Positions 1 to 64,000 of a stretch of 64,000 nucleotides of DNA are shown one piece after another (within the stretch, counting starts at the first letter, position 1; the number at the start of each line of letters is the position of its first letter). The DNA lies in NCBI GenBank assembly GCA_047947115.1, contig CP170459.1, forward strand, positions 544,001-608,000. The letters are read 5' to 3'. A model generated the notes under the pieces. The model had not been told where the DNA came from, searched no databases, and saw only the letters and a list, made by a program, of their open reading frames with translations. The position numbers and the translations under genes are program-made. Origin of the DNA: Verrucomicrobiota bacterium. Lineage in GTDB: Bacteria; Verrucomicrobiota; Verrucomicrobiia; Limisphaerales; AAA164-E04.

Positions 1-1059
1 TCGTAGGCTGCTGGCAAATTTCTTGATGGGTTCCAGACGTGAGCGCATAGCTCTGGTGCACCACTTGTTCAAATACCACTCAGCCCAATATGGGCTAGTG
101 TAATTCCAAAAGAACTCAAATGCTTCTTTGAGCAAAAATGCCCGAACACTTTTCAGATCATACTGGAGGACTTCCTCCAGCTTAATCTTTTGATTGGGCG
201 TGAGGTTCTCACGACGTTTGAGAAAGCAGTATTTGGTGTGTTTAAGCACTTCCTGGTATCCGTCCTGACGCATCTTACGCGCTTCGACCGCCCTGACTTC
301 ATTGATTGCTTTGTTCAGATTGGCTACGATATGGAAGCGATCCAACACGTGGAGGGCGTGTTCGAGTTTTTCCTTAATCACATTGAGATAAGGTTTCCAC
401 ATGTCCGAACAAACAAATTGAATGGACTCAAGTTGCTTTTGAGTGAGGATCTTAAAAAAATCCCGAAGGGATTGCTCGGTTCTCTCCTTGGTGACGCTTA
501 ACAATCGGCGCGTGCCTTGATCTATCTGGTAAACCACCGTCAGATACTTTTGCCCCTTTCCAAAATGCACCTCATCAACTCCGATGGCATTAATATCGTC
601 CAAACTCCTGTGCTTCAAGCCGTATTCAACAATGGAAGCAACGGACCGATACACCGATTGCCAACTGACTTCAAAGGTCTGGGCAACTTCTTTCCATGAA
701 AGTTTCCGAGCCCACTGTGCAAGGAAGTGTTCCATGACACAGGTTATCCGGCTTTTTCCTTTGGCCCAAGGAACCGATTCGATGACAACACCGTCATTGG
801 GGCAGTTAACTCTTCGCATCCGGTATTCAAGAAACACCGGCCACCCCCATAAGGGGATGAATCGAAACTTTCGTTTTCCAGGACGATGGTCATAGGTGGA
901 AGCACTACGATTGCACTTTGAACATACTGGGCGGCTGTTTTGCCGTGGTTCAACGCTTACGACAATAGCTTCGACTCCTTCAACTTCCTGGAAGCATGCT
1001 TGGCGATAGACAAAGGATTTGAATTTATGGCAACGATTGAGCAAGGTTTTCAACAGCAT
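1..1059 (-). CDS. ISL3-family DDE transposase (3'-truncated by window edge; not in ORF track)
   Basis: Hand translation from ATG 1059: MLLKTLLNRCHKF...CSKC (Zn finger)...AIGVDEVHFGKGQKYLTVVYQID...FVCSDMWKPYL...VLDRFHI...LKSVRAFLLKEAF...WCTRAMRSRLEPIKKFA. The segments checked are in one frame running to position 1. Confidence 0.92.
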   Translation of the reverse strand, partial: MLLKTLLNRCHKFKSFVYRQACFQEVEGVEAIVVSVEPRQNSRPVCSKCNRSASTYDHRPGKRKFRFIPLWGWPVFLEYRMRRVNCPNDGVVIESVPWAKGKSRITCVMEHFLAQWARKLSWKEVAQTFEVSWQSVYRSVASIVEYGLKHRSLDDINAIGVDEVHFGKGQKYLTVVYQIDQGTRRLLSVTKERTEQSLRDFFKILTQKQLESIQFVCSDMWKPYLNVIKEKLEHALHVLDRFHIVANLNKAINEVRAVEARKMRQDGYQEVLKHTKYCFLKRRENLTPNQKIKLEEVLQYDLKSVRAFLLKEAFEFFWNYTSPYWAEWYLNKWCTRAMRSRLEPIKKFASSLR

Positions 1060-1328
1060 CGGCACTCTTTGACGAGGTTTGTTTTGGCGACGCCATGTTG
1101 AGGAGATTGCCGATGCTTTTCGAATAAAAATCCTCTGGGTTTTTCTTGGAGAAAAACCACACCACCCGTAGGCCCTCTCGCGTCGTGGAAGTCCAGGAAA
1201 ACATCATATAAGTGCCGAAGGCCGACTCCGCGTCAGCGGGGGAGTTATGCTGATGTTTTACTGGACTGGAACAGAGCGATAGGGCATCCCGACGTGCTCA
1301 ATTTACCCACTCTTTTTTGAGAAGACCC
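1..1328 (-). mobile_element. ISL3-family insertion sequence (left end in window, right end beyond the window start)
   Basis: Minus strand from 1328 reads GGGTCTTCTCAAAAAAGAGTGGGTAAAT, resembling ISL3-type GG-starting terminal inverted repeats. It is followed by ~270 nt of non-coding end and an ISL3 transposase. The AT-rich flank AAAAATTG (1329-1336) is a candidate 8-bp target duplication. Confidence 0.8.
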
Positions 1329-1390
1329 AAAAATTGTTATCAGGTCGTCAGGAACAACCTAGAAAGGTTCGAGGTATGGATCAAATGCAA

Positions 1391-1422
1391 AAATGCCCGA
1401 CACCAATTGGCATCGGGCATTT
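1391..1422 (-). terminator. Probable intrinsic terminator of the kinase-sigma operon
   Basis: Perfect 10-bp inverted repeat AAATGCCCGA/TCGGGCATTT, ~30 nt after the sigma stop codon, with a T-rich tail on the minus strand. Confidence 0.55.
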
Positions 1423-1453
1423 CCGCGGAAACGATATGGAACAAAAAAATCTT

Positions 1454-2146
1454 TCAAGCCCCACAAACCGCAACTGCCTGGCAATCGCCGACCGATGCCC
1501 AGGCAGATGGAAACTCGATTACTGGCAAAGCCTCTTCGCGATTCAGTCGTTGAAGCGTTTTTTCGAGCCGTTTGCGAATGCGGAACATGCGAACTTTCAT
1601 GGCGGAAATGTTCCAGGCGGTTTCCTCTTGCGCCTGGTTGTAGGTAAATCCACGAAGACAGATCAAATCCACCAAAAGTCGATCGTCGGGATTCAGGGTT
1701 TCCAGCAATTTATCAACCAACTCCCGGGCGGCCCAGGATTGGGACGGCTCCAGCTCTTCGTCGCTGGTGGTCAGAGATTCGATAACGCGGGCTTCTTCTT
1801 CCCCCAGGTCTGCCAGACGCAATTCCTGATTGGCGCGCGCTTTGTGGTAGGCATTGGTGCACATGTTCACCGCCACCCGGCTGACCCAATGTTTCAACGG
1901 CACCTTGCCGGAGTATTGGCCCAGTTTTTGAAAGACCCTGATGAAAATATCCTGTGCAAGATCCTCCGCACACCCGCGCCGCGGCAACCGCGCCCGCACA
2001 ATCGACATGACTTGTGGATAGAGAAAATCAAGCAATAAACGGGAAGCATCTTCATTGCCTTCAATCGTTCCGCAAATCCATGCATCCACTTCGGGGGGGT
2101 TGACTTGTTTGGTGACGTTTTTTGAATCGGGTTTAATGGTTGTCAT
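1454..2146 (-). CDS. ECF-type RNA polymerase sigma-70 factor
   Basis: Region 2 ([16 protein letters not shown]...WVSRVAVN) and region 4 ([12 protein letters not shown]). 4-bp ATGA overlap with the upstream kinase. Confidence 0.9.
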
Positions 2147-5100
2147 AAGGATTTTTCCTTTATTTGTTTTTTTGAAATCTCTTCATCGATCAGTTCCAGA
2201 CTGGGAACTTTAATGACCCAGGCATTGTCATTGCCGATGATAAATAGTTTTTGATTGTCCTTACCGAACTGAAGCCGATCGAGTCGTTCATTGGCACCTC
2301 CTTCAGGTTGAAACGACAGCATTTCGCGGCCTGTCTCCATGTGCCAGATTCGAACGGTTCCATCGGGGCTGTAAGTAGCGACAGATCTTCCATCGTGCGA
2401 AAAAGCGGCGGCGTGAATCCCCTGTTTATGTCCGGTCAATATATGCTCCACCTGGCCTGTAAGGGTGTTCCACACCAGGCCCCGTTTATCCCAACTGCCG
2501 GCAGCCATGACAAGAGCCCCATCCGAAGAGAAAGTCACAGATCGAGCAGCATAATTCATTCCGGTCAAAAGAGACACTTCGCGCCCCGCATCGAAATCCC
2601 AAACAGCAATGTCTGATCCCTCACCCTGACGAGACAAAGCAAGATATCGCCCATCCGGACTCGCTCCTAAAAATGATTCATATTCTTCCGGGATGCTGGC
2701 AGGCTCGTTACGGTTGTCGCGGACATTCCAAATTGAAAACCGATCATCGCGTTGGTATATCAAACGCTGGTTCGAGATGAATTCAGGGCCCGTCCGGGAA
2801 AACCCTCCCTGACGCTCATCCACCTGAAGGGTGGCTTCGAATTTACCTTCGATCATATCGTATAATTCGAATTCATCCTCCCCCACCCGACATGCTCCGT
2901 GTTGACCATCTGATGAGACGATATTTCGCCCCCATGAACGCCCGGCAGGCAGGAAGTAATCGATGTTGCCCTTTTCGAGTTCAGACAACAAGGCGGATGG
3001 AATCATCTCTGCGAGTCCCTGGAGTGAGGTAATTTTATTCGCCTGGCTTTCCTTTTGAACAAACTCGATACGCTCCATTTTTGGTTTGGCGCTCATCGCT
3101 CGCAAATCCCATAAATAAACTCTTCCATCTTTGCCACCTGAAGCAAAAGTTTGAGAATTTGGAGAGATCGCCAAAGAAAAAATTTCATCCAAATGCCCTT
3201 TAAAAGCTCCGATTTTTTTACCAGAAGATGCTTCCCACACATGAAGCAGATAATCCCATCCACCTGCTACCAGCCACTGTGCGTCGGGCGAAAATTCTGC
3301 GGCAAACAACATGCCGGGCTGAGATTGTTCCAATTCGATTTCACGTTCTTCAAACGGATTGAACAATCGAAGTTTCAGTTCAATGGCACTACGGCTGAAA
3401 GGATCGCTCATCCAAGCGACATACTGCATGCCATTTGCCACAGATATCAAATGAGTACGTGTAGAGGAAAGGAGGGGCCAATCCGCCAATTTCATCCCCG
3501 AAAGCGTATCAAAAATGGATATGCTCTCATCATTCCGCTCCTTCAAGGCCAACAAACGATCATCCTCTGAGAAGGCATAGCCTCTCACATGCTTTTCAGC
3601 AAAAGGGTGCGAGGAAACATCCAATGGGCGATCTCCTTCGTGCCCTATGTCGTATAAATGAAATCCCTGACCGTTATATGCGACGAATTTATCCGATTTC
3701 TCTTGTTCAATTAACGGAAAACCAACTTCTTTGAGACAGGCCTCCTGTTCCCACGTATCAGTGCGCCAAACAATCAATTTGGCACGTTTCATACTATTCC
3801 ATCTTCCACCTATCCTTCCGGCATACAAAAACCGGTTATCACTGGAAAATTTAACTCGCAAATTGGCCGGCCAGGATTCGAACTCAGCATCCAGCTGTGC
3901 AATCTGCATTCGGGTGCTGACATTCCATACTCCAACCTTTCCATCTGAAGCAAATCCGACCAACATTTCTCCATCTCTGGAGAACGACACAGCACCAACA
4001 GGTCGCGACAGATCTTCAAACACATAGAGTTGATCGCCTCGACACCTATCCCAGAGATACTGCCACTCAAAACCTCTCAAATCTTCAGCGTCGGCGTTCT
4101 CGGGAGTGTATTTCAGAAGCAATTCCCGACTTTTTGCGATATTGTCCGCCTCCAGAAACTGTTGAGCTTGATACATGTCGGAGGCATATAGATTCTGACG
4201 TAAGGCACGAGCTGAGGTAAGGGCAAAATTACGCTGTTCATTGGCATCCTGCTCCCTCAGTTCCGCCAGTTCCCTGGCATCTTTGGATTCCTGGGCATGC
4301 TGATCCGCGTTTTTCTGCGCAATGGTCGCTTTGAGCGCCAGCCATGTGCTGACCACTGAACCGACCGAGAGTAATAACAGAATAATGGCGGCAACGGAAA
4401 TGGCCGCCTTATTACGACGCGCAAATTTGCGGAACCGATACATCGAACTTGGCGCTGCCGCCTTGACCGGTTCGAAGTTCAAATAACGCTGAACATCCAG
4501 AGCCATTTCAGCCGCGGTTTCGTAACGTCGATTGCGATCCTTCTCCAGGGCCTTCATCACGATCCAATCCAGCTCGCCGCGCATCACTCGGTTCAATCTG
4601 GACGGTTCGGTATTGCGACGCTTGGCAATGGAGGTTAATTCCTCGACATTCATCGAGGTCAGTTGCGTGGAAGGGTAAATCGGTTCCTCATCCCGGATCC
4701 GACGGCGCATCTCATCGTAATCAGCCTTGGTCAGTTCCTTGGCATCCAGCGGTGTGCGCCCGGTCAACAATTCATAAAGCAACACACCCAGCGAATAAAT
4801 GTCCGTACGGGTATCGATATCCAATCCGCTCATCTGAGCCTGTTCAGGACTCATGTAGGCGGGCGTGCCCATGAATTGATGAAATTGGGTAAAGAGCGTC
4901 TTGTCTGTCAGACGCTGTTGGGTGGCCTTGGCGATACCGAAATCGATGATCTTGGGTACCGCCTTGTGATCGTGCATGGTCACCAGAATGTTGGAAGGCT
5001 TGATGTCCCGGTGAATCACACCCTTCTGATGCGCATGTTGAATGGCGCTGCAGACATCCATGAACAACATCAAGCGCTCATTGGTATTCAAGTTCTGCTG

Positions 5101-5628
5101 ATCACAGAACTCGGTAATCGGCACCCCCCGAACCAATTCCATGACGAAATAGGGACGCCCATTCTCGGTTGCCCCGGCATCCAAAACCTTAGCGATGTTG
5201 GGATGTTCCATCATCGCAAGCGCCTGACGTTCCGCCTCAAACCGGGCGATCACCTGTTTGGTATCCATCCCCAACTTGATGATTTTCAACGCCACACGGC
5301 GAATCACCGGCTTCTGCTGCTCAGCCATGTAAACCACGCCACAACCACCTTCACCGATGTTCTGCAACAGTTTATATGGCCCTATAATGGAACCTTCGCC
5401 TTCTCTTGGAGCGGGCTCTTCAGAAACCTTGGTCTGCTCCTGCGGGTCCATAGGAATAAAATCCGTCCCCTCCTGATGGGCTTCCAAGAGACGTTGAACC
5501 CGGCCAAGCAAGTCAGGGTCACCAACACAAGCGCGCTCAAGAAACCTCTGCTGCTCAAGAGGATTCAAGATCCCCTCAGCCTCCAGAAAGATTTCCTTCA
5601 CTTTTTTGCTTTGGTCGTTCATCGCCAT
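2143..5628 (-). CDS. Hanks-type Ser/Thr protein kinase with transmembrane helix and C-terminal WD40 repeats
   Basis: [45 protein letters not shown] segment [16 protein letters not shown]. Multiple GH...SPD...WD repeats. Start set at MAMNDQ (5628); the track extends to 5691. Confidence 0.95.
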
Positions 5629-5945
5629 ATAAAATGCGCCCCAACACACATACATGCGACGAAAGAAATCGAATTGGGCCAAATTAGTCAAAAAAACTTC
5701 ATTATGATCCCCAATTACCCTTGAAATTGCTGCATCTCAATACCACTTGCTCGAGGACAAGGCTACCCAAGGCCTGAACATAGTGGACAGTTTGGCCAGG
5801 TTTCACTAGTTTCGGGGACCATGCTAACACCAGTCACACCACTCCAATCTCCTGTCGGATGGAGCCATTTCGCATTTCTGAATTGGCTCAATGTAACAGT
5901 CATGCTGATTTCGGAAATTCGATCCATTTAGAATCATCCATTACC

Positions 5946-6524
5946 ATGAAGCATTGTAATCAAAAACGCTGTATCTGGCCTGGAACGGATGATCTTATGC
6001 TGGCATATCATGATCAGGAGTGGGGCGTGCCGGTTCATGACGATTTGAAATGGTTCGAGTTCATCGTACTGGACGCCTTTCAGGCGGGACTTTCCTGGCG
6101 CACGGTGCTGCATAAACGCGAGGCATTCCGCAAGGTATTCAAAGGGTTTGATCCGAATAAAGTGGCACGTTTATCGGAAGTTGAGATGGAAGCGGCGCAA
6201 AACAATCCAGCCATCATCCGCAATCGACTCAAGATTCGTGCAACGGTTAAAAACGCATCCGCATTTCTGAAACTACAGGAAAACCACGGCACCTTCGACG
6301 CCTTCATATGGCAATTCACGGAAGGTAAACCAATCGAAAACCGCTGGAAAACCATGCAAGACATCCCGGCCTCCACCCCTCTCTCCGACCAGGTGAGCAA
6401 GGCCCTCAAAGCGGATGGATTTTCCTTTGTCGGCAGCACCATCGTGTATTCTTTCCTGCAGGCGGGAGGTATTGTAAACGATCACATAGTGAGTTGTTTT
6501 CGTCACCAGGAGTTGCTAGCCTAA
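5946..6524 (+). CDS. tag: DNA-3-methyladenine glycosylase I
   Basis: RCxW...YHDQEWGVP, FQAGLSW, IIRNRLKI, GF.FVG.T..YSFLQA.G.VNDH...C. Start moved to the ATG at 5946. Confidence 0.93.
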   Translation: MKHCNQKRCIWPGTDDLMLAYHDQEWGVPVHDDLKWFEFIVLDAFQAGLSWRTVLHKREAFRKVFKGFDPNKVARLSEVEMEAAQNNPAIIRNRLKIRATVKNASAFLKLQENHGTFDAFIWQFTEGKPIENRWKTMQDIPASTPLSDQVSKALKADGFSFVGSTIVYSFLQAGGIVNDHIVSCFRHQELLA

Positions 6525-6528
6525 CGGC

Positions 6529-8457
6529 ATGCAATTGTTCAGGCAGCATTTGATTCATTTGGCAATCGTAATTGCTTTCATGGTGGAAAGCATCGTTTGC
6601 GCACAACTGGAGCCCATTTTCATCCCCTCGAAATTCAACATGTCCCGCCGGGTGACCAAGTCTTCTCCGGGTTGGTTGATCCGACTTCACCAGGCAAATG
6701 AGACACTTGAAGACACCTTCGCAGAACGCGAAAACGTCCTGGCCGGAACGCGTCCCGATTCTCTGGGTTTCCCCTTGGAGAATTTTGCCATGGATACTTC
6801 AGCCACCATCACGGATTGGATCCATGGGCACACGTTCGCTTTGGATGTACCGGTAAACCTGAACGCAGGTAACAATGCCATCGGGGTGTCAGACAACGAA
6901 TCCGCCATTCCGGGAATTCCGGGGTTCGAGGGGAGCACCCGATATATCACTTCGGAAATCCGACTGGTGCTGGAAGTGCCGCGTGCCGGCCTATATCGTT
7001 TTGGATTGCATGCGAGCGGCGGACTACATGTGGTAACTGGCAATGTGTATGATTCTTTTGATGCAGTGGAGTTAGTCTCTTTTGAAGGGGATCGTGCGGC
7101 AGAAACGGTGCGGTTTGATCTCGAATTCGAACGTAATGGCCTCTATGAATTTCGGGTCCTTTGGTTCAATGCCGAGGAAAACCCCAGTTTGGAATGGTGG
7201 ACCCTGAATGAAGAGGACACCCCCATTCTCCTCAATTCGGAAAATGGATTAAAAACCTACCCGGACATTCCGGAACCCCTGACCAGCATTACGAAGGTCA
7301 CGCCTGAGCATGGGGCCACCGGTGTGCTGCTTGATCAGGATGTGGTGACATTGCAATTGCATCTCGATGACGCAGGTATCGCCACGGAATCGATACAGGC
7401 CACCCTCCAAGGCGAGCCCGCCCCACACGAAGTATCGGCAGCAGACACCGAAATGACGATCGAGATCAGCCTTCCAGAATTAAGTCCCTTCACAGAGTAT
7501 GACTGGACCCTGAGCTTTGAGACCGGGAATGAATTGAGGGAAATAGCGGGTCGTTTCACCACCACGGTATTTGGAGCGCCAGGAGCTTTGTTTATCGAAG
7601 CGGAAGATTTTGATTTCAACCATGGCAACTGGGATCAGGTCAATCCGATTGGTATGACAGGCCCTTACCCCGGCGGAGCTTATCGCAATCGCGGCAACGG
7701 ACATGGCATCAGCGAGCCGGACGGCATCTCGGATCTGGGCATTGATTACCTCGCGGATCCAAGCAGCAACGACGATCCCTTTAACGGGTATCGTGCTGGC
7801 ACTGGAGTCTCGACCGTATCCTTGAACAGACGTTCAGAAGACATTTACCGCGGAGATTTCAATGTGTTGACAAACCATGCCGTGACGGATCAGCAGGAAG
7901 GCGAGTGGTTGAATTTCACGCGCCTTTTCCCCATGGCGGACGACGGAGCCAAAACATTTTATCATGTTTTTGTCCGGATAGCATCGGCCGATGCGCCTTT
8001 GGGGCTTGCTCTGGACCAGGTGATTTCCGGACAGAATACCGTTGAACAGGAAACCGAAAAAGTGGCTGAGCTCATATCCGAAACAGGCACAGACAGCCAG
8101 GACTCCTTTGAGATCAGTCCCCTGTTTGCCGTCAGCAAGGAGGGATCCGAAGTGGAGCCCGGCACATTGGCTGTTGTGGAGCTCGGGGGAGAAGAGACTT
8201 TGCGAATCACCTCGTTGGAAGGAACCAGACAGAACATTGACTATCTGTTATTGATTCCAGCCACCCAAAGCCCGAACACCAAGGAGCCGGGGGCCATTCT
8301 TGGAGTGAGCCGAACGAATGATCAACTGACCATCGAATTCACCGGCACGCTTCTTAGCGCGGATTCGGTGAATGGCGACTATCAACCGGTTGAAAATGCC
8401 ACCTCGCCGTTTACTTTCACACCGGATCAAAGCCAGGCCTTTTTCGTCGCTGAATAA
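6529..8457 (+). CDS. Secreted acidic multidomain protein (PA14-like, Ig-like and CBM6-like modules)
   Basis: Signal peptide. GLYRFGLHASGG..GLYEFRVLWF (PA14-like); FIEAEDFD...GEWLNFTR...NIDYLLL (CBM6/35-like). Short beta-rich C-terminal tail. Confidence 0.6.
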   Translation: MQLFRQHLIHLAIVIAFMVESIVCAQLEPIFIPSKFNMSRRVTKSSPGWLIRLHQANETLEDTFAERENVLAGTRPDSLGFPLENFAMDTSATITDWIHGHTFALDVPVNLNAGNNAIGVSDNESAIPGIPGFEGSTRYITSEIRLVLEVPRAGLYRFGLHASGGLHVVTGNVYDSFDAVELVSFEGDRAAETVRFDLEFERNGLYEFRVLWFNAEENPSLEWWTLNEEDTPILLNSENGLKTYPDIPEPLTSITKVTPEHGATGVLLDQDVVTLQLHLDDAGIATESIQATLQGEPAPHEVSAADTEMTIEISLPELSPFTEYDWTLSFETGNELREIAGRFTTTVFGAPGALFIEAEDFDFNHGNWDQVNPIGMTGPYPGGAYRNRGNGHGISEPDGISDLGIDYLADPSSNDDPFNGYRAGTGVSTVSLNRRSEDIYRGDFNVLTNHAVTDQQEGEWLNFTRLFPMADDGAKTFYHVFVRIASADAPLGLALDQVISGQNTVEQETEKVAELISETGTDSQDSFEISPLFAVSKEGSEVEPGTLAVVELGGEETLRITSLEGTRQNIDYLLLIPATQSPNTKEPGAILGVSRTNDQLTIEFTGTLLSADSVNGDYQPVENATSPFTFTPDQSQAFFVAE

Positions 8458-8568
8458 AGTTGCGCGGTATTGCTTGTGAAGTAACCGTTATGATCAACCA
8501 CGCCCAAGGAGGACATCCCTTGCGAAAAATTAGATCGAACCATTCCTGATTTCATGTAAGGTGCTGTC

Positions 8569-9933
8569 ATGGCTAAATTGAGAAATCTCCAACGGTTCGC
8601 CCCATTTGTCTGGGCGATTATCTGCTGGGCGCACCTGAATGCCACCGCTGAAAAGCTTCCCAACATGCTGGTCATTCTGGTGGACGATCTGGGTTATGCG
8701 GATCTCTCAAGCTATGGAGCCACAGACCTGCAAACCCCGAACATCGATTCACTCGTACAGTCCGGACTACGTTGGGACAGATTTTACGCCAATTGCCCGG
8801 TCTGTTCACCTACACGCGCAGCTTTGTTGAGTGGACGTTATCCCGATTTGGTCGGCGTGCCCGGAGTGATCCGCACACATGCCAAGGACAATTGGGGTTA
8901 CTTGGATCCAAAAGCCACATTGCTCCCTCAAATGTTGAGGAAAGCCGGATACCATACCGCCCTTGTCGGCAAATGGCATTTGGGATTGGAATCCCCAAAC
9001 ACTCCAACCGAACGAGGATTTGATTTCTTCCATGGATTCCTCGGAGACATGATGGATGATTACTACCATCACCGGAGACACGGCCAACACTACATGCGAC
9101 GCAACAAAGAGCCCATTCACCCGGAAGGCCATGCCACGGATCTCTTTACCCACTGGGCTTCGGAATACATCCTCGACCAGGCAAATACTGAAATCCCTTT
9201 CTTTCTCTACCTGGCTTACAACGCCCCCCACACACCGATACAACCACCGGATGCCTGGTATCAACGCGTCAAGGCAAGAGAACCCGGCATCACGGATCGG
9301 CGCGCAAAATTGGTGGCATTGATTGAACATCTTGATGCCGGCATCGGCGAAGTAGTCGACACCTTGAAACAATCCGGTCAGCTCGAAAATACACTCATCA
9401 TTTTTACCAGCGACAATGGAGGTCAACTCAATGTGGGAGCGCAATGTGGGTCACACCGTGGCGGCAAACAGGACATGTACGAAGGTGGCATCATCGTTCC
9501 GGCATGCGCCGCATGGCCGGGTGTGATCGCCCCCGGCAGCCGCACCGACCAATTGAGCATGACCATGGATATCTTTCCAACCCTGTGCGAGGTCGCAGGC
9601 ATCCCGGTCACACATACCATTGAAGGGGAGTCCTTCCTGGGGCTAATGAAAGGAGACCGGCTACCCCACCGCACACGCGATATGATCTGGGTGCGGCGTG
9701 AAGGCAACATGCGTTACCAGGGACGTGACTATTACGCCTTTCGCAGAGGGGATTGGAAACTGGTGCAGAACTCACCATTCGAACCCTATTCCCTTTACAA
9801 CTTGCAGCAGGACCCTATGGAGACCACCGATGTTTCCCAAAAGAACCAGTCGATACAACGTATGTTGACTCGAGCCTTGATGGACCATGTCCAGGAAGCT
9901 GGATTCATCTCCTGGCAGGGTCCTGGGGAATAA
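8569..9933 (+). CDS. Sulfatase (S1 family, Cys-type)
   Basis: PN..VILVDDLGY, CSPTRAALLSGRY, GKWHLG, FTSDNG, YEGG; signal peptide. Confidence 0.95.
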   Translation: MAKLRNLQRFAPFVWAIICWAHLNATAEKLPNMLVILVDDLGYADLSSYGATDLQTPNIDSLVQSGLRWDRFYANCPVCSPTRAALLSGRYPDLVGVPGVIRTHAKDNWGYLDPKATLLPQMLRKAGYHTALVGKWHLGLESPNTPTERGFDFFHGFLGDMMDDYYHHRRHGQHYMRRNKEPIHPEGHATDLFTHWASEYILDQANTEIPFFLYLAYNAPHTPIQPPDAWYQRVKAREPGITDRRAKLVALIEHLDAGIGEVVDTLKQSGQLENTLIIFTSDNGGQLNVGAQCGSHRGGKQDMYEGGIIVPACAAWPGVIAPGSRTDQLSMTMDIFPTLCEVAGIPVTHTIEGESFLGLMKGDRLPHRTRDMIWVRREGNMRYQGRDYYAFRRGDWKLVQNSPFEPYSLYNLQQDPMETTDVSQKNQSIQRMLTRALMDHVQEAGFISWQGPGE

Positions 9934-9953
9934 CCCCTACAACAACCACTCCA

Positions 9954-10496
9954 ATGAAAATGCCATGGTTTATAAGGGAAACTGCAGGGGCGGTTTTATT
10001 ACTGGGAGTCATCATCTATCTTCCGGTAGTGGTCTCGGATTACACCACGCCGGAGACCATGCCATTTGAACCCGAAGCCAATCGTAGACAGTGGATCAAA
10101 TTGTTTCCGAGCAATCCGGAGACACTGCAAGCCATCATGGCAACGGTTGGAGGTCAACTGAAGGCGATTCGAAACCAACAGTTTGATGCTGCCTTCCAAT
10201 TTGCCTCCAAGGGCATTCAGGAAGAACAACCTCTGGATGAGTTTGAAGAAATGGTGCGAACCCATTACAGACCGATGCTGGATTATGAAGCCATCGAAAT
10301 CAGCAATTCACTTGATGACGGCAAGCAGGGAATGATCCGCGTGAGATTGAGCCGGAACCGAATCCCCACTGCTGTTTATTCTTACGTCATGGCACTGGAA
10401 GAAGGTCAGTGGAAAATTGGAGGCGTATTGGCCGATGGTCCCCCAACCCAACCAGCCTCTTCTCAAGGTGGAAGCCAACCATCAGGTCTGAATTAA
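9954..10496 (+). CDS. DUF4864-like membrane-anchored protein
   Basis: N-terminal TM segment; QLKAIR...AAFQFAS..IQ....FEEMVR..Y..M...Y.M..EEGQWKIGGV. Start moved to ATG 9954. Confidence 0.7.
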   Translation: MKMPWFIRETAGAVLLLGVIIYLPVVVSDYTTPETMPFEPEANRRQWIKLFPSNPETLQAIMATVGGQLKAIRNQQFDAAFQFASKGIQEEQPLDEFEEMVRTHYRPMLDYEAIEISNSLDDGKQGMIRVRLSRNRIPTAVYSYVMALEEGQWKIGGVLADGPPTQPASSQGGSQPSGLN

Positions 10497-10499
10497 CAC

Positions 10500-10904
10500 T
10501 CAGTCCCAAAGTGGGTTGGCATCAAACCCTGCATGTCCCCAGGGCGAAGCGGCGGGACGTGATTCTTTCAAAGCTCCCTGATGTTTTTCCAGGTAATCCA
10601 ACAACATTTTACGGATAACTGGAGCAGGAGCGGCCAAGCCGTTGCTTTCCATTTTGGTGATCGTTTTGTCCCAGCTTGAGCGATCTCGATGATGATGGGT
10701 GATCAAAAAGGGTGAATGACAATTACCGCAAATTGCAACAACCACCCCAATATTTGGATCGGTTTTCAGACCCCACAGCCCCTTACCCTGCTGGAGCCCT
10801 GATGGTTGTGAAACAACATCCATTTGTCCGACATTTATCAAGCACAGTGTCAACATCCAGATGGATCCTGCCTTACGGAAAGAAGTGAAATGTTTCATCA
10901 TCAT
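10500..10904 (-). CDS. sorB: SorB-like monoheme cytochrome c subunit
   Basis: CGNCH heme motif, W..TI..M, LDYL; signal peptide; directly downstream of the sulfite oxidase gene. Confidence 0.75.
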   Translation of the reverse strand: MMMKHFTSFRKAGSIWMLTLCLINVGQMDVVSQPSGLQQGKGLWGLKTDPNIGVVVAICGNCHSPFLITHHHRDRSSWDKTITKMESNGLAAPAPVIRKMLLDYLEKHQGALKESRPAASPWGHAGFDANPLWD

Positions 10905-10919
10905 ATCTCCATCTTCCAA

Positions 10920-12167
10920 TTAAACCAACTTAACAGCGATACGATGGGCTGCATTGTTCAGATACCCCTTTGGGTTCCACCCGGGAACAACCATAGGCTG
11001 ACCTCGCCCCTCCACATCCGTAGCTCGGGCCCATACTTCATAATAGCCGGCTTTGGGCAAATCCAATAAGATACTCCAATGCTGCCAGGCGTACTTGTTG
11101 ACAGGTGCGGCCAAATCAGCCTGATGCCATGTCGCGCCGAAGTCGCAACTGATGTCCATGCGTGCGACATCACCATTCCCAGACCAGGCATGGCCACGCA
11201 GTAAAAGAGGTTTCCCAAAGGGAAACTCCGCACCGGTACCCGGATGCGTGATAATGGATTTAACGGGCATGGTTTCAATGATTTCAAAATCCTCCTCAGG
11301 CAACTTGTCACCAGGGGCCACCGGATGTTTGGGGACGCGATACGATGTGCCGGTCATTTTGGGCCCATCATGAATTTGATCACGAATCTGGATTCGGTTA
11401 ATCCATTTGCCGGAGGTCGAACCGGGCCAACCGGGGCAAATCAATCTCAGAGGAAAACCATGTTCTGCCGGGAGAGGTACACCGTTCATTTCCCACACCA
11501 ACAAGGTGTGCTCATCCAGAGCCTTTTCAATGGGGACTCCCCGTGATATGGGGTACTTGCCCGGCTCGCGACTTAAATGGGGATCTTCGCCATAGTAGGC
11601 GATGTAGACGGCAGTTGACTTCACTCCGGCTTTGTTGAGCACATCCCGCAATCGAACACCCCTATATTGAGCACATCCTACGGCTCCGAGGGTCCAAGGA
11701 TTACCACCCACTTTGGGATAATAACCGGCCCTTCCATTCCCCCCGCACTCAATCACCAACGCGGCACTCTGTTGGCTGAAGCCATCCTTCAGATCTTCCA
11801 GACTAAGATTGAGAACCTTCTCTACCTCGCCATCAATGGTCAACGACCAATCGCCCAGTTTAGCAGAAGTGGCGCGTTCCGGAATAAGTCCGTTGTTGCG
11901 TACAAAGTGACGATGGTTTGGAGTGATCGGGTCATCAAGCAGGGTAGCAGTCGCTTCGGCATTGACCGGTTTGTCGCTGAGCAAACGCAACTCTTCCTTG
12001 CCCGGCCAACTTTTTTGGATGGCCTCTTGACCAAGCGCGGATGGAAACAATCCGGAGCGCAGCAACTGATCCTGAAAAACAATCGGAGCGCCCAGGGCAG
12101 CTGTCAATCCGGCAATAAATTTCCGCCTGTCTGTGCGCCTGGTATGTGTCAAAAAGTCTGTTTTCAT
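10920..12167 (-). CDS. sorA: Sulfite oxidase-family molybdoenzyme (SorA/SoxC-like), Tat-exported
   Basis: DRRKF Tat motif, FVRNNG, ECGGNGR (Mo-binding Cys), HGFPLRLICPGW, WNPKGYLNN. Confidence 0.88.
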   Translation of the reverse strand: MKTDFLTHTRRTDRRKFIAGLTAALGAPIVFQDQLLRSGLFPSALGQEAIQKSWPGKEELRLLSDKPVNAEATATLLDDPITPNHRHFVRNNGLIPERATSAKLGDWSLTIDGEVEKVLNLSLEDLKDGFSQQSAALVIECGGNGRAGYYPKVGGNPWTLGAVGCAQYRGVRLRDVLNKAGVKSTAVYIAYYGEDPHLSREPGKYPISRGVPIEKALDEHTLLVWEMNGVPLPAEHGFPLRLICPGWPGSTSGKWINRIQIRDQIHDGPKMTGTSYRVPKHPVAPGDKLPEEDFEIIETMPVKSIITHPGTGAEFPFGKPLLLRGHAWSGNGDVARMDISCDFGATWHQADLAAPVNKYAWQHWSILLDLPKAGYYEVWARATDVEGRGQPMVVPGWNPKGYLNNAAHRIAVKLV

Positions 12168-12199
12168 TCTAGTCCGTTTCGTTTCGACCAAAAGCCATA

Positions 12200-14347
<2,148 letters not shown>

Positions 14348-14393
14348 TCAAAGCGGCAATCGGTTTTTGGCGCCAATCGTAAAAACCACTCGT

Positions 14394-15797
14394 TCAGGAT
14401 TCGTTGAAATAGGATTCGATGCAACCGGCCACTTCAGTCGAATCCACCAGCTTTTCACACGGTAATATTTCGGCATTTCCACTGAGCAATACCGGATTGT
14501 GTCGAGTATCCTCAGGACGTGTTCCATGTGAACCTTTGATCAAATCCGCATTCAACGGAATCACATCCATCAACATCCGAAAACCCAGCTTCTTCTGAAG
14601 CAATCGCCAGGCAATCTTAAGTTTTGGAAATGTCAGCGATGGATCCAGAAACAACTCCGCCGGATCATATCCAGGCTTACGATGAATATCGACACAACGA
14701 GCAAAGTCGGGGGCCCGATCATCATTCATCCAGTAATAATAAGTGAACCAGGCCCAGTCCTTCGAAAACACCACCAAATCTCCCGCGCGTACATGATCGA
14801 GTCCGTTTTCCCTTTTCTCATCCGGCCCCCAAACCCAATCGACACCTTCCACGGATTCGAGAAGTTCCCTCACTTCCGGAAGCCGCAAAGGATCTTGAAC
14901 ATGCACATGGGCAACCTGATGGTCCGCCACCGCAAACACTTTCGATGCCCCAAAATCGATCAATTCTCTGCCAAGTTCCTCCTTGATGGTCAACCAACCT
15001 TGCTCACGAAACAATCTGTTGAGATGAATGGGTTTACTGACCGGCGTAATGCCATACTCGGAAAGAATCAACGATTCCACCCCCCGATCCTCCAGATAAC
15101 TCACTAGGTCGCCAACGATGGTGTCGATGCGTTGAAGGTCTGCCGGGATGCACGGATGATCCGGCCCGAACCGTTGTAAGTTGTAATCAAGATGCGGTAG
15201 ATAAACCAGGTTCAAAGAGGGCTGATACTTCCTTTCCACCCAACGAGCCGAATCGGCAATCCACTTCGACACGGCTTGAGGAGGACCCTGCGGAGTGTCC
15301 ATACCGGCTGCCGGCCCCCAAAAAGTGGGGAAGGGAAACGGACCCAGTTCTTTTTTGACTTCAGGGCGAATATCATATGGCCAGGTGTAGATGTCAAAAA
15401 CCTTTCGCCCATCGGCCGGATACATTGGTCTGGGAGTCAGGCTGTAATCCGTGGAGGCATACATATTATACCACCAAAAAACCTTGGCACAGGTAAATCC
15501 AGGCAATCGTGCTTTGAGTCGATCCCAAACTTTTGGTGCCTGCACAAGTTGATTGGGTTGCTTCCAGAACTGGACCTCGGCAAGTTCTTTGTTGTACCAG
15601 CCGTTGGCAACGATCCCATGTTCCGATGGAGTCACTCCGGTAAGATAATTGGACTGAGCGGTGCAAGTAACGGCAGGCAGAGCTGGATTGACGGAACAAA
15701 GCTTACCCTGCTGTTTGATTGAGGAAAGACGGGGCATGCCTTTCTCAATGAGGTCCACCGTCAGACCAACCACATTGATCACCGCCAATCTTTTCAT
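14394..15797 (-). CDS. eboF: EboF-like alkaline phosphatase/nucleotide pyrophosphatase family protein
   Basis: VINVVGLT, PAVTCTAQ, FWKQ, FWWYNMY, YLPHLDY.LQRFGP, SEYGI, VDIHRKPGYDP.ELF, GSHG. Confidence 0.8.
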   Translation of the reverse strand: MKRLAVINVVGLTVDLIEKGMPRLSSIKQQGKLCSVNPALPAVTCTAQSNYLTGVTPSEHGIVANGWYNKELAEVQFWKQPNQLVQAPKVWDRLKARLPGFTCAKVFWWYNMYASTDYSLTPRPMYPADGRKVFDIYTWPYDIRPEVKKELGPFPFPTFWGPAAGMDTPQGPPQAVSKWIADSARWVERKYQPSLNLVYLPHLDYNLQRFGPDHPCIPADLQRIDTIVGDLVSYLEDRGVESLILSEYGITPVSKPIHLNRLFREQGWLTIKEELGRELIDFGASKVFAVADHQVAHVHVQDPLRLPEVRELLESVEGVDWVWGPDEKRENGLDHVRAGDLVVFSKDWAWFTYYYWMNDDRAPDFARCVDIHRKPGYDPAELFLDPSLTFPKLKIAWRLLQKKLGFRMLMDVIPLNADLIKGSHGTRPEDTRHNPVLLSGNAEILPCEKLVDSTEVAGCIESYFNES

Positions 15798-15818
15798 GAA
15801 GCAAACAAGTAATGGAAA

Positions 15819-17009
15819 TCAAGGATGCGCCACCGCGATTTTCTGAGGTTTGGCCTGGTATCGATCGCGTAGCAGGTGCATGGCTTGGGTCATTTTCGGT
15901 ACATTGATCTCATGCACCTCGATTCCCTTGCCGATGCCCTCGAGCAGGGTAATTGTCAATTGCCCCCCCAAGTGTTCGCGAAATTCCTCCAGGCCTTTGA
16001 GCACGGTAAGTTTTCCTTCACTACTCGTATAATGCAATTCATTGGAATAAAGCTCAAAACCGAGGTTTTCAAGCAGGGCCAGAATGCGATCGACTTCCAC
16101 CTGTTTCAACATCCCAATCAATCCGGCATAAATGACGTCGAGTGAAATCCCAATGGCAACGGCTTCACCATGTCGAATAGAGTAACTGGAAAGTTGCTCC
16201 AGTTTATGAGCCGCCCAATGCCCAAAATCCAACGGCCTGGCCGATCCGAACTCGAAGGGGTCTCCGCTGTTTGCAATGTGGTTCATATGGAGTTCGGCAC
16301 ATCGATAAATCAATCGATTCATGGCCTCAGGCTGAAACCCGGCCAAATCTAGCGCGGTCTTTTCCAACTCCTCAAAAAATGCAGCGTCCCGAATCAAAGC
16401 CACCTTGACCGCCTCGGAATAGCCACCGCGTTTGTCGCGATCTAAGAGTCCCTGCAACCAGGCAGAGTCGTTAATGACCGCAAACGGCGGTGCAAAGGTA
16501 CCGACAAAATTCTTTTTCCCAAATGCATTGATTCCATTTTTAACCCCCACACCGGAGTCGGCCTGACTCAAGGTAGTAGTCGGAATCCGAACATGCCTGA
16601 CCCCGCGATGAGCGGTCGCAGCAGCCAAACCAACCATGTCCAGCAAAGCCCCTCCCCCGATGGCAATCACGTAGGAATGTCGGTCGATATGATATCGATC
16701 AATGGGTGATTGGATTTCAGAGACATGAAAATATGAATTCTTAACTCGTTCCCCACCCTCTGCAATGATGGTGGGACAGACAAGATCCACGTTCTTTCGT
16801 TTATCAAAATATTGGTGAATGGCTCCGCATAATTCCGGATAAGCGCGAACCAATCCATCGTCGGCAATCACCAACACCTTAACGGGTTCGGATTTGAAAT
16901 CTTCGGTGAGTACATCATGGAGCGTCGGGTTGTCAGCGTTAAACACGCCCTCAGTAAACAATACCCGATGCCGATACGACACTTGGACCTGACGTTCAAT
17001 CTGGATCAC
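15819..17009 (-). CDS. eboD: EboD-like 3-dehydroquinate synthase-family sugar-phosphate cyclase
   Basis: GGGALLDMVGLAAATAHRGVRHVRIPTT.LSQADSGVGVKNGIN, GDPFE.GSARPLDFGHWAAHKLE, GLEEFREHLGG: EboD-type rather than AroB-type motifs. Confidence 0.82.
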   Translation of the reverse strand: MIQIERQVQVSYRHRVLFTEGVFNADNPTLHDVLTEDFKSEPVKVLVIADDGLVRAYPELCGAIHQYFDKRKNVDLVCPTIIAEGGERVKNSYFHVSEIQSPIDRYHIDRHSYVIAIGGGALLDMVGLAAATAHRGVRHVRIPTTTLSQADSGVGVKNGINAFGKKNFVGTFAPPFAVINDSAWLQGLLDRDKRGGYSEAVKVALIRDAAFFEELEKTALDLAGFQPEAMNRLIYRCAELHMNHIANSGDPFEFGSARPLDFGHWAAHKLEQLSSYSIRHGEAVAIGISLDVIYAGLIGMLKQVEVDRILALLENLGFELYSNELHYTSSEGKLTVLKGLEEFREHLGGQLTITLLEGIGKGIEVHEINVPKMTQAMHLLRDRYQAKPQKIAVAHP

Positions 17010-17086
17010 GTGGGTTAATTTGACTGGAAATTTGTGACTAGACCAGCAAAAAGGGCGGCGAAGAAAACGAGTGATTTACCTACTCC

Positions 17087-19663
17087 TCAGGTCAAACTGG
17101 AGAATAAATCCAATTGAGGGGAGGGTTCCAGTTTTTTCAGTTTGTCTCTTTCGGCTCGGTGGCGAGTTTTCAATTTTGCCTGCCCGGCCGGGGACAGCTC
17201 TGTCTCTTCAAGATTGCCAAGGATTTGCTTGGCTCGCTGAATCACCTCCAAAGGCACACCAGCCAACCTTGCCACCTGGATGCCATAGCTTTTATCCGTG
17301 CCACCAGGCAGGATCTGGTGGAGGAACACAACCTTATCATTCCATTCTTTGACAGCCACATTGTAGTTGCGAATACGTTTAAGCTTATGCGACAATTCTG
17401 TAAGCTCATGATAATGTGTTGCAAACAGAGTCTTGGCTCCTACTTGATTATGTAAATATTCCACAATGGACCAAGCAAGGCTCAATCCATCAAACGTACT
17501 CGTTCCACGACCGATTTCATCCAGTATCACGAGACTCCTGGACGTTGCATTATTCAGAATATTTGCAGTTTCACTCATCTCAACCATGAAGGTTGACTGT
17601 CCCCGTGAAAGATCATCACTTGCACCAATGCGTGTAAAGATACGATCCATCACTCCGATCGTAGCTGATCTGGCTGGTATAAAAGACCCAGTATGAGCCA
17701 TAAGCGCAAGCAAGGCAGTCTGACGAATGAATGTGCTTTTACCAGCCATATTCGGACCAGTGATGAGAGCGATTTGTTCGTCATCTTGCCCAAGACTCGA
17801 GTTGTTTGGGACAAAACGTTCTCCGTGTAATGTTTGTTCAAGCACCGGATGCCGTCCTTGCTCAATGACACATTCCCCGCCATCGGTGATTTGGGGTCGG
17901 CAATAATCCTGCATACGCGCCAACTCCGCAAAAGAACTTATTACGTCCAAATCAGCAATCGCCGCTGCCGTTTGCTGAACTTGATTCAGGTAGGACAAAA
18001 CCTTCTCCCTCACTGCCAGGAATAGGTCGTACTCCAATTTGGCCGCCCGCTCTTCGGCCCCAAGTATTTTCACTTCCACTTCTTTAAGAGATTCGGTGAT
18101 ATATCGTTCTCCATTGGCAATGGTTTGCTTGCGGATATAATGTTCTGGAACTTTGTCCAAATGGGTTTTGGTCACTTCAACAAAGTAACCAAAAACCGAA
18201 TTAAATTTAACTTTGAGTGACGGAATATCAGTACGCTCAATTTCTTCGGTCTGGAATTTGGCGATCCAGGCTTTGCCATCTTTTTTGGCTGACAGGATTT
18301 CATCCAGATCAGCATTGAACCCTTGTCTTATCAGGTTCCCCTCCTTGAGTGTCGCAGCTGGTTCTTCAATGATGGCACCAGAAATCAATTGCACTAAATC
18401 AGGTAAGGAATGGATGCGATCTCCCAATTCCGCCAACAAACAACCCGTCCCACCATCAACAGGCGGTGTTTCAATATTCAGTTGTGGTTCTGGTAGTTGA
18501 TCATTGGATCCAAGATCGTTCAGCACTGCTTTCAAAGCAGGAATGCATTCGAGGCCACATTTTAAAGCAATGAGATCTCTGGCGTTGCCCGAGCCTATAC
18601 TCAATCTGCTCATGGTCCGCTCCAAGTCTTTGATCGATTTGAGAGCAAATCTGAACTTTTCCAGTGATTCCGATCGGTGCACCCAGTTTTCAACTGCATC
18701 CTGACGTTTAACAATCGCTTCTCGATCTGATAATGGACAGGACAGCCATTCCTTGAGTCGCCGCGCGCCCATAGGTGTGATGGTTCGATTGACGGCAAAG
18801 AAAAGACTTTGAGAATTCGATGTTTTTTGATGATTTGATTCGAGAATCTCCAAATGCCTGAGTGTCACCGAATCCAAAACAACAAATTCAGTGGGCTCAT
18901 AGGTTTTAATTCGAGTTAAATGACGCACATCACGTCGCAGCTGGTGGACAAGGTAATGCAAGATACCACCTGCAGCTCCAATGGCACTTTCCTTATGAGT
19001 TAATCCGTATCCATCCAAAGATTTAACTTTGAAATGCTCCAACAACGTGAAAGTCGCGGTATCCAGTTGAAATACCCAATCATCATACTCGCTGACAACT
19101 GCCTTTATATCAGCCAACAACGACTTAATCTTCGAATCATCCGTAGGCACGATGATTTCAGATGGTTGCATTCGCTGAAGCTCTGTTAACACTTCATCGG
19201 AATGTTGAAGGTATGCGGCACTGAAATCACCAGTTGTTAAATCGACAAAAGCTACACCGTAATTTTTCTGAGACCGGAAAACTGATGCCAAATAGTTATG
19301 TGACTCTGACACCAACAACTTTTCATCGAAATGTGCTCCAGGACTGATGATCTGAGTGACTGCCCTTTTGACCAATTTTCCGGGTTTGGCCTCTTCCACC
19401 TGATCACATATAGCGACTTTTTTACCCGCTTCCAGGATTTTGGAAATGTAACTGGAAGCGGCGTGATAGGGAATCCCACACATTGGAGTCGTTCCGCGCT
19501 TCGTGAGTGCTACATTCAATATACTTGCTCCATTTTGAGCATCTTCAAAAAACATTTCGTAAAAATCTCCCAAACGAAACAGCAACAAGGTATCTGTAGG
19601 CATCTCTGCCCTGATACTTCTGTATTGCTCCATCATGGGAGTGGTACTTTTGCCTTTTGTCAT
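17087..19663 (-). CDS. mutS: DNA mismatch repair protein MutS
   Basis: TPMMEQY, GDFYEMFF, TGPNMAGKST, STFMVEM, DEIGRGTST, ATHYHEL, SYGIQVA; C-terminal QLDLF. Confidence 0.98.
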   Translation of the reverse strand: MTKGKSTTPMMEQYRSIRAEMPTDTLLLFRLGDFYEMFFEDAQNGASILNVALTKRGTTPMCGIPYHAASSYISKILEAGKKVAICDQVEEAKPGKLVKRAVTQIISPGAHFDEKLLVSESHNYLASVFRSQKNYGVAFVDLTTGDFSAAYLQHSDEVLTELQRMQPSEIIVPTDDSKIKSLLADIKAVVSEYDDWVFQLDTATFTLLEHFKVKSLDGYGLTHKESAIGAAGGILHYLVHQLRRDVRHLTRIKTYEPTEFVVLDSVTLRHLEILESNHQKTSNSQSLFFAVNRTITPMGARRLKEWLSCPLSDREAIVKRQDAVENWVHRSESLEKFRFALKSIKDLERTMSRLSIGSGNARDLIALKCGLECIPALKAVLNDLGSNDQLPEPQLNIETPPVDGGTGCLLAELGDRIHSLPDLVQLISGAIIEEPAATLKEGNLIRQGFNADLDEILSAKKDGKAWIAKFQTEEIERTDIPSLKVKFNSVFGYFVEVTKTHLDKVPEHYIRKQTIANGERYITESLKEVEVKILGAEERAAKLEYDLFLAVREKVLSYLNQVQQTAAAIADLDVISSFAELARMQDYCRPQITDGGECVIEQGRHPVLEQTLHGERFVPNNSSLGQDDEQIALITGPNMAGKSTFIRQTALLALMAHTGSFIPARSATIGVMDRIFTRIGASDDLSRGQSTFMVEMSETANILNNATSRSLVILDEIGRGTSTFDGLSLAWSIVEYLHNQVGAKTLFATHYHELTELSHKLKRIRNYNVAVKEWNDKVVFLHQILPGGTDKSYGIQVARLAGVPLEVIQRAKQILGNLEETELSPAGQAKLKTRHRAERDKLKKLEPSPQLDLFSSLT

Positions 19664-19702
19664 GTGTTGATTAAACTACATAATTGAGTTCGTACAAAAA
19701 AC

Positions 19703-19734
19703 AAAAAAAAGCGCGAGATAAACTCGCGCTTTTT
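19703..19734 (-). terminator. Intrinsic terminator after the PEP-CTERM gene
   Basis: GCGCGAG-ATAAA-CTCGCGC stem flanked by A8 and a T-run. Confidence 0.8.
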
Positions 19735-19759
19735 GGGAATTGATTAAGCAAATATGAGA

Positions 19760-20401
19760 TTACTTACGACGGCGTATGTAGCCAAATCCGAAAAGCGATC
19801 CGATGCCCATCACAGCAAGAGCAACTGTTCCTGGCTCAGGAACGGCAACCACTTGTGCTGCAAAGTTAGCTGTAGCGAAAGGGATCTGCTCCAAGGCCCA
19901 ATCGCCGTTCGCGCCACGAACCCACATATCGTCGAAGCTGGAACCAACCAGCGGAGGGTTACGGAGCAACAGGCCAACGTCCTGGGTGTTTTGCAGATCG
20001 TTGAATTCAATGGTAAAGGTAAAAAACTCGCTACCCAGAGGAACTGAGATGCCAGTGACTTCGACAGTGTTGAAGTCAGCCGCCAAATCAAAGGCGCCAC
20101 TTTGGAAAAGTGTAGTTCCAGGCGCGCCGTTGGCTCCGTCGTTCGCATGGAATCGGACGATACCGGTTCCTGCAGCTTCGGAAGAATAATATTCCAAACG
20201 GAATTCCGTGACGACGTTGGCATCACCTGCCAAATTCACCTGATCGCCAAACTCCAAGGAATTGTCTGCGGGCGAAAATCGGCCCAAAACAGGATCGGAG
20301 GAGTTATCATAGGCTACTATTTGAGCTTGTGCTGTATTAATTGCGGCTGCGGCCGCTATGGCACAAACCAATCCCTTTAACAAGTTCTTACTGGTTCTCA
20401 T
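19760..20401 (-). CDS. PEP-CTERM sorting domain surface protein
   Basis: Signal peptide; C-terminus VPEPGTVALAVMGIGSLFGFGYIRRRK. Confidence 0.93.
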   Translation of the reverse strand: MRTSKNLLKGLVCAIAAAAAINTAQAQIVAYDNSSDPVLGRFSPADNSLEFGDQVNLAGDANVVTEFRLEYYSSEAAGTGIVRFHANDGANGAPGTTLFQSGAFDLAADFNTVEVTGISVPLGSEFFTFTIEFNDLQNTQDVGLLLRNPPLVGSSFDDMWVRGANGDWALEQIPFATANFAAQVVAVPEPGTVALAVMGIGSLFGFGYIRRRK

Positions 20402-20486
20402 ATTCGCGTTTATCTTGTCAGTTGCTAATGCTTCTACTTCAAATTACTGGAACTACAAAGGCAAATCCCTATCTGTGATGCCCCGC

Positions 20487-20515
20487 AGATTAATCTCCTC
20501 TTCCCGCAATGTCAA
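20487..20515 (-). promoter_or_regulatory. Sigma-70 promoter for the PEP-CTERM gene
   Basis: Minus strand TTGACA-17 nt-TAATCT. Confidence 0.6.
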
Positions 20516-20671
20516 GCGATTAATATCACCTACTTCACTTTTTGGAATATCTTGAGCCAAATCATGACTCTTTTTCCTCCAGAGCTAAGTTGAAGTTACT
20601 TACACCCCAACAAATGTCAAGTGAATATTAAATAGTTTGACATCGCTCTTTTCAGGTTACCTTGCCATCAG

Positions 20672-21085
20672 ATGGACACGCATTCCAAATTGGTCGGCTA
20701 TTTGCTATGGATTTTCGGTTTCACCGGTTCTCACCGGTTTTATTTCGGCAAACCCATATCCGGCACCATTTGGCTCTGCACTGGGAGATTATTCCTGATA
20801 GGATGGCTAGTCGACCTTTTCTTGATTCCAGGCATGGATCGCGAGGCGGATCGCCGCTTCACCCAGGGAACAGCCAGTTACACCATAGCTTCGGTGCTAT
20901 TGACTTTTTTCGGTTACCTTGGCCTGCACCGACTCTATCTTGGCAAGCTAAGCGGTTTGATTCTTTTAGCCATCACGCTGCTAGCCATCATGATTCCTCC
21001 GTTGGCGCTCATTTCAATCCTCTTTATCGCAGTGGATTTCTGGACACTCAATGATCAGGTCAGTGAAAAAAACGCGGGACATTGA
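20672..21085 (+). CDS. TM2 domain membrane protein (two TM2 units)
   Basis: GYLLWIFGFTGSHRFYFGK and FFGYLGLHRLYLGK. Confidence 0.85.
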   Translation: MDTHSKLVGYLLWIFGFTGSHRFYFGKPISGTIWLCTGRLFLIGWLVDLFLIPGMDREADRRFTQGTASYTIASVLLTFFGYLGLHRLYLGKLSGLILLAITLLAIMIPPLALISILFIAVDFWTLNDQVSEKNAGH

Positions 21086-21098
21086 CAGGTGAGCGACT

Positions 21099-21968
21099 TC
21101 AAGGCGCCGTGAGATTAATCCAAAACTGGCGCCAAGGGGTTCTGATTTCGGGATCTCTTGAATAAACAGCCTGGAAACTGTTCCCCTTCACACTCAACTG
21201 GTCTCGTCCATTCATCTGATAGTTGAATCCAGTGATTGTGTAACGCTCAGGCAAATCACCCTTGGCGGCGATACGTTCCTCCAAAAACACTTCGCCCGCT
21301 GTCAACCAGATAAGGCGATCCTGACCCGCGGAAATACCTGCGTGGGGCCGATGTAAATAAACCTGATCAGGATCCTTGTCTCGAACGTGAAAAACGGTCC
21401 CGAGCACATAATATTCATCGGAATCCTCTTTTTCTGAGGCAACCACATTCCAACCGAACCCGTCACCTATCCAAGCAAATTGGACCGAGTGAATCCAAAA
21501 AGCATGGAAGCCTTCAACTTTCACAGGCGGGTTCTGGTTGATCTGCGGGAACCAATAATGGTCCACCTCCATCTTATCCCACACACCGTACCATTTTCCC
21601 TCGAATGCCGAGAATGCCTGTTGCGGTTCCAAACCATGATTATCACCTTCAAGCGCCTGAAAGAGACGCTTGTGCTTCAATCGAAATCCTTTGACGTTGT
21701 TTTCCTTGGCGAGGTGGTCTCCGACCAGCTTTTGAAATCGCACCACGGCCTCACTGAGTATCTCGGCCTGAGTCAGGCCAGCAGCATTTTTCAAGAGTAG
21801 ATTACGTCGAAATTTTTCTGCTTCCTTGATACCTTTCTCAAACAAATCGGCGCTGATGGAAGGGTATTCAGTTGGCACCACCCACGACCAATCTGCCAGA
21901 GACCGCACTGGCAGAAGGAGAACCAATGCCAGCATTAAGTTCATTGGACGAAAACAAGACTGAGACAT
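21099..21968 (-). CDS. Hypothetical exported protein
   Basis: 289-aa ORF with a signal peptide that fills the gap; no recognised motif. Confidence 0.6.
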   Translation of the reverse strand: MSQSCFRPMNLMLALVLLLPVRSLADWSWVVPTEYPSISADLFEKGIKEAEKFRRNLLLKNAAGLTQAEILSEAVVRFQKLVGDHLAKENNVKGFRLKHKRLFQALEGDNHGLEPQQAFSAFEGKWYGVWDKMEVDHYWFPQINQNPPVKVEGFHAFWIHSVQFAWIGDGFGWNVVASEKEDSDEYYVLGTVFHVRDKDPDQVYLHRPHAGISAGQDRLIWLTAGEVFLEERIAAKGDLPERYTITGFNYQMNGRDQLSVKGNSFQAVYSRDPEIRTPWRQFWINLTAP

Positions 21969-22103
21969 ACCTCACCATGTTCGCATCCATGCTCCAAGTC
22001 AACTCAAGGAGACCGCCCAAAAGTGATCTTTCAAATAACTTGAAGAAACCGAGCTCTTGGCATCATGCTTTGCACAAAGCATATCGTCTATTTAAGATAT
22101 CCC

Positions 22104-23663
22104 ATGAGAGATTCAAAATCGGCATATCAATCCAGCAACAACGGCCCATTATCTTTGCTGGTCCTGACGGTTCTGGTCGTCGTCGGAGCGGCGGCATGGT
22201 TTCAAAGCGGCTCCTCGACAACTTCCAAGCCAGGCAACGCCATCGTCGTCTATTGCGCGGCAGGCATGCGCAAGCCTGTGGAGGAAGCGGCAATTGCTTT
22301 CCAGAAGGAATTCAATGTGGAAGTGCGGCTTGATTACGGTTCCAGTGGTGAATTGGAAGGCAAACTCGAACTCGAGAGAACTAGTCGGACGCCAAGGTGC
22401 GATCTTTACATTCCGGCAGACCTCTCATTTGCTGAACGCGCCAGGGAAAAGGAGCTGACCAGTGAAAACATACCTTTGGCACGGTTTGAGCTTGTCTTGG
22501 CCGCCGCACCGGATCATCCCTCCATACCACAGACACTGTCCATTGACTCCATGCTGAAAACCGACATTCCCTATGGTATTTGCGACGAAAAGGCGGGAGC
22601 AGGTAAAAAAACCCGCGAGATGCTATCGGATTTGAATTTGTGGGAAGATGTTCAATCTCAGGCAAGAGTCACTTTTCCCCGGGTCACGGAGTTGGCAGGA
22701 GCCATCAAGACATCGGAGACAGTTCATGCCGGTTTTATCTGGGATTCCACCGCAAAACAGTTTGGTCTCAGTATCATTAAACTCTCGGAGCTCAAAAAAA
22801 ACACCTCGGACATTTCCGCCAATGTCGCCACCACCAGTCAAAACCCAATCTGGGCTCTGCGATTTGCCCGATACCTTGCCGCCCCTGAAAAAGGAGCTCC
22901 GCTCTTTGAAAAGCACCATTTCACTCCGGCTGGAGGGGATGCATGGGAATTGCAACCAGAAGTTGTCTTCTACTGTGGCGGAGTGAACCGGGACGCCATA
23001 GCATCCGCTTTGAACCGATTTCAGGAAAGAGAGGGCTGCATCATCAAAACCCAGTTCGCAGGCTGCGGAACACTTGTGGGAAGCATCCAATCGGGGCGCC
23101 TGAACCTCCCGGATGCCTTCATGACCTGTGACACCAGTTACATGTCCATGGTACAAGGAGATTTTCAACAAGCCACCGACGTATCCAGCACTCATATCTG
23201 CATGTTGGTTCGCAAAGGAAACCCCAAAGAAATTCACACACTACAGGATCTTGCCAAACCAGGCATCGCCATCGGCACTACCGATCCACAAATGAGCACT
23301 CTGGGCGCGCTGAGCCACGCGATTTTCGAAGATATCGGCATCAAGGAAACTATCAGGGATCAACAATCCATCATTGTGACCGCACCAACCGCACATGAAC
23401 TGATCCTGCAAATGGAAGGCCATGACAAACTGGATGTCGCGCTGGTCTATGAGGCCAATTGCCAAAATCTCGAAAGCAATGTCGAGACCGTGGCAATAGA
23501 CCACCCGCTTGCGCTGGCGACTCAAAACATCGCGGCAGCCCGACAAACCCGTTTCCCCGCTTTGATGGCGCGTCTCATGAACGAAGTATTATCAGCTGAA
23601 TCCAAAAAATCATTTACCGAACACGGGTTTCACTGGGAAGCCCCCTCCTCTCCTCACCCATGA
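22104..23663 (+). CDS. modA: Molybdate-type ABC substrate-binding protein with two tandem ModA-like domains
   Basis: Domain 1 YCAAGMRKP..DYGSSGEL..DLYIPAD; domain 2 YCGGVNR..FAGCGTL..DAFMTCD..LVRKGNPK.I. Overlaps the permease gene. Start moved to ATG 22104. Confidence 0.8.
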   Translation: MRDSKSAYQSSNNGPLSLLVLTVLVVVGAAAWFQSGSSTTSKPGNAIVVYCAAGMRKPVEEAAIAFQKEFNVEVRLDYGSSGELEGKLELERTSRTPRCDLYIPADLSFAERAREKELTSENIPLARFELVLAAAPDHPSIPQTLSIDSMLKTDIPYGICDEKAGAGKKTREMLSDLNLWEDVQSQARVTFPRVTELAGAIKTSETVHAGFIWDSTAKQFGLSIIKLSELKKNTSDISANVATTSQNPIWALRFARYLAAPEKGAPLFEKHHFTPAGGDAWELQPEVVFYCGGVNRDAIASALNRFQEREGCIIKTQFAGCGTLVGSIQSGRLNLPDAFMTCDTSYMSMVQGDFQQATDVSSTHICMLVRKGNPKEIHTLQDLAKPGIAIGTTDPQMSTLGALSHAIFEDIGIKETIRDQQSIIVTAPTAHELILQMEGHDKLDVALVYEANCQNLESNVETVAIDHPLALATQNIAAARQTRFPALMARLMNEVLSAESKKSFTEHGFHWEAPSSPHP

Positions 23664-24502
23664 ATCAAGCGGAAGGCTCCTCACACCCCACTCCCGGCGA
23701 GACTGCCCAGACAAAATTCAAAGTCAGGTCCGATTTGCCGTTTATCCTCGGACTATGCCTGCTGGGCGGGTTTTACGTGGTGATGATTTTGTTAATGGTG
23801 CTGGCCGACCTTCATTACACGGACGCATCCAGCCTGAAGCAAATCCTGGGTAAACGTGAAATTCAGTTCTCCATCAAGCTCAGCCTGATCAGTTGCACGC
23901 TGTCCACTCTGTTTTCACTATGGATTTCAGTGCCGATCGGCTATTTAATGTCACGATTTCAGTTCCGATTCAAATCGGTCGTGGATACAATCTTGGACAT
24001 CCCGATCGTACTTCCTCCATTGGTTGTAGGACTGAGCCTGCTGATCCTTTTCAACTATGCTCCTTTCAAATGGCTCAGCAAATGGGTGGTATTTGAAATG
24101 CCTGCAGTCATCCTGGCTCAATTCATGGTGGCCTGCGCCTTTGCAGTGCGAACCATGCGGGTCACATTCGACCAGATTCCCGAGCGTTACGAGCAGGTCG
24201 CCATGACCCTGGGCTGCAACCGCAGCCAGGCATTCTGGAAAGTCATTTTTCCACAAGCCAAAAGAGGACTCCTGGCGGCAGGCACCCTGGCCTGGGCTCG
24301 TTCTCTGGGTGAATTCGGTCCCATCCTGGTCTTTGCCGGTTCAACCAGCATGCGAACAGAGGTGCTGCCGACTTCGGTCTATCTCGAAATGCAAAGCGGC
24401 AACTTGAAAGGCATGCTTTCGGTATCCATTGTCATGATCCTTCTCTCAGCCGTCGTGTTGATCATGGCAAGACTCTTCGGCATGCAAAGGATCAACGCAT
24501 GA
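23660..24502 (+). CDS. modB: Molybdate/sulfate-type ABC permease
   Basis: DIPIVLPPLVVGLSLL, YEQVA.TLG, WARSLGEFG. Confidence 0.85.
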   Translation: MNQAEGSSHPTPGETAQTKFKVRSDLPFILGLCLLGGFYVVMILLMVLADLHYTDASSLKQILGKREIQFSIKLSLISCTLSTLFSLWISVPIGYLMSRFQFRFKSVVDTILDIPIVLPPLVVGLSLLILFNYAPFKWLSKWVVFEMPAVILAQFMVACAFAVRTMRVTFDQIPERYEQVAMTLGCNRSQAFWKVIFPQAKRGLLAAGTLAWARSLGEFGPILVFAGSTSMRTEVLPTSVYLEMQSGNLKGMLSVSIVMILLSAVVLIMARLFGMQRINA

Positions 24503-25146
24503 TCAAACTCGACGCCATCAAGCTGAAGCAGGGAGGGTTTGCCCTCGAAAACCTGACCCTGGAAGTGCCGGGAGGCGCGTATGCGGCCTTGATGGGAAAA
24601 AGCGGTTGCGGAAAAACAACGGTGCTGGAAATCATCTGCGGATTACGCCCAGTCCTTGCCGGCAAAGTTTATCTTGGTGATCGGGATGTGACACATCTCA
24701 AACCGGCCGAGCGCGGTATCGGATATGTCCCTCAGGATAGAGCACTTTTTCCAACCATGAAAGTGCGCCATCAACTCGCGTTCTCCCTTCAATTAAGGCG
24801 CCGCCCAGTGGAAGAAGTTGCCGAACGAGTCGACGAATTGGCCCAGTGGTTGGAAATCGACCACATTCTGGACCGCATGCCCGACAAACTCAGCGGAGGC
24901 GAATCCCAGCGTGTGGCTCTGGGCAGAGCATTGGCCAGTAAACCTCAGTTGCTTTGTCTAGATGAACCCTTGAGCGCTCTGGATGAGACATTGCATGATG
25001 ACATGTGTTCATTACTGTCGAAAATCCATCAGGAAGCGGCCATCACCATACTGCACGTCACCCACAGCCGAAGGGAAGCCGAGCGACTGGCTGATCAATT
25101 ATGGCGTTTTCAGGACGGACAAGTCACGTTGGACTCCAAAACATGA
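24499..25146 (+). CDS. modC: ABC transporter ATP-binding subunit
   Basis: GKSGCGKT, IGYVPQD, LSGGE, LDEPLSALD, HVTH. Confidence 0.85.
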   Translation: MIKLDAIKLKQGGFALENLTLEVPGGAYAALMGKSGCGKTTVLEIICGLRPVLAGKVYLGDRDVTHLKPAERGIGYVPQDRALFPTMKVRHQLAFSLQLRRRPVEEVAERVDELAQWLEIDHILDRMPDKLSGGESQRVALGRALASKPQLLCLDEPLSALDETLHDDMCSLLSKIHQEAAITILHVTHSRREAERLADQLWRFQDGQVTLDSKT

Positions 25147-25161
25147 CCCCCACCCCATGAT

Positions 25162-26028
25162 TCAAATCTTCTTCAACAAACGATTGATTGTCGATTCACA
25201 AGAAGATGCATAGGTGCTACCAAACAGATTGAAGTGGTTCAACTCATGATACAGTCGGTATAAGTCCCTGCGCGAATCGAATCCCGCCGCGAAAGGTTTT
25301 TCAGCGGCATAGCCACGATAAAAATCATCTGTAAAACCACCAAACATATCCACCATACCAAACTCGGCTTCAGCATCACCATAATACGAAGCTGGATCAA
25401 ACACCACTGGCACACCACTCTTCAACGCAGCCATATTGCCGGACCATAAATCGCCGTGGAGCAATGACGGGATCGGTTCATAATCGGTGAAAAAAACTTC
25501 CAGTACTCCCAAGAGTTGATCGCTCCCAGCAAAAACACGTCCTCTGCGTCGAGCCAGATCAAACTGCCACCCCAAACGATGATCTCGCCAGAAGGCAACC
25601 CAATCATCCGACCTTGGATTCGGTTGCGGAGTCCTTCCGATGGTATTGTCCCGAAACCAGCCAAAGTAAGGCTGACGGATACGATGCAAGCGAGCCAACT
25701 GTTTCCCTAGCTCTCGTTGAGAATCACCCACACAAGATTGCATCTCCAAATAATCAGTTACCAACCAGGCATACCCCTCGCTTTCCCCCCAAGCCAAGGG
25801 CTTGGGGACACACAACGTGCGAGTGACCGCCAGTTGCTCCAGAGCCTTGCATTCGGACTCGAACATGCCAGCCATGGAAGCATGGTGACGTTTGACAAAA
25901 AAATCGATATGACCATCAGACAGTCTGAATGACTCACTGATACATCCCCCCCCAATGGATACCCTTTGCTTCGCATAAAAAGAGCGTCCGATCGAACTCG
26001 ATATGGTGTCAAAAACACTTTCCCACAT
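25162..26028 (-). CDS. Fructosamine kinase family protein
   Basis: GGGCI, FFVK, DNTIG.TPQ.N, PSLLHGDLWSGN, FDPASYYG, LNHFNLFG. Confidence 0.92.
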   Translation of the reverse strand: MWESVFDTISSSIGRSFYAKQRVSIGGGCISESFRLSDGHIDFFVKRHHASMAGMFESECKALEQLAVTRTLCVPKPLAWGESEGYAWLVTDYLEMQSCVGDSQRELGKQLARLHRIRQPYFGWFRDNTIGRTPQPNPRSDDWVAFWRDHRLGWQFDLARRRGRVFAGSDQLLGVLEVFFTDYEPIPSLLHGDLWSGNMAALKSGVPVVFDPASYYGDAEAEFGMVDMFGGFTDDFYRGYAAEKPFAAGFDSRRDLYRLYHELNHFNLFGSTYASSCESTINRLLKKI

Positions 26029-26048
26029 GACTCCCGATTCATAACAAA

Positions 26049-26431
26049 TCAGGGCAAAGAAGCACCCTTTTTCCAGGATTCCTTCAGGTGGGCACCAGAC
26101 AGTCCGCTTCGACTTAGAAAAGCGCCTCTCAAATCCGCAAAACCAAGATCAGCTCCTTGAAACGACGTTTCCCTCAGATTGGCATGACACAAATTGGCAT
26201 GACTAAGGTCCGCGCCGATCAACACGCCCCGGGGAGATTCGCGACGGCAAGCAAACGATTGCCAAAACTCAGCCCGATGGGGTGCACCGGTGCGGTTTCC
26301 CAATTAACAAACGTGATGTCAGCCTGACCAACCACCCTCAAGGATGCGATCCCTATGAGCACCCCCCTCATAAAATGATCCCTTGGCCGGGAAAGCCCGA
26401 GAAGTAGCGTACGAAAACTCTGAATGTTCAT
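26049..26431 (-). pseudogene. Fused remnants: N-terminus of a secreted beta-propeller-type protein plus a pentapeptide-repeat fragment
   Basis: Frame A (26219-26431) has a signal-like region and FVNWETAPVHPIGLS...LAVANLP, then stops. Frame B (26049-~26230) has GADLSHANLCHANL..ADL..ADLRGA.L. Confidence 0.5.
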
Positions 26432-26509
26432 GACACTCGTGGTAAAGCGATTGATGTCTGGTTCCGCCTGAAAACCAGGCAGGATGCATGCACAACAGAT
26501 CCAAAAAGG

Positions 26510-27196
26510 TTACCGTCGCCGAATAAACATTTCGGACTGATAACGTTCTGAAGCCAACAGATCAATATGATGCCGGTCATTGTCGGTGAGATGCACCATC
26601 GACCACTCTATTCCGTATTTTTCTGTTCCAACCCTTTTGAGGGCGTCTTGCCAAGCTGCTCGCCCCAGCCCCTGTGAGGTCCCAGGCAGTTGAACCGATC
26701 CCTGAATCAGCAATCCCTGCTTGGTGCGACGTTGCGCTGCGCCGGCAACTTTAAATCCTTTGTAAAGGACGTCATGCTTTTCAGCTCCTATGAAACACTG
26801 GCCAGGCCCGGAAACAATTGCTTCCTCAGCAAGCGAAGTCTCCAATCCCATGGACTGGAAACTGGCATTCAACCAGCTGTGCATGCGGCAGTAACTTTCA
26901 CATGCTTTCAAGCGATACCAATCACTGGTGATGGGAATCGCAACGCAATAGGTCCAGTCACTGACATGAGACACCAATCCGCCACCAGTCAGCCGCCGCA
27001 CCAGAGGACGAACTGGGGTGAGCGCAGCAATCTCTTCATAGGATTGAAAATACCCAAACGACATCGCTTCCATGTCCCATCCATAGCAACGCAATACCGG
27101 CGTGCGGCGTTCGTTTGCCACGGAAAGCAGGTATTCATCGGTCGCCATGTTGTCCCATGGCGAACCCAGCGGTGATATGAGGAGTCCCCATTGCAT
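26510..27196 (-). CDS. Lipoate-protein ligase/octanoyltransferase family protein
   Basis: NMATDE.LL, LR.YGW, SFGYFQ, VRRLTGGG.V.H, KVAGAAQRR...LLIQGS. Confidence 0.88.
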   Translation of the reverse strand: MQWGLLISPLGSPWDNMATDEYLLSVANERRTPVLRCYGWDMEAMSFGYFQSYEEIAALTPVRPLVRRLTGGGLVSHVSDWTYCVAIPITSDWYRLKACESYCRMHSWLNASFQSMGLETSLAEEAIVSGPGQCFIGAEKHDVLYKGFKVAGAAQRRTKQGLLIQGSVQLPGTSQGLGRAAWQDALKRVGTEKYGIEWSMVHLTDNDRHHIDLLASERYQSEMFIRRR

Positions 27197-27274
27197 GCCA
27201 AGAACTATGATCCAAGCGTAGGTTCAATCAAGTTCGGTCTGTTCGGAAGGCAAATTTTCCATAAGAATCATCGA

Positions 27275-28387
27275 ATGGAGCGTCCATTGAAAGCATACCT
27301 CAGACAGCACATGGAAAAACATGGACCGATGCCCTTTGATCGATTCATGGAAGCCGCACTTTACCATCCGGACTGGGGATACTATGAATCCGTGAAGACC
27401 GTCATCGGACGGAAGGGCGATTTTCAAACCAGCGTCAGTGTCGGCTCTTTATTTGGAGAACTGCTGGCAAGAACATTTCTCAGTTGGCAAGAAAGAGAAG
27501 AACCCTGCCAATGGATGGAATGCGGTGCGCATCACGGTCAATTGGCAGAGGATATCCTGGGTTTTCTGGATAAAGAAAACATCCTGAACACCACAGGCAT
27601 CCAGTACTTCATCTTTGAACCATCGTCAAAACGAGACGCCATCCAACAGAAACGCCTGAACAAGTTCAAAGGTAAGGTGACATGGCTGCGAACCTGGGAG
27701 GAAGTCAAAGACCAATTTGAAAAAGGAGTGATTTTCTCCAATGAGCTGATGGATGCCTTCCCCGTGAAACGATTTGCATGGAATAAACAAGAAGCTTGCT
27801 GGAAGGAATGCACCGTGGTGGCATCAGGCAATAGTTTCGATTGGACACAGATAAAACTCGACACAACCTTGAAGCTGCCTTGGCTTACCGCAGAAGATCA
27901 GACAAAAATCGAATCCCTCTTACCCGACCAATACATCATTGAATGCGCACCGGCAGCGGATGCATGGTGGCGCCAAGCAGCAAGTGTCCTGCGGGAAGGC
28001 CATTTGATAACCTTGGATTACGGCTTTACCGACCTCGAAAAGTTTTCCCCCCGCCGCACAAAGGGCACATTGAGAACATATGACCGGCACCGATTGGGGG
28101 AAGATGTCCTGATAGATGTCGGAGAAAAGGATCTGACAGCTCATGTAGATTTTACAAGCCTGCAAAAGATCGGTGAGGACGAGGGGCTGGAAACCGTCTC
28201 AATGATTTCACAGGAAAAATTCATGCACGGATGCCTGGAACGGATGCTGACGAAGGGAGTGAATCCATCGCCCGATCAAATCAGGCAATTTCAAACCTTG
28301 ATGCATCCTGAGCACTTTGGGCGGGCTTTCAAGGTGCTTATTCAAAGAAGGCCCCCAGACTCGAATTTAACCGGATTGACGGAGTGA
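27275..28387 (+). CDS. MidA/NDUFAF7-family SAM-dependent methyltransferase
   Basis: FMEAALYHP..GYY, GDF.TS, ECGA..G.LA.DIL, SNELMDAFPV, LDYG, DLTAHVDF, FKVL. Start moved to ATG 27275. Confidence 0.9.
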   Translation: MERPLKAYLRQHMEKHGPMPFDRFMEAALYHPDWGYYESVKTVIGRKGDFQTSVSVGSLFGELLARTFLSWQEREEPCQWMECGAHHGQLAEDILGFLDKENILNTTGIQYFIFEPSSKRDAIQQKRLNKFKGKVTWLRTWEEVKDQFEKGVIFSNELMDAFPVKRFAWNKQEACWKECTVVASGNSFDWTQIKLDTTLKLPWLTAEDQTKIESLLPDQYIIECAPAADAWWRQAASVLREGHLITLDYGFTDLEKFSPRRTKGTLRTYDRHRLGEDVLIDVGEKDLTAHVDFTSLQKIGEDEGLETVSMISQEKFMHGCLERMLTKGVNPSPDQIRQFQTLMHPEHFGRAFKVLIQRRPPDSNLTGLTE

Positions 28388-28759
28388 CGACGATGATGAA
28401 GAGACGGCGTTCTGCTCGGGCACCTTTTCTTCAGATCTGGAAAGAAAATCCACAACAGCTGTGTGCAGCGCCTTGGTTTCCAATCGCTGCCGCGGGGACA
28501 AATCGGTCTGCTTCCGCAGAGATTCCAGTTTGGCTTGCGCTCCTGCCAGATCATTGGAACGAACCGCGTTCAAAACCTCCTCCGCCAATTTGATTGATAC
28601 CTCCCCGATTGCCGTGGATCCGGCTTGAGGCTCCGGTTTCTCATCAAAGGCCTGTTTGAATCCATACGTGTCCACCGGCGCAATAACCTTTCCACATCCC
28701 AGAAGGAAGCAGCAGAGCAACATTCCCATTCCAACCCAAATTGATATTCCTGATTTCAT
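28367..28759 (-). CDS. Hypothetical lipoprotein
   Basis: MKSG...CCFLLGC lipobox; converges on and overlaps the MidA gene by 21 bp. Confidence 0.6.
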   Translation of the reverse strand: MKSGISIWVGMGMLLCCFLLGCGKVIAPVDTYGFKQAFDEKPEPQAGSTAIGEVSIKLAEEVLNAVRSNDLAGAQAKLESLRKQTDLSPRQRLETKALHTAVVDFLSRSEEKVPEQNAVSSSSSSLRQSG

Positions 28760-28872
28760 TTTCCAACATGCTATAACAGCAAACAAACTGCCAAGTTGCG
28801 GGTGAGAATGTAACTTTTTCCACCTCCGCGTCAAACTGGACAATGTCATTCCGGATGTTTTAACATGCCGAC

Positions 28873-29697
28873 ATGTCAGGTTTGGAAGATCACGCAGGAG
28901 ACATCGTCAGGAAATCAAGAATGGGACTCAATGTGCCGTTAGAAACTATTCTTCAGAAAAGCGGTCTGAATCAGGAGGCGCTGGCCCGTTTTGAAGACAA
29001 CGGCATGGTGGATAACGAGATCTCCTGGGAGGGGGTCTGCAAGCTCCTCGAACTGAGCCCAAAGAAATTCCAGGATGTTCTGAGCGGCTGGACACCGACT
29101 CCGGTTGCACAGGATTCGAGCCCACAACTCCGTCAGATTTCAACTGACGACGGCGGAATGCAGGTGAATGCGTTTCTGGTGTGGGATCTGAATTCCAGAG
29201 AAGCGGCATTGTTCGACACCGGATGGAACCCCGCCCCCATCAACGCCCTTCTAAAGGACCACACACTGACCCTGAAGCACCTTTTCATCACCCATCAGCA
29301 TCACGACCATGTGGCGGCCATGACACCGTTACGCTCCGAACACCCCGAAATGCATCTCTGGGCACAGGGACAAGGAGTTCCAAGTCAATGCCAGGTAATT
29401 GATGGTCAAACTTTTACTCTTGGAAAACTTAACATCGAAGCACGATGGACACCCGGTCATGCCTCGGATGGGGTTACCTACATTGTTTCGGGCCTGACAG
29501 GAGCCCACCCGATAGCCGCCATAGTCGGCGACGCCATCTTTGCAGGTTCGATGGGCGGAGCACCAAAACACTTTGCGTTAGCCAAGAAAAAAGTCAGGGA
29601 AGTCGTCCTGGCACTGCCAGGGTCAACCCTGATATGCCCAGGCCACGGCCCCATGACCACGGTCGATCAGGAGAATCTGCACAATCCGTTGTTTTGA
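28873..29697 (+). CDS. MBL-fold metallo-hydrolase with N-terminal helical (HTH-like) extension
   Basis: THQHHDH, TPGH, GDAIFAGS.G, PGHGP.TT...E...NP. Confidence 0.88.
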   Translation: MSGLEDHAGDIVRKSRMGLNVPLETILQKSGLNQEALARFEDNGMVDNEISWEGVCKLLELSPKKFQDVLSGWTPTPVAQDSSPQLRQISTDDGGMQVNAFLVWDLNSREAALFDTGWNPAPINALLKDHTLTLKHLFITHQHHDHVAAMTPLRSEHPEMHLWAQGQGVPSQCQVIDGQTFTLGKLNIEARWTPGHASDGVTYIVSGLTGAHPIAAIVGDAIFAGSMGGAPKHFALAKKKVREVVLALPGSTLICPGHGPMTTVDQENLHNPLF

Positions 29698-29889
29698 TGC
29701 CAGATGCGGCACTGAAAGCATGAGATGAGGTCTTGTCAGTTCGATGACTTCTGCTATTGACCGGATATTGCCCAGTTTTCGCGCGGGAAATGTAAAGAAA
29801 TTAATGCAATTAGAGCTTGCTCCGACGGGTCTTTTCACTTTGACTTCCCACTCCTCTGGCATGCCATGGGAAGATAATTTGTTTGAGTC

Positions 29890-30504
29890 ATGGATTTATC
29901 GTTTATATTCGCTGTATTGGGCTTCGTATTGGTTGGTGTCTGTTATGCTTCCTTCGCGGAATGGAGTTTGCACCGTTATGTCATGCACAAGCCTATCCCA
30001 TTCTTTCAATATCCCTATAAAGCACATCATTGTGTGCATCACCGTCTTTTCAAAGCGGATCACTCCTACCACCTGGAAGGACGCAACGATATCGCATACC
30101 TGATCCCGATGGCTTGGTGGAACGGCCCTGTGCTGATTGCTGTGGCATCCTCCCCCTGGGCGCTGGCAGCTTGGGCGACCAATTTCTGGCCTATGTATAT
30201 CGGTGTAACGATCGCGATTGCTCTTTACTACGCCACTTACGAATATCTGCACTGGTGCATGCATTTACCCAAAGAGCGTGTTGTCGAACGGTCCGGATTC
30301 TTTTTCCGCCTGAATGGACATCACCTGTTGCACCATCGCTACATGCACCGAAACTTCAACGTCGTCTGCCCATTGGCCGATCTCTTGCTGGGCACGTTGA
30401 TGCTCCGGTCCAAGGTCAAATTTGCACAGGCTACCGGACCGCACGTTCCTGATGTTCAGCCTATTGTCGCGAAAAGGGAACCTGTCGCCGAGGTTGCTGG
30501 CTAA
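29890..30504 (+). CDS. Fatty acid hydroxylase/sterol desaturase superfamily membrane di-iron protein
   Basis: His boxes HRYVMH, HHCVHH, HWCMH, HHLLHH; NFNV; TM helices. Confidence 0.78.
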   Translation: MDLSFIFAVLGFVLVGVCYASFAEWSLHRYVMHKPIPFFQYPYKAHHCVHHRLFKADHSYHLEGRNDIAYLIPMAWWNGPVLIAVASSPWALAAWATNFWPMYIGVTIAIALYYATYEYLHWCMHLPKERVVERSGFFFRLNGHHLLHHRYMHRNFNVVCPLADLLLGTLMLRSKVKFAQATGPHVPDVQPIVAKREPVAEVAG

Positions 30505-30590
30505 TTTCAGATTCCTGGTTGACTGCTTCTTTTCCATAAAACAGCTGAGATAACATTGGAATTCGGGCGTTCAATCCATAGACTGCCCGC

Positions 30591-31967
30591 ATGCAAATTA
30601 CGGATCTGAATCCATCGGACGGCATTGGCGCCAGTGGATGGATGGTGGAAATGGAAGGCTTTCGCATCCTGCTGGATGCCGGGGTCAACCCCAAACTGGA
30701 AGGTTGGGCCGGGGTCCCCATGTATGACAAAGTCAAGGACCACCCCCTTGACGCCATCGCCATTTCCCATTGCCACCACGACCATGTAGGATCACTTCCG
30801 GTCGCGTTGAAATACTTTCCACAAGCTCATGTTCTGATGACAGAGCTGAGCTATTTCATTGTGGAAAGAGTGCTGCACAACTCCGTCAATGTCATGATCC
30901 GACAGAAGGAGGAACTTGGAATTCGCGAATACCCGCTTTATTCTCATCGCGAACTGGATGATATCGCCCATATTTTTCAAGGATACCGCTACAACCGGGA
31001 AATTGAATGGGCCGCTCCCAGCAGGGCACGCCGCGGCAAACAATCCCCAACCCTTGAATTTTTTGACGCCGGTCATGCATTGGGATCAGCAGGCATCATG
31101 CTGCGTTCCGACCATGAAACGATGTTCTACACGGGCGATGTCTGTTTCCAGGATCAAACCATCCTGAAGGGTGCCCGGTTCGAAGACGTCTCTGCGGATG
31201 TTTTGATTCTGGAAACCACACGTGGTGAACGCGAAGTGCCAAAAGGTCAGACGCGCGCGACAGAAATAGAACGTTTGACCGGGGACATCATGGAGGTTCT
31301 GGAAAACAAAGGCTGCGTCCTCATTCCCACCTTCGCTCTGGGGCGCACCCAGGAAATCCTGGCGCACCTGGCCTTGATGACTCGTGAAGGCAAACTGAAG
31401 CCACAACCGATCTTCATCGGCGGCATGGGTAGGGTATTCACCGAGATCTACGACCTCGAATCCCATCGGGCTCACCGAAATCACACCAACCTGCAGTTGC
31501 ACGAAGCCCTCAACCTGACAGTGCTGGACTACAAGCAACTGGAAAAAATCAGGCTCAAGGGTGGACGCTTGTTTGTCATGACCGCCGGCATGATGAACGA
31601 AAATACAGCGGCGCATGAACTGGCGCTTCGCCTTGCAGGAGAAGAAAAGCACGCCATTTTCTTCGTTGGTTATGCCGACCCCTCCACTCCGGCAGGCAGA
31701 CTAAGGGCGGCCGAACCGGGCAAACCTTTCCACTTCAGCGCTTCTGGTGGAGAGTTAACCAGAAAATGCCGCATGGAAGAATACGACCTCACCGCACATG
31801 CCAATCGCGACGAATTGCTGAATTTTGTCGGAACCGTGGATCCCAAGGTTGTCATCCTGGGACACGGCGAACCCGACTCCAAAGCCTGGTTCGCCGATCA
31901 AATCAAATCCAAACACCCGAAGATCAAGGTCGTCATCACCGACCCTGGCAAGCCCGTGGAATGTTGA
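30591..31967 (+). CDS. MBL-fold beta-CASP nuclease
   Basis: LLDAG, SHCHHDHVGSLP, AGHALGSA, YTGD, FALGRTQE, VGYA, AHA, GHGE. Confidence 0.9.
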   Translation: MQITDLNPSDGIGASGWMVEMEGFRILLDAGVNPKLEGWAGVPMYDKVKDHPLDAIAISHCHHDHVGSLPVALKYFPQAHVLMTELSYFIVERVLHNSVNVMIRQKEELGIREYPLYSHRELDDIAHIFQGYRYNREIEWAAPSRARRGKQSPTLEFFDAGHALGSAGIMLRSDHETMFYTGDVCFQDQTILKGARFEDVSADVLILETTRGEREVPKGQTRATEIERLTGDIMEVLENKGCVLIPTFALGRTQEILAHLALMTREGKLKPQPIFIGGMGRVFTEIYDLESHRAHRNHTNLQLHEALNLTVLDYKQLEKIRLKGGRLFVMTAGMMNENTAAHELALRLAGEEKHAIFFVGYADPSTPAGRLRAAEPGKPFHFSASGGELTRKCRMEEYDLTAHANRDELLNFVGTVDPKVVILGHGEPDSKAWFADQIKSKHPKIKVVITDPGKPVEC

Positions 31968-31980
31968 TTTCCCTGGGGGG

Positions 31981-32766
31981 TTATTCCTCCAACCGATCGC
32001 AGGACCAAAGCAAACCACGCCCCACGGCCAGCAAAAAGTTTTTGTCTCGGAATGTGGAATCGTTGTGACCGTAGGTCGTGCCGAAAATGCGAGTCCCCTC
32101 AAAATCATTCACCCACATGACGGGATGTGCTTTGCCGTCCCGCTCGCTGATGCTGATCGTCAATGCCTGCGCACTCGGCCACAGTTTTTCGATGATGTAA
32201 AGCTCGTCCTTGGGAGAAGTCCAATCTTCGGGGAATCCTTGCATGATCGGGTGATTCGGAGCCACCACCTGAACAGGATACTCGTCCTGATGATCATGCC
32301 GGCGACTGGTGACGCCCAAAAACTGACGCCAGTCATCAAAAGGCGCCGAACGATAAGTATGCATTGCACAATGAATCACCACAGCCGGTACTCCTGATTT
32401 ATGTGCTTCGGTAATGCTTTTGACGTATTCTTCGTCATTGGTGTCCGCAAAGCATTCGTTGTGAACCACCACATCAAATTTTTTGGCCCAGTCCGCATCC
32501 TTATAGAGGTCGATTTGCCCGCGGGTACCATTCCCACCCTCATGAATCACCGTCCAGTCAATATCGGCATAAGGCTTCAAACCTTCTTGAAGAGCTTGAG
32601 ATTGAACTGCGTAATTATGGCAACAACCACCCGTCACCAACAAAGCCTTGATCGGTTTGTCACCGGATTTGTGGTGATCGGCATGGAGTGGACCAGAAAA
32701 ACAACATGCAACAGCCAAAACCGCTGACGCAATCGACAATAGCGAGGTGTAACCGGGAAATTTCAT
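31981..32766 (-). CDS. ThuA-like (trehalose utilisation, GATase-like) exported protein
   Basis: ALLVTGGCCH.Y, DVVVHNEC, IHCAMH, DELY, RIFGTTYGH; signal peptide from ATG 32766. Confidence 0.82.
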   Translation of the reverse strand: MKFPGYTSLLSIASAVLAVACCFSGPLHADHHKSGDKPIKALLVTGGCCHNYAVQSQALQEGLKPYADIDWTVIHEGGNGTRGQIDLYKDADWAKKFDVVVHNECFADTNDEEYVKSITEAHKSGVPAVVIHCAMHTYRSAPFDDWRQFLGVTSRRHDHQDEYPVQVVAPNHPIMQGFPEDWTSPKDELYIIEKLWPSAQALTISISERDGKAHPVMWVNDFEGTRIFGTTYGHNDSTFRDKNFLLAVGRGLLWSCDRLEE

Positions 32767-32964
32767 GGCGCTACCATGCAGGGATCGAATGGGAAAAACA
32801 AGTCTCCATTCGTTGATCCCTGAACGGCCGACCAATGGAAAGGAGTTCATCTTCCATGCCTCCTGTAACCAGCCAACCACTTGATAACGTCTAACGAAAC
32901 ACCATTGCTGACTTCACCGAAACTGATGGTGAAGCAAAAATGAAAACACCAAAAAGGTTCCAGC

Positions 32965-33945
32965 ATGAAAACTTTCATTCAATCCACACAATTAACCGCC
33001 GCTATTCTACTGAGTTGCGCCAGCGGGTCAGTCGGAACAGTCTCCATCACCGCTCATGACGGTCATCCTTCCGGGGCATCCCATGTCGTGGCCAATCAAC
33101 TCCCGCCAGAGCCAGGAAGGGTTCAAATGGAAACCAACTCCACCCACCGTATCATCCGAAGCAACGGCATCCCAAACCACGGAGTGGGACAATTTCCAAA
33201 CCGTAGAAATCCAAACAGCATCCGCGCTCAAAATTATACGTTTCGCATACCTCTGAATCCACAAAAAGCGGCCCGCCCCGTTGAACTCAACAGACAACCC
33301 TGGGGCATCGCCATCAACGGAGTGTTGTTCGATCCAGGCACGGCTGAATACTGGCAAGGCGACCGTTCCGGGGACTGGAATTACGAAGCGCTCAGCGGAA
33401 AGGTGAACCTTGGTCTGGATTCAAACCATGCCCATGTGCAACCCAACGGAGCATATCACTATCACGGACTACCAACCGGCCTGTGGAAAACGCTCTCCAT
33501 GGGCAAACCCGGGATCCACCTCCTTGGTTGGGCGGCGGATGGGTTTCCCATCTACGGTCCCTATGCGTATCAGAGTCCGAATGATCCCGGCAGCCCATTG
33601 ATCAAAATGAAATCTTCCTACCACCTGAAACCCGCCCCACGAGCCAGTGGGCCTGGAGGCCAACCGGACGGCACCTTTACCGCGGACTACCAATACGCCC
33701 ATGGATCAGGAGATCTGGACGAATGCGGAGGTAGAACAGGCGTGACCCCCGAATATCCTCAAGGCACTTACTACTACGTTTTGACAGAGGATTACCCATT
33801 CATCCCGCGCTTTTTCCGCGGTGAACCCGACTCAAGCTTTCGGCGTCGGGGTCCTGGAGCTGTGCCACCACGCGGCCAACGCCAAGGACCACCCATTCGC
33901 GGCACCGGGCAAGGTCGTCGCGACCCAAGACGCCCAAGGCTCTGA
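32965..33945 (+). CDS. YHYH-family protein
   Basis: SNGIPNH, GIAINGV, HVQPNGAYHYHG, GWAADGFPIYG, GDLDECGG, YYY; Arg/Pro/Gly-rich tail. Confidence 0.88.
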   Translation: MKTFIQSTQLTAAILLSCASGSVGTVSITAHDGHPSGASHVVANQLPPEPGRVQMETNSTHRIIRSNGIPNHGVGQFPNRRNPNSIRAQNYTFRIPLNPQKAARPVELNRQPWGIAINGVLFDPGTAEYWQGDRSGDWNYEALSGKVNLGLDSNHAHVQPNGAYHYHGLPTGLWKTLSMGKPGIHLLGWAADGFPIYGPYAYQSPNDPGSPLIKMKSSYHLKPAPRASGPGGQPDGTFTADYQYAHGSGDLDECGGRTGVTPEYPQGTYYYVLTEDYPFIPRFFRGEPDSSFRRRGPGAVPPRGQRQGPPIRGTGQGRRDPRRPRL

Positions 33946-34003
33946 TGCGCCCCGAAAAGTCTTTAGGCTTTATTCTGAAAGCCCACATGCTTAAAATCCG
34001 TTC

Positions 34004-34618
34004 GTGATTGCGTTGATCGATTATGGAGCGGGGAATCTTCGAAGTGTCCACAAGGCGTTGCTGCATTTGGGAGTGAAGGTCCGACTTGTCAGGGAACCTT
34101 CGGAACTAAAGGGGTGCCCTGGCATTGTCCTGCCCGGCGTGGGAGCGTTTGATGACTGCTCCCAGGCATTGCAGGGGCAATCCTTGATGGAGGCAACCCG
34201 CGAACGCATTCAGGAAGGTGCATGGTTTCTGGGGATTTGCGTCGGTTATCAAATCCTGTTCGAACGCAGCGAGGAATTTCAAAGCACATCATCCGGATTT
34301 GGTTTGTTCAAGGGCTCCGTGGTGCGCTTCCCCGATAAACCCGGGCTCAAGGTCCCGCAGATCGGCTGGAATCAGGTGAAATACACCCAGGATGACTGTC
34401 CTATTTTCAAAGGCATTCCCGACAACAGCCACTTCTACTTTGTGCACAGCTATCATCCCAAACCGGAAGATGCTTCCATTATTGCGGGAGAAACGGACTA
34501 TGAAGTGACCTTCGCCTCGGCGGTGTGGAAAGACCGGGTTTTCGCCACCCAATTTCACCCTGAGAAAAGTCAGGCGATAGGGCTTCAACTGCTGAAGAAC
34601 TTTGTGGAGATGGTTTAG
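34004..34618 (+). CDS. hisH: Imidazole glycerol phosphate synthase glutaminase subunit
   Basis: IDYGAGNL.SV, LPGVGAF, LGICVG.Q, YFVHSY, QFHPEKS. Confidence 0.96.
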   Translation: MIALIDYGAGNLRSVHKALLHLGVKVRLVREPSELKGCPGIVLPGVGAFDDCSQALQGQSLMEATRERIQEGAWFLGICVGYQILFERSEEFQSTSSGFGLFKGSVVRFPDKPGLKVPQIGWNQVKYTQDDCPIFKGIPDNSHFYFVHSYHPKPEDASIIAGETDYEVTFASAVWKDRVFATQFHPEKSQAIGLQLLKNFVEMV

Positions 34619-34971
34619 CTGCCATTGTAAACACACCGGGCAGTGCAGGTCTCGGCAACTTCGATGGCTTTCAACATCGGCAGTTCCGGCTTGAGGCGTT
34701 TCCAGATCCAAATGGCGACATTCTCGCTGGTCGGATTCTCAAGTCCCTCAATTTCGTTCAGATAATAGTGATCGAGCTGCTCCCAGAGCGGACGAAAGGC
34801 TTTTGAAATATCTGCATAATCCATTACCCATCCGAATGCCGGATCCACTGGGCCTTCAACAACCACTTCCACCTGAAAGCTGTGTCCGTGCAGGCGGCGA
34901 CATTTGTGCGTCTCCGGCAAACCGGGCAACAGATGCGCCGCCTCAAATTGAAATGTCTTTCTAAGTTCCAT
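34615..34971 (-). CDS. queD: 6-carboxy-5,6,7,8-tetrahydropterin synthase
   Basis: FEAAH.LP, CRRLHGHS, LDH.YLNEIEGLENPTSEN, ET. Confidence 0.93.
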   Translation of the reverse strand: MELRKTFQFEAAHLLPGLPETHKCRRLHGHSFQVEVVVEGPVDPAFGWVMDYADISKAFRPLWEQLDHYYLNEIEGLENPTSENVAIWIWKRLKPELPMLKAIEVAETCTARCVYNGS

Positions 34972-34987
34972 ATCTAAATTTCATCCA

Positions 34988-36349
34988 TCAAATTTCCCAA
35001 TCCACCCAGGTGACCAGATCGCCCAAAGCCGGGCGCCCGTCATGCCGCCACAACAACGGCGGTTTCTGCATGGCCCCCATCGCGCACACACGTGTCACGC
35101 CCCACCGCGCGAAGGTCTTGACCAATTCCGGTCCTTCGGTTGGAGATGCAGCCAAACCGATGGTGGACACCTTTCCATACACCTTTTCAAGACCCCCAAT
35201 CGCTTCGCGCAGTGTTTCGACTCGTTTCACATATATAAATCGATTCAAACAGGATAATTGAAACAATGGATCCTCTTCAAAAACAACCGTCCAGTCAGTC
35301 GAACCCTCACTCTTCCAAGTGACGGTGCCCGGAAGGTGCGCGGAGCGAATGTCGTAAAAGGAACGTCGTGAAGCAATCTGGGCGGCCTGTCGTGGATCGA
35401 GCGGACCGCGAGGTTCCTCAGCTTCGCGATCCTTGAGGTAATCAGCCAGTTTTTCGGCAAATTGGATCGGAGGAAGCTCAGGATTATCTTCCACATAAAT
35501 AACATGCGGCGAGAGGCAACCCAATTGATTCCAAGCCACGATGTCATCCACCGCCTTGTTCAACAAAGGACGAATTCCAAACCCCTGCAACGCACTCTTG
35601 GCGATATATCCAACGCTTACTTTGTGCCCATAACTCAAATAACGTGTCCCCTGTGGCAAACGATTCTGAATATCCGCAATGGTCTTATCGGATCCCATCG
35701 CTGTCACCAGATCCGTCTCTTCAAACACGGCCTGTTCCAAGTCATCATTCCCTCCCGCCCACTCGGCAATCTCAAGACATGCTCCCAACTTCGGATCGGT
35801 ATCATAAATCGAGTGCGCAAACATTCTGGGTAGAAAGGAGGCGCCGGATGTGCATTTGATCAACTGAGCCGACTTGGTCAGCAAACCGAGAATAATGTTG
35901 GTAAAAACACCATTCGGCAGCACCCCTCCTGAAATGTGAAGGATCAGTTCCGGTCCAACCGCCATACTCATGCGCTGCCCGGTCGGATCCGATTCGTTCG
36001 CGCAAGGTTCATCGAGTCGACGCAAATGCCCAAGGTCTTGTTCCACCAGTGCCTGCAGGTTTTCCTCGGTCACACCTTTCATGAAATCGAGCACACCCTT
36101 GATCAAGGTAGCACTTGGCAACCCCGTGGCCTGGGGACCGTGTTCAAAGGCGTATTGGCGGATGGGATAATTTTCATAACTCCAATGCTCGGCGACATTC
36201 GCAATCGTACGAATCAGACTGGCGGTTGTCCGTTCTTCCAGATACTTGCGCCGGTTGCGCTTCAAGGTCAGACACGCATCCGTGAGCATCTCCGGATTCA
36301 ACGGTTCTTCAGTTTTCAAGTCAGCTAGAAAATAATTGGGAAGATCCAT
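34988..36349 (-). CDS. luxC: LuxC-like acyl-CoA/acyl-protein reductase
   Basis: ALDH-like fold motifs LILHISGG.LP, LIK, A.GSD.TI, YGHKVS, NQLGCLSPH (catalytic Cys), G.TRVC..G.MQ.P...WRHDG. Confidence 0.82.
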   Translation of the reverse strand: MDLPNYFLADLKTEEPLNPEMLTDACLTLKRNRRKYLEERTTASLIRTIANVAEHWSYENYPIRQYAFEHGPQATGLPSATLIKGVLDFMKGVTEENLQALVEQDLGHLRRLDEPCANESDPTGQRMSMAVGPELILHISGGVLPNGVFTNIILGLLTKSAQLIKCTSGASFLPRMFAHSIYDTDPKLGACLEIAEWAGGNDDLEQAVFEETDLVTAMGSDKTIADIQNRLPQGTRYLSYGHKVSVGYIAKSALQGFGIRPLLNKAVDDIVAWNQLGCLSPHVIYVEDNPELPPIQFAEKLADYLKDREAEEPRGPLDPRQAAQIASRRSFYDIRSAHLPGTVTWKSEGSTDWTVVFEEDPLFQLSCLNRFIYVKRVETLREAIGGLEKVYGKVSTIGLAASPTEGPELVKTFARWGVTRVCAMGAMQKPPLLWRHDGRPALGDLVTWVDWEI

Positions 36350-36403
36350 GAGTCTTAATAAAAAGCACCTATAAGCCTGCTATGAGAAAAGCATCGGAAT
36401 CCA

Positions 36404-37564
36404 TCAGACAAAATCATCCGACATCAACGAACAACCGCGAGGTCCCGCATCCGCTGAACGCCCGATTACTTCAAAACCTTCCTTGTGACGGATGGCCACA
36501 TCCTCGGTCAGCACACTCAGGCAGGACCAAATGTTTGCAAGGTCAATGACGTGAATCATACCGGTCTCCCCGTAGCCCACTTCCAATCCCGTCTCAGGAG
36601 AAATCACCCGACAACGAGCCCAGGGCGGGAACTGGAACCGGCGTGGTGTTGCCCCGAAAGTACTCAAATTACCCGGATCAATTTGAGCATCGTAAGCTTG
36701 TGACGACAGTTCACTCATGCCGTATTCGCAGATAAAATGCCGCTTCTCCACTCCCAACTTGACAGCCAGTTGCTTGTAAAGATGTTCCTTGGGAATCTCA
36801 CGCGATTTACCTTTGTAGCCACCGGTCTCGAAAACCATCGATCCTTCGGGCAAGGACAACTGCTGCCCCTTGCTCTCCAAATAATCCAGCAAGTGTACAT
36901 ACAAAAAAGCGGTTCCAAAAAGACAGACAGGATGCTTCAATCCGTCCAGCTCTTGAATCGTCTGTTCCATGGGCAAGTCCCAGTTTCCATCCCGGCCCAA
37001 CTGACCGGCAAAACGATGGACAACCTCCTGCGGAAGATCCTTCGCAATGGTCGAGAACATATGAACCAGTGACGAATGTGGAACCCTGGAGGGTTCCGGA
37101 GTAAGGAACACACACTCCTTCACCAAGAACTGCTTCAAATTCCACGGAGGATGCTCGTGAAACCAGCGCAATAGAAGTTCCTCATAAAGCTCCAATGACG
37201 TATCACTGTGCCAATGCTTGCTGGTTTCAGAACCGGTGGTGCCGCTGGAATGAAATACTCTCGTGCGATCCGATGCAGGCAGACAAGTCCAATCCAGCGC
37301 CTTGAATGCGTGCGTCGAAATGGCCGGGATATTTTTCCAATGATACAACAGTGAACGACCCTGATTGGATTGTTCCACCTGTGCTGCAAAATGTGGATTT
37401 GCCTTACTCTGAAGTGAGGTCAATTCAAGGGACAAATCATTGAAGACATCGTCGCGCAACAGACAATGATCATCAGTCACGGCCCCCAGGCGATCATGCT
37501 CGGAGCGCACCATTTCGAGGAGACGTCTCTGAAAACCCCTCAACTGTTCAATCGGATCATTCAT
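36404..37564 (-). CDS. luxE: LuxE-like acyl-protein synthetase
   Basis: IPAI....FK, FHSSGTTG, ETGGYKG, EYGMSEL.SQ.Y, IDLAN..S...V.TED, GR......RGCS (acylated Cys). Confidence 0.85.
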   Translation of the reverse strand: MNDPIEQLRGFQRRLLEMVRSEHDRLGAVTDDHCLLRDDVFNDLSLELTSLQSKANPHFAAQVEQSNQGRSLLYHWKNIPAISTHAFKALDWTCLPASDRTRVFHSSGTTGSETSKHWHSDTSLELYEELLLRWFHEHPPWNLKQFLVKECVFLTPEPSRVPHSSLVHMFSTIAKDLPQEVVHRFAGQLGRDGNWDLPMEQTIQELDGLKHPVCLFGTAFLYVHLLDYLESKGQQLSLPEGSMVFETGGYKGKSREIPKEHLYKQLAVKLGVEKRHFICEYGMSELSSQAYDAQIDPGNLSTFGATPRRFQFPPWARCRVISPETGLEVGYGETGMIHVIDLANIWSCLSVLTEDVAIRHKEGFEVIGRSADAGPRGCSLMSDDFV

Positions 37565-37740
37565 GTGCGGTTTTATGTTTTACCCGGGGGAAATGGCTGG
37601 TTTTCCGCAACAGCCAAGCTCCACTGCTCCCGCGAGAGAACCACGAACAGTCCAAAGGGTCAAGATTAAGCCGACGCCATCAGAAGCCTTCCAATGTGCT
37701 GGAAGGAGGGAACTGATTTACTTGTCGTAAATCAATGGAA

Positions 37741-39216
37741 TCACAAGCGACCGGGCGACCGGGCCCCCGCACCTTCTGTCTTGGTCAGTGAATCCCCCAA
37801 GTCCAGGCGCATGGCCTGCGCCAATTCCTGCATCTCGGCCACAATCTCCGGATGCTGATCCTTTACATCGGTCGTTTCCCCGACATCTTTAGACAAATCG
37901 AACAGAGACAGCTCGATCCGGGACTGTTGGTAATCGGTCGGGATGCCGCCCGTACCGCCGGGATTACCTGCCATCGTGCGGTATCCATGTGGGAAATGAA
38001 GTTTCCATTTCCCCATACGCATGGCCTGCAACTCACGTCCGTAATACATGAAGTATGCTTTGTGAGGACTCTTGGCGCCAGGAACCCCCTTCAACAAGGA
38101 ACTGATGTCTTTTCCGTCGATCTTATGGCTCGGCAAGTCGGCTCCGATCAAACCGGCTACAGTAGGCAAAATATCAATTGTCATCGCTGGTTCCTTACAA
38201 AGCGTTCCTGCCGGAATGGTTCCAGGCCACCAGGCAATGGTGGATTCACGACAACCTCCATCGAACATCGTGCCTTTTCCTTCACGCAAAGGACCAGCTG
38301 TACCCGCGTGATCTCCATAGCTCAGCCAGGGACCATTATCCGAGGTGAACAAAACCAAGGTGTTTTTTTCAAGCTGATGCTTGCGGAGTGTTCCCAAAAT
38401 CTGCCCGACAGACCAATCCACTTCCATCATCACATCCCCAAACAATCCCACACCACTTTTGCCTTTGAACTTGTCGGAAACGTAAAGAGGCACGTGCACC
38501 ATGGAATGCGGTACGTAGAGAAAAAACGGACGATCCTTGTTTTTTTCGATAAAAGCAACCGCTCGTTCCGTGTATTGCGTCGTCAATTGCTCCTGATCTT
38601 TGGGATAAACCTCAGGATTGACGATCTCGTTCCTGTCGATCAATGGCAGATGCGGCCAACGCTTAATGCGTTCTTCCATCGACAAATGACGCACCCCCGG
38701 ATGGTAAGGCCACATGTCATTGGAGTAAGGAAGGCCAAAATAATCGTCAAACCCGTGTTGCATGGGTAAAAACTTCTCGTGATGTCCCAGATGCCATTTC
38801 CCATAAACGGCTGTAGCGTAGCCCTTTTGCTTGCAAATTTCAGCCAAAGTCACTTCGTTGTGATGAATCCCATGCGTCGCCCCTGGCCCAAGGGCCCCCA
38901 GGATGCCCACGCGCACGTTGTAGCATCCGGTCAGCAACCCAGCTCGACTGGCCGAACAAACTGCCTGGGTGACGTAAAAATCGGTAAACATGCGCCCTTC
39001 CCTGGCCATCCGGTCTAAATGAGGAGTCTGATAATCCTTGGCCCCAAAAGGGCCGATGTCTCCGTAACCCATGTCATCCATGAATATCACCACAATGTTG
39101 GGTTGCTTATCGGCAGCGGAAGCAGCGTGGCCCATCACCAGCGTAACAAAGGCCAAAGCAAGTGCGGTGGCGGAACGAAGCGAAGCAGATTTAAAAAATG
39201 TTGGAATGCTGTTCAT
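37741..39216 (-). CDS. Sulfatase (arylsulfatase A-like, C-x-A-x-R signature)
   Basis: [47 protein letters not shown]; signal peptide from ATG 39216. Confidence 0.93.
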
Positions 39217-39323
39217 GGTATGAGCATGAAGCCTTCCAAAAAAATCTCCGAAAAGCAAGCGTGCAGCATCAAAAACCCATCTTCGTGCTTGACCTTACGT
39301 GACTTTTTGCTTGCATACGGAGG

Positions 39324-39707
39324 ATGAATTTCAAGTTTTTCCTATTTTGCGCGCTTCTGGCGATCATGTTGTCCGGAACAAGCGGGTGCTATTCCACCGC
39401 GGACGGTAACAAGCGGACGGGCATGCCCTTTCTGAAAGACTCGGTCGTAGGCCGCTACGAACGCCCCTTGGATCAAATCTACGAAGCCGCTGTCGAGGTG
39501 CTCCGCTTCAATGGCACCGTTGTCACCGAAAACCGCATCAACAACTCACTGACCGCCCGCGTGGACAACAAGACGGTCTGGGTGCGCGTGCAGGAGGAAA
39601 GCCCGACCATCACCCAATTGGAAGTGCAGGCCCGTGGCAGATGGGGTAGCCCTGATGTGGACCTGGCAAGTGAGATGGAAAAGCAGATCGCTCTCCAACT
39701 GCGATAA
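39324..39707 (+). CDS. DUF3568-like lipoprotein
   Basis: Lipobox TSGC; Y......IYEAA.EVL; ends E.QI..QL. Confidence 0.65.
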   Translation: MNFKFFLFCALLAIMLSGTSGCYSTADGNKRTGMPFLKDSVVGRYERPLDQIYEAAVEVLRFNGTVVTENRINNSLTARVDNKTVWVRVQEESPTITQLEVQARGRWGSPDVDLASEMEKQIALQLR

Positions 39708-39712
39708 ACCGA

Positions 39713-40906
39713 CTATTCCGTTTGGAAATTTTCAATCGAAGGGCCTGTCTCCATGGACCGGCCCTTCTTTGATTTACGGGCTTCCAACTTCAGGCGCTTC
39801 AACCTCTCACGCATGCGCACAGCATGCCCGTTCTCCGGAAATCGCTCGATGTATTCTTCCAAGGCCATTTTTGCGGCTTCCGAACTACCGGTAAAACGAC
39901 AGTAAACATCGGCGATTTGGTTATACCACCTCGCCAATTTTGCCGGGGATTGATGCGGCATCCGGGTCAATTCCCTGAGCTGATCGATCGCCCAATCAAT
40001 TTTCCCGTAATGTTCGGCGTAAAGCCAGGCAAGCTGCTCGCGCACATCGCTGTCCTGCGGATGCCTGGTCAGATGCTCGACCATCTGATGCGCCCTGGCT
40101 TCCTGGTTCTCTTTGGGCGCCTGTACAGCGCTGGAATCTTTCGCCAATCCCAGTTTGAGATTGTTTTTCTTTACCTCAAACTTTTTCGGTTCCCTGCGTT
40201 TGGTCAAAAAGTCGTCGTCCTGCAGGTGAGCAATGCGCTGAGCGGCTTTGTCTGCCTGCTCCGTACCCGGAAACTCATATTCAACACGTTGCAGACACTG
40301 CCTGGCCTTGGCAGGATCGTTGCGATACTTCAAATGAAAATCAGCAAGTCTGTTCAACACAAACGATCCGTTAACCACACCAGGATCACATTCACCGACA
40401 AAATACTCAAGCAACTCAACCGCCTCATCCACCTCTCCCTTGTGCTCGGCCAGAATTTCCGCAAGCAACATATGCCCCTGCATGTCGAAGGGAAAATCAG
40501 CCAATTGAACCCGAATATCAGCAATGGCTTCATCATATCGACCCCGCTTTTTCTTGGCTTCCGCCATGGCATAAAACGGCGTGGGGTCCGGCTCCACACT
40601 GCCGCCGTCAAATGTGTTCGTCAAAGGGGCGAACAGTGTTTTCCCGATAGTCGGCGCCCACATGATGCCCAGTATCAGACAAACAACCGCAGTAATCGGA
40701 ACCATGAAAAGCATGCCGGGTTTTCCGGCAAATTTGGCAAGCCCGAAAAGCCACCCCCCCATGAGGACAGCCGATATGACCCACTTCAACACCAAGGCAG
40801 CCGGTTCATCTGAACGCTTGAGCGAAGCATGAGCAATCCGCCAACCTAACCAGCTGAAAAAGCCCATGGCGCAAATTCCGATCAAGATATTTAATGCCAT
40901 TTCCAT
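39713..40906 (-). CDS. Membrane protein with TPR-like C-terminal region
   Basis: Three N-terminal TM helices followed by helical repeats (G.YDEAI...L..FP.D....MLLAEI). Confidence 0.7.
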   Translation of the reverse strand: MEMALNILIGICAMGFFSWLGWRIAHASLKRSDEPAALVLKWVISAVLMGGWLFGLAKFAGKPGMLFMVPITAVVCLILGIMWAPTIGKTLFAPLTNTFDGGSVEPDPTPFYAMAEAKKKRGRYDEAIADIRVQLADFPFDMQGHMLLAEILAEHKGEVDEAVELLEYFVGECDPGVVNGSFVLNRLADFHLKYRNDPAKARQCLQRVEYEFPGTEQADKAAQRIAHLQDDDFLTKRREPKKFEVKKNNLKLGLAKDSSAVQAPKENQEARAHQMVEHLTRHPQDSDVREQLAWLYAEHYGKIDWAIDQLRELTRMPHQSPAKLARWYNQIADVYCRFTGSSEAAKMALEEYIERFPENGHAVRMRERLKRLKLEARKSKKGRSMETGPSIENFQTE

Positions 40907-40997
40907 CGACGATATCCTTTCGTTTGTATGCCTCGTTGGGCAAACAAGTTGGGTGCTACGGGAAACTTAGACAGCGAATTTGAAAAAATGCACGTTT

Positions 40998-42029
40998 TTA
41001 TTTCGATTCGAAATTCAACACCACCGCATAAGACCCGGGATTGTGATAATCCCCACACTCAAAAGCATTCTGAAGAAACCGACCGGCGTGGATCACCTGC
41101 ACATCTTGGCAAAATGGCTCAATAAACTCCAACACTCGCGCAAGACTCAACCGATTCCAATGATACCCGTCCTTGGGTTCCACCAAATGATCGGCTCGAT
41201 CCGCCATATTGAAAAAACACAAGCACGCCATACCACGCGTCACCCGGCAGACCTCCCTGAGTCCCTGGTGCATGCCTTGAATCGAAAGATGTTCGAACAG
41301 GTCGTGCACAAAAAAGTAATCCACCGAATCGGTTTCCGCCTGTATTTCAAACACATTCCCCACCTCAAACCGAGCCTTGGGGAATTGTGCAAGGGCATTG
41401 GAAATATTCTTCGGGCAGATATCAAACCCCTGGTAATTCATGATTGCCGACATACCAAAAGCATCCATGTACCGATAGTCATTGGCGGAACCACAGGCTG
41501 CTTCCATCACGGAGATTGGAGCCATGTCCCATTGTTTAAAAACCTCGCGCCAACGGTTTTGAAAGCCGGTCAGCACTCTTGGATCCAACTCCGTCGCTCC
41601 AAGAGACTCAGTGCATCGCAGGGCCTGATCGATATAATGCTCAACCGGATCGGGACTGCTCCTCTGCAGTCGCCATGTTTCAATGAAGTAGGCAGGGATG
41701 GGAATGGATTGAAAAGAATCCATTCCACTCTCCAAAGCTTCCAGCAACAAGGCACGCGTCCTGGGGGCTGGACGGCGCTGAAGCACGCTGAGCACATAGC
41801 TCATGGAAATACCAAAACGATATTCCGACCAAATCAATTCCCGATACTTCTCCGGCTGAAGACGGTCCACCAACAACCCACGTGAGAGAATACTCGGAAA
41901 ATGAATACGGGGATCTTCCACGCTGGAAACGAGATAATCCTTCAGAAATCCATCTTCATGCCGCATCCATGCCTCACGCAGTGCATGCGATTCGGAACTC
42001 AAGTCGGTCTGATTATTCATGGTGGACAT
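40998..42029 (-). CDS. Class I SAM-dependent methyltransferase
   Basis: VMEAACGS, GFDI...NI..A, FEVGNV, DLFEHL...LRE.CRV. Confidence 0.75.
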   Translation of the reverse strand: MSTMNNQTDLSSESHALREAWMRHEDGFLKDYLVSSVEDPRIHFPSILSRGLLVDRLQPEKYRELIWSEYRFGISMSYVLSVLQRRPAPRTRALLLEALESGMDSFQSIPIPAYFIETWRLQRSSPDPVEHYIDQALRCTESLGATELDPRVLTGFQNRWREVFKQWDMAPISVMEAACGSANDYRYMDAFGMSAIMNYQGFDICPKNISNALAQFPKARFEVGNVFEIQAETDSVDYFFVHDLFEHLSIQGMHQGLREVCRVTRGMACLCFFNMADRADHLVEPKDGYHWNRLSLARVLEFIEPFCQDVQVIHAGRFLQNAFECGDYHNPGSYAVVLNFESK

Positions 42030-42034
42030 TCAAG

Positions 42035-42062
42035 AAAAAAGGGCGACCCGTGGATCGCCCTT
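42035..42062 (-). terminator. Intrinsic terminator after gap
   Basis: GGGCGA-loop-TCGCCC stem with T6 tail on the minus strand. Confidence 0.75.
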
Positions 42063-42090
42063 CTGAAATAACTCTAGGAAAACTGATACC

Positions 42091-43164
<1,074 letters not shown>

Positions 43165-43195
43165 TCAAATGCTCAGTTCAAAAAATGAGAGATGG

Positions 43196-43223
43196 ATACT
43201 AATCACCACCCGCCCCGCGTCAA
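43196..43223 (-). promoter_or_regulatory. Sigma-70 promoter for gap
   Basis: Minus strand TTGACG-16 nt-TAGTAT. Confidence 0.55.
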
Positions 43224-43470
43224 TGGCGAATTTACGGGCATCATTCGTCTTCGTCTATTCGTCCCATTGCGATTCGAAGTGGTGGGATATCGCTTTAATT
43301 TAGCATACGCTGCCGCGCGTCCTCCGCATTGCCTGGATGTAAACTGAAATCTGCCATTGTCTGATTGATCTGGCATACTGACTGCTTTAAAATGATTCTC
43401 AGATTCAAGAACAACACTCACCATTGGGTGTGTTCAGGTGAAACCCTTTTCCTCTCAGGAAAGTTCATTC

Positions 43471-44334
43471 ATGCGTTTTTTTGAAACCAAGAGCGAGGTA
43501 ATCGAAGAAACAGAGTCGGTTATGCAGGCCCTGTGGCGTCGTGCGTACCCGAACAGGACGCCCGAATTGCCGATGAGAGCACTTGAAACGGTGCGCAAAG
43601 CTTTCTATGGGAACCATCCCGACTACGAAGCCAATGATGCCCGTTATCATGATCTGGAACACACCTTGAGAGCCAGCCTTTGCTGCATGCAACTCGTGGA
43701 GAAGAATATTCACTGTCCTGCTTTCATATCACTCACTCCGGAGATGGCTGAATTGGCCTGGATTGCCATCCTGTTTCATGACACAGGCTACCTGAAGGAC
43801 CAAGGCGACAAAGAAGGTTCGGGAGCCAAACATTCATTTGTGCATGTATCTAGAAGCCAGATTTTTGCGGCAAAATGGATGTCTCACCAAGGCTTGAATG
43901 AAACATCCATTCAAAGAGTGAATTCGATGATCTTATGCACGGAGTACCACCCACAGCGACCGGCCATCCATTTTGATAGCGAAGAACACCGATTGGCCGG
44001 GTGCATGGCAGGGACGGCTGATTGGCTGGCTCAGATGGCAGCACCGGATTACCTACTCAAATTACCGTTCCTTCATCAGGAAATGCTGGAAGCTCGAAAC
44101 GCTACACCCGACACACCTCACCCCATGTTCATACCTGATACGGATGCGGAACTGCTGGAATCAACACCTCGATTCTTCGATCAATTGGTGAAACCCAAAC
44201 TGGAACAGGAATTCGAGGGTGTGTTTCATCTGTTGAGCGATCCCTTTCCCAATGGCCCAAACCCATATCTCGACCGGATACTAAAGCACCTTGAAAACAT
44301 TAAACAGGACAGCAGGTTGATGTCAAAAGGCTGA
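43471..44334 (+). CDS. HD-domain metal-dependent phosphohydrolase
   Basis: YHDLEHT, LFHDTGYLK, G.GA....HV.RS, TAD.LAQMA...Y..KLP.L..E. The track start is GTG 43438. Confidence 0.8.
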   Translation: MRFFETKSEVIEETESVMQALWRRAYPNRTPELPMRALETVRKAFYGNHPDYEANDARYHDLEHTLRASLCCMQLVEKNIHCPAFISLTPEMAELAWIAILFHDTGYLKDQGDKEGSGAKHSFVHVSRSQIFAAKWMSHQGLNETSIQRVNSMILCTEYHPQRPAIHFDSEEHRLAGCMAGTADWLAQMAAPDYLLKLPFLHQEMLEARNATPDTPHPMFIPDTDAELLESTPRFFDQLVKPKLEQEFEGVFHLLSDPFPNGPNPYLDRILKHLENIKQDSRLMSKG

Positions 44335-44365
44335 ACTCTTCCATCTACCCAAGACGACAGGCGGC

Positions 44366-45523
44366 TCAATGAATTTTGCTCAGACGACTTTCGGCCACTT
44401 CTCGCACATAAGCAAATTCAGAATGTCGGGCCGCGTCCAGGACGCTCTTTGAACCACCCAGCTTCAAGGGAATTCGATCAATGATGAGTCCCGCCATTTC
44501 ACGAATTTCTTTGTGATCATCGGTCAATAAATCCACCAGGTCGGCAAGGGCAGGCTCGGCGTAAGGAACCTTTGAATTGAGCAGTCGCAAAACAGCCAAT
44601 CGTACCCCTGGATCCGGATCCTTCAGCAGCGGGAACAGCAAGGCCGTGGTTTTCGCATCCACAAACCCCGCAGCCATGAGTGCATTGGCGGCTTCCTTCC
44701 TGACCTCCGAATCGGGATTTCGGAGGGCTGAGATAAACACATTCTGATGCGCATGCAACTGGCGCCCCAACGGAACCAGTGCACGCAAGATACGAGACTT
44801 ACCCTGTGCATCCGCCCCCCCCATGGCTTCAATCAGCGCGGCGACAGCCGGTTCGCCGATGCGACCAAACAACTCAAACAACACACCGTCCACGTTGAAT
44901 GATTTGCTCAACAACAATTGGATCAACGTTTCCAAAGCGGGTCGAGCTTCCGGCCCCAATAAATACATCCCATAAACCCCCGCATTACGAACACCCGGAT
45001 TCGGATCCCCTAGACTTTCCTCCAACAGCCCCAGCGAAACCGGCCCCATGTGCGCCAACCCCTTCGCGGCTTCCATTCGCAATCCCCTGTCTTCATCAAA
45101 CAGAGCCGACCTGAATGCATCCAGCTTTTCTCCCTCTCCCACATCCAGCACACTCAAAGCCAGAGCAGCCATGGACCGGGCATGGTATTTTTTCAACGGT
45201 GACTTGATCCCAAGCTTTCGCCCGATGACGGTGGAACCGTACTTGGATTGAAACTGATCCGTCCAATGCTCGATAGAGGAAGGTCCATTGGCCACCAGAT
45301 CGAGGCAATAGGGGCCAAACAAAGCCTGATGATCCACAACCAACTTCAAAGTTTCCGATCTGACATCCTTGTCACTTAGTTGCAATTTCAACAAATGCTC
45401 GGACAAGGGCAGATGGTTCAGTTCAGGTTCCCTGGATATCCCCCAGACAAACAAGAGCCCCCCAACCAACAGAACAACGGGAAGCAACACCAAAAGCCAT
45501 AACCAAGTTCTAAATCGGTGCAT
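44366..45523 (-). CDS. Membrane-anchored HEAT-repeat protein
   Basis: N-terminal TM segment; repeated L.D.D..VR..AA..L units. Confidence 0.82.
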   Translation of the reverse strand: MHRFRTWLWLLVLLPVVLLVGGLLFVWGISREPELNHLPLSEHLLKLQLSDKDVRSETLKLVVDHQALFGPYCLDLVANGPSSIEHWTDQFQSKYGSTVIGRKLGIKSPLKKYHARSMAALALSVLDVGEGEKLDAFRSALFDEDRGLRMEAAKGLAHMGPVSLGLLEESLGDPNPGVRNAGVYGMYLLGPEARPALETLIQLLLSKSFNVDGVLFELFGRIGEPAVAALIEAMGGADAQGKSRILRALVPLGRQLHAHQNVFISALRNPDSEVRKEAANALMAAGFVDAKTTALLFPLLKDPDPGVRLAVLRLLNSKVPYAEPALADLVDLLTDDHKEIREMAGLIIDRIPLKLGGSKSVLDAARHSEFAYVREVAESRLSKIH

Positions 45524-45544
45524 AGGGTTTGAACTGACGAGGAA

Positions 45545-46264
45545 TTACTTGATGCCTTCCAATCTTTCACTCCAGATACGATAAAGTTGATTGGTGGCGT
45601 AAACATCCCGAAGGCAGTACTCGGCAATTTCACGGTATCGCCCTTCTTCCACCAGTTGTCCCACATCCATACCGGAGACGCCAGCGCTTTTGGGCGATTC
45701 AATGCCGAACACTTTGCAATAGAAATCCAAATTAAACCGACGAGCCGCTCCATCCCGACCACTGACGTTGTAAAAGGTCAGCTGTTCTGCCAAATCACAA
45801 TGCGGCGTGGTCTGAAAACGGTAACCCAGCCAGTCCTTGCGTGAAATCGGAACATTCAGAATCGCCGACCTCAGGTAGACAAAAGGCACATCAAAGCTTC
45901 TACCGTTGAAACTGACGATGCGGTTGAATTTTGGAACTACTTTCCAGAATTCGACCAATAATTCATGCTCGTCCGGGAAAGGCAGAAACTGCACTCCCTC
46001 ATTGGCCGCTTCATCCACATCAAAATCATCCGCCAAATAAAGCACCTGCCCTTTTTCGGTCTCCGAGTTGATCATGGCGATGCACACGCACTGGGACGTC
46101 AATGGCCACAGGCTCATCATACGGGTCAAGTATTCGCGTTTTTCCTCGCGAGCTTGTTCGTCATCTATTTTCTGGAGGTCGCGAAACAAGTATTCCTGTT
46201 GCGTTTCATCGAAGGATTCAACCGGCAGCGCGGATGTTTCAATGTCAAATACCAAGGTCGCCAT
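45545..46264 (-). CDS. PolB-related stand-alone 3'-5' exonuclease (DEDDy)
   Basis: VFDIET (Exo I), FNGRSFDVP (Exo II), HCDL, YCLRDV (Exo III). Confidence 0.88.
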   Translation of the reverse strand: MATLVFDIETSALPVESFDETQQEYLFRDLQKIDDEQAREEKREYLTRMMSLWPLTSQCVCIAMINSETEKGQVLYLADDFDVDEAANEGVQFLPFPDEHELLVEFWKVVPKFNRIVSFNGRSFDVPFVYLRSAILNVPISRKDWLGYRFQTTPHCDLAEQLTFYNVSGRDGAARRFNLDFYCKVFGIESPKSAGVSGMDVGQLVEEGRYREIAEYCLRDVYATNQLYRIWSERLEGIK

Positions 46265-46334
46265 ATCACATTACTATTTATCGTTCCGTTTTGTTGCACA
46301 TCAGTATGTCAACATGAGGAACCAATCCAACCAG

Positions 46335-46369
46335 AAAAACGCCCGAATCCAAAGGCTTGGATTCGGGCG
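46335..46369 (-). terminator. Intrinsic terminator after ilvB
   Basis: CGCCCGAATCC-loop-GGATTCGGGCG 11-bp stem with T5 tail on the minus strand. Confidence 0.8.
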
Positions 46370-46394
46370 CTGTTTTTAAAATGATTTGTGTGCA

Positions 46395-48281
46395 TCAGGA
46401 GATGATCATATCCGCCACGGTGTGTGCCGCCGGAATGAAGGGCAACACATGTTCGGTATAAGGGACAATCACATCCAAAACATAAGGTTGATCGGAATCG
46501 AGCATGCGCTGTATGGCTGCCTTTAAATCCTTACGAAACATCACCCGCTCACATGGCACATTGAATCCCTTCGCCATGGCCACGTAATCTGGATAGATGG
46601 CCTCCATATTGTCAGGATCACCCAGATAGGTGTTACCTCGGTTTCCTTTGTAAAACCGGTCTTCCCACTGAACTACCATTCCCAAGTGCTGATTGTTCAA
46701 CACGATGGCTTTGGCTGCGATCTTTTCAATGTGAGCAGTGGCAAGTTCCTGAATGTTCATCAAGAATGACCCGTCACCGTCAATGTCCACCACCTGGCGA
46801 TCAGGACAAGCGACCTTGGCTCCGAGAGCGGCCGGGTAACCAAATCCCATCGCTCCCAACCCGGCGCTGGTCAGCAATCGCCGTGGTTCCGGCGATTTAT
46901 AATACTGCCCGGCCCACATTTGGTGCTGCCCCACACCCGTCGTCACAATGGCTTCCCCCTGGGTGAGCTCATAAAGCATGTCAATGGCCATTTGAGGAAG
47001 AATGACTTGATCCTCCATCCCCTGCAGGTGGTCGCGCATGTGTTGCGACCGCATGACTTCTTCATTAACACTGTAACGAAACGCTCCACGTTCCTTCCAG
47101 TCGACAATACGACGGTGCCATGCATCGAATTTCGCCTGTATGGGACGCTTTTTAAACATCTCCACCAGGCGTCCCAATGCATATTTCACATCACTCACCA
47201 CGGGTAACTGCACCTTGCGGTTTTTGTTGTGCTCGGATTCATCGATGTCGACGTGGACAATGGTCCCTTTTTCACAGAACTTGTCCACTTTTCCGGTCAC
47301 TCGATCATCGAATCTAACGCCGAAAGCCAACAACAAATCAGCTCCGGGATGAATTTCGGTGACGCGCACCTGTCCTTCGGAATCAATCTCCTTCTTGAAT
47401 TCACCACTGACGGCCCAATTGGCAAACGCCGCGCCATGCATCCCGAGCCACCTCAATGAAAGCGGGTCGGTCTCAGAGAGCGCCCCGCAACCCATGATGG
47501 TGGAGGTGACTGGAATACCGGTCAACCGAACCAGTTCACGCAATTCTTCATGGGCATTTCCACTGATGATCCCACCACCCACATAAAGCACCGGGCGTTC
47601 GGATTTTTCGATCAATCCGACAATCTCATTCAAAGCCAGATCACTGGCATGCTTGACAGGATTGTAACCGCGGATATGGACCGATTTGGGAAAAACAGGT
47701 TGAGCCTTGGCCTGCTGAATGTTTTTGGGCAGGTCGATAATGACAGGTCCGGGACGTCCGGTGGTCGCTATGTGAAAAGCTTCCTTAACCACACGCGGGA
47801 TATCAGCGATGTCGGTGATCAAAAAACTATGCTTCACAATCGGCAAGGTCATGCCGAAAAAATCTGTTTCCTGAAAGGCGCCCTTGCCGATCATGGCCTG
47901 AGGCACCTGACCGGTGATGGCAACCATCGGGATAGAATCCATGAAAGCGTCGGCAATACCGGTAACCAGATTGGTTGCACCGGGACCACTGGTCGCCATG
48001 CAAACCCCGGGCCTGCCGGATGCGCGCGCATATCCTTCCGCGGCAAAGGCTCCTCCCTGCTCGTGGCGCGGCAGGATCACCCTGATTTTATCCGATCGGG
48101 TCAAGGCCTGGTGGAGTTCCATACTGGCTCCCCCTGGATAGGCAAAAATGGTATCAACATTCTCACGCTCCAAGGCGGCCACCAGAATATCACTGCCACT
48201 CATGGTAGGGCCTATTTCGGATTTGTCATTCGAACTGGAACGGTTGTCCGTTCGCGGATCTTTCACTTTCGTTTCACTCAT
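46395..48281 (-). CDS. ilvB: Acetolactate synthase large subunit
   Basis: [50 protein letters not shown] (ThDP motif), GMV.QWE. Confidence 0.96.
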
Positions 48282-48321
48282 TGCACTACAGTCATTCTAA
48301 AGGGCCGGCCGGGACGGGTCA

Positions 48322-48461
48322 CAACAAAAAACCCACGACCGTTGCCAGCCGTGGGTTCTTGTCAAAAAGTTTGTCCTAACTTCGACAAGCCCAGGCGTCT
48401 CCCCATCCTACTACTACGCTTAGCAGCGGATAAACGAACACATTAACCATGACTTGTCGAA
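48322..48461 (-). promoter_or_regulatory. Transcription attenuator of ilvB (protector/antiterminator/terminator)
   Basis: Terminator AACCCACG...CGTGGGTT plus TTTTGTT (48322-48357). Mutually exclusive pairings 48453-48461:48381-48389 and 48378-48393:48352-48370. Confidence 0.85.
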
Positions 48462-48471
48462 CGAAATTCAT
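48376..48471 (-). CDS. ilv leader peptide (31 aa, Val/Leu-rich; below the ORF-track cutoff)
   Basis: MNFVRQVMVNVFVYPLLSVVVGWGDAWACRS*: 8 Val and 2 Leu, including CTG CTA AGC GTA GTA GTA. Confidence 0.82.
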   Translation of the reverse strand: MNFVRQVMVNVFVYPLLSVVVGWGDAWACRS

Positions 48472-48484
48472 ACCAGACGTGAAT

Positions 48485-48513
48485 AAGTTAAGGATACTGA
48501 AAGGTCAGGTCAA
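48485..48513 (-). promoter_or_regulatory. Sigma-70 promoter for the ilv leader/ilvB
   Basis: Minus strand TTGACC-17 nt-TAACTT, 13 nt before the leader ATG. Confidence 0.6.
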
Positions 48514-48546
48514 ATCCGAAATCGTAAAAATGCCACCGCCCATCAC

Positions 48547-49566
48547 CTAGCGAGAAGCTCGCGGATATAACATGATCACACCATCCTCCACTTCAACCCG
48601 GTCCAAAGACTTCACCAGATCTCGGAGACGTGAGTGCACATCAAACAGTTCATTGATCGCGAACAATTGAACCGGTTCGGCAAACATGTTCATTATCCCG
48701 TCGCCCTGAAAGGCCATCGATTCAAATACATCGCCGGTGGATGCCTTGGACAAGTTGAAGGTCGCCAAAATGGGCCGCATATCACCAGCAGTCCGTAATC
48801 CTTTTTCAACCAACAACTTCAACGGAACATTAACGAGCTTCTTCATGCCTGATTTGGCAAGTTCTCCCACCCCCATGTTGTGCACGTAGTGCAGCCACCG
48901 ATACATGCTGCGGTTGTTGATATTGAGTGATTCAATAGCCACTTTCAACTCGCCCGCATACAGACCAACGCGAAAAGTCCCCATTCCTTTCAATCGCCCT
49001 TCAGTCCCTCCAAAAAGGGACAATCCACCGAACTTGATATCAAATGCTGTCTGGATTCGACCATCTTTGATACGGGCGGTTATGGTGTCATGAAGCAGCC
49101 CCAGACGGGTGTCATGCTTTAAAATCGCATTCAGCTCACTTTCAGTAATCATCAAAGGCTGGGATGTTGCAGTGAGATCGGTCGAAGAAAAGGATTGGTG
49201 AAGCTTACCCTTGACCACTTTGAATTCATCATTTGCCAAACCGCGTTCCTCAGCAACCTTTAGAACGGAAAGCTGTTTTGTCACCCCACCTTGGTATATA
49301 TCCTTCGACGGGGTTGAAAAATGGGGCCACCTCACCATCATCGCGCCAAAAATGCCACAGACCACCAACACAGATAGGGCGCCCCCGCCAAACACGGACA
49401 GGAAAATCCATGGATTGAAGAACTTGGGCACTGGCCTCCGGATTTGCACATCCTGTTGGGCTGATCGTGGCAAGGACTCAAGTGAACCATAGACTGTGCC
49501 CCCTTGATCCTTCCAAGGATTCCAGGGCAACGTTTCCTTTAACTGTCTGCGGGCCTTTATCATCAT
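48547..49566 (-). CDS. Hypothetical membrane-anchored protein
   Basis: 339-aa ORF with one TM segment (WIFLSVFGGGALSVLVVCGIFG) and a TESELN motif. Confidence 0.6.
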   Translation of the reverse strand: MMIKARRQLKETLPWNPWKDQGGTVYGSLESLPRSAQQDVQIRRPVPKFFNPWIFLSVFGGGALSVLVVCGIFGAMMVRWPHFSTPSKDIYQGGVTKQLSVLKVAEERGLANDEFKVVKGKLHQSFSSTDLTATSQPLMITESELNAILKHDTRLGLLHDTITARIKDGRIQTAFDIKFGGLSLFGGTEGRLKGMGTFRVGLYAGELKVAIESLNINNRSMYRWLHYVHNMGVGELAKSGMKKLVNVPLKLLVEKGLRTAGDMRPILATFNLSKASTGDVFESMAFQGDGIMNMFAEPVQLFAINELFDVHSRLRDLVKSLDRVEVEDGVIMLYPRASR

Positions 49567-49840
49567 AACTACGAAACCATGATAAGCACCTGGAATGCCA
49601 ACTCCGAAAAGAGGCCAAAAGACCTGTTAAAAACAGCAAAAACATGCTCTCGTTTCGCAAAAATGCAATACACCCGCCTTGGATCGCCGGCTCAATAAAG
49701 GATAGAGGATAACTTAAATAGCTTGTTAACAAACACTTGAAAAAGCAACCTGAAAAAGCATCACCAGAAGCCTGGATTCTTAACAATGCAATGCCACACA
49801 AACATTGCATGCAACGCGCATGCAACACGCAAAACCTATA

Positions 49841-51319
49841 TCACCTTGCAGAAACATCAGAACCCTTCTGCGAAGCCTCAACTGAACTGGTGAATTCCCC
49901 GTCAGACAAACGAGTCACTATCACACTCCCTGACTTCACATCCCTGACTGAACAAACCAGCTCGTCGGAGTCTGCCAATTGGGTAATGGAATATCCACGA
50001 CCAAGCACCTGCATGGGCCCCAGTAGCTGCAATTGGGACTTTGCCTGTTGCAATCGGGTTCTTTTTTTCTCCATTGACGCTTTAAGAATGGATACAAACT
50101 GCTCACCGGACCGGTCAAACCTGAGCCGCTCCTCACTGATTCTCCGCTCCGGGTGCACTGCCCCCAACCTATCCCGAATCCTTTCAAAACGATCCCCCAA
50201 CCTCTCAAGAAGAAGCCGGGTCATGCGCGCCACCGACTCACCCGCATCATCCACTCGTTGGGCATGGCGTTCGATAACTCGCTGCGGATGCAGATAATCA
50301 AGACGCTTCTGATGCTGCGACAAGTGAAAGTGCGCCCGCTCAAGGAAATCCTGAAGTTCGGATTTCATACGATGAGTGGCCGTTTCCAAAAAGGTTCGAG
50401 CGGTCATGATTGATTCAGTGACCCACTCCGCTGCGGCGCTCGGCGTCGCAGCCCGATGATCGGCAACAAAATCACTGATGGTAAAATCAATCTCATGTCC
50501 GACAGCCGAAACCACCGGCAACTCGGATCCGGCAATAGCCCTGGCGACCACTTCCTCGTTGAACGCCCAGAGATCCTCCAGACTTCCACCACCCCGGGTC
50601 ACCAAAATCAAATCCAATCCTTGTCCCCGGGGTTTCGATGCATGAAACTGATTCAGCGAACGTATGGATGCGGCAATTTCCTCCGCAGCCCCCTGTCCTT
50701 GCACCCGACACCCGGCCACCACCACCTGGAGCCCGGGATGCCGCCGTTCCAGAACATGAGCCACATCGCGCAAGGCCGCGCCCGTGGGAGAGGTGACAAC
50801 ACCAATACGACTGGGTCGCTCGGGCAAAGGTCGCTTTCGGTCTTCTTCAAACAACCCTTCGGCCTTCAGTTTCTGCTTCAGCCTTTCAAAAGCCAGCTGT
50901 AGCGCCCCAACTCCGTCCATTTCAATGCCTCGCACGATCAACTGATACTGACCACGGGGCATGTAAACGGATACATCTCCCCGCAAGATCAATTTCACCC
51001 CATGTTCCAGCTGTTCCCTGTGGGAAACATGTTCACCTCGAAACAAAACACAGGACAGTTGCGCGTCCCCATCTTTCAATGTGAAGTAGCAATGCCCCGA
51101 TGCCTGCGCACGGAAATTGCTCACTTCACCGCTCACTTTGACCAATTTGAACTCGCCTTCCAGCAAGGTCCGAATCTGGCGCGTCAATGCCCCGACAGAC
51201 CACACGGGAGGCACACTCACCTTGGGCGCTTCCTCCTCTGGTGTCGTTCCCGGTTCGGGTTCCGGATTCGCACTGAAAAGATCTTCAAATTCCCATTGAT
51301 TGGATTGCTTGCGTGGCAT
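49841..51319 (-). CDS. xseA: Exodeoxyribonuclease VII large subunit
   Basis: GEVSNF..SGH.YFTLKD, GQYQL, TSPTGAALRD, RGGGSLEDLWAFNEE, SAVGHE.D, AATPSAAAE, L.RGYS. Confidence 0.96.
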   Translation of the reverse strand: MPRKQSNQWEFEDLFSANPEPEPGTTPEEEAPKVSVPPVWSVGALTRQIRTLLEGEFKLVKVSGEVSNFRAQASGHCYFTLKDGDAQLSCVLFRGEHVSHREQLEHGVKLILRGDVSVYMPRGQYQLIVRGIEMDGVGALQLAFERLKQKLKAEGLFEEDRKRPLPERPSRIGVVTSPTGAALRDVAHVLERRHPGLQVVVAGCRVQGQGAAEEIAASIRSLNQFHASKPRGQGLDLILVTRGGGSLEDLWAFNEEVVARAIAGSELPVVSAVGHEIDFTISDFVADHRAATPSAAAEWVTESIMTARTFLETATHRMKSELQDFLERAHFHLSQHQKRLDYLHPQRVIERHAQRVDDAGESVARMTRLLLERLGDRFERIRDRLGAVHPERRISEERLRFDRSGEQFVSILKASMEKKRTRLQQAKSQLQLLGPMQVLGRGYSITQLADSDELVCSVRDVKSGSVIVTRLSDGEFTSSVEASQKGSDVSAR

Positions 51320-51321
51320 GT

Positions 51322-53610
51322 TTAACGGTTGAGTAAATTGGCGAAAACATCAAGTTCTGTGGTGGGTTGCTGACAGACAAAGTGCTCGCATACAAAGGCG
51401 GTCGTTCTACCGCCAATGGGGTTTACCGATTCCATGAATGACTGATGCCTCCCCAAAAACGCCTGCCCTTTTCCACCGTCAGCCAACAATACAATTTTGC
51501 ACGGAATGAACTGTTGGTTCACCAACTGATGCATGGGCTTCAGACCCGGGTCGTCTGCACCGGCGGCAAACACAATTTGTTTAAAAGGATGCAAATGTGC
51601 GTCCAAAGCGACCATCATCTGCGGCATGGCAGAGGGTTGCTTTCTCATTTTTTCAGCAAACAACTTGAACCCATAATCCACCTTCTGAACCAAATCGGCT
51701 TTACCAAGCACTTGATGTAGACGGACCAAATTCATCAAGGCTATTGAATTGGCGGAGGGCTCGGCCCCGTCATAGTCGTCTTTCATGCGCAAAAGAATGT
51801 CATTCGATATACCTCCCGTGGCAAAATAGCCCCCCTGATCAGGATCCCAAAACAAACGATCCTGAATCGACTGCAAGGAAGCAGCCCACTCAATCCATTG
51901 AATATCAAAAGTCGTTTCGTAAAGGTCCAATAGCCCACGGATCAGAAATGCATAATCGTCCAGAAACCCTTCAATCTCGGACCTCTCACCACGAAAAACA
52001 CGATACAACTTGCCCCCAGAGGAATCGAAGAGCCTATCCCGTATGAATGAGGCCGCCTTGACCGCAGCTTGCGTGTAGCGATCACCATCAGGTAAAACCT
52101 GTCCGGCCTTTGAAAAAGCGGAAAGCATAAGCCCGTTCCAAGCAACGATCACTTTGTCATCCAGATGCGGACGAGGGCGCTTGTCGCGAATACCTTTCAG
52201 AGTGGCACGGGCATCTTGCATGGCCTTGCGCACTTTTTCAGGGTCGACACCAAATTGCTCGGCAATCTCGGCGGAGGTTTTGCGCTGGATCAGGATATTT
52301 TTCCCTTTGAACTCACCGTGTGGATCACTGCCAAGAGGGGCGTTGCCACCGGGTTGCACCCCATACATGACATTTAACCATCCAGCATGCTCTTTACCCA
52401 GAGCTTGTTCGATTTCATGCGATGTCCAGACGTAGAATGCCCCTTCGGCGTGATCCTTTTTTCCGTGCTCCAACAAACTGTCCGCATCCTCGGCGGAATA
52501 AAATCCCCCCTCACTCGAAGTCATATCCCGCAACACATAATCCAGAACATCACGCGCCACATCCGCATACCTTTTATCTCGCGTGATCTGATAAGCCTCC
52601 AGATAACTCACCGCCAACTGGGCTTGATCATACAACATTTTTTCAAAATGGGGCACATGCCAATACTGGTCGACCGCATATCGATGAAACCCACCACCCA
52701 GATGATCGTGTATTCCTCCTTCAGCAATCGCATCAAGGCTTTCCAGAGTCATGGACAAGGCCCTCGTTCCCACGTCCGTTTCCCGCCCCTTTCGGGACAT
52801 GTATCGCAGAAGAAAATTGAAATTCACCGGTCGTGGAAACTTGGGAGCCCGACCAAAACCCTTGTTTTCCTCATCAAAACCCGATTCAATGCGCGTATAA
52901 GCCAGATCCAGCAAGGAACTTGTCAGGGCCTCTGACCCACCGGGTTTTGCTGTGTAAATCTCCCTCAATCGTTTGACCACCTCATTCCCGCTGTCGATCA
53001 AACGCTGTGGATCGTCATTCCAGGCAGAAGCTATTTGTTTGCACACATCCGGAAAACCGGGCAATCCGCTCCGTTGCTCGGGAGGAAAATAGGTCCCCCC
53101 CACCACCGGCTTGAGATCGGGAGTCAACCAAACGCTCATCGGCCATCCCCCGCCACTCGTCGTAGCCTGAACAAAAGCCATATATACTTTGTCCACATCG
53201 GGCCGCTCCTCACGATCCACCTTCACGCAAACAAAATACTCGTTCATCACCTTGGCAATGTCGGCGTTTTCAAAGGATTCATGCGCCATGACATGGCACC
53301 AGTGGCAGGTGGAATATCCAATGGACAGGAAGATCATCTTGTCCTCCTTCCTGGCTTTTTCAAACGCCTCCTCGCCCCATGGATACCAATCCACTGGATT
53401 GTGAACATGCTGCAACAAATATGGGGATGTTTCCCCGGAAAGATGATTTGTAGGATTCATATCTTCAGAAGGAGTGGCTGCCTCGACTCTGTCCTTTTTC
53501 ATGGCATGAACACCGAGAAAAATGGTCGAAGAAACCAATACAAACGTTCCCAGAAGAATCTGAAAGGAGATCAAAGGATTGCCGGATGGTTGGGACGAAT
53601 GCGATTTCAT
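51322..53610 (-). CDS. YyaL/DUF255 thioredoxin-domain protein (SPATA20-like)
   Basis: [60 protein letters not shown]. Confidence 0.93.
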
Positions 53611-53733
53611 AGGTACGCAAGGTTGATGCGTAAGCAGACATTCCGGTCATTTCAATCGATGACTGACACGAATCATCTGCTTCGATGCTTGTTACGAAAG
53701 CCCGGACGGGCACATCGGCCCGTCTTCAAAAAA

Positions 53734-54561
53734 TCAATCTTCAAGAACCTTTAATTCCACTTTGCGGAATTCCACAGGATGGCTTTCAGATTGCAGGGAA
53801 ATACTCCCCCCAAACAGTCGCGCATCTCCGCCATTGGCCCCGATGAGCCATTTGGAATGAGCGTCCCCGTCGTCCAGAACAGGATGGTTCAATTCAAACA
53901 CCGTTTCACCATCCATGATGCATTTCATGGATTCATGGCCGCGGACTTCCACCTCCACCGTCACCCACTGCTCTCCATGATAGGTCTTGGAAGTGGAATT
54001 GACACAGTGTTGCTTGGTGAGTTTGCCTTTGAATTCGATGTGGGTTCCCGGGGTGCAAATGTTGGCGGTAGAGCGTTTGTTCTTACCGTCACCGCCCAGT
54101 AACTGCACTTCGATGGATGCCGGAAAATCCTGGTCCACATCCATGGTCTCAGGCAATTCACCATGCAGCATCAAACCGCTGTTGCGAATAGCCCAGCCCG
54201 GACCACCCTTGACCTGCTCGCCAACAAAGCGGTACTCGGCCCGCAAAATGTAATTCGTAAATGGCTGCTTGTAGAACAGGTGCCCGAACGTCTCTTTGAA
54301 TTCGGGGTAAGCCTGTTTATCATAACCAACCTTCAAAATGCCTCCTTCCACACGAAAAGTGTTCCCGTAATTCTCGCCCAAGGCATGATAACGAACCTTT
54401 GGCACCCACCCATCCAGGTTTTTCCCATTGAAAAGTTGGATCCATTCACCCTTGCCGGCGCCGTCAGCGGCAAGCATGCTGCTGGTGGTCAGGATCAGGA
54501 TTGAAATCCATTCAACCAGGGAGTTGACTGTGAACGCGGTCTTGTTATGGAGGAATCGCAT
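53734..54561 (-). CDS. DUF1080 (3-keto-disaccharide hydrolase-like) exported protein
   Basis: W..LFNGKNLDGW, NSG, SIEVQL, G.I.LQSESHPVEFR. Confidence 0.88.
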   Translation of the reverse strand: MRFLHNKTAFTVNSLVEWISILILTTSSMLAADGAGKGEWIQLFNGKNLDGWVPKVRYHALGENYGNTFRVEGGILKVGYDKQAYPEFKETFGHLFYKQPFTNYILRAEYRFVGEQVKGGPGWAIRNSGLMLHGELPETMDVDQDFPASIEVQLLGGDGKNKRSTANICTPGTHIEFKGKLTKQHCVNSTSKTYHGEQWVTVEVEVRGHESMKCIMDGETVFELNHPVLDDGDAHSKWLIGANGGDARLFGGSISLQSESHPVEFRKVELKVLED

Positions 54562-54689
54562 GACCCAATTGAATCAAGTTCCGCGCCACGGTTCAAGCTT
54601 CGTGTCAAGATTCAAGATCCACCTTTACATTGGAATTCAACACGGAAACAGAAGCCACCGCAGACGTTCCGCAATATAGCCTTACTTAA

Positions 54690-55613
54690 TCATTTGCTGA
54701 CGGTTGAGGGAGGATCGACAGGCGTCTTGTTTTTCTTTTTCAACCAATCTCGGTGCACACGAGCGACCTCCCCCATGTATCCATTGCTTTTGTAATGCTG
54801 AGCGGCCTTGAGCATGTAATCGAAAGATTTATCCGCATCTCCCTTCGCTTCATGATAAAGCCCCAAATACAAGTGCGCATAAAAACTCTGCCGGATAAGC
54901 CCGCCATCAACCGCAGTTCCAGCATGAGCAGCCTTTAATACATCCTCTTCCGTTCCGTACCCCTTGAACAAGGCATACACCTGCATCATGGGAACCCTGG
55001 TATCCCCATCCAAACTAATCAAGGCCTTGCGGGCAGCTTCAAATCCTTCCAATTTGGAAACACATAAAAAGTGCCAGACGGCGTTTTCCACATCGTGACT
55101 GTTCACGTTTTGGTGAGATTCGAACAATTGGCGACCTTCCTGATGCTGCCCAGTGTAATAATAGGCGATGCCAAGCTGCCACAGGAAGGGTTTCTGTTCG
55201 GGACGAAACTCGGCATACTGCTCAAAATCAGCAACCGATTTCTCAAACTCACCCAAATTAAAATACTCAATCCCCCTCCGAAACCAGGCTTCATGCCTGG
55301 AGGAATCCAACTCGATCACTTTCGAAAAATCATCGACAGCAGCCTGATAGTTCCGCTCATACTGAAGAATATATCCTCTTGCCAGATAGGCAGGAATATA
55401 CTTGTCATCCTCTTTCAAAGCATCGGCAAACAGTGACTTGGCATCGTCAATGTTTCCAGCAGTGTAGGCACTGATGGCCCGTTGATGAAACTGCTCCGCC
55501 GCCAAGGTGTCAGCATAAGTGTTGACCACCATCAACAAACATATTAACCCACCTCCGCCCACTGCGGAAACCACTCTCCAAATCCATTGGAACTTGATTC
55601 TGTTAAACTGCAT
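54690..55613 (-). CDS. TPR protein (NlpI-like)
   Basis: TPR repeats (AYLARG...Y..AV.DF.K.IELD), D.ENAVWHF.C, FYAHLYLGLY. The track start is 55649. Confidence 0.82.
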   Translation of the reverse strand: MQFNRIKFQWIWRVVSAVGGGGLICLLMVVNTYADTLAAEQFHQRAISAYTAGNIDDAKSLFADALKEDDKYIPAYLARGYILQYERNYQAAVDDFSKVIELDSSRHEAWFRRGIEYFNLGEFEKSVADFEQYAEFRPEQKPFLWQLGIAYYYTGQHQEGRQLFESHQNVNSHDVENAVWHFLCVSKLEGFEAARKALISLDGDTRVPMMQVYALFKGYGTEEDVLKAAHAGTAVDGGLIRQSFYAHLYLGLYHEAKGDADKSFDYMLKAAQHYKSNGYMGEVARVHRDWLKKKNKTPVDPPSTVSK

Positions 55614-55766
55614 AAATCCAACCAATACGTTGACTGCATACAAGGTCAAATAAAAACCATTAGCAAAAGAATAAGATACAAAGCCATAAAACCGCCTCTG
55701 CTTGGATCACAACCGCCCCCCCATTTGGAGGATGAAGAAATTGACTTTCAATGGTAGGGTGGTTGC

Positions 55767-56492
55767 GTGAGTCATCCGACATTTCAGCAAACTAAACACC
55801 GGCCATGGCCCTTGCCCAACAGGAACTGGATTGGATGCCAAGTATGGCACGATTTGTTGTTTGTTCACTGGGAAGTGGATAAAGACTGGCTTCGCAAGCA
55901 GATTCCACCTCAATTGAGCCTGGACTTATTCGATGACAAGGCATGGATCGGAATCGTTCCATTCGATATGAAAGGAGTCAGATTCCGCGGGCTCCCAGCG
56001 CCGAGTTGGATATGTGATTTTCCTGAAGTAAATGTGCGCACCTACGTGCGCTATGAGGATAAACCCGGAGTGTGGTTCTTCAGTCTGGATGTCCCTAACC
56101 CATTGGCGGTATGGGTAGCCCGAAACTTCTACCATTTACCCTATTTCAAGGCCAAAATGCACATTCGGCAGCAAGGAAGGACTTACCATTACCATCATCA
56201 ACGCGGAGCGCTGCGATTTAATTCCACCTACAAACCTCTGGGCCGAATCGAAGTGCCAAACCACTCATTCGAGACATGGTCAACCGAGCGCTATTGCCTT
56301 TATACTCAAAAAAAGGGAAGCATTCTCTACCGTGCTCAAATCCATCATCCCAAATGGCCCTTGGAACGGGCGGCATTGGACATTCATCAAAACACCTTGC
56401 TCAACCAAATTCCGGTCGGAAGACAGCATCCGGCCATCCTGTTTTCGAAAAAAATCGACGTCGTCATTTATCCGCTCGAAAAACTCACTTAG
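55767..56492 (+). CDS. YqjF/DUF2071 family protein
   Basis: HRPWPLP, Q.W.DLLF.HW, AWIGIVPF.M, FPE.NVRTYV, GVWFFSLD, TERYCLY. Confidence 0.9.
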   Translation: MSHPTFQQTKHRPWPLPNRNWIGCQVWHDLLFVHWEVDKDWLRKQIPPQLSLDLFDDKAWIGIVPFDMKGVRFRGLPAPSWICDFPEVNVRTYVRYEDKPGVWFFSLDVPNPLAVWVARNFYHLPYFKAKMHIRQQGRTYHYHHQRGALRFNSTYKPLGRIEVPNHSFETWSTERYCLYTQKKGSILYRAQIHHPKWPLERAALDIHQNTLLNQIPVGRQHPAILFSKKIDVVIYPLEKLT

Positions 56493-56570
56493 ATAAAATA
56501 CGGCTCACACATTGAGTATGCTCAGCCGCATCTTATTGACTCCATACCCATTATCATCATCAGCTCACTC

Positions 56571-57293
56571 ATGAACGCTCAGAATACTGTTGGAAACATA
56601 TTGAAAGAACTCGGGAAACTGGGCACTCCCAGCACCAAACGCATGCTGATGAACAATCACGGCATTAAGGAACCTTGCTTTGGCGTAAAAATTGGGGATA
56701 TGAAGCCCATTGTCAAACGCATCAAGTCCGACTATCAGCTAGCTCTGGACCTGTATGCAACCGGAAACTACGATGCGATGTATTTGGCGGGACTGATCGC
56801 AGAAGACGAAAGAATGACAAAAAAGGACCTCCAACAATGGGCCAAGAAAGCTTACGGAGGCTCTTTACCGGGATACACAGTTGCATGGGTGGCGGCGGGC
56901 AGCAGGCACGGCTGGGAAATGGGATTAAAATGGATCGAATCCCCCAAAGCACATGTCGCGGCGGCTGGATGGAGCACCCTGGCATGCCTTATGGGAATGA
57001 ACCCAGATGAAGAAATTGACCTGCCCCATGTGAAAAAATTGATTGAGCGTATTATAAAAACCATTCATGAAGTAGCGGATTTGGTCCGGTACTTCATGAA
57101 CGGATTCCTGATTGCCGTTGGATGCGGAGTCTCATCCTTGACGGATACCATTAAAAAAGCAGCCCAAAAAATAGGTCCGGTGAAAGTTTATTTGGGAAAT
57201 AATCAATGCAAAACACCCTCAATCGAGGACTATATCCTTAAAGTGGAACAAAGGGGCGGTATCGGCAAAAAGAGAAAAAACATAAAATGTTGA
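56571..57293 (+). CDS. DNA alkylation repair protein (AlkD-like HEAT family)
   Basis: FGVKIGD.K, LAL.LY.TGNYDAMYLAGLI, WI.S......AGW, VRY.MN.F.IAVG, GKKRK..KC. Confidence 0.82.
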   Translation: MNAQNTVGNILKELGKLGTPSTKRMLMNNHGIKEPCFGVKIGDMKPIVKRIKSDYQLALDLYATGNYDAMYLAGLIAEDERMTKKDLQQWAKKAYGGSLPGYTVAWVAAGSRHGWEMGLKWIESPKAHVAAAGWSTLACLMGMNPDEEIDLPHVKKLIERIIKTIHEVADLVRYFMNGFLIAVGCGVSSLTDTIKKAAQKIGPVKVYLGNNQCKTPSIEDYILKVEQRGGIGKKRKNIKC

Positions 57294-57389
57294 GCCGGCA
57301 CGAAGAGTTGCCAATGAGGCAAAAGTGTCAATAGTTGGGACTGACCCCCAAACTTGACACATGGTCGTAAAACTCTATATTGCACGATA

Positions 57390-58640
57390 ATGGCTGACGA
57401 AACCTTTTCCGAGCAGGAGCTTTCCCGGGTTTCGGAGGAATTCCTATCGCTCAAGCGGTTCACCTCCGGAGGACGTGGACCTTGGCATGCCGTTCCGGAT
57501 TCCGATTGGAATGACTGGAAATGGCAACTTAAGCATCGCATCAACAACCTGGAACATCTGGAAGCGAATCTCACGTATCTTTCCGCCGAAGAAATCCAGG
57601 GCGCGGAGCTGGCCAACACCAAATTAGCCCTCGGAATCACTCCCTACTTTTTCAACCTGATGGACACGAGCAACCCCCGGTGTCCCATACGCCGCCAAGT
57701 CGTGCCACGGGTGGAAGAAACGCACCAAACCTCATGGGACATGTCAGATCCCTGCGGAGAGGATGACCATTCCCCGGTTCCCGGGTTGGTTCATCGCTAT
57801 CCAGATCGAGTACTGTTTCTGGTAACCGACCGATGTGCGGCCTATTGCCGATATTGCACCCGCTCGCGCCTGGTCAGCAATGCTTCCGGTTATGGTTTCA
57901 CTCCGGACTATCAACGACAAATCGACTATATCCGAAGGCATCCTGAAATCCGGGACGTGCTTCTCAGCGGAGGCGATCCTTTGTTGCTGAGCGACACCAA
58001 ACTGGAGTTCTTGCTCAAATCACTCCGCGACATCCCTCATTTGGAGTTTATCCGGATCGGCAGTCGCATACCCATTTTCCTCCCACAACGCATCACTCCT
58101 GATTTGTGCGAGATGCTCAAGCAATTCCACCCTCTTTTCATGAGCATTCACACGAACCACCCCAGAGAGTTAACCCTGGAAGTTAAGGAAGGATTGGAAC
58201 GGCTGGCTAATGCAGGCATTCCGCTGGGCAATCAGTCCGTTTTGTTGAGAGGGGTCAACGATTCCGTTCCGATCATGAAGGCTCTGATTCAAAAGCTGCT
58301 GATGTGTCGGGTCCGGCCTTACTACCTTTACCAATGCGACCTGATTTCAGGCTCCTCCCACCTGCGCACAAGCGTCAGGAAAGGCATTGAGATCATGCGG
58401 CAGCTTCGGGGGCACACCACCGGTTACGCAGTGCCTCAGTATGTGATTGACGCTCCGGGTGGCGGAGGGAAAGTCCCGATCAATCCGGAATACATACTCA
58501 GCCACAACAACGAACGCGTGGTGATCCGGAATTTCGAAGGCAAAGTGTTTGAGTACCCCGAGCAAGTCGATCTGCCCGAGACTCAAGAGGATTCCATTGC
58601 CTGCTGCAGCCAGACCGCTGAAGGCATTTCGCAAGACTGA
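57390..58640 (+). CDS. kamA: KamA-family radical SAM aminomutase (lysine 2,3-aminomutase-like)
   Basis: WNDWKWQ, HRYPDRVLF, CAAYCRYCTR, SGGDPL, NQSVLL.GVND, PYYLYQCD, DAPGGGGK. Start moved to ATG 57390. Confidence 0.9.
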   Translation: MADETFSEQELSRVSEEFLSLKRFTSGGRGPWHAVPDSDWNDWKWQLKHRINNLEHLEANLTYLSAEEIQGAELANTKLALGITPYFFNLMDTSNPRCPIRRQVVPRVEETHQTSWDMSDPCGEDDHSPVPGLVHRYPDRVLFLVTDRCAAYCRYCTRSRLVSNASGYGFTPDYQRQIDYIRRHPEIRDVLLSGGDPLLLSDTKLEFLLKSLRDIPHLEFIRIGSRIPIFLPQRITPDLCEMLKQFHPLFMSIHTNHPRELTLEVKEGLERLANAGIPLGNQSVLLRGVNDSVPIMKALIQKLLMCRVRPYYLYQCDLISGSSHLRTSVRKGIEIMRQLRGHTTGYAVPQYVIDAPGGGGKVPINPEYILSHNNERVVIRNFEGKVFEYPEQVDLPETQEDSIACCSQTAEGISQD

Positions 58641-58660
58641 AAATCGCCTGAGCTTTCAAC

Positions 58661-59314
58661 ATGCCCAGAGAATCACTTCAGTCCAAACGTGATCGCATGG
58701 CAAGGGTCATCCAAGGATTGAGGCATACCTACCCGGATGCGCACTGTGAGTTGAACTACAGCAATCCGCTTCAGCTTTTGATCGCAACAATCCTCTCAGC
58801 TCAATGCACGGACAAGCAAGTCAACATCGTCACCGAATCCTTGTTCAAGAAATACCGTTCAGCTGATGATTATGCCGCAGCCTCGCAAGAGGCGTTGGAG
58901 TCGGACATTCGCCGCATAGGCCTATTTAGGAGCAAGGCCAGGAATATCCGCCTTTGCTGCCGAACTCTGGTGGAAGAACACCAGGGCAAAGTCCCGCCGC
59001 ACATGTCCTCCCTCATCCAACTGGCAGGAGTCGGCAGAAAAACCGCCAACGTCGTCCTTGGCAACGCGTTTGACATCAATGAAGGAATCGTGGTCGACAC
59101 CCATGTCAAACGCCTTTCAGAGCGACTGCGTTTCTCAAAAGCGACCCATCCGGAAAAAGTAGAAACAGATCTTCAAAAACTGGTACCAAAAGAAGAGTGG
59201 ACCCTGATCAGTCATTGGCTGATCTGGCATGGAAGGCGCCGGTGCCCGGCAAGAAAGCCTCAGTGCCAGGAATGCGAAATCAACAAACTCTGTCCGTCTG
59301 GTTTCCTTGCCTAG
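58661..59314 (+). CDS. nth: Endonuclease III
   Basis: LIATILSAQCTD..VN, L.GVGRKTANVVL, VDTHV.R, C.ARKP.C..C.....CP 4Fe-4S motif. Confidence 0.96.
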   Translation: MPRESLQSKRDRMARVIQGLRHTYPDAHCELNYSNPLQLLIATILSAQCTDKQVNIVTESLFKKYRSADDYAAASQEALESDIRRIGLFRSKARNIRLCCRTLVEEHQGKVPPHMSSLIQLAGVGRKTANVVLGNAFDINEGIVVDTHVKRLSERLRFSKATHPEKVETDLQKLVPKEEWTLISHWLIWHGRRRCPARKPQCQECEINKLCPSGFLA

Positions 59315-59340
59315 CCCACGGGGGAAATTCCACACGGCAC

Positions 59341-59372
59341 AAAAAAACGCCCCAGGTTGATACCCAGGGCGT
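59341..59372 (-). terminator. Probable terminator after the prepilin-like gene
   Basis: ACGCCC...GGGCGT imperfect stem with T-run on the minus strand. Confidence 0.55.
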
Positions 59373-59401
59373 GTGATGAGATTTAATTCGAAAACTTCGG
59401 A

Positions 59402-60175
59402 TCAACGACCACGGAAATCTTCGTCACCAGGAGCGGCAATTTGCACTTCGCTCAGCTGGGTGTCACGGATACCAACACGGAGTTTGGAATCGGTGAAACC
59501 CTGAACGGAACCGTCACCCAGAACCGTGTTACCGGAGGTATCATGGATGTTCTTGTCATAACCAGGAGAAGGTTCTGGCAAGGGTGGCGGATCATTGCGG
59601 CGAGCACGCATGCGGAAACGGAATACGATGCCGGAGCTGATGTCGGTGCGGTCCGAGTTGGTGATGTTACGATCACCGGACAGCAAGCTCTGAGGCAGTG
59701 TTTCGTCTGCTTCAAATCCAACGAAGTAACTGATGTTCTGGTTGGAGTTGAAGGCAGTCTGCACGTTGTCAGAGCTGGAACGGATACGATTGGTGTTCCA
59801 GGTGGAGGATTCCACACGTCCCAAACCGTCACTCGGGCAGAGGACGATCTTAGGCGTCTGCAATTCGTTTGAAAGCGAGAGGAAGTGTCTCCACACCAAT
59901 CCGGCTCCCGAACGAAGTTCCGCAGCACTGGATGATCCACCCTGATCATCAGGTACAGCCATGGGGTACAAATCCCCATTGTCCGTAGCGAAAATGCGGA
60001 AGGCCAACCCGACGTTCTTCAGGTTGCTCACACATTTGATTTTCTGCGCCTTTGCCTTGGCCTTGGCCAACGCCGGCAACAGCATGCCCGCCAAAATGGC
60101 GATGATTGCAATCACGACCAGCAGCTCGATGAGCGTGAATGCACCTAATTTGGTTTTACGCAAATGTTGGTTCAT
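59402..60175 (-). CDS. Prepilin-type N-terminal cleavage/methylation protein with H-X9-DG motif
   Basis: [54 protein letters not shown]. Confidence 0.9.
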
Positions 60176-60320
60176 ACTAATTACGTTTGTTTATTATATG
60201 TCAATTTTTGGGTTGCTCAGGGGAAGCATGTACAAATCAACTCTGTGTTACTATCGGTGTTTGCACTAATAATATATCAGGGTTTACTTGTATCAACAAG
60301 CTGCGCGTCATGAAATCAAA

Positions 60321-61016
60321 TCACAAACTGCTCTTCCCCTCAACCCAGCGAACGGCAAACTGAATCAGCTCGGAGCGGGACTGGACATGCAATTTCTGAC
60401 GGATATGCGCCCGGTGAGTCTCGACTGTTTTGATACTCATATGCAATAGATTGGAAATATCCCGAGAAGTTCTTCCCCGCCCGATCTGGTCGAGCACTTC
60501 CAGTTCGCGATCCGTCAACTGATCCACCGGTGAAAAGGCGGAAGAGACCGCCCTGCCACTCAACCTGTCCAGCATGCGAACGTTCATTTCGGGACTCAGA
60601 TAGACAGCGCCTGAGAGCACCTTGACCACCGCTTCCACCAATACGGATGGAGGATGGGACTTCATCAAATACCCGCGTCCACCTGCGGTTAACACTCGTT
60701 CTGCATAGTAATGTTCCTCATGCATGGAGTAGACCAACACATTAAGTTCCGGGAGACGTCTGCGTGCTTCTTTGATAAACTCCAATCCGCTATGTCCCTC
60801 CAAAGTCAGATCGGCAATGACAAGGTCAGGAAGCAGAACCTGAACTTTCTCAAGCGCTTCATGCACATTATCAGCCTCGCCACAGATCCTGAACCCAGGC
60901 TCATCTTCCAGCAGATGCTTGATTCCGTGGCGCATCATGGGATGATCTTCCAACAGAAAAATCCTGTTGGATGCAGGCGGCAGCTTTGACTGAAGCTTGT
61001 CGGCGGTTTGATTCAT
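60321..61016 (-). CDS. NarL/FixJ-family response regulator
   Basis: LLEDHP..R.G, PDLVIADL, YSMH, GYLMK, LTDRELEVL...S.KTVETHR..I..KL. Start moved to ATG 61016. Confidence 0.92.
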   Translation of the reverse strand: MNQTADKLQSKLPPASNRIFLLEDHPMMRHGIKHLLEDEPGFRICGEADNVHEALEKVQVLLPDLVIADLTLEGHSGLEFIKEARRRLPELNVLVYSMHEEHYYAERVLTAGGRGYLMKSHPPSVLVEAVVKVLSGAVYLSPEMNVRMLDRLSGRAVSSAFSPVDQLTDRELEVLDQIGRGRTSRDISNLLHMSIKTVETHRAHIRQKLHVQSRSELIQFAVRWVEGKSSL

Positions 61017-61105
61017 GGCACTTCCCATCCTGGTGTGGGACACTCGAACCAAATGCAGGAGGATCGATTGATTGGCAATACTTTTATGCGCAAGGGATGC
61101 ACAAA

Positions 61106-62260
61106 ATGATTTTGGTTTTGGCAGATGATTTCTCGGGGGCAGCCGAATTAGCGGGCATCGCCCATCATCTTGGTTTTTCCGCGGAAGTCCAGACCCGCTT
61201 CGATGCCGGCAGCACTTCGGAAGTGGTCGCACTGGACACGCAAACACGCGCCCTTCCCAAAAAGGAAGCGGTAGATCGCCTGCAAAACATCCTGGATGCC
61301 ATCGAAAATCAACCCTATTCCTGGATCTACAAGAAAGTCGATTCGGTCATGCGCGGGCACGTACTGGCAGAGACGGAGACGATCATGTCAAAGGCGCGAT
61401 TGGAGCAGGCAGTCATCATTTCAGCCAACCCATCCAAAGGTAGGATTGTCCGTAACGGTCATTACTGGATCCACCAGACTCCGCTTCAGCAAACGTTATT
61501 TGCCAAAGACCCCACCTTTCCAGCGCTGACGTCCAATGTCCTTAAACTTTTGGGAGCAGCTTCGCAACAGGTCGTGCATTCGGTCACATCCTTCGAAAGC
61601 ACACTACCACCGGGTGTCCTGGTCCCGGATGTGGAACTCCCGAGGGATGTTGCAGGCTGGGCTAAATCGTTGCCATCATCCTGTCTCGCCGTTGGAGGTG
61701 TCGACTTCTTCAAAGCAATACTGAACCAAAGGCACCCGAAGAGAAAAGGCCCGTTAAACAGCAACCACCCCACTCGCCCGACGTCACGTATCCTAGTTTG
61801 CGGCAGTCTGGCTGCATGCCAATCAGGCAGGATGGATTTCTGGAGTCAGCGCTCCCTCCCTGTATTTCTGTTGCCTAAGGAGTGGCTGGCATCTCGAAAA
61901 GCAGACCTGCCGCCTTCTTGGGCAAAACCAGTGCTGGATTCCATCAAGGAGGGAGCTTTCTGCATGATCGGCATTGGGGAGCATGACTTGGAATGCGGCA
62001 TGGACACAGCTTTGCCTGCAAAACGTCTGGTGTTGGCCATTGACAAGCTGAACCGAGCCCATCCGATCAACCAAATTCTGGTGGAAGGGGGCGAAACGGC
62101 GATTCTCCTCATGCAATCACTGAGCCATCACCAGTTCTCTGTCATCCACAGTTCTCCGGAAGGTATCCCCGAACTGGTCCCCGTCGGGCACACCACCCCA
62201 CGCATCGTCCCCAAACCAGGCAGTTACCCCTGGCCGGATGAATTCCTTGATACCGATTAG
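61106..62260 (+). CDS. Four-carbon acid sugar kinase family (DUF1537) protein
   Basis: VLADDFSGA.E, DT.TR, YKKVDS..RG, GR, VEGGETA, KPGS. Start moved to ATG 61106. Confidence 0.82.
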   Translation: MILVLADDFSGAAELAGIAHHLGFSAEVQTRFDAGSTSEVVALDTQTRALPKKEAVDRLQNILDAIENQPYSWIYKKVDSVMRGHVLAETETIMSKARLEQAVIISANPSKGRIVRNGHYWIHQTPLQQTLFAKDPTFPALTSNVLKLLGAASQQVVHSVTSFESTLPPGVLVPDVELPRDVAGWAKSLPSSCLAVGGVDFFKAILNQRHPKRKGPLNSNHPTRPTSRILVCGSLAACQSGRMDFWSQRSLPVFLLPKEWLASRKADLPPSWAKPVLDSIKEGAFCMIGIGEHDLECGMDTALPAKRLVLAIDKLNRAHPINQILVEGGETAILLMQSLSHHQFSVIHSSPEGIPELVPVGHTTPRIVPKPGSYPWPDEFLDTD

Positions 62261-62281
62261 AGATGAGGTTTCAATAGCCGG

Positions 62282-63208
62282 ATGCATTTCAAGCTTCATC
62301 AGAACAGGAATGAATCTAGCCGGCTGCCTTGGTTGGTCACCGTCCTCCTGTCCATCATGATTCAAACGACCGCCCTCGCCCAACCCGCCACCATGGAAAT
62401 CGAAAAAGACATCACCTATGCCCATACGGGAACGCGCGCATTGAAGCTCGATCTTTACCATCCCAGCCAATCCGGCGACCAACCCTTGATTGTCTGGATT
62501 CACGGGGGCGCGTGGCGAGCAGGAGACAAGTCAAGCATGCCATTGAAATCACTGGTCGAAGATGGTTTTCAGATCGCCAGCATCGACTATCGATTAACAA
62601 CGGAGGCCCGATTTCCAGCCAACGTGCACGACATCAAGGCAGCCATTCGGTACTTGAGAGCCAACGGTGCCCAACACAAACTCAACACAAACACCATACT
62701 GATTGCGGGCGCATCGGCGGGCGGCCATCTTGCAGCCCTGGTGGGCGTCAGCAATGGTCAAGAAGCGCTGGAAGGAACATTGGGGAAACACACCACAACC
62801 TCTTCGGACGTACAAGGCATCGTGTCCTTTTATGGAGCCTCCAATCTGACAAGCATTCTCAACCAGTCCACACCCCATGGACTCGGCGTTCGCATCCCCG
62901 CCTTGCAACTCCTGCTGGGCGGACAACCCGGGGACAAAGTCGAGCTCGCCGAACTGGCCAGCCCGGTGTTTCATGTGGGGCCAAACGATCCTCCGCTCCT
63001 CCTCATCCATGGCGACCAGGACCCGCAAATGCCCATCAACCAATCCCACGAACTGGTCGGGGCATACAAACTGCACAACCTACCCGTGCACCTGGAAGTC
63101 ATCCACGGAGCTGCCCACGGTGGAGCAACTTTTTATGACACCCCACGAATGGAACTGCTGAAGGCATTTTTAAAAGAACACCGCTTGCATACTGCCGCTA
63201 AAGATTGA
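62282..63208 (+). CDS. Alpha/beta hydrolase (esterase/lipase, HSL-like)
   Basis: WIHGGAW..G.K, SIDYRL, GASAGGHLA, HGDQD, GAAHG. Confidence 0.9.
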   Translation: MHFKLHQNRNESSRLPWLVTVLLSIMIQTTALAQPATMEIEKDITYAHTGTRALKLDLYHPSQSGDQPLIVWIHGGAWRAGDKSSMPLKSLVEDGFQIASIDYRLTTEARFPANVHDIKAAIRYLRANGAQHKLNTNTILIAGASAGGHLAALVGVSNGQEALEGTLGKHTTTSSDVQGIVSFYGASNLTSILNQSTPHGLGVRIPALQLLLGGQPGDKVELAELASPVFHVGPNDPPLLLIHGDQDPQMPINQSHELVGAYKLHNLPVHLEVIHGAAHGGATFYDTPRMELLKAFLKEHRLHTAAKD

Positions 63209-63233
63209 AGGATGACCCATCTTCGCACCGGGC

Positions 63234-64000
63234 ATGAAAACAGCCATCAAGTGGATCAGCACTCTCTGCGCCATCATAACCTGCCAGGCAGAGTCCCGGG
63301 CTCCTGATTGGAGTCGTGAGGCGGTGTGGTATCAGATCTTTCCCGAACGATTTGCAAACGGCGATCCCAGCAATGACCCGGTCCGGGAAAGCCTGTTCGG
63401 CACCTGGCCATACCTGGTCCCTGAGGATTGGGAAGTGTCCCCTTGGACTCAGGATTGGTATGAACAACAACCCTGGGAAAAAAACACCGGTAAGGACTTT
63501 TATTACACCGCTCAGTTGCGACGATTTGGTGGCGACATCCAGGGCATTCTCAACAAGCTCGATTACCTTCAGGATCTGGGCGTCAACACCCTCTATCTGA
63601 ATCCTGTATTCGACTCAGCTTCGCTGCACAAATACGGCGCCACCTACTTTCATCACGTCGATCGTCATTTTGGTCCCGACCCAATGGGTGACACGGCATT
63701 GTTTGCCAAGGAAAACCCGGTGGAGCCTTCCACATGGAAGTGGTCGGCCGCCGACCAGCTCTTTTTGAACCTGATCAATGAGGTCCATCGTCGCAGCATG
63801 CGCATTATTATTGATGGCGTTTTCAACCACGTCGGCATTCCTTTCTGGGCGTTTCAACACGCCATTGAAAACGGACCAGAGGGCCCTTACGCATCCTGGT
63901 TTCACATCGATCAGTGGGACGATCCCTCCACCGATGCAAATGAACTTGTTTACCATGGGTGGGTGGGTGTCCAGGACCTCCCTGAACTGCGCAAAAACGA
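63234..64000 (+). CDS. GH13 alpha-amylase/cyclomaltodextrinase-like protein (truncated by window end; not in ORF track)
   Basis: Hand translation: MKTAIKW...PDWSREAVWYQIFPERFANGD...RRFGGDIQGILNKLDYLQDLGVNTLYLNPVF...HKY...IIIDGVFNHVG. Confidence 0.9.
   Translation, partial: MKTAIKWISTLCAIITCQAESRAPDWSREAVWYQIFPERFANGDPSNDPVRESLFGTWPYLVPEDWEVSPWTQDWYEQQPWEKNTGKDFYYTAQLRRFGGDIQGILNKLDYLQDLGVNTLYLNPVFDSASLHKYGATYFHHVDRHFGPDPMGDTALFAKENPVEPSTWKWSAADQLFLNLINEVHRRSMRIIIDGVFNHVGIPFWAFQHAIENGPEGPYASWFHIDQWDDPSTDANELVYHGWVGVQDLPELRKN

Follow-up and report, generated by a model that had tools for sequence, protein, structure and literature searches.

A long, branched hairpin, referred to here as HP1, lies close to the left end of an insertion sequence (IS) of the ISL3 family in a Verrucomicrobiota genome; it is real, it is under selection, and it is found neither in Rfam nor in the literature that we located. 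Our preferred reading, which is tentative and to which we give somewhat less than an even chance, is that HP1 may serve as an optional cis-acting signal of the single-stranded DNA (ssDNA) priming type, similar to the ssi and sso signals of other replicons. The observations on which this reading is based are the fold itself, the selection on it, its exclusion from the predicted transposase mRNA, the exchangeable slot in which it lies, and the junctions between abutted terminal inverted repeats (IR-IR junctions) that occur elsewhere in the same clade of elements.

HP1 and its host element

The DNA analyzed is a stretch of 64,000 nt (the window) from Verrucomicrobiota bacterium GCA_047947115.1, contig CP170459.1, positions 544,001-608,000 of the forward strand, and the coordinates used below are those of the window unless another locus is named. 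The earlier note on this DNA had assigned the host element to ISL3, an assignment that is confirmed by its Pfam domains (DDE_Tnp_ISL3, Zn_ribbon_ISL3 and HTH_Tnp_ISL3, with a zinc ribbon and an HTH), its terminal IRs and its 8-bp duplications. The element is 1532 bp long, occupies the minus strand between window positions 1328 and -203, and exists in the genome in 11 copies of at least 99.9% identity that differ only by G or T at position 1065. Target duplications of 8 bp flank 11/11 of these copies, and the 11 target 8-mers are AT-rich and mutually unrelated. The leader is 269 nt long and consists, in order from the end of the element, of the left IR (1328-1301), HP1 (1285-1172), a small hairpin (1158-1138) and a second large hairpin, HP2 (1120-1052). 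HP1 sits 43 nt inside the left end and starts 113 nt upstream of the transposase ATG at 1059. The features of the region are:

1172..1285, + strand: HP1, 114 nt, an imperfect stem of ~35 pairs that is interrupted by a GGA/GGA internal loop and topped by two hairpins
1214..1222, + strand: HP1 apical hairpin GCC-GAA-GGC, containing CCGAAGG, a GNA-triloop DNA mini-hairpin motif (as defined in passages of PMC13037366)
1226..1241, + strand: HP1 apical hairpin CTCCGC-GTCA-GCGGGG, containing the mini-hairpin motif GCGTCAGC = GCGNNAGC, with a G-U pair at 1227:1240
1138..1158, no strand assigned: small A/T-rich hairpin between HP1 and HP2, 1/23 positions changed in the relative L111
1052..1120, - strand: HP2, in which an upstream arm pairs with the ribosome-binding site and ATG of the transposase
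1095..1100, - strand: predicted -10 box within HP2, weak in this element
1025..1207, - strand: 60-codon uORF in a frame other than that of the transposase, overlapping the left arm of HP1 as well as the transposase start
1..1059 and on to -194 beyond the window, - strand: ISL3 transposase, 417 aa
1301..1328, - strand: left terminal IR, with 20/28 bases matching the right IR
1329..1336, no strand assigned: 8-bp target-site duplication, of which the second copy falls immediately outside the window, on its left

The neighborhood includes a second, distant ISL3 element (27% identity) just left of the window at G000:C1 ~542236-543598, ~200 bp away, and, on the minus strand at 1454-5691, genes for an ECF sigma factor and a Ser/Thr-kinase-like WD40 protein that are directed into the element and end ~125 nt from its left end, from which read-through might originate. 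The genome also contains GTAG-type REP-like repeats and many further multicopy IS types.

The fold of HP1 is far beyond chance. Its outer stem pairs 1172-1181 with 1276-1285 at 9 of 10 positions, with a C1177.T1280 mismatch, and leads inward through a 4-bp stem and the facing GGA triplets (1187-1189 and 1268-1270) to an inner duplex of 1190-1211 with 1245-1267 that contains one G.A mismatch (1197.1260), a bulged C1250 and a G-U pair at 1207:1249. All of the pairings listed in the earlier note are present, sequence and folds being in agreement on them. As RNA, the predicted energy is -54.5 kcal/mol (z -5.18) on the + strand and -48.3 kcal/mol (z -5.88) on the - strand; as DNA, the two strands give z -5.84 and -5.82, and in each of these four cases 0/200 shuffles equal the native value. 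Folding of both strands, a check that the earlier note had proposed, thus gives a strong structure on each (z about -5 to -6). That note had also favored the + strand, which is antisense to the transposase and directed outward through the left end. The wobble pairs lean the same way, with 6 G.T pairs on + against 1 on - in a hand tally of native and variant HP1 that is suggestive only, whereas the energy z-scores give no + strand preference for HP1 as RNA or DNA. For the leader as a whole, the + strand gives the more stable fold (-114.9, z -5.39, vs -100.4, z -3.37, for the - strand). HP1 is without a known family in Rfam (no match over 1172-1285 at E<=5), and a scan of 40 related loci returned only sub-threshold matches to generic hairpins.

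The 60-codon uORF is probably incidental. A -1/+1 indel pair keeps it open in L111, it is without an obvious ribosome-binding site, and a comparable uORF is present in 8/62 leaders. It was rejected as the cause of HP1 arm conservation, since the arm outside the uORF is also conserved (2/41 changed).

Selection on HP1 and the variable slot

In L111, a relative with 88.7% protein identity, 80/157 four-fold sites have changed, as compared to 4/81 positions of the HP1 stem (Fisher p 3e-14), and the linkers around HP1 change freely (6/14 and 4/11). Counts of this kind indicate that the stem is under strong purifying selection. The apex has been rebuilt in L111, with 7/33 positions changed and 10 gaps. 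A second variant, V2, comes from contigs of two runs and shows two gains of Watson-Crick pairs, two new + strand wobbles and three to four broken pairs; it may be decaying, because 35 nt of HP2 are also skipped in one run. The GCC-GAA-GGC hairpin is replaced by a GCGAAGC hairpin in L111 and lost in V2, and the core of the GCGTCAGC hairpin is kept in V2 and altered in L111, with at least one mini-hairpin motif retained in each of the three HP1 variants. One side of the GGA/GGA loop reads GTA in L111 and GAA in V2. Covariation, a check that the earlier note had proposed, is absent from HP1 among the available variants (native, L111 and V2), in which 0/36 pairs are altered on both sides. Relatives at 64-93% protein identity exist (P0006-P0017).

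Sequence that is kept without covariation, and whose changes cluster at mirror positions (1177/1280 and 1196-1197/1260-1261), speaks for HP1 as double-stranded DNA, i.e., as inverted binding sites or a cruciform, or as captured cargo of the REP or MITE type. HP1 is palindromic, as are REPs and ISL3-derived MITEs, the foot of its stem in this copy carries GTAG (1168-1171), as in the REPs described in passages of PMC2817692, and many copies of the sister module discussed below are free-standing. Against this, the GTAG is lost in both L111 and V2, HP1 shows no repeat ends of its own and its arms are unlike the terminal IRs, and sequence and model searches of the genome place it in the 11 IS copies and nowhere else. 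If HP1 were neutral cargo, moreover, a tenfold stronger conservation than at silent sites would not be expected. We consider this family of explanations improbable.

To view HP1 in its clade, we kept those leaders in which a left IR could be detected and whose elements reach 38% protein identity or more (149 leaders, 107 after dereplication); loop and fold statistics were computed on 62 gene-free leaders of 135-410 nt that form 36 clusters. Between the IR and HP2, 14/107 leaders (95-119 nt) have an empty slot and 29/107 have an outward-directed passenger gene of ~140 codons in it, and the remaining leaders carry other slot sequence that is often strongly folded (z<-3 in 17/36 clusters) and falls into mutually unrelated groups. 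Across the clade the mid-leader folds have no strand preference (p 0.23). Stems of at least 20 bp occur in the slot in 21/36 clusters as compared to 14.2 expected, and the two-hairpin cap is not enriched (10 vs 11 expected). A covariance model built on two HP1 sequences has no match in 80 other loci or 150 genomes of the phylum, and HP1 DNA has no match in plasmids and chance matches only in 60 relatives. In viral contigs the apex motif gave 120 matches, mostly chance with a few REP-like hairpins, and no transposase relative was confirmed there; a transposase search of plasmids found matches in 5 records. By these comparisons, HP1 is a conserved but optional module and not a family-wide ISL3 RNA. 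The second ISL3 element of this genome has a leader of ~60 nt and 10 full-length copies, and a slot that is optional in this way would suit a part that raises efficiency, not one that is essential.

In the passenger-gene leaders (L036:368-790, minus strand, and 28 related leaders) the gene starts ~10 nt from the transposase ATG. An outward -10 within the first transposase codons scores above the synonymous null in 27/29 of them. The passenger protein has no Pfam or NCBIfam match; by eye only, it resembles an integrase N-terminal helical domain.

Structured RNAs of IS non-coding ends are functional in IS10 (RNA-OUT), IS110 (bridge RNA) and IS200/605 (omegaRNA), and HP1 resembles the latter two in being a structured non-coding end of an IS. 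To our knowledge, bridge RNA and omegaRNA are obligatory and family-wide, whereas the slot of HP1 is empty, gene-filled or occupied by unrelated structures across relatives. The transposase cofactor entertained in the earlier note, or a guide RNA, is not supported, given the 14 empty and 29 gene-filled leaders and the fruitless model search, and the 11 unrelated target 8-mers argue against target guiding by HP1.

HP2 and transcription of the leader

HP2 is conserved in the clade, with z<-2 on the coding strand in 70/78 leaders (passenger-gene group excluded) and no strand preference overall (p 0.21). A -10-like hexamer is present ~43-47 nt before the ATG in 44/78 leaders, as compared to 28.1+-3.8 in shuffled sequence, and since this hexamer lies within HP2, the transposase mRNA is predicted to start in HP2 and to leave out HP1. 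HP1, being upstream of the predicted promoter, would then be neither within nor complementary to the normal transposase mRNA. The earlier note's suggestion of antisense control or attenuation by HP1 is not supported at this position, 113 nt upstream of the ATG and beyond the predicted promoter. In read-through RNA, HP2 reduces the predicted accessibility of the ribosome site (0.21 vs 0.35), and an A-run stands in front of HP2 in 30/65 cases vs 4/65. Translational control of the transposase is likely, from these predictions, to reside in HP2 and not in HP1. HP2 resembles IS10 RNA-OUT, ISPpu9 Asr9 and 5' structures that bury a ribosome site, in that its ~70 nt cover both the ribosome site and the ATG and include a predicted promoter; an outward promoter, the other part of the likeness, is predicted in some relatives and scores no higher than the null in this element. 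HP1 differs from IS10 RNA-OUT in having no overlap with the predicted mRNA or its translation-initiation region. By these models, the IS10-like regulatory feature of the element is the neighboring HP2, which is missing from the earlier note's list, and HP2 would define a clade-wide, IS10-like translational lock in ISL3. The allele at 1065 carried by 4/11 copies strengthens HP2 from -25.8 to -28.9 kcal/mol, so that the predicted strength of this hairpin is tuned by a single base that varies between copies.

HP1 might instead act on RNA as an insulator, its ~22-bp inner duplex provoking RNase III cleavage or pausing on read-through from the left end and thereby backing HP2, a task for which any long hairpin would suffice. 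RNase III prefers a duplex of about two helical turns, and IS10 is protected from outside transcription. HP1 folds about equally on both strands and lies upstream of the predicted internal promoter, unrelated long stems are found in the slot of relatives at the excess given above, and HP2 has the effect on read-through RNA just described. Inward read-through, however, needs the coding strand and the wobbles favor the other one, HP1 is without a U-tract, and the sister module is short-stemmed and can sit in a transposase ORF, sense strand included (L333). An insulator is in our estimate unlikely. HP1 was also rejected as an intrinsic terminator, there being no stem with a U-tract between 900 and 1600 on either strand, an interval in which promoter and terminator consensus searches likewise found none.

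The proposal closest to that of the earlier note, which had inferred an ISL3-encoded non-coding RNA, is that HP1 is a folded domain of an outward transcript, e.g., the 3' part of an RNA that begins at the transposase start and includes antisense HP2. Selection, the lack of an Rfam match and the slight lean to the + strand stand in favor of that inference, while an outward promoter or terminator and compensatory change, which it would lead one to look for, were not found. The better + strand fold of the whole leader and the 6:1 wobble tally point the same way, as does the RNA-like G-U interchange of the sister module, and the 29 passenger-gene relatives, 27 of them with an outward -10 above the null, indicate that outward transcription of the slot can occur. 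According to passages of PMC8450116, IS10, IS30, IS200 and ISPpu9 are under the control of small RNAs. An ISL3 end that forms a hybrid outward promoter is described in PMC13142319. For the element at hand, the outward promoter score over the first 22 codons is 3.9 as compared to 4.2 for the synonymous-codon null, it is below the null in L111 too, and a -10-only test found no excess in 61 hairpin-type leaders. The A-run before HP2, read as a U-tract, would end such an RNA before HP1, although it may instead be an UP element; neither HP2 nor the mid-leader folds have a strand preference in the clade, and HP1 does not covary. We hold an outward RNA to be possible but doubtful. Metatranscriptome contigs from 4 studies span the leader and transposase, one of them as a single 1601-nt contig, and are evidence neither way because they do not show ends, strand or level and may derive from DNA. 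Three further candidates were checked by eye and found unconvincing: a promoter formed at the junction of abutted ends, a -35/-10 pair of the Frpo-like kind within the stem of HP1, and a C-rich apex acting as an anti-Shine-Dalgarno sequence.

The sister module and single-stranded DNA

The largest group of slot sequences, in 13 leaders, has in common a cassette of ~170 nt, the sister module, of which one example is:

L134:350-545: sister-module cassette with a covarying core and no Rfam match, also found as free-standing copies

Its 70-nt core covaries at 12/18 pairs over 19 sequences, a count that relatedness can inflate (0/500 shuffles; slid controls low). By pattern and model searches, the module adjoins or lies inside IS3/IS481 transposases (L333, L340, L375, L406, L421), and it is found with IS21 transposases (L395, L405, L417), with ISH6-like transposases that score below the curated cut-off (L374, L379/L381), ISH6 having a Mutator-like affinity, and, in partial form, with an IS110 transposase (L378). 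Relative to the transposase it is found in either orientation, two copies lie within the ORF, that of L333 on the sense strand, and 11/16 strong model matches are without a transposase ORF within 500 nt. This spread across IS families, in either orientation and within ORFs, suggests a host-recognized signal rather than a transposase-specific RNA. In ISL3 its G-U pairs place the fold on the coding strand, opposite to the lean of HP1, and its G-C to G-U interchange is typical of RNA. The module is short-stemmed and not homologous to HP1; it shows the kind of thing that the slot accepts. An IS4 (L406) and an ISAs1 fragment (L336) adjoin two of its copies and were rejected as hosts, since by eye they appear to be separate insertions. 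A search of plasmids for the module gave chance matches only and a search with one viral pattern gave none; the motif tables of large RNA-discovery studies could contain it.

Both apical loops of HP1 fit DNA mini-hairpin motifs (CCGAAGG and GCGTCAGC), and both do so on the + strand; in a test chosen post hoc, a shuffled 114-mer has at least two such motifs on the same strand with a probability of 0.019. According to passages of PMC13037366, the mini-hairpin d(GCGAAAGC) melts at 76.5 C as compared to 39.0 C as RNA, and CCGAAGG is a motif of ssiA of plasmid RSF1010. Over the 36 leader clusters, c(GAA)g loops number 6.9 on the non-coding strand vs 1.9+-1.2 in shuffled sequence and 2.2 on the coding strand, and the non-coding strand shows no enrichment of the RNA loops GNRA and UUCG; the strand bias of loops across the clade is weak (sign tests p 0.11 and p 0.48). 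The strict mini-hairpin motif occurs 15.8 times in the clade vs 10.3+-2.8, with 10/300 shuffles as high.

[quoted passage not shown] Rolling-circle replicons begin their second strand at an ssi or sso that is read by the host, signals that rely on host enzymes only (passages of PMC5714925). Head-to-tail IRR-5 bp-IRL junctions are present in two unrelated genomes of the clade (L031:1807-1812 and L079:2054-2059); no IR-IR junction was found in this genome or among contig loose ends. It is the combination of circle formation in ISL3, a second strand made by the host, the junctions of relatives and the ssi precedent that leads to the priming reading. During copy-out of the element into a circle, or on its entry by conjugation, HP1 would be exposed as a single strand, and host primase or RNA polymerase would engage it so that the second strand begins. 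On the + strand, i.e., the transposase template, which is weakly favored, HP1 lies near the 3' end of the element, and a strand primed at this site would extend over nearly all of it. The known ssi and sso signals (RSF1010 ssiA, the phage G4 origin and rolling-circle sso) are, like HP1, long imperfect or branched hairpins with GNA or GNNA loops, and RSF1010 ssiA has the same CCGAAGG (passages of PMC13037366). With regard to the stable one-strand hairpin of these signals, the DNA fold of HP1 is predicted at z -5.84; with regard to their strand specificity, the wobbles (6:1) and both motifs fall on +, and the z-scores are equal on the two strands. HP1 is unlike them in lying inside a DDE insertion sequence and in matching no sequence family, and priming by HP1 is a prediction.

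Against priming stand the many elements that manage without the module (the 14 of 107 short leaders and the second ISL3), the sister module, which is on the opposite strand and RNA-like, and V2, which loses the GAA loop. A broader proposal, which we put forward as speculation with the chances against it, is that circle-moving IS (ISL3, IS3/IS481, IS21, ISH6-like and IS110) may carry interchangeable sub-terminal ssDNA priming modules, HP1 among them, that are swapped across transposase families and recruit host primase or RNA polymerase. The passages of PMC7780238 that deal with the copied-out circle name no IS-encoded priming signal. Our search of the literature, mainly of freely accessible main texts, found no structured ISL3 leader and no IS-borne ssi; the earlier note knew of no characterized equivalent in ISL3 of the IS10, IS110 and IS200/605 RNAs. 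A portable, optional hairpin common to unrelated IS families would offer a direct handle on the second-strand step of the circle, and even if it acts as RNA, the covarying sister module would be an unannotated structured element in at least five IS families.

Two minor observations concern other hairpins of these groups. The core hairpin of the sister module has one match, which may be chance, at L394:687-709 in a 3.6-kb viral contig resembling a small rolling-circle virus. The leader hairpins of L112, L133, L006, L067 and L098 carry DnaA-box-like 9-mers in their stems and resemble DnaA-dependent priming hairpins in this respect.
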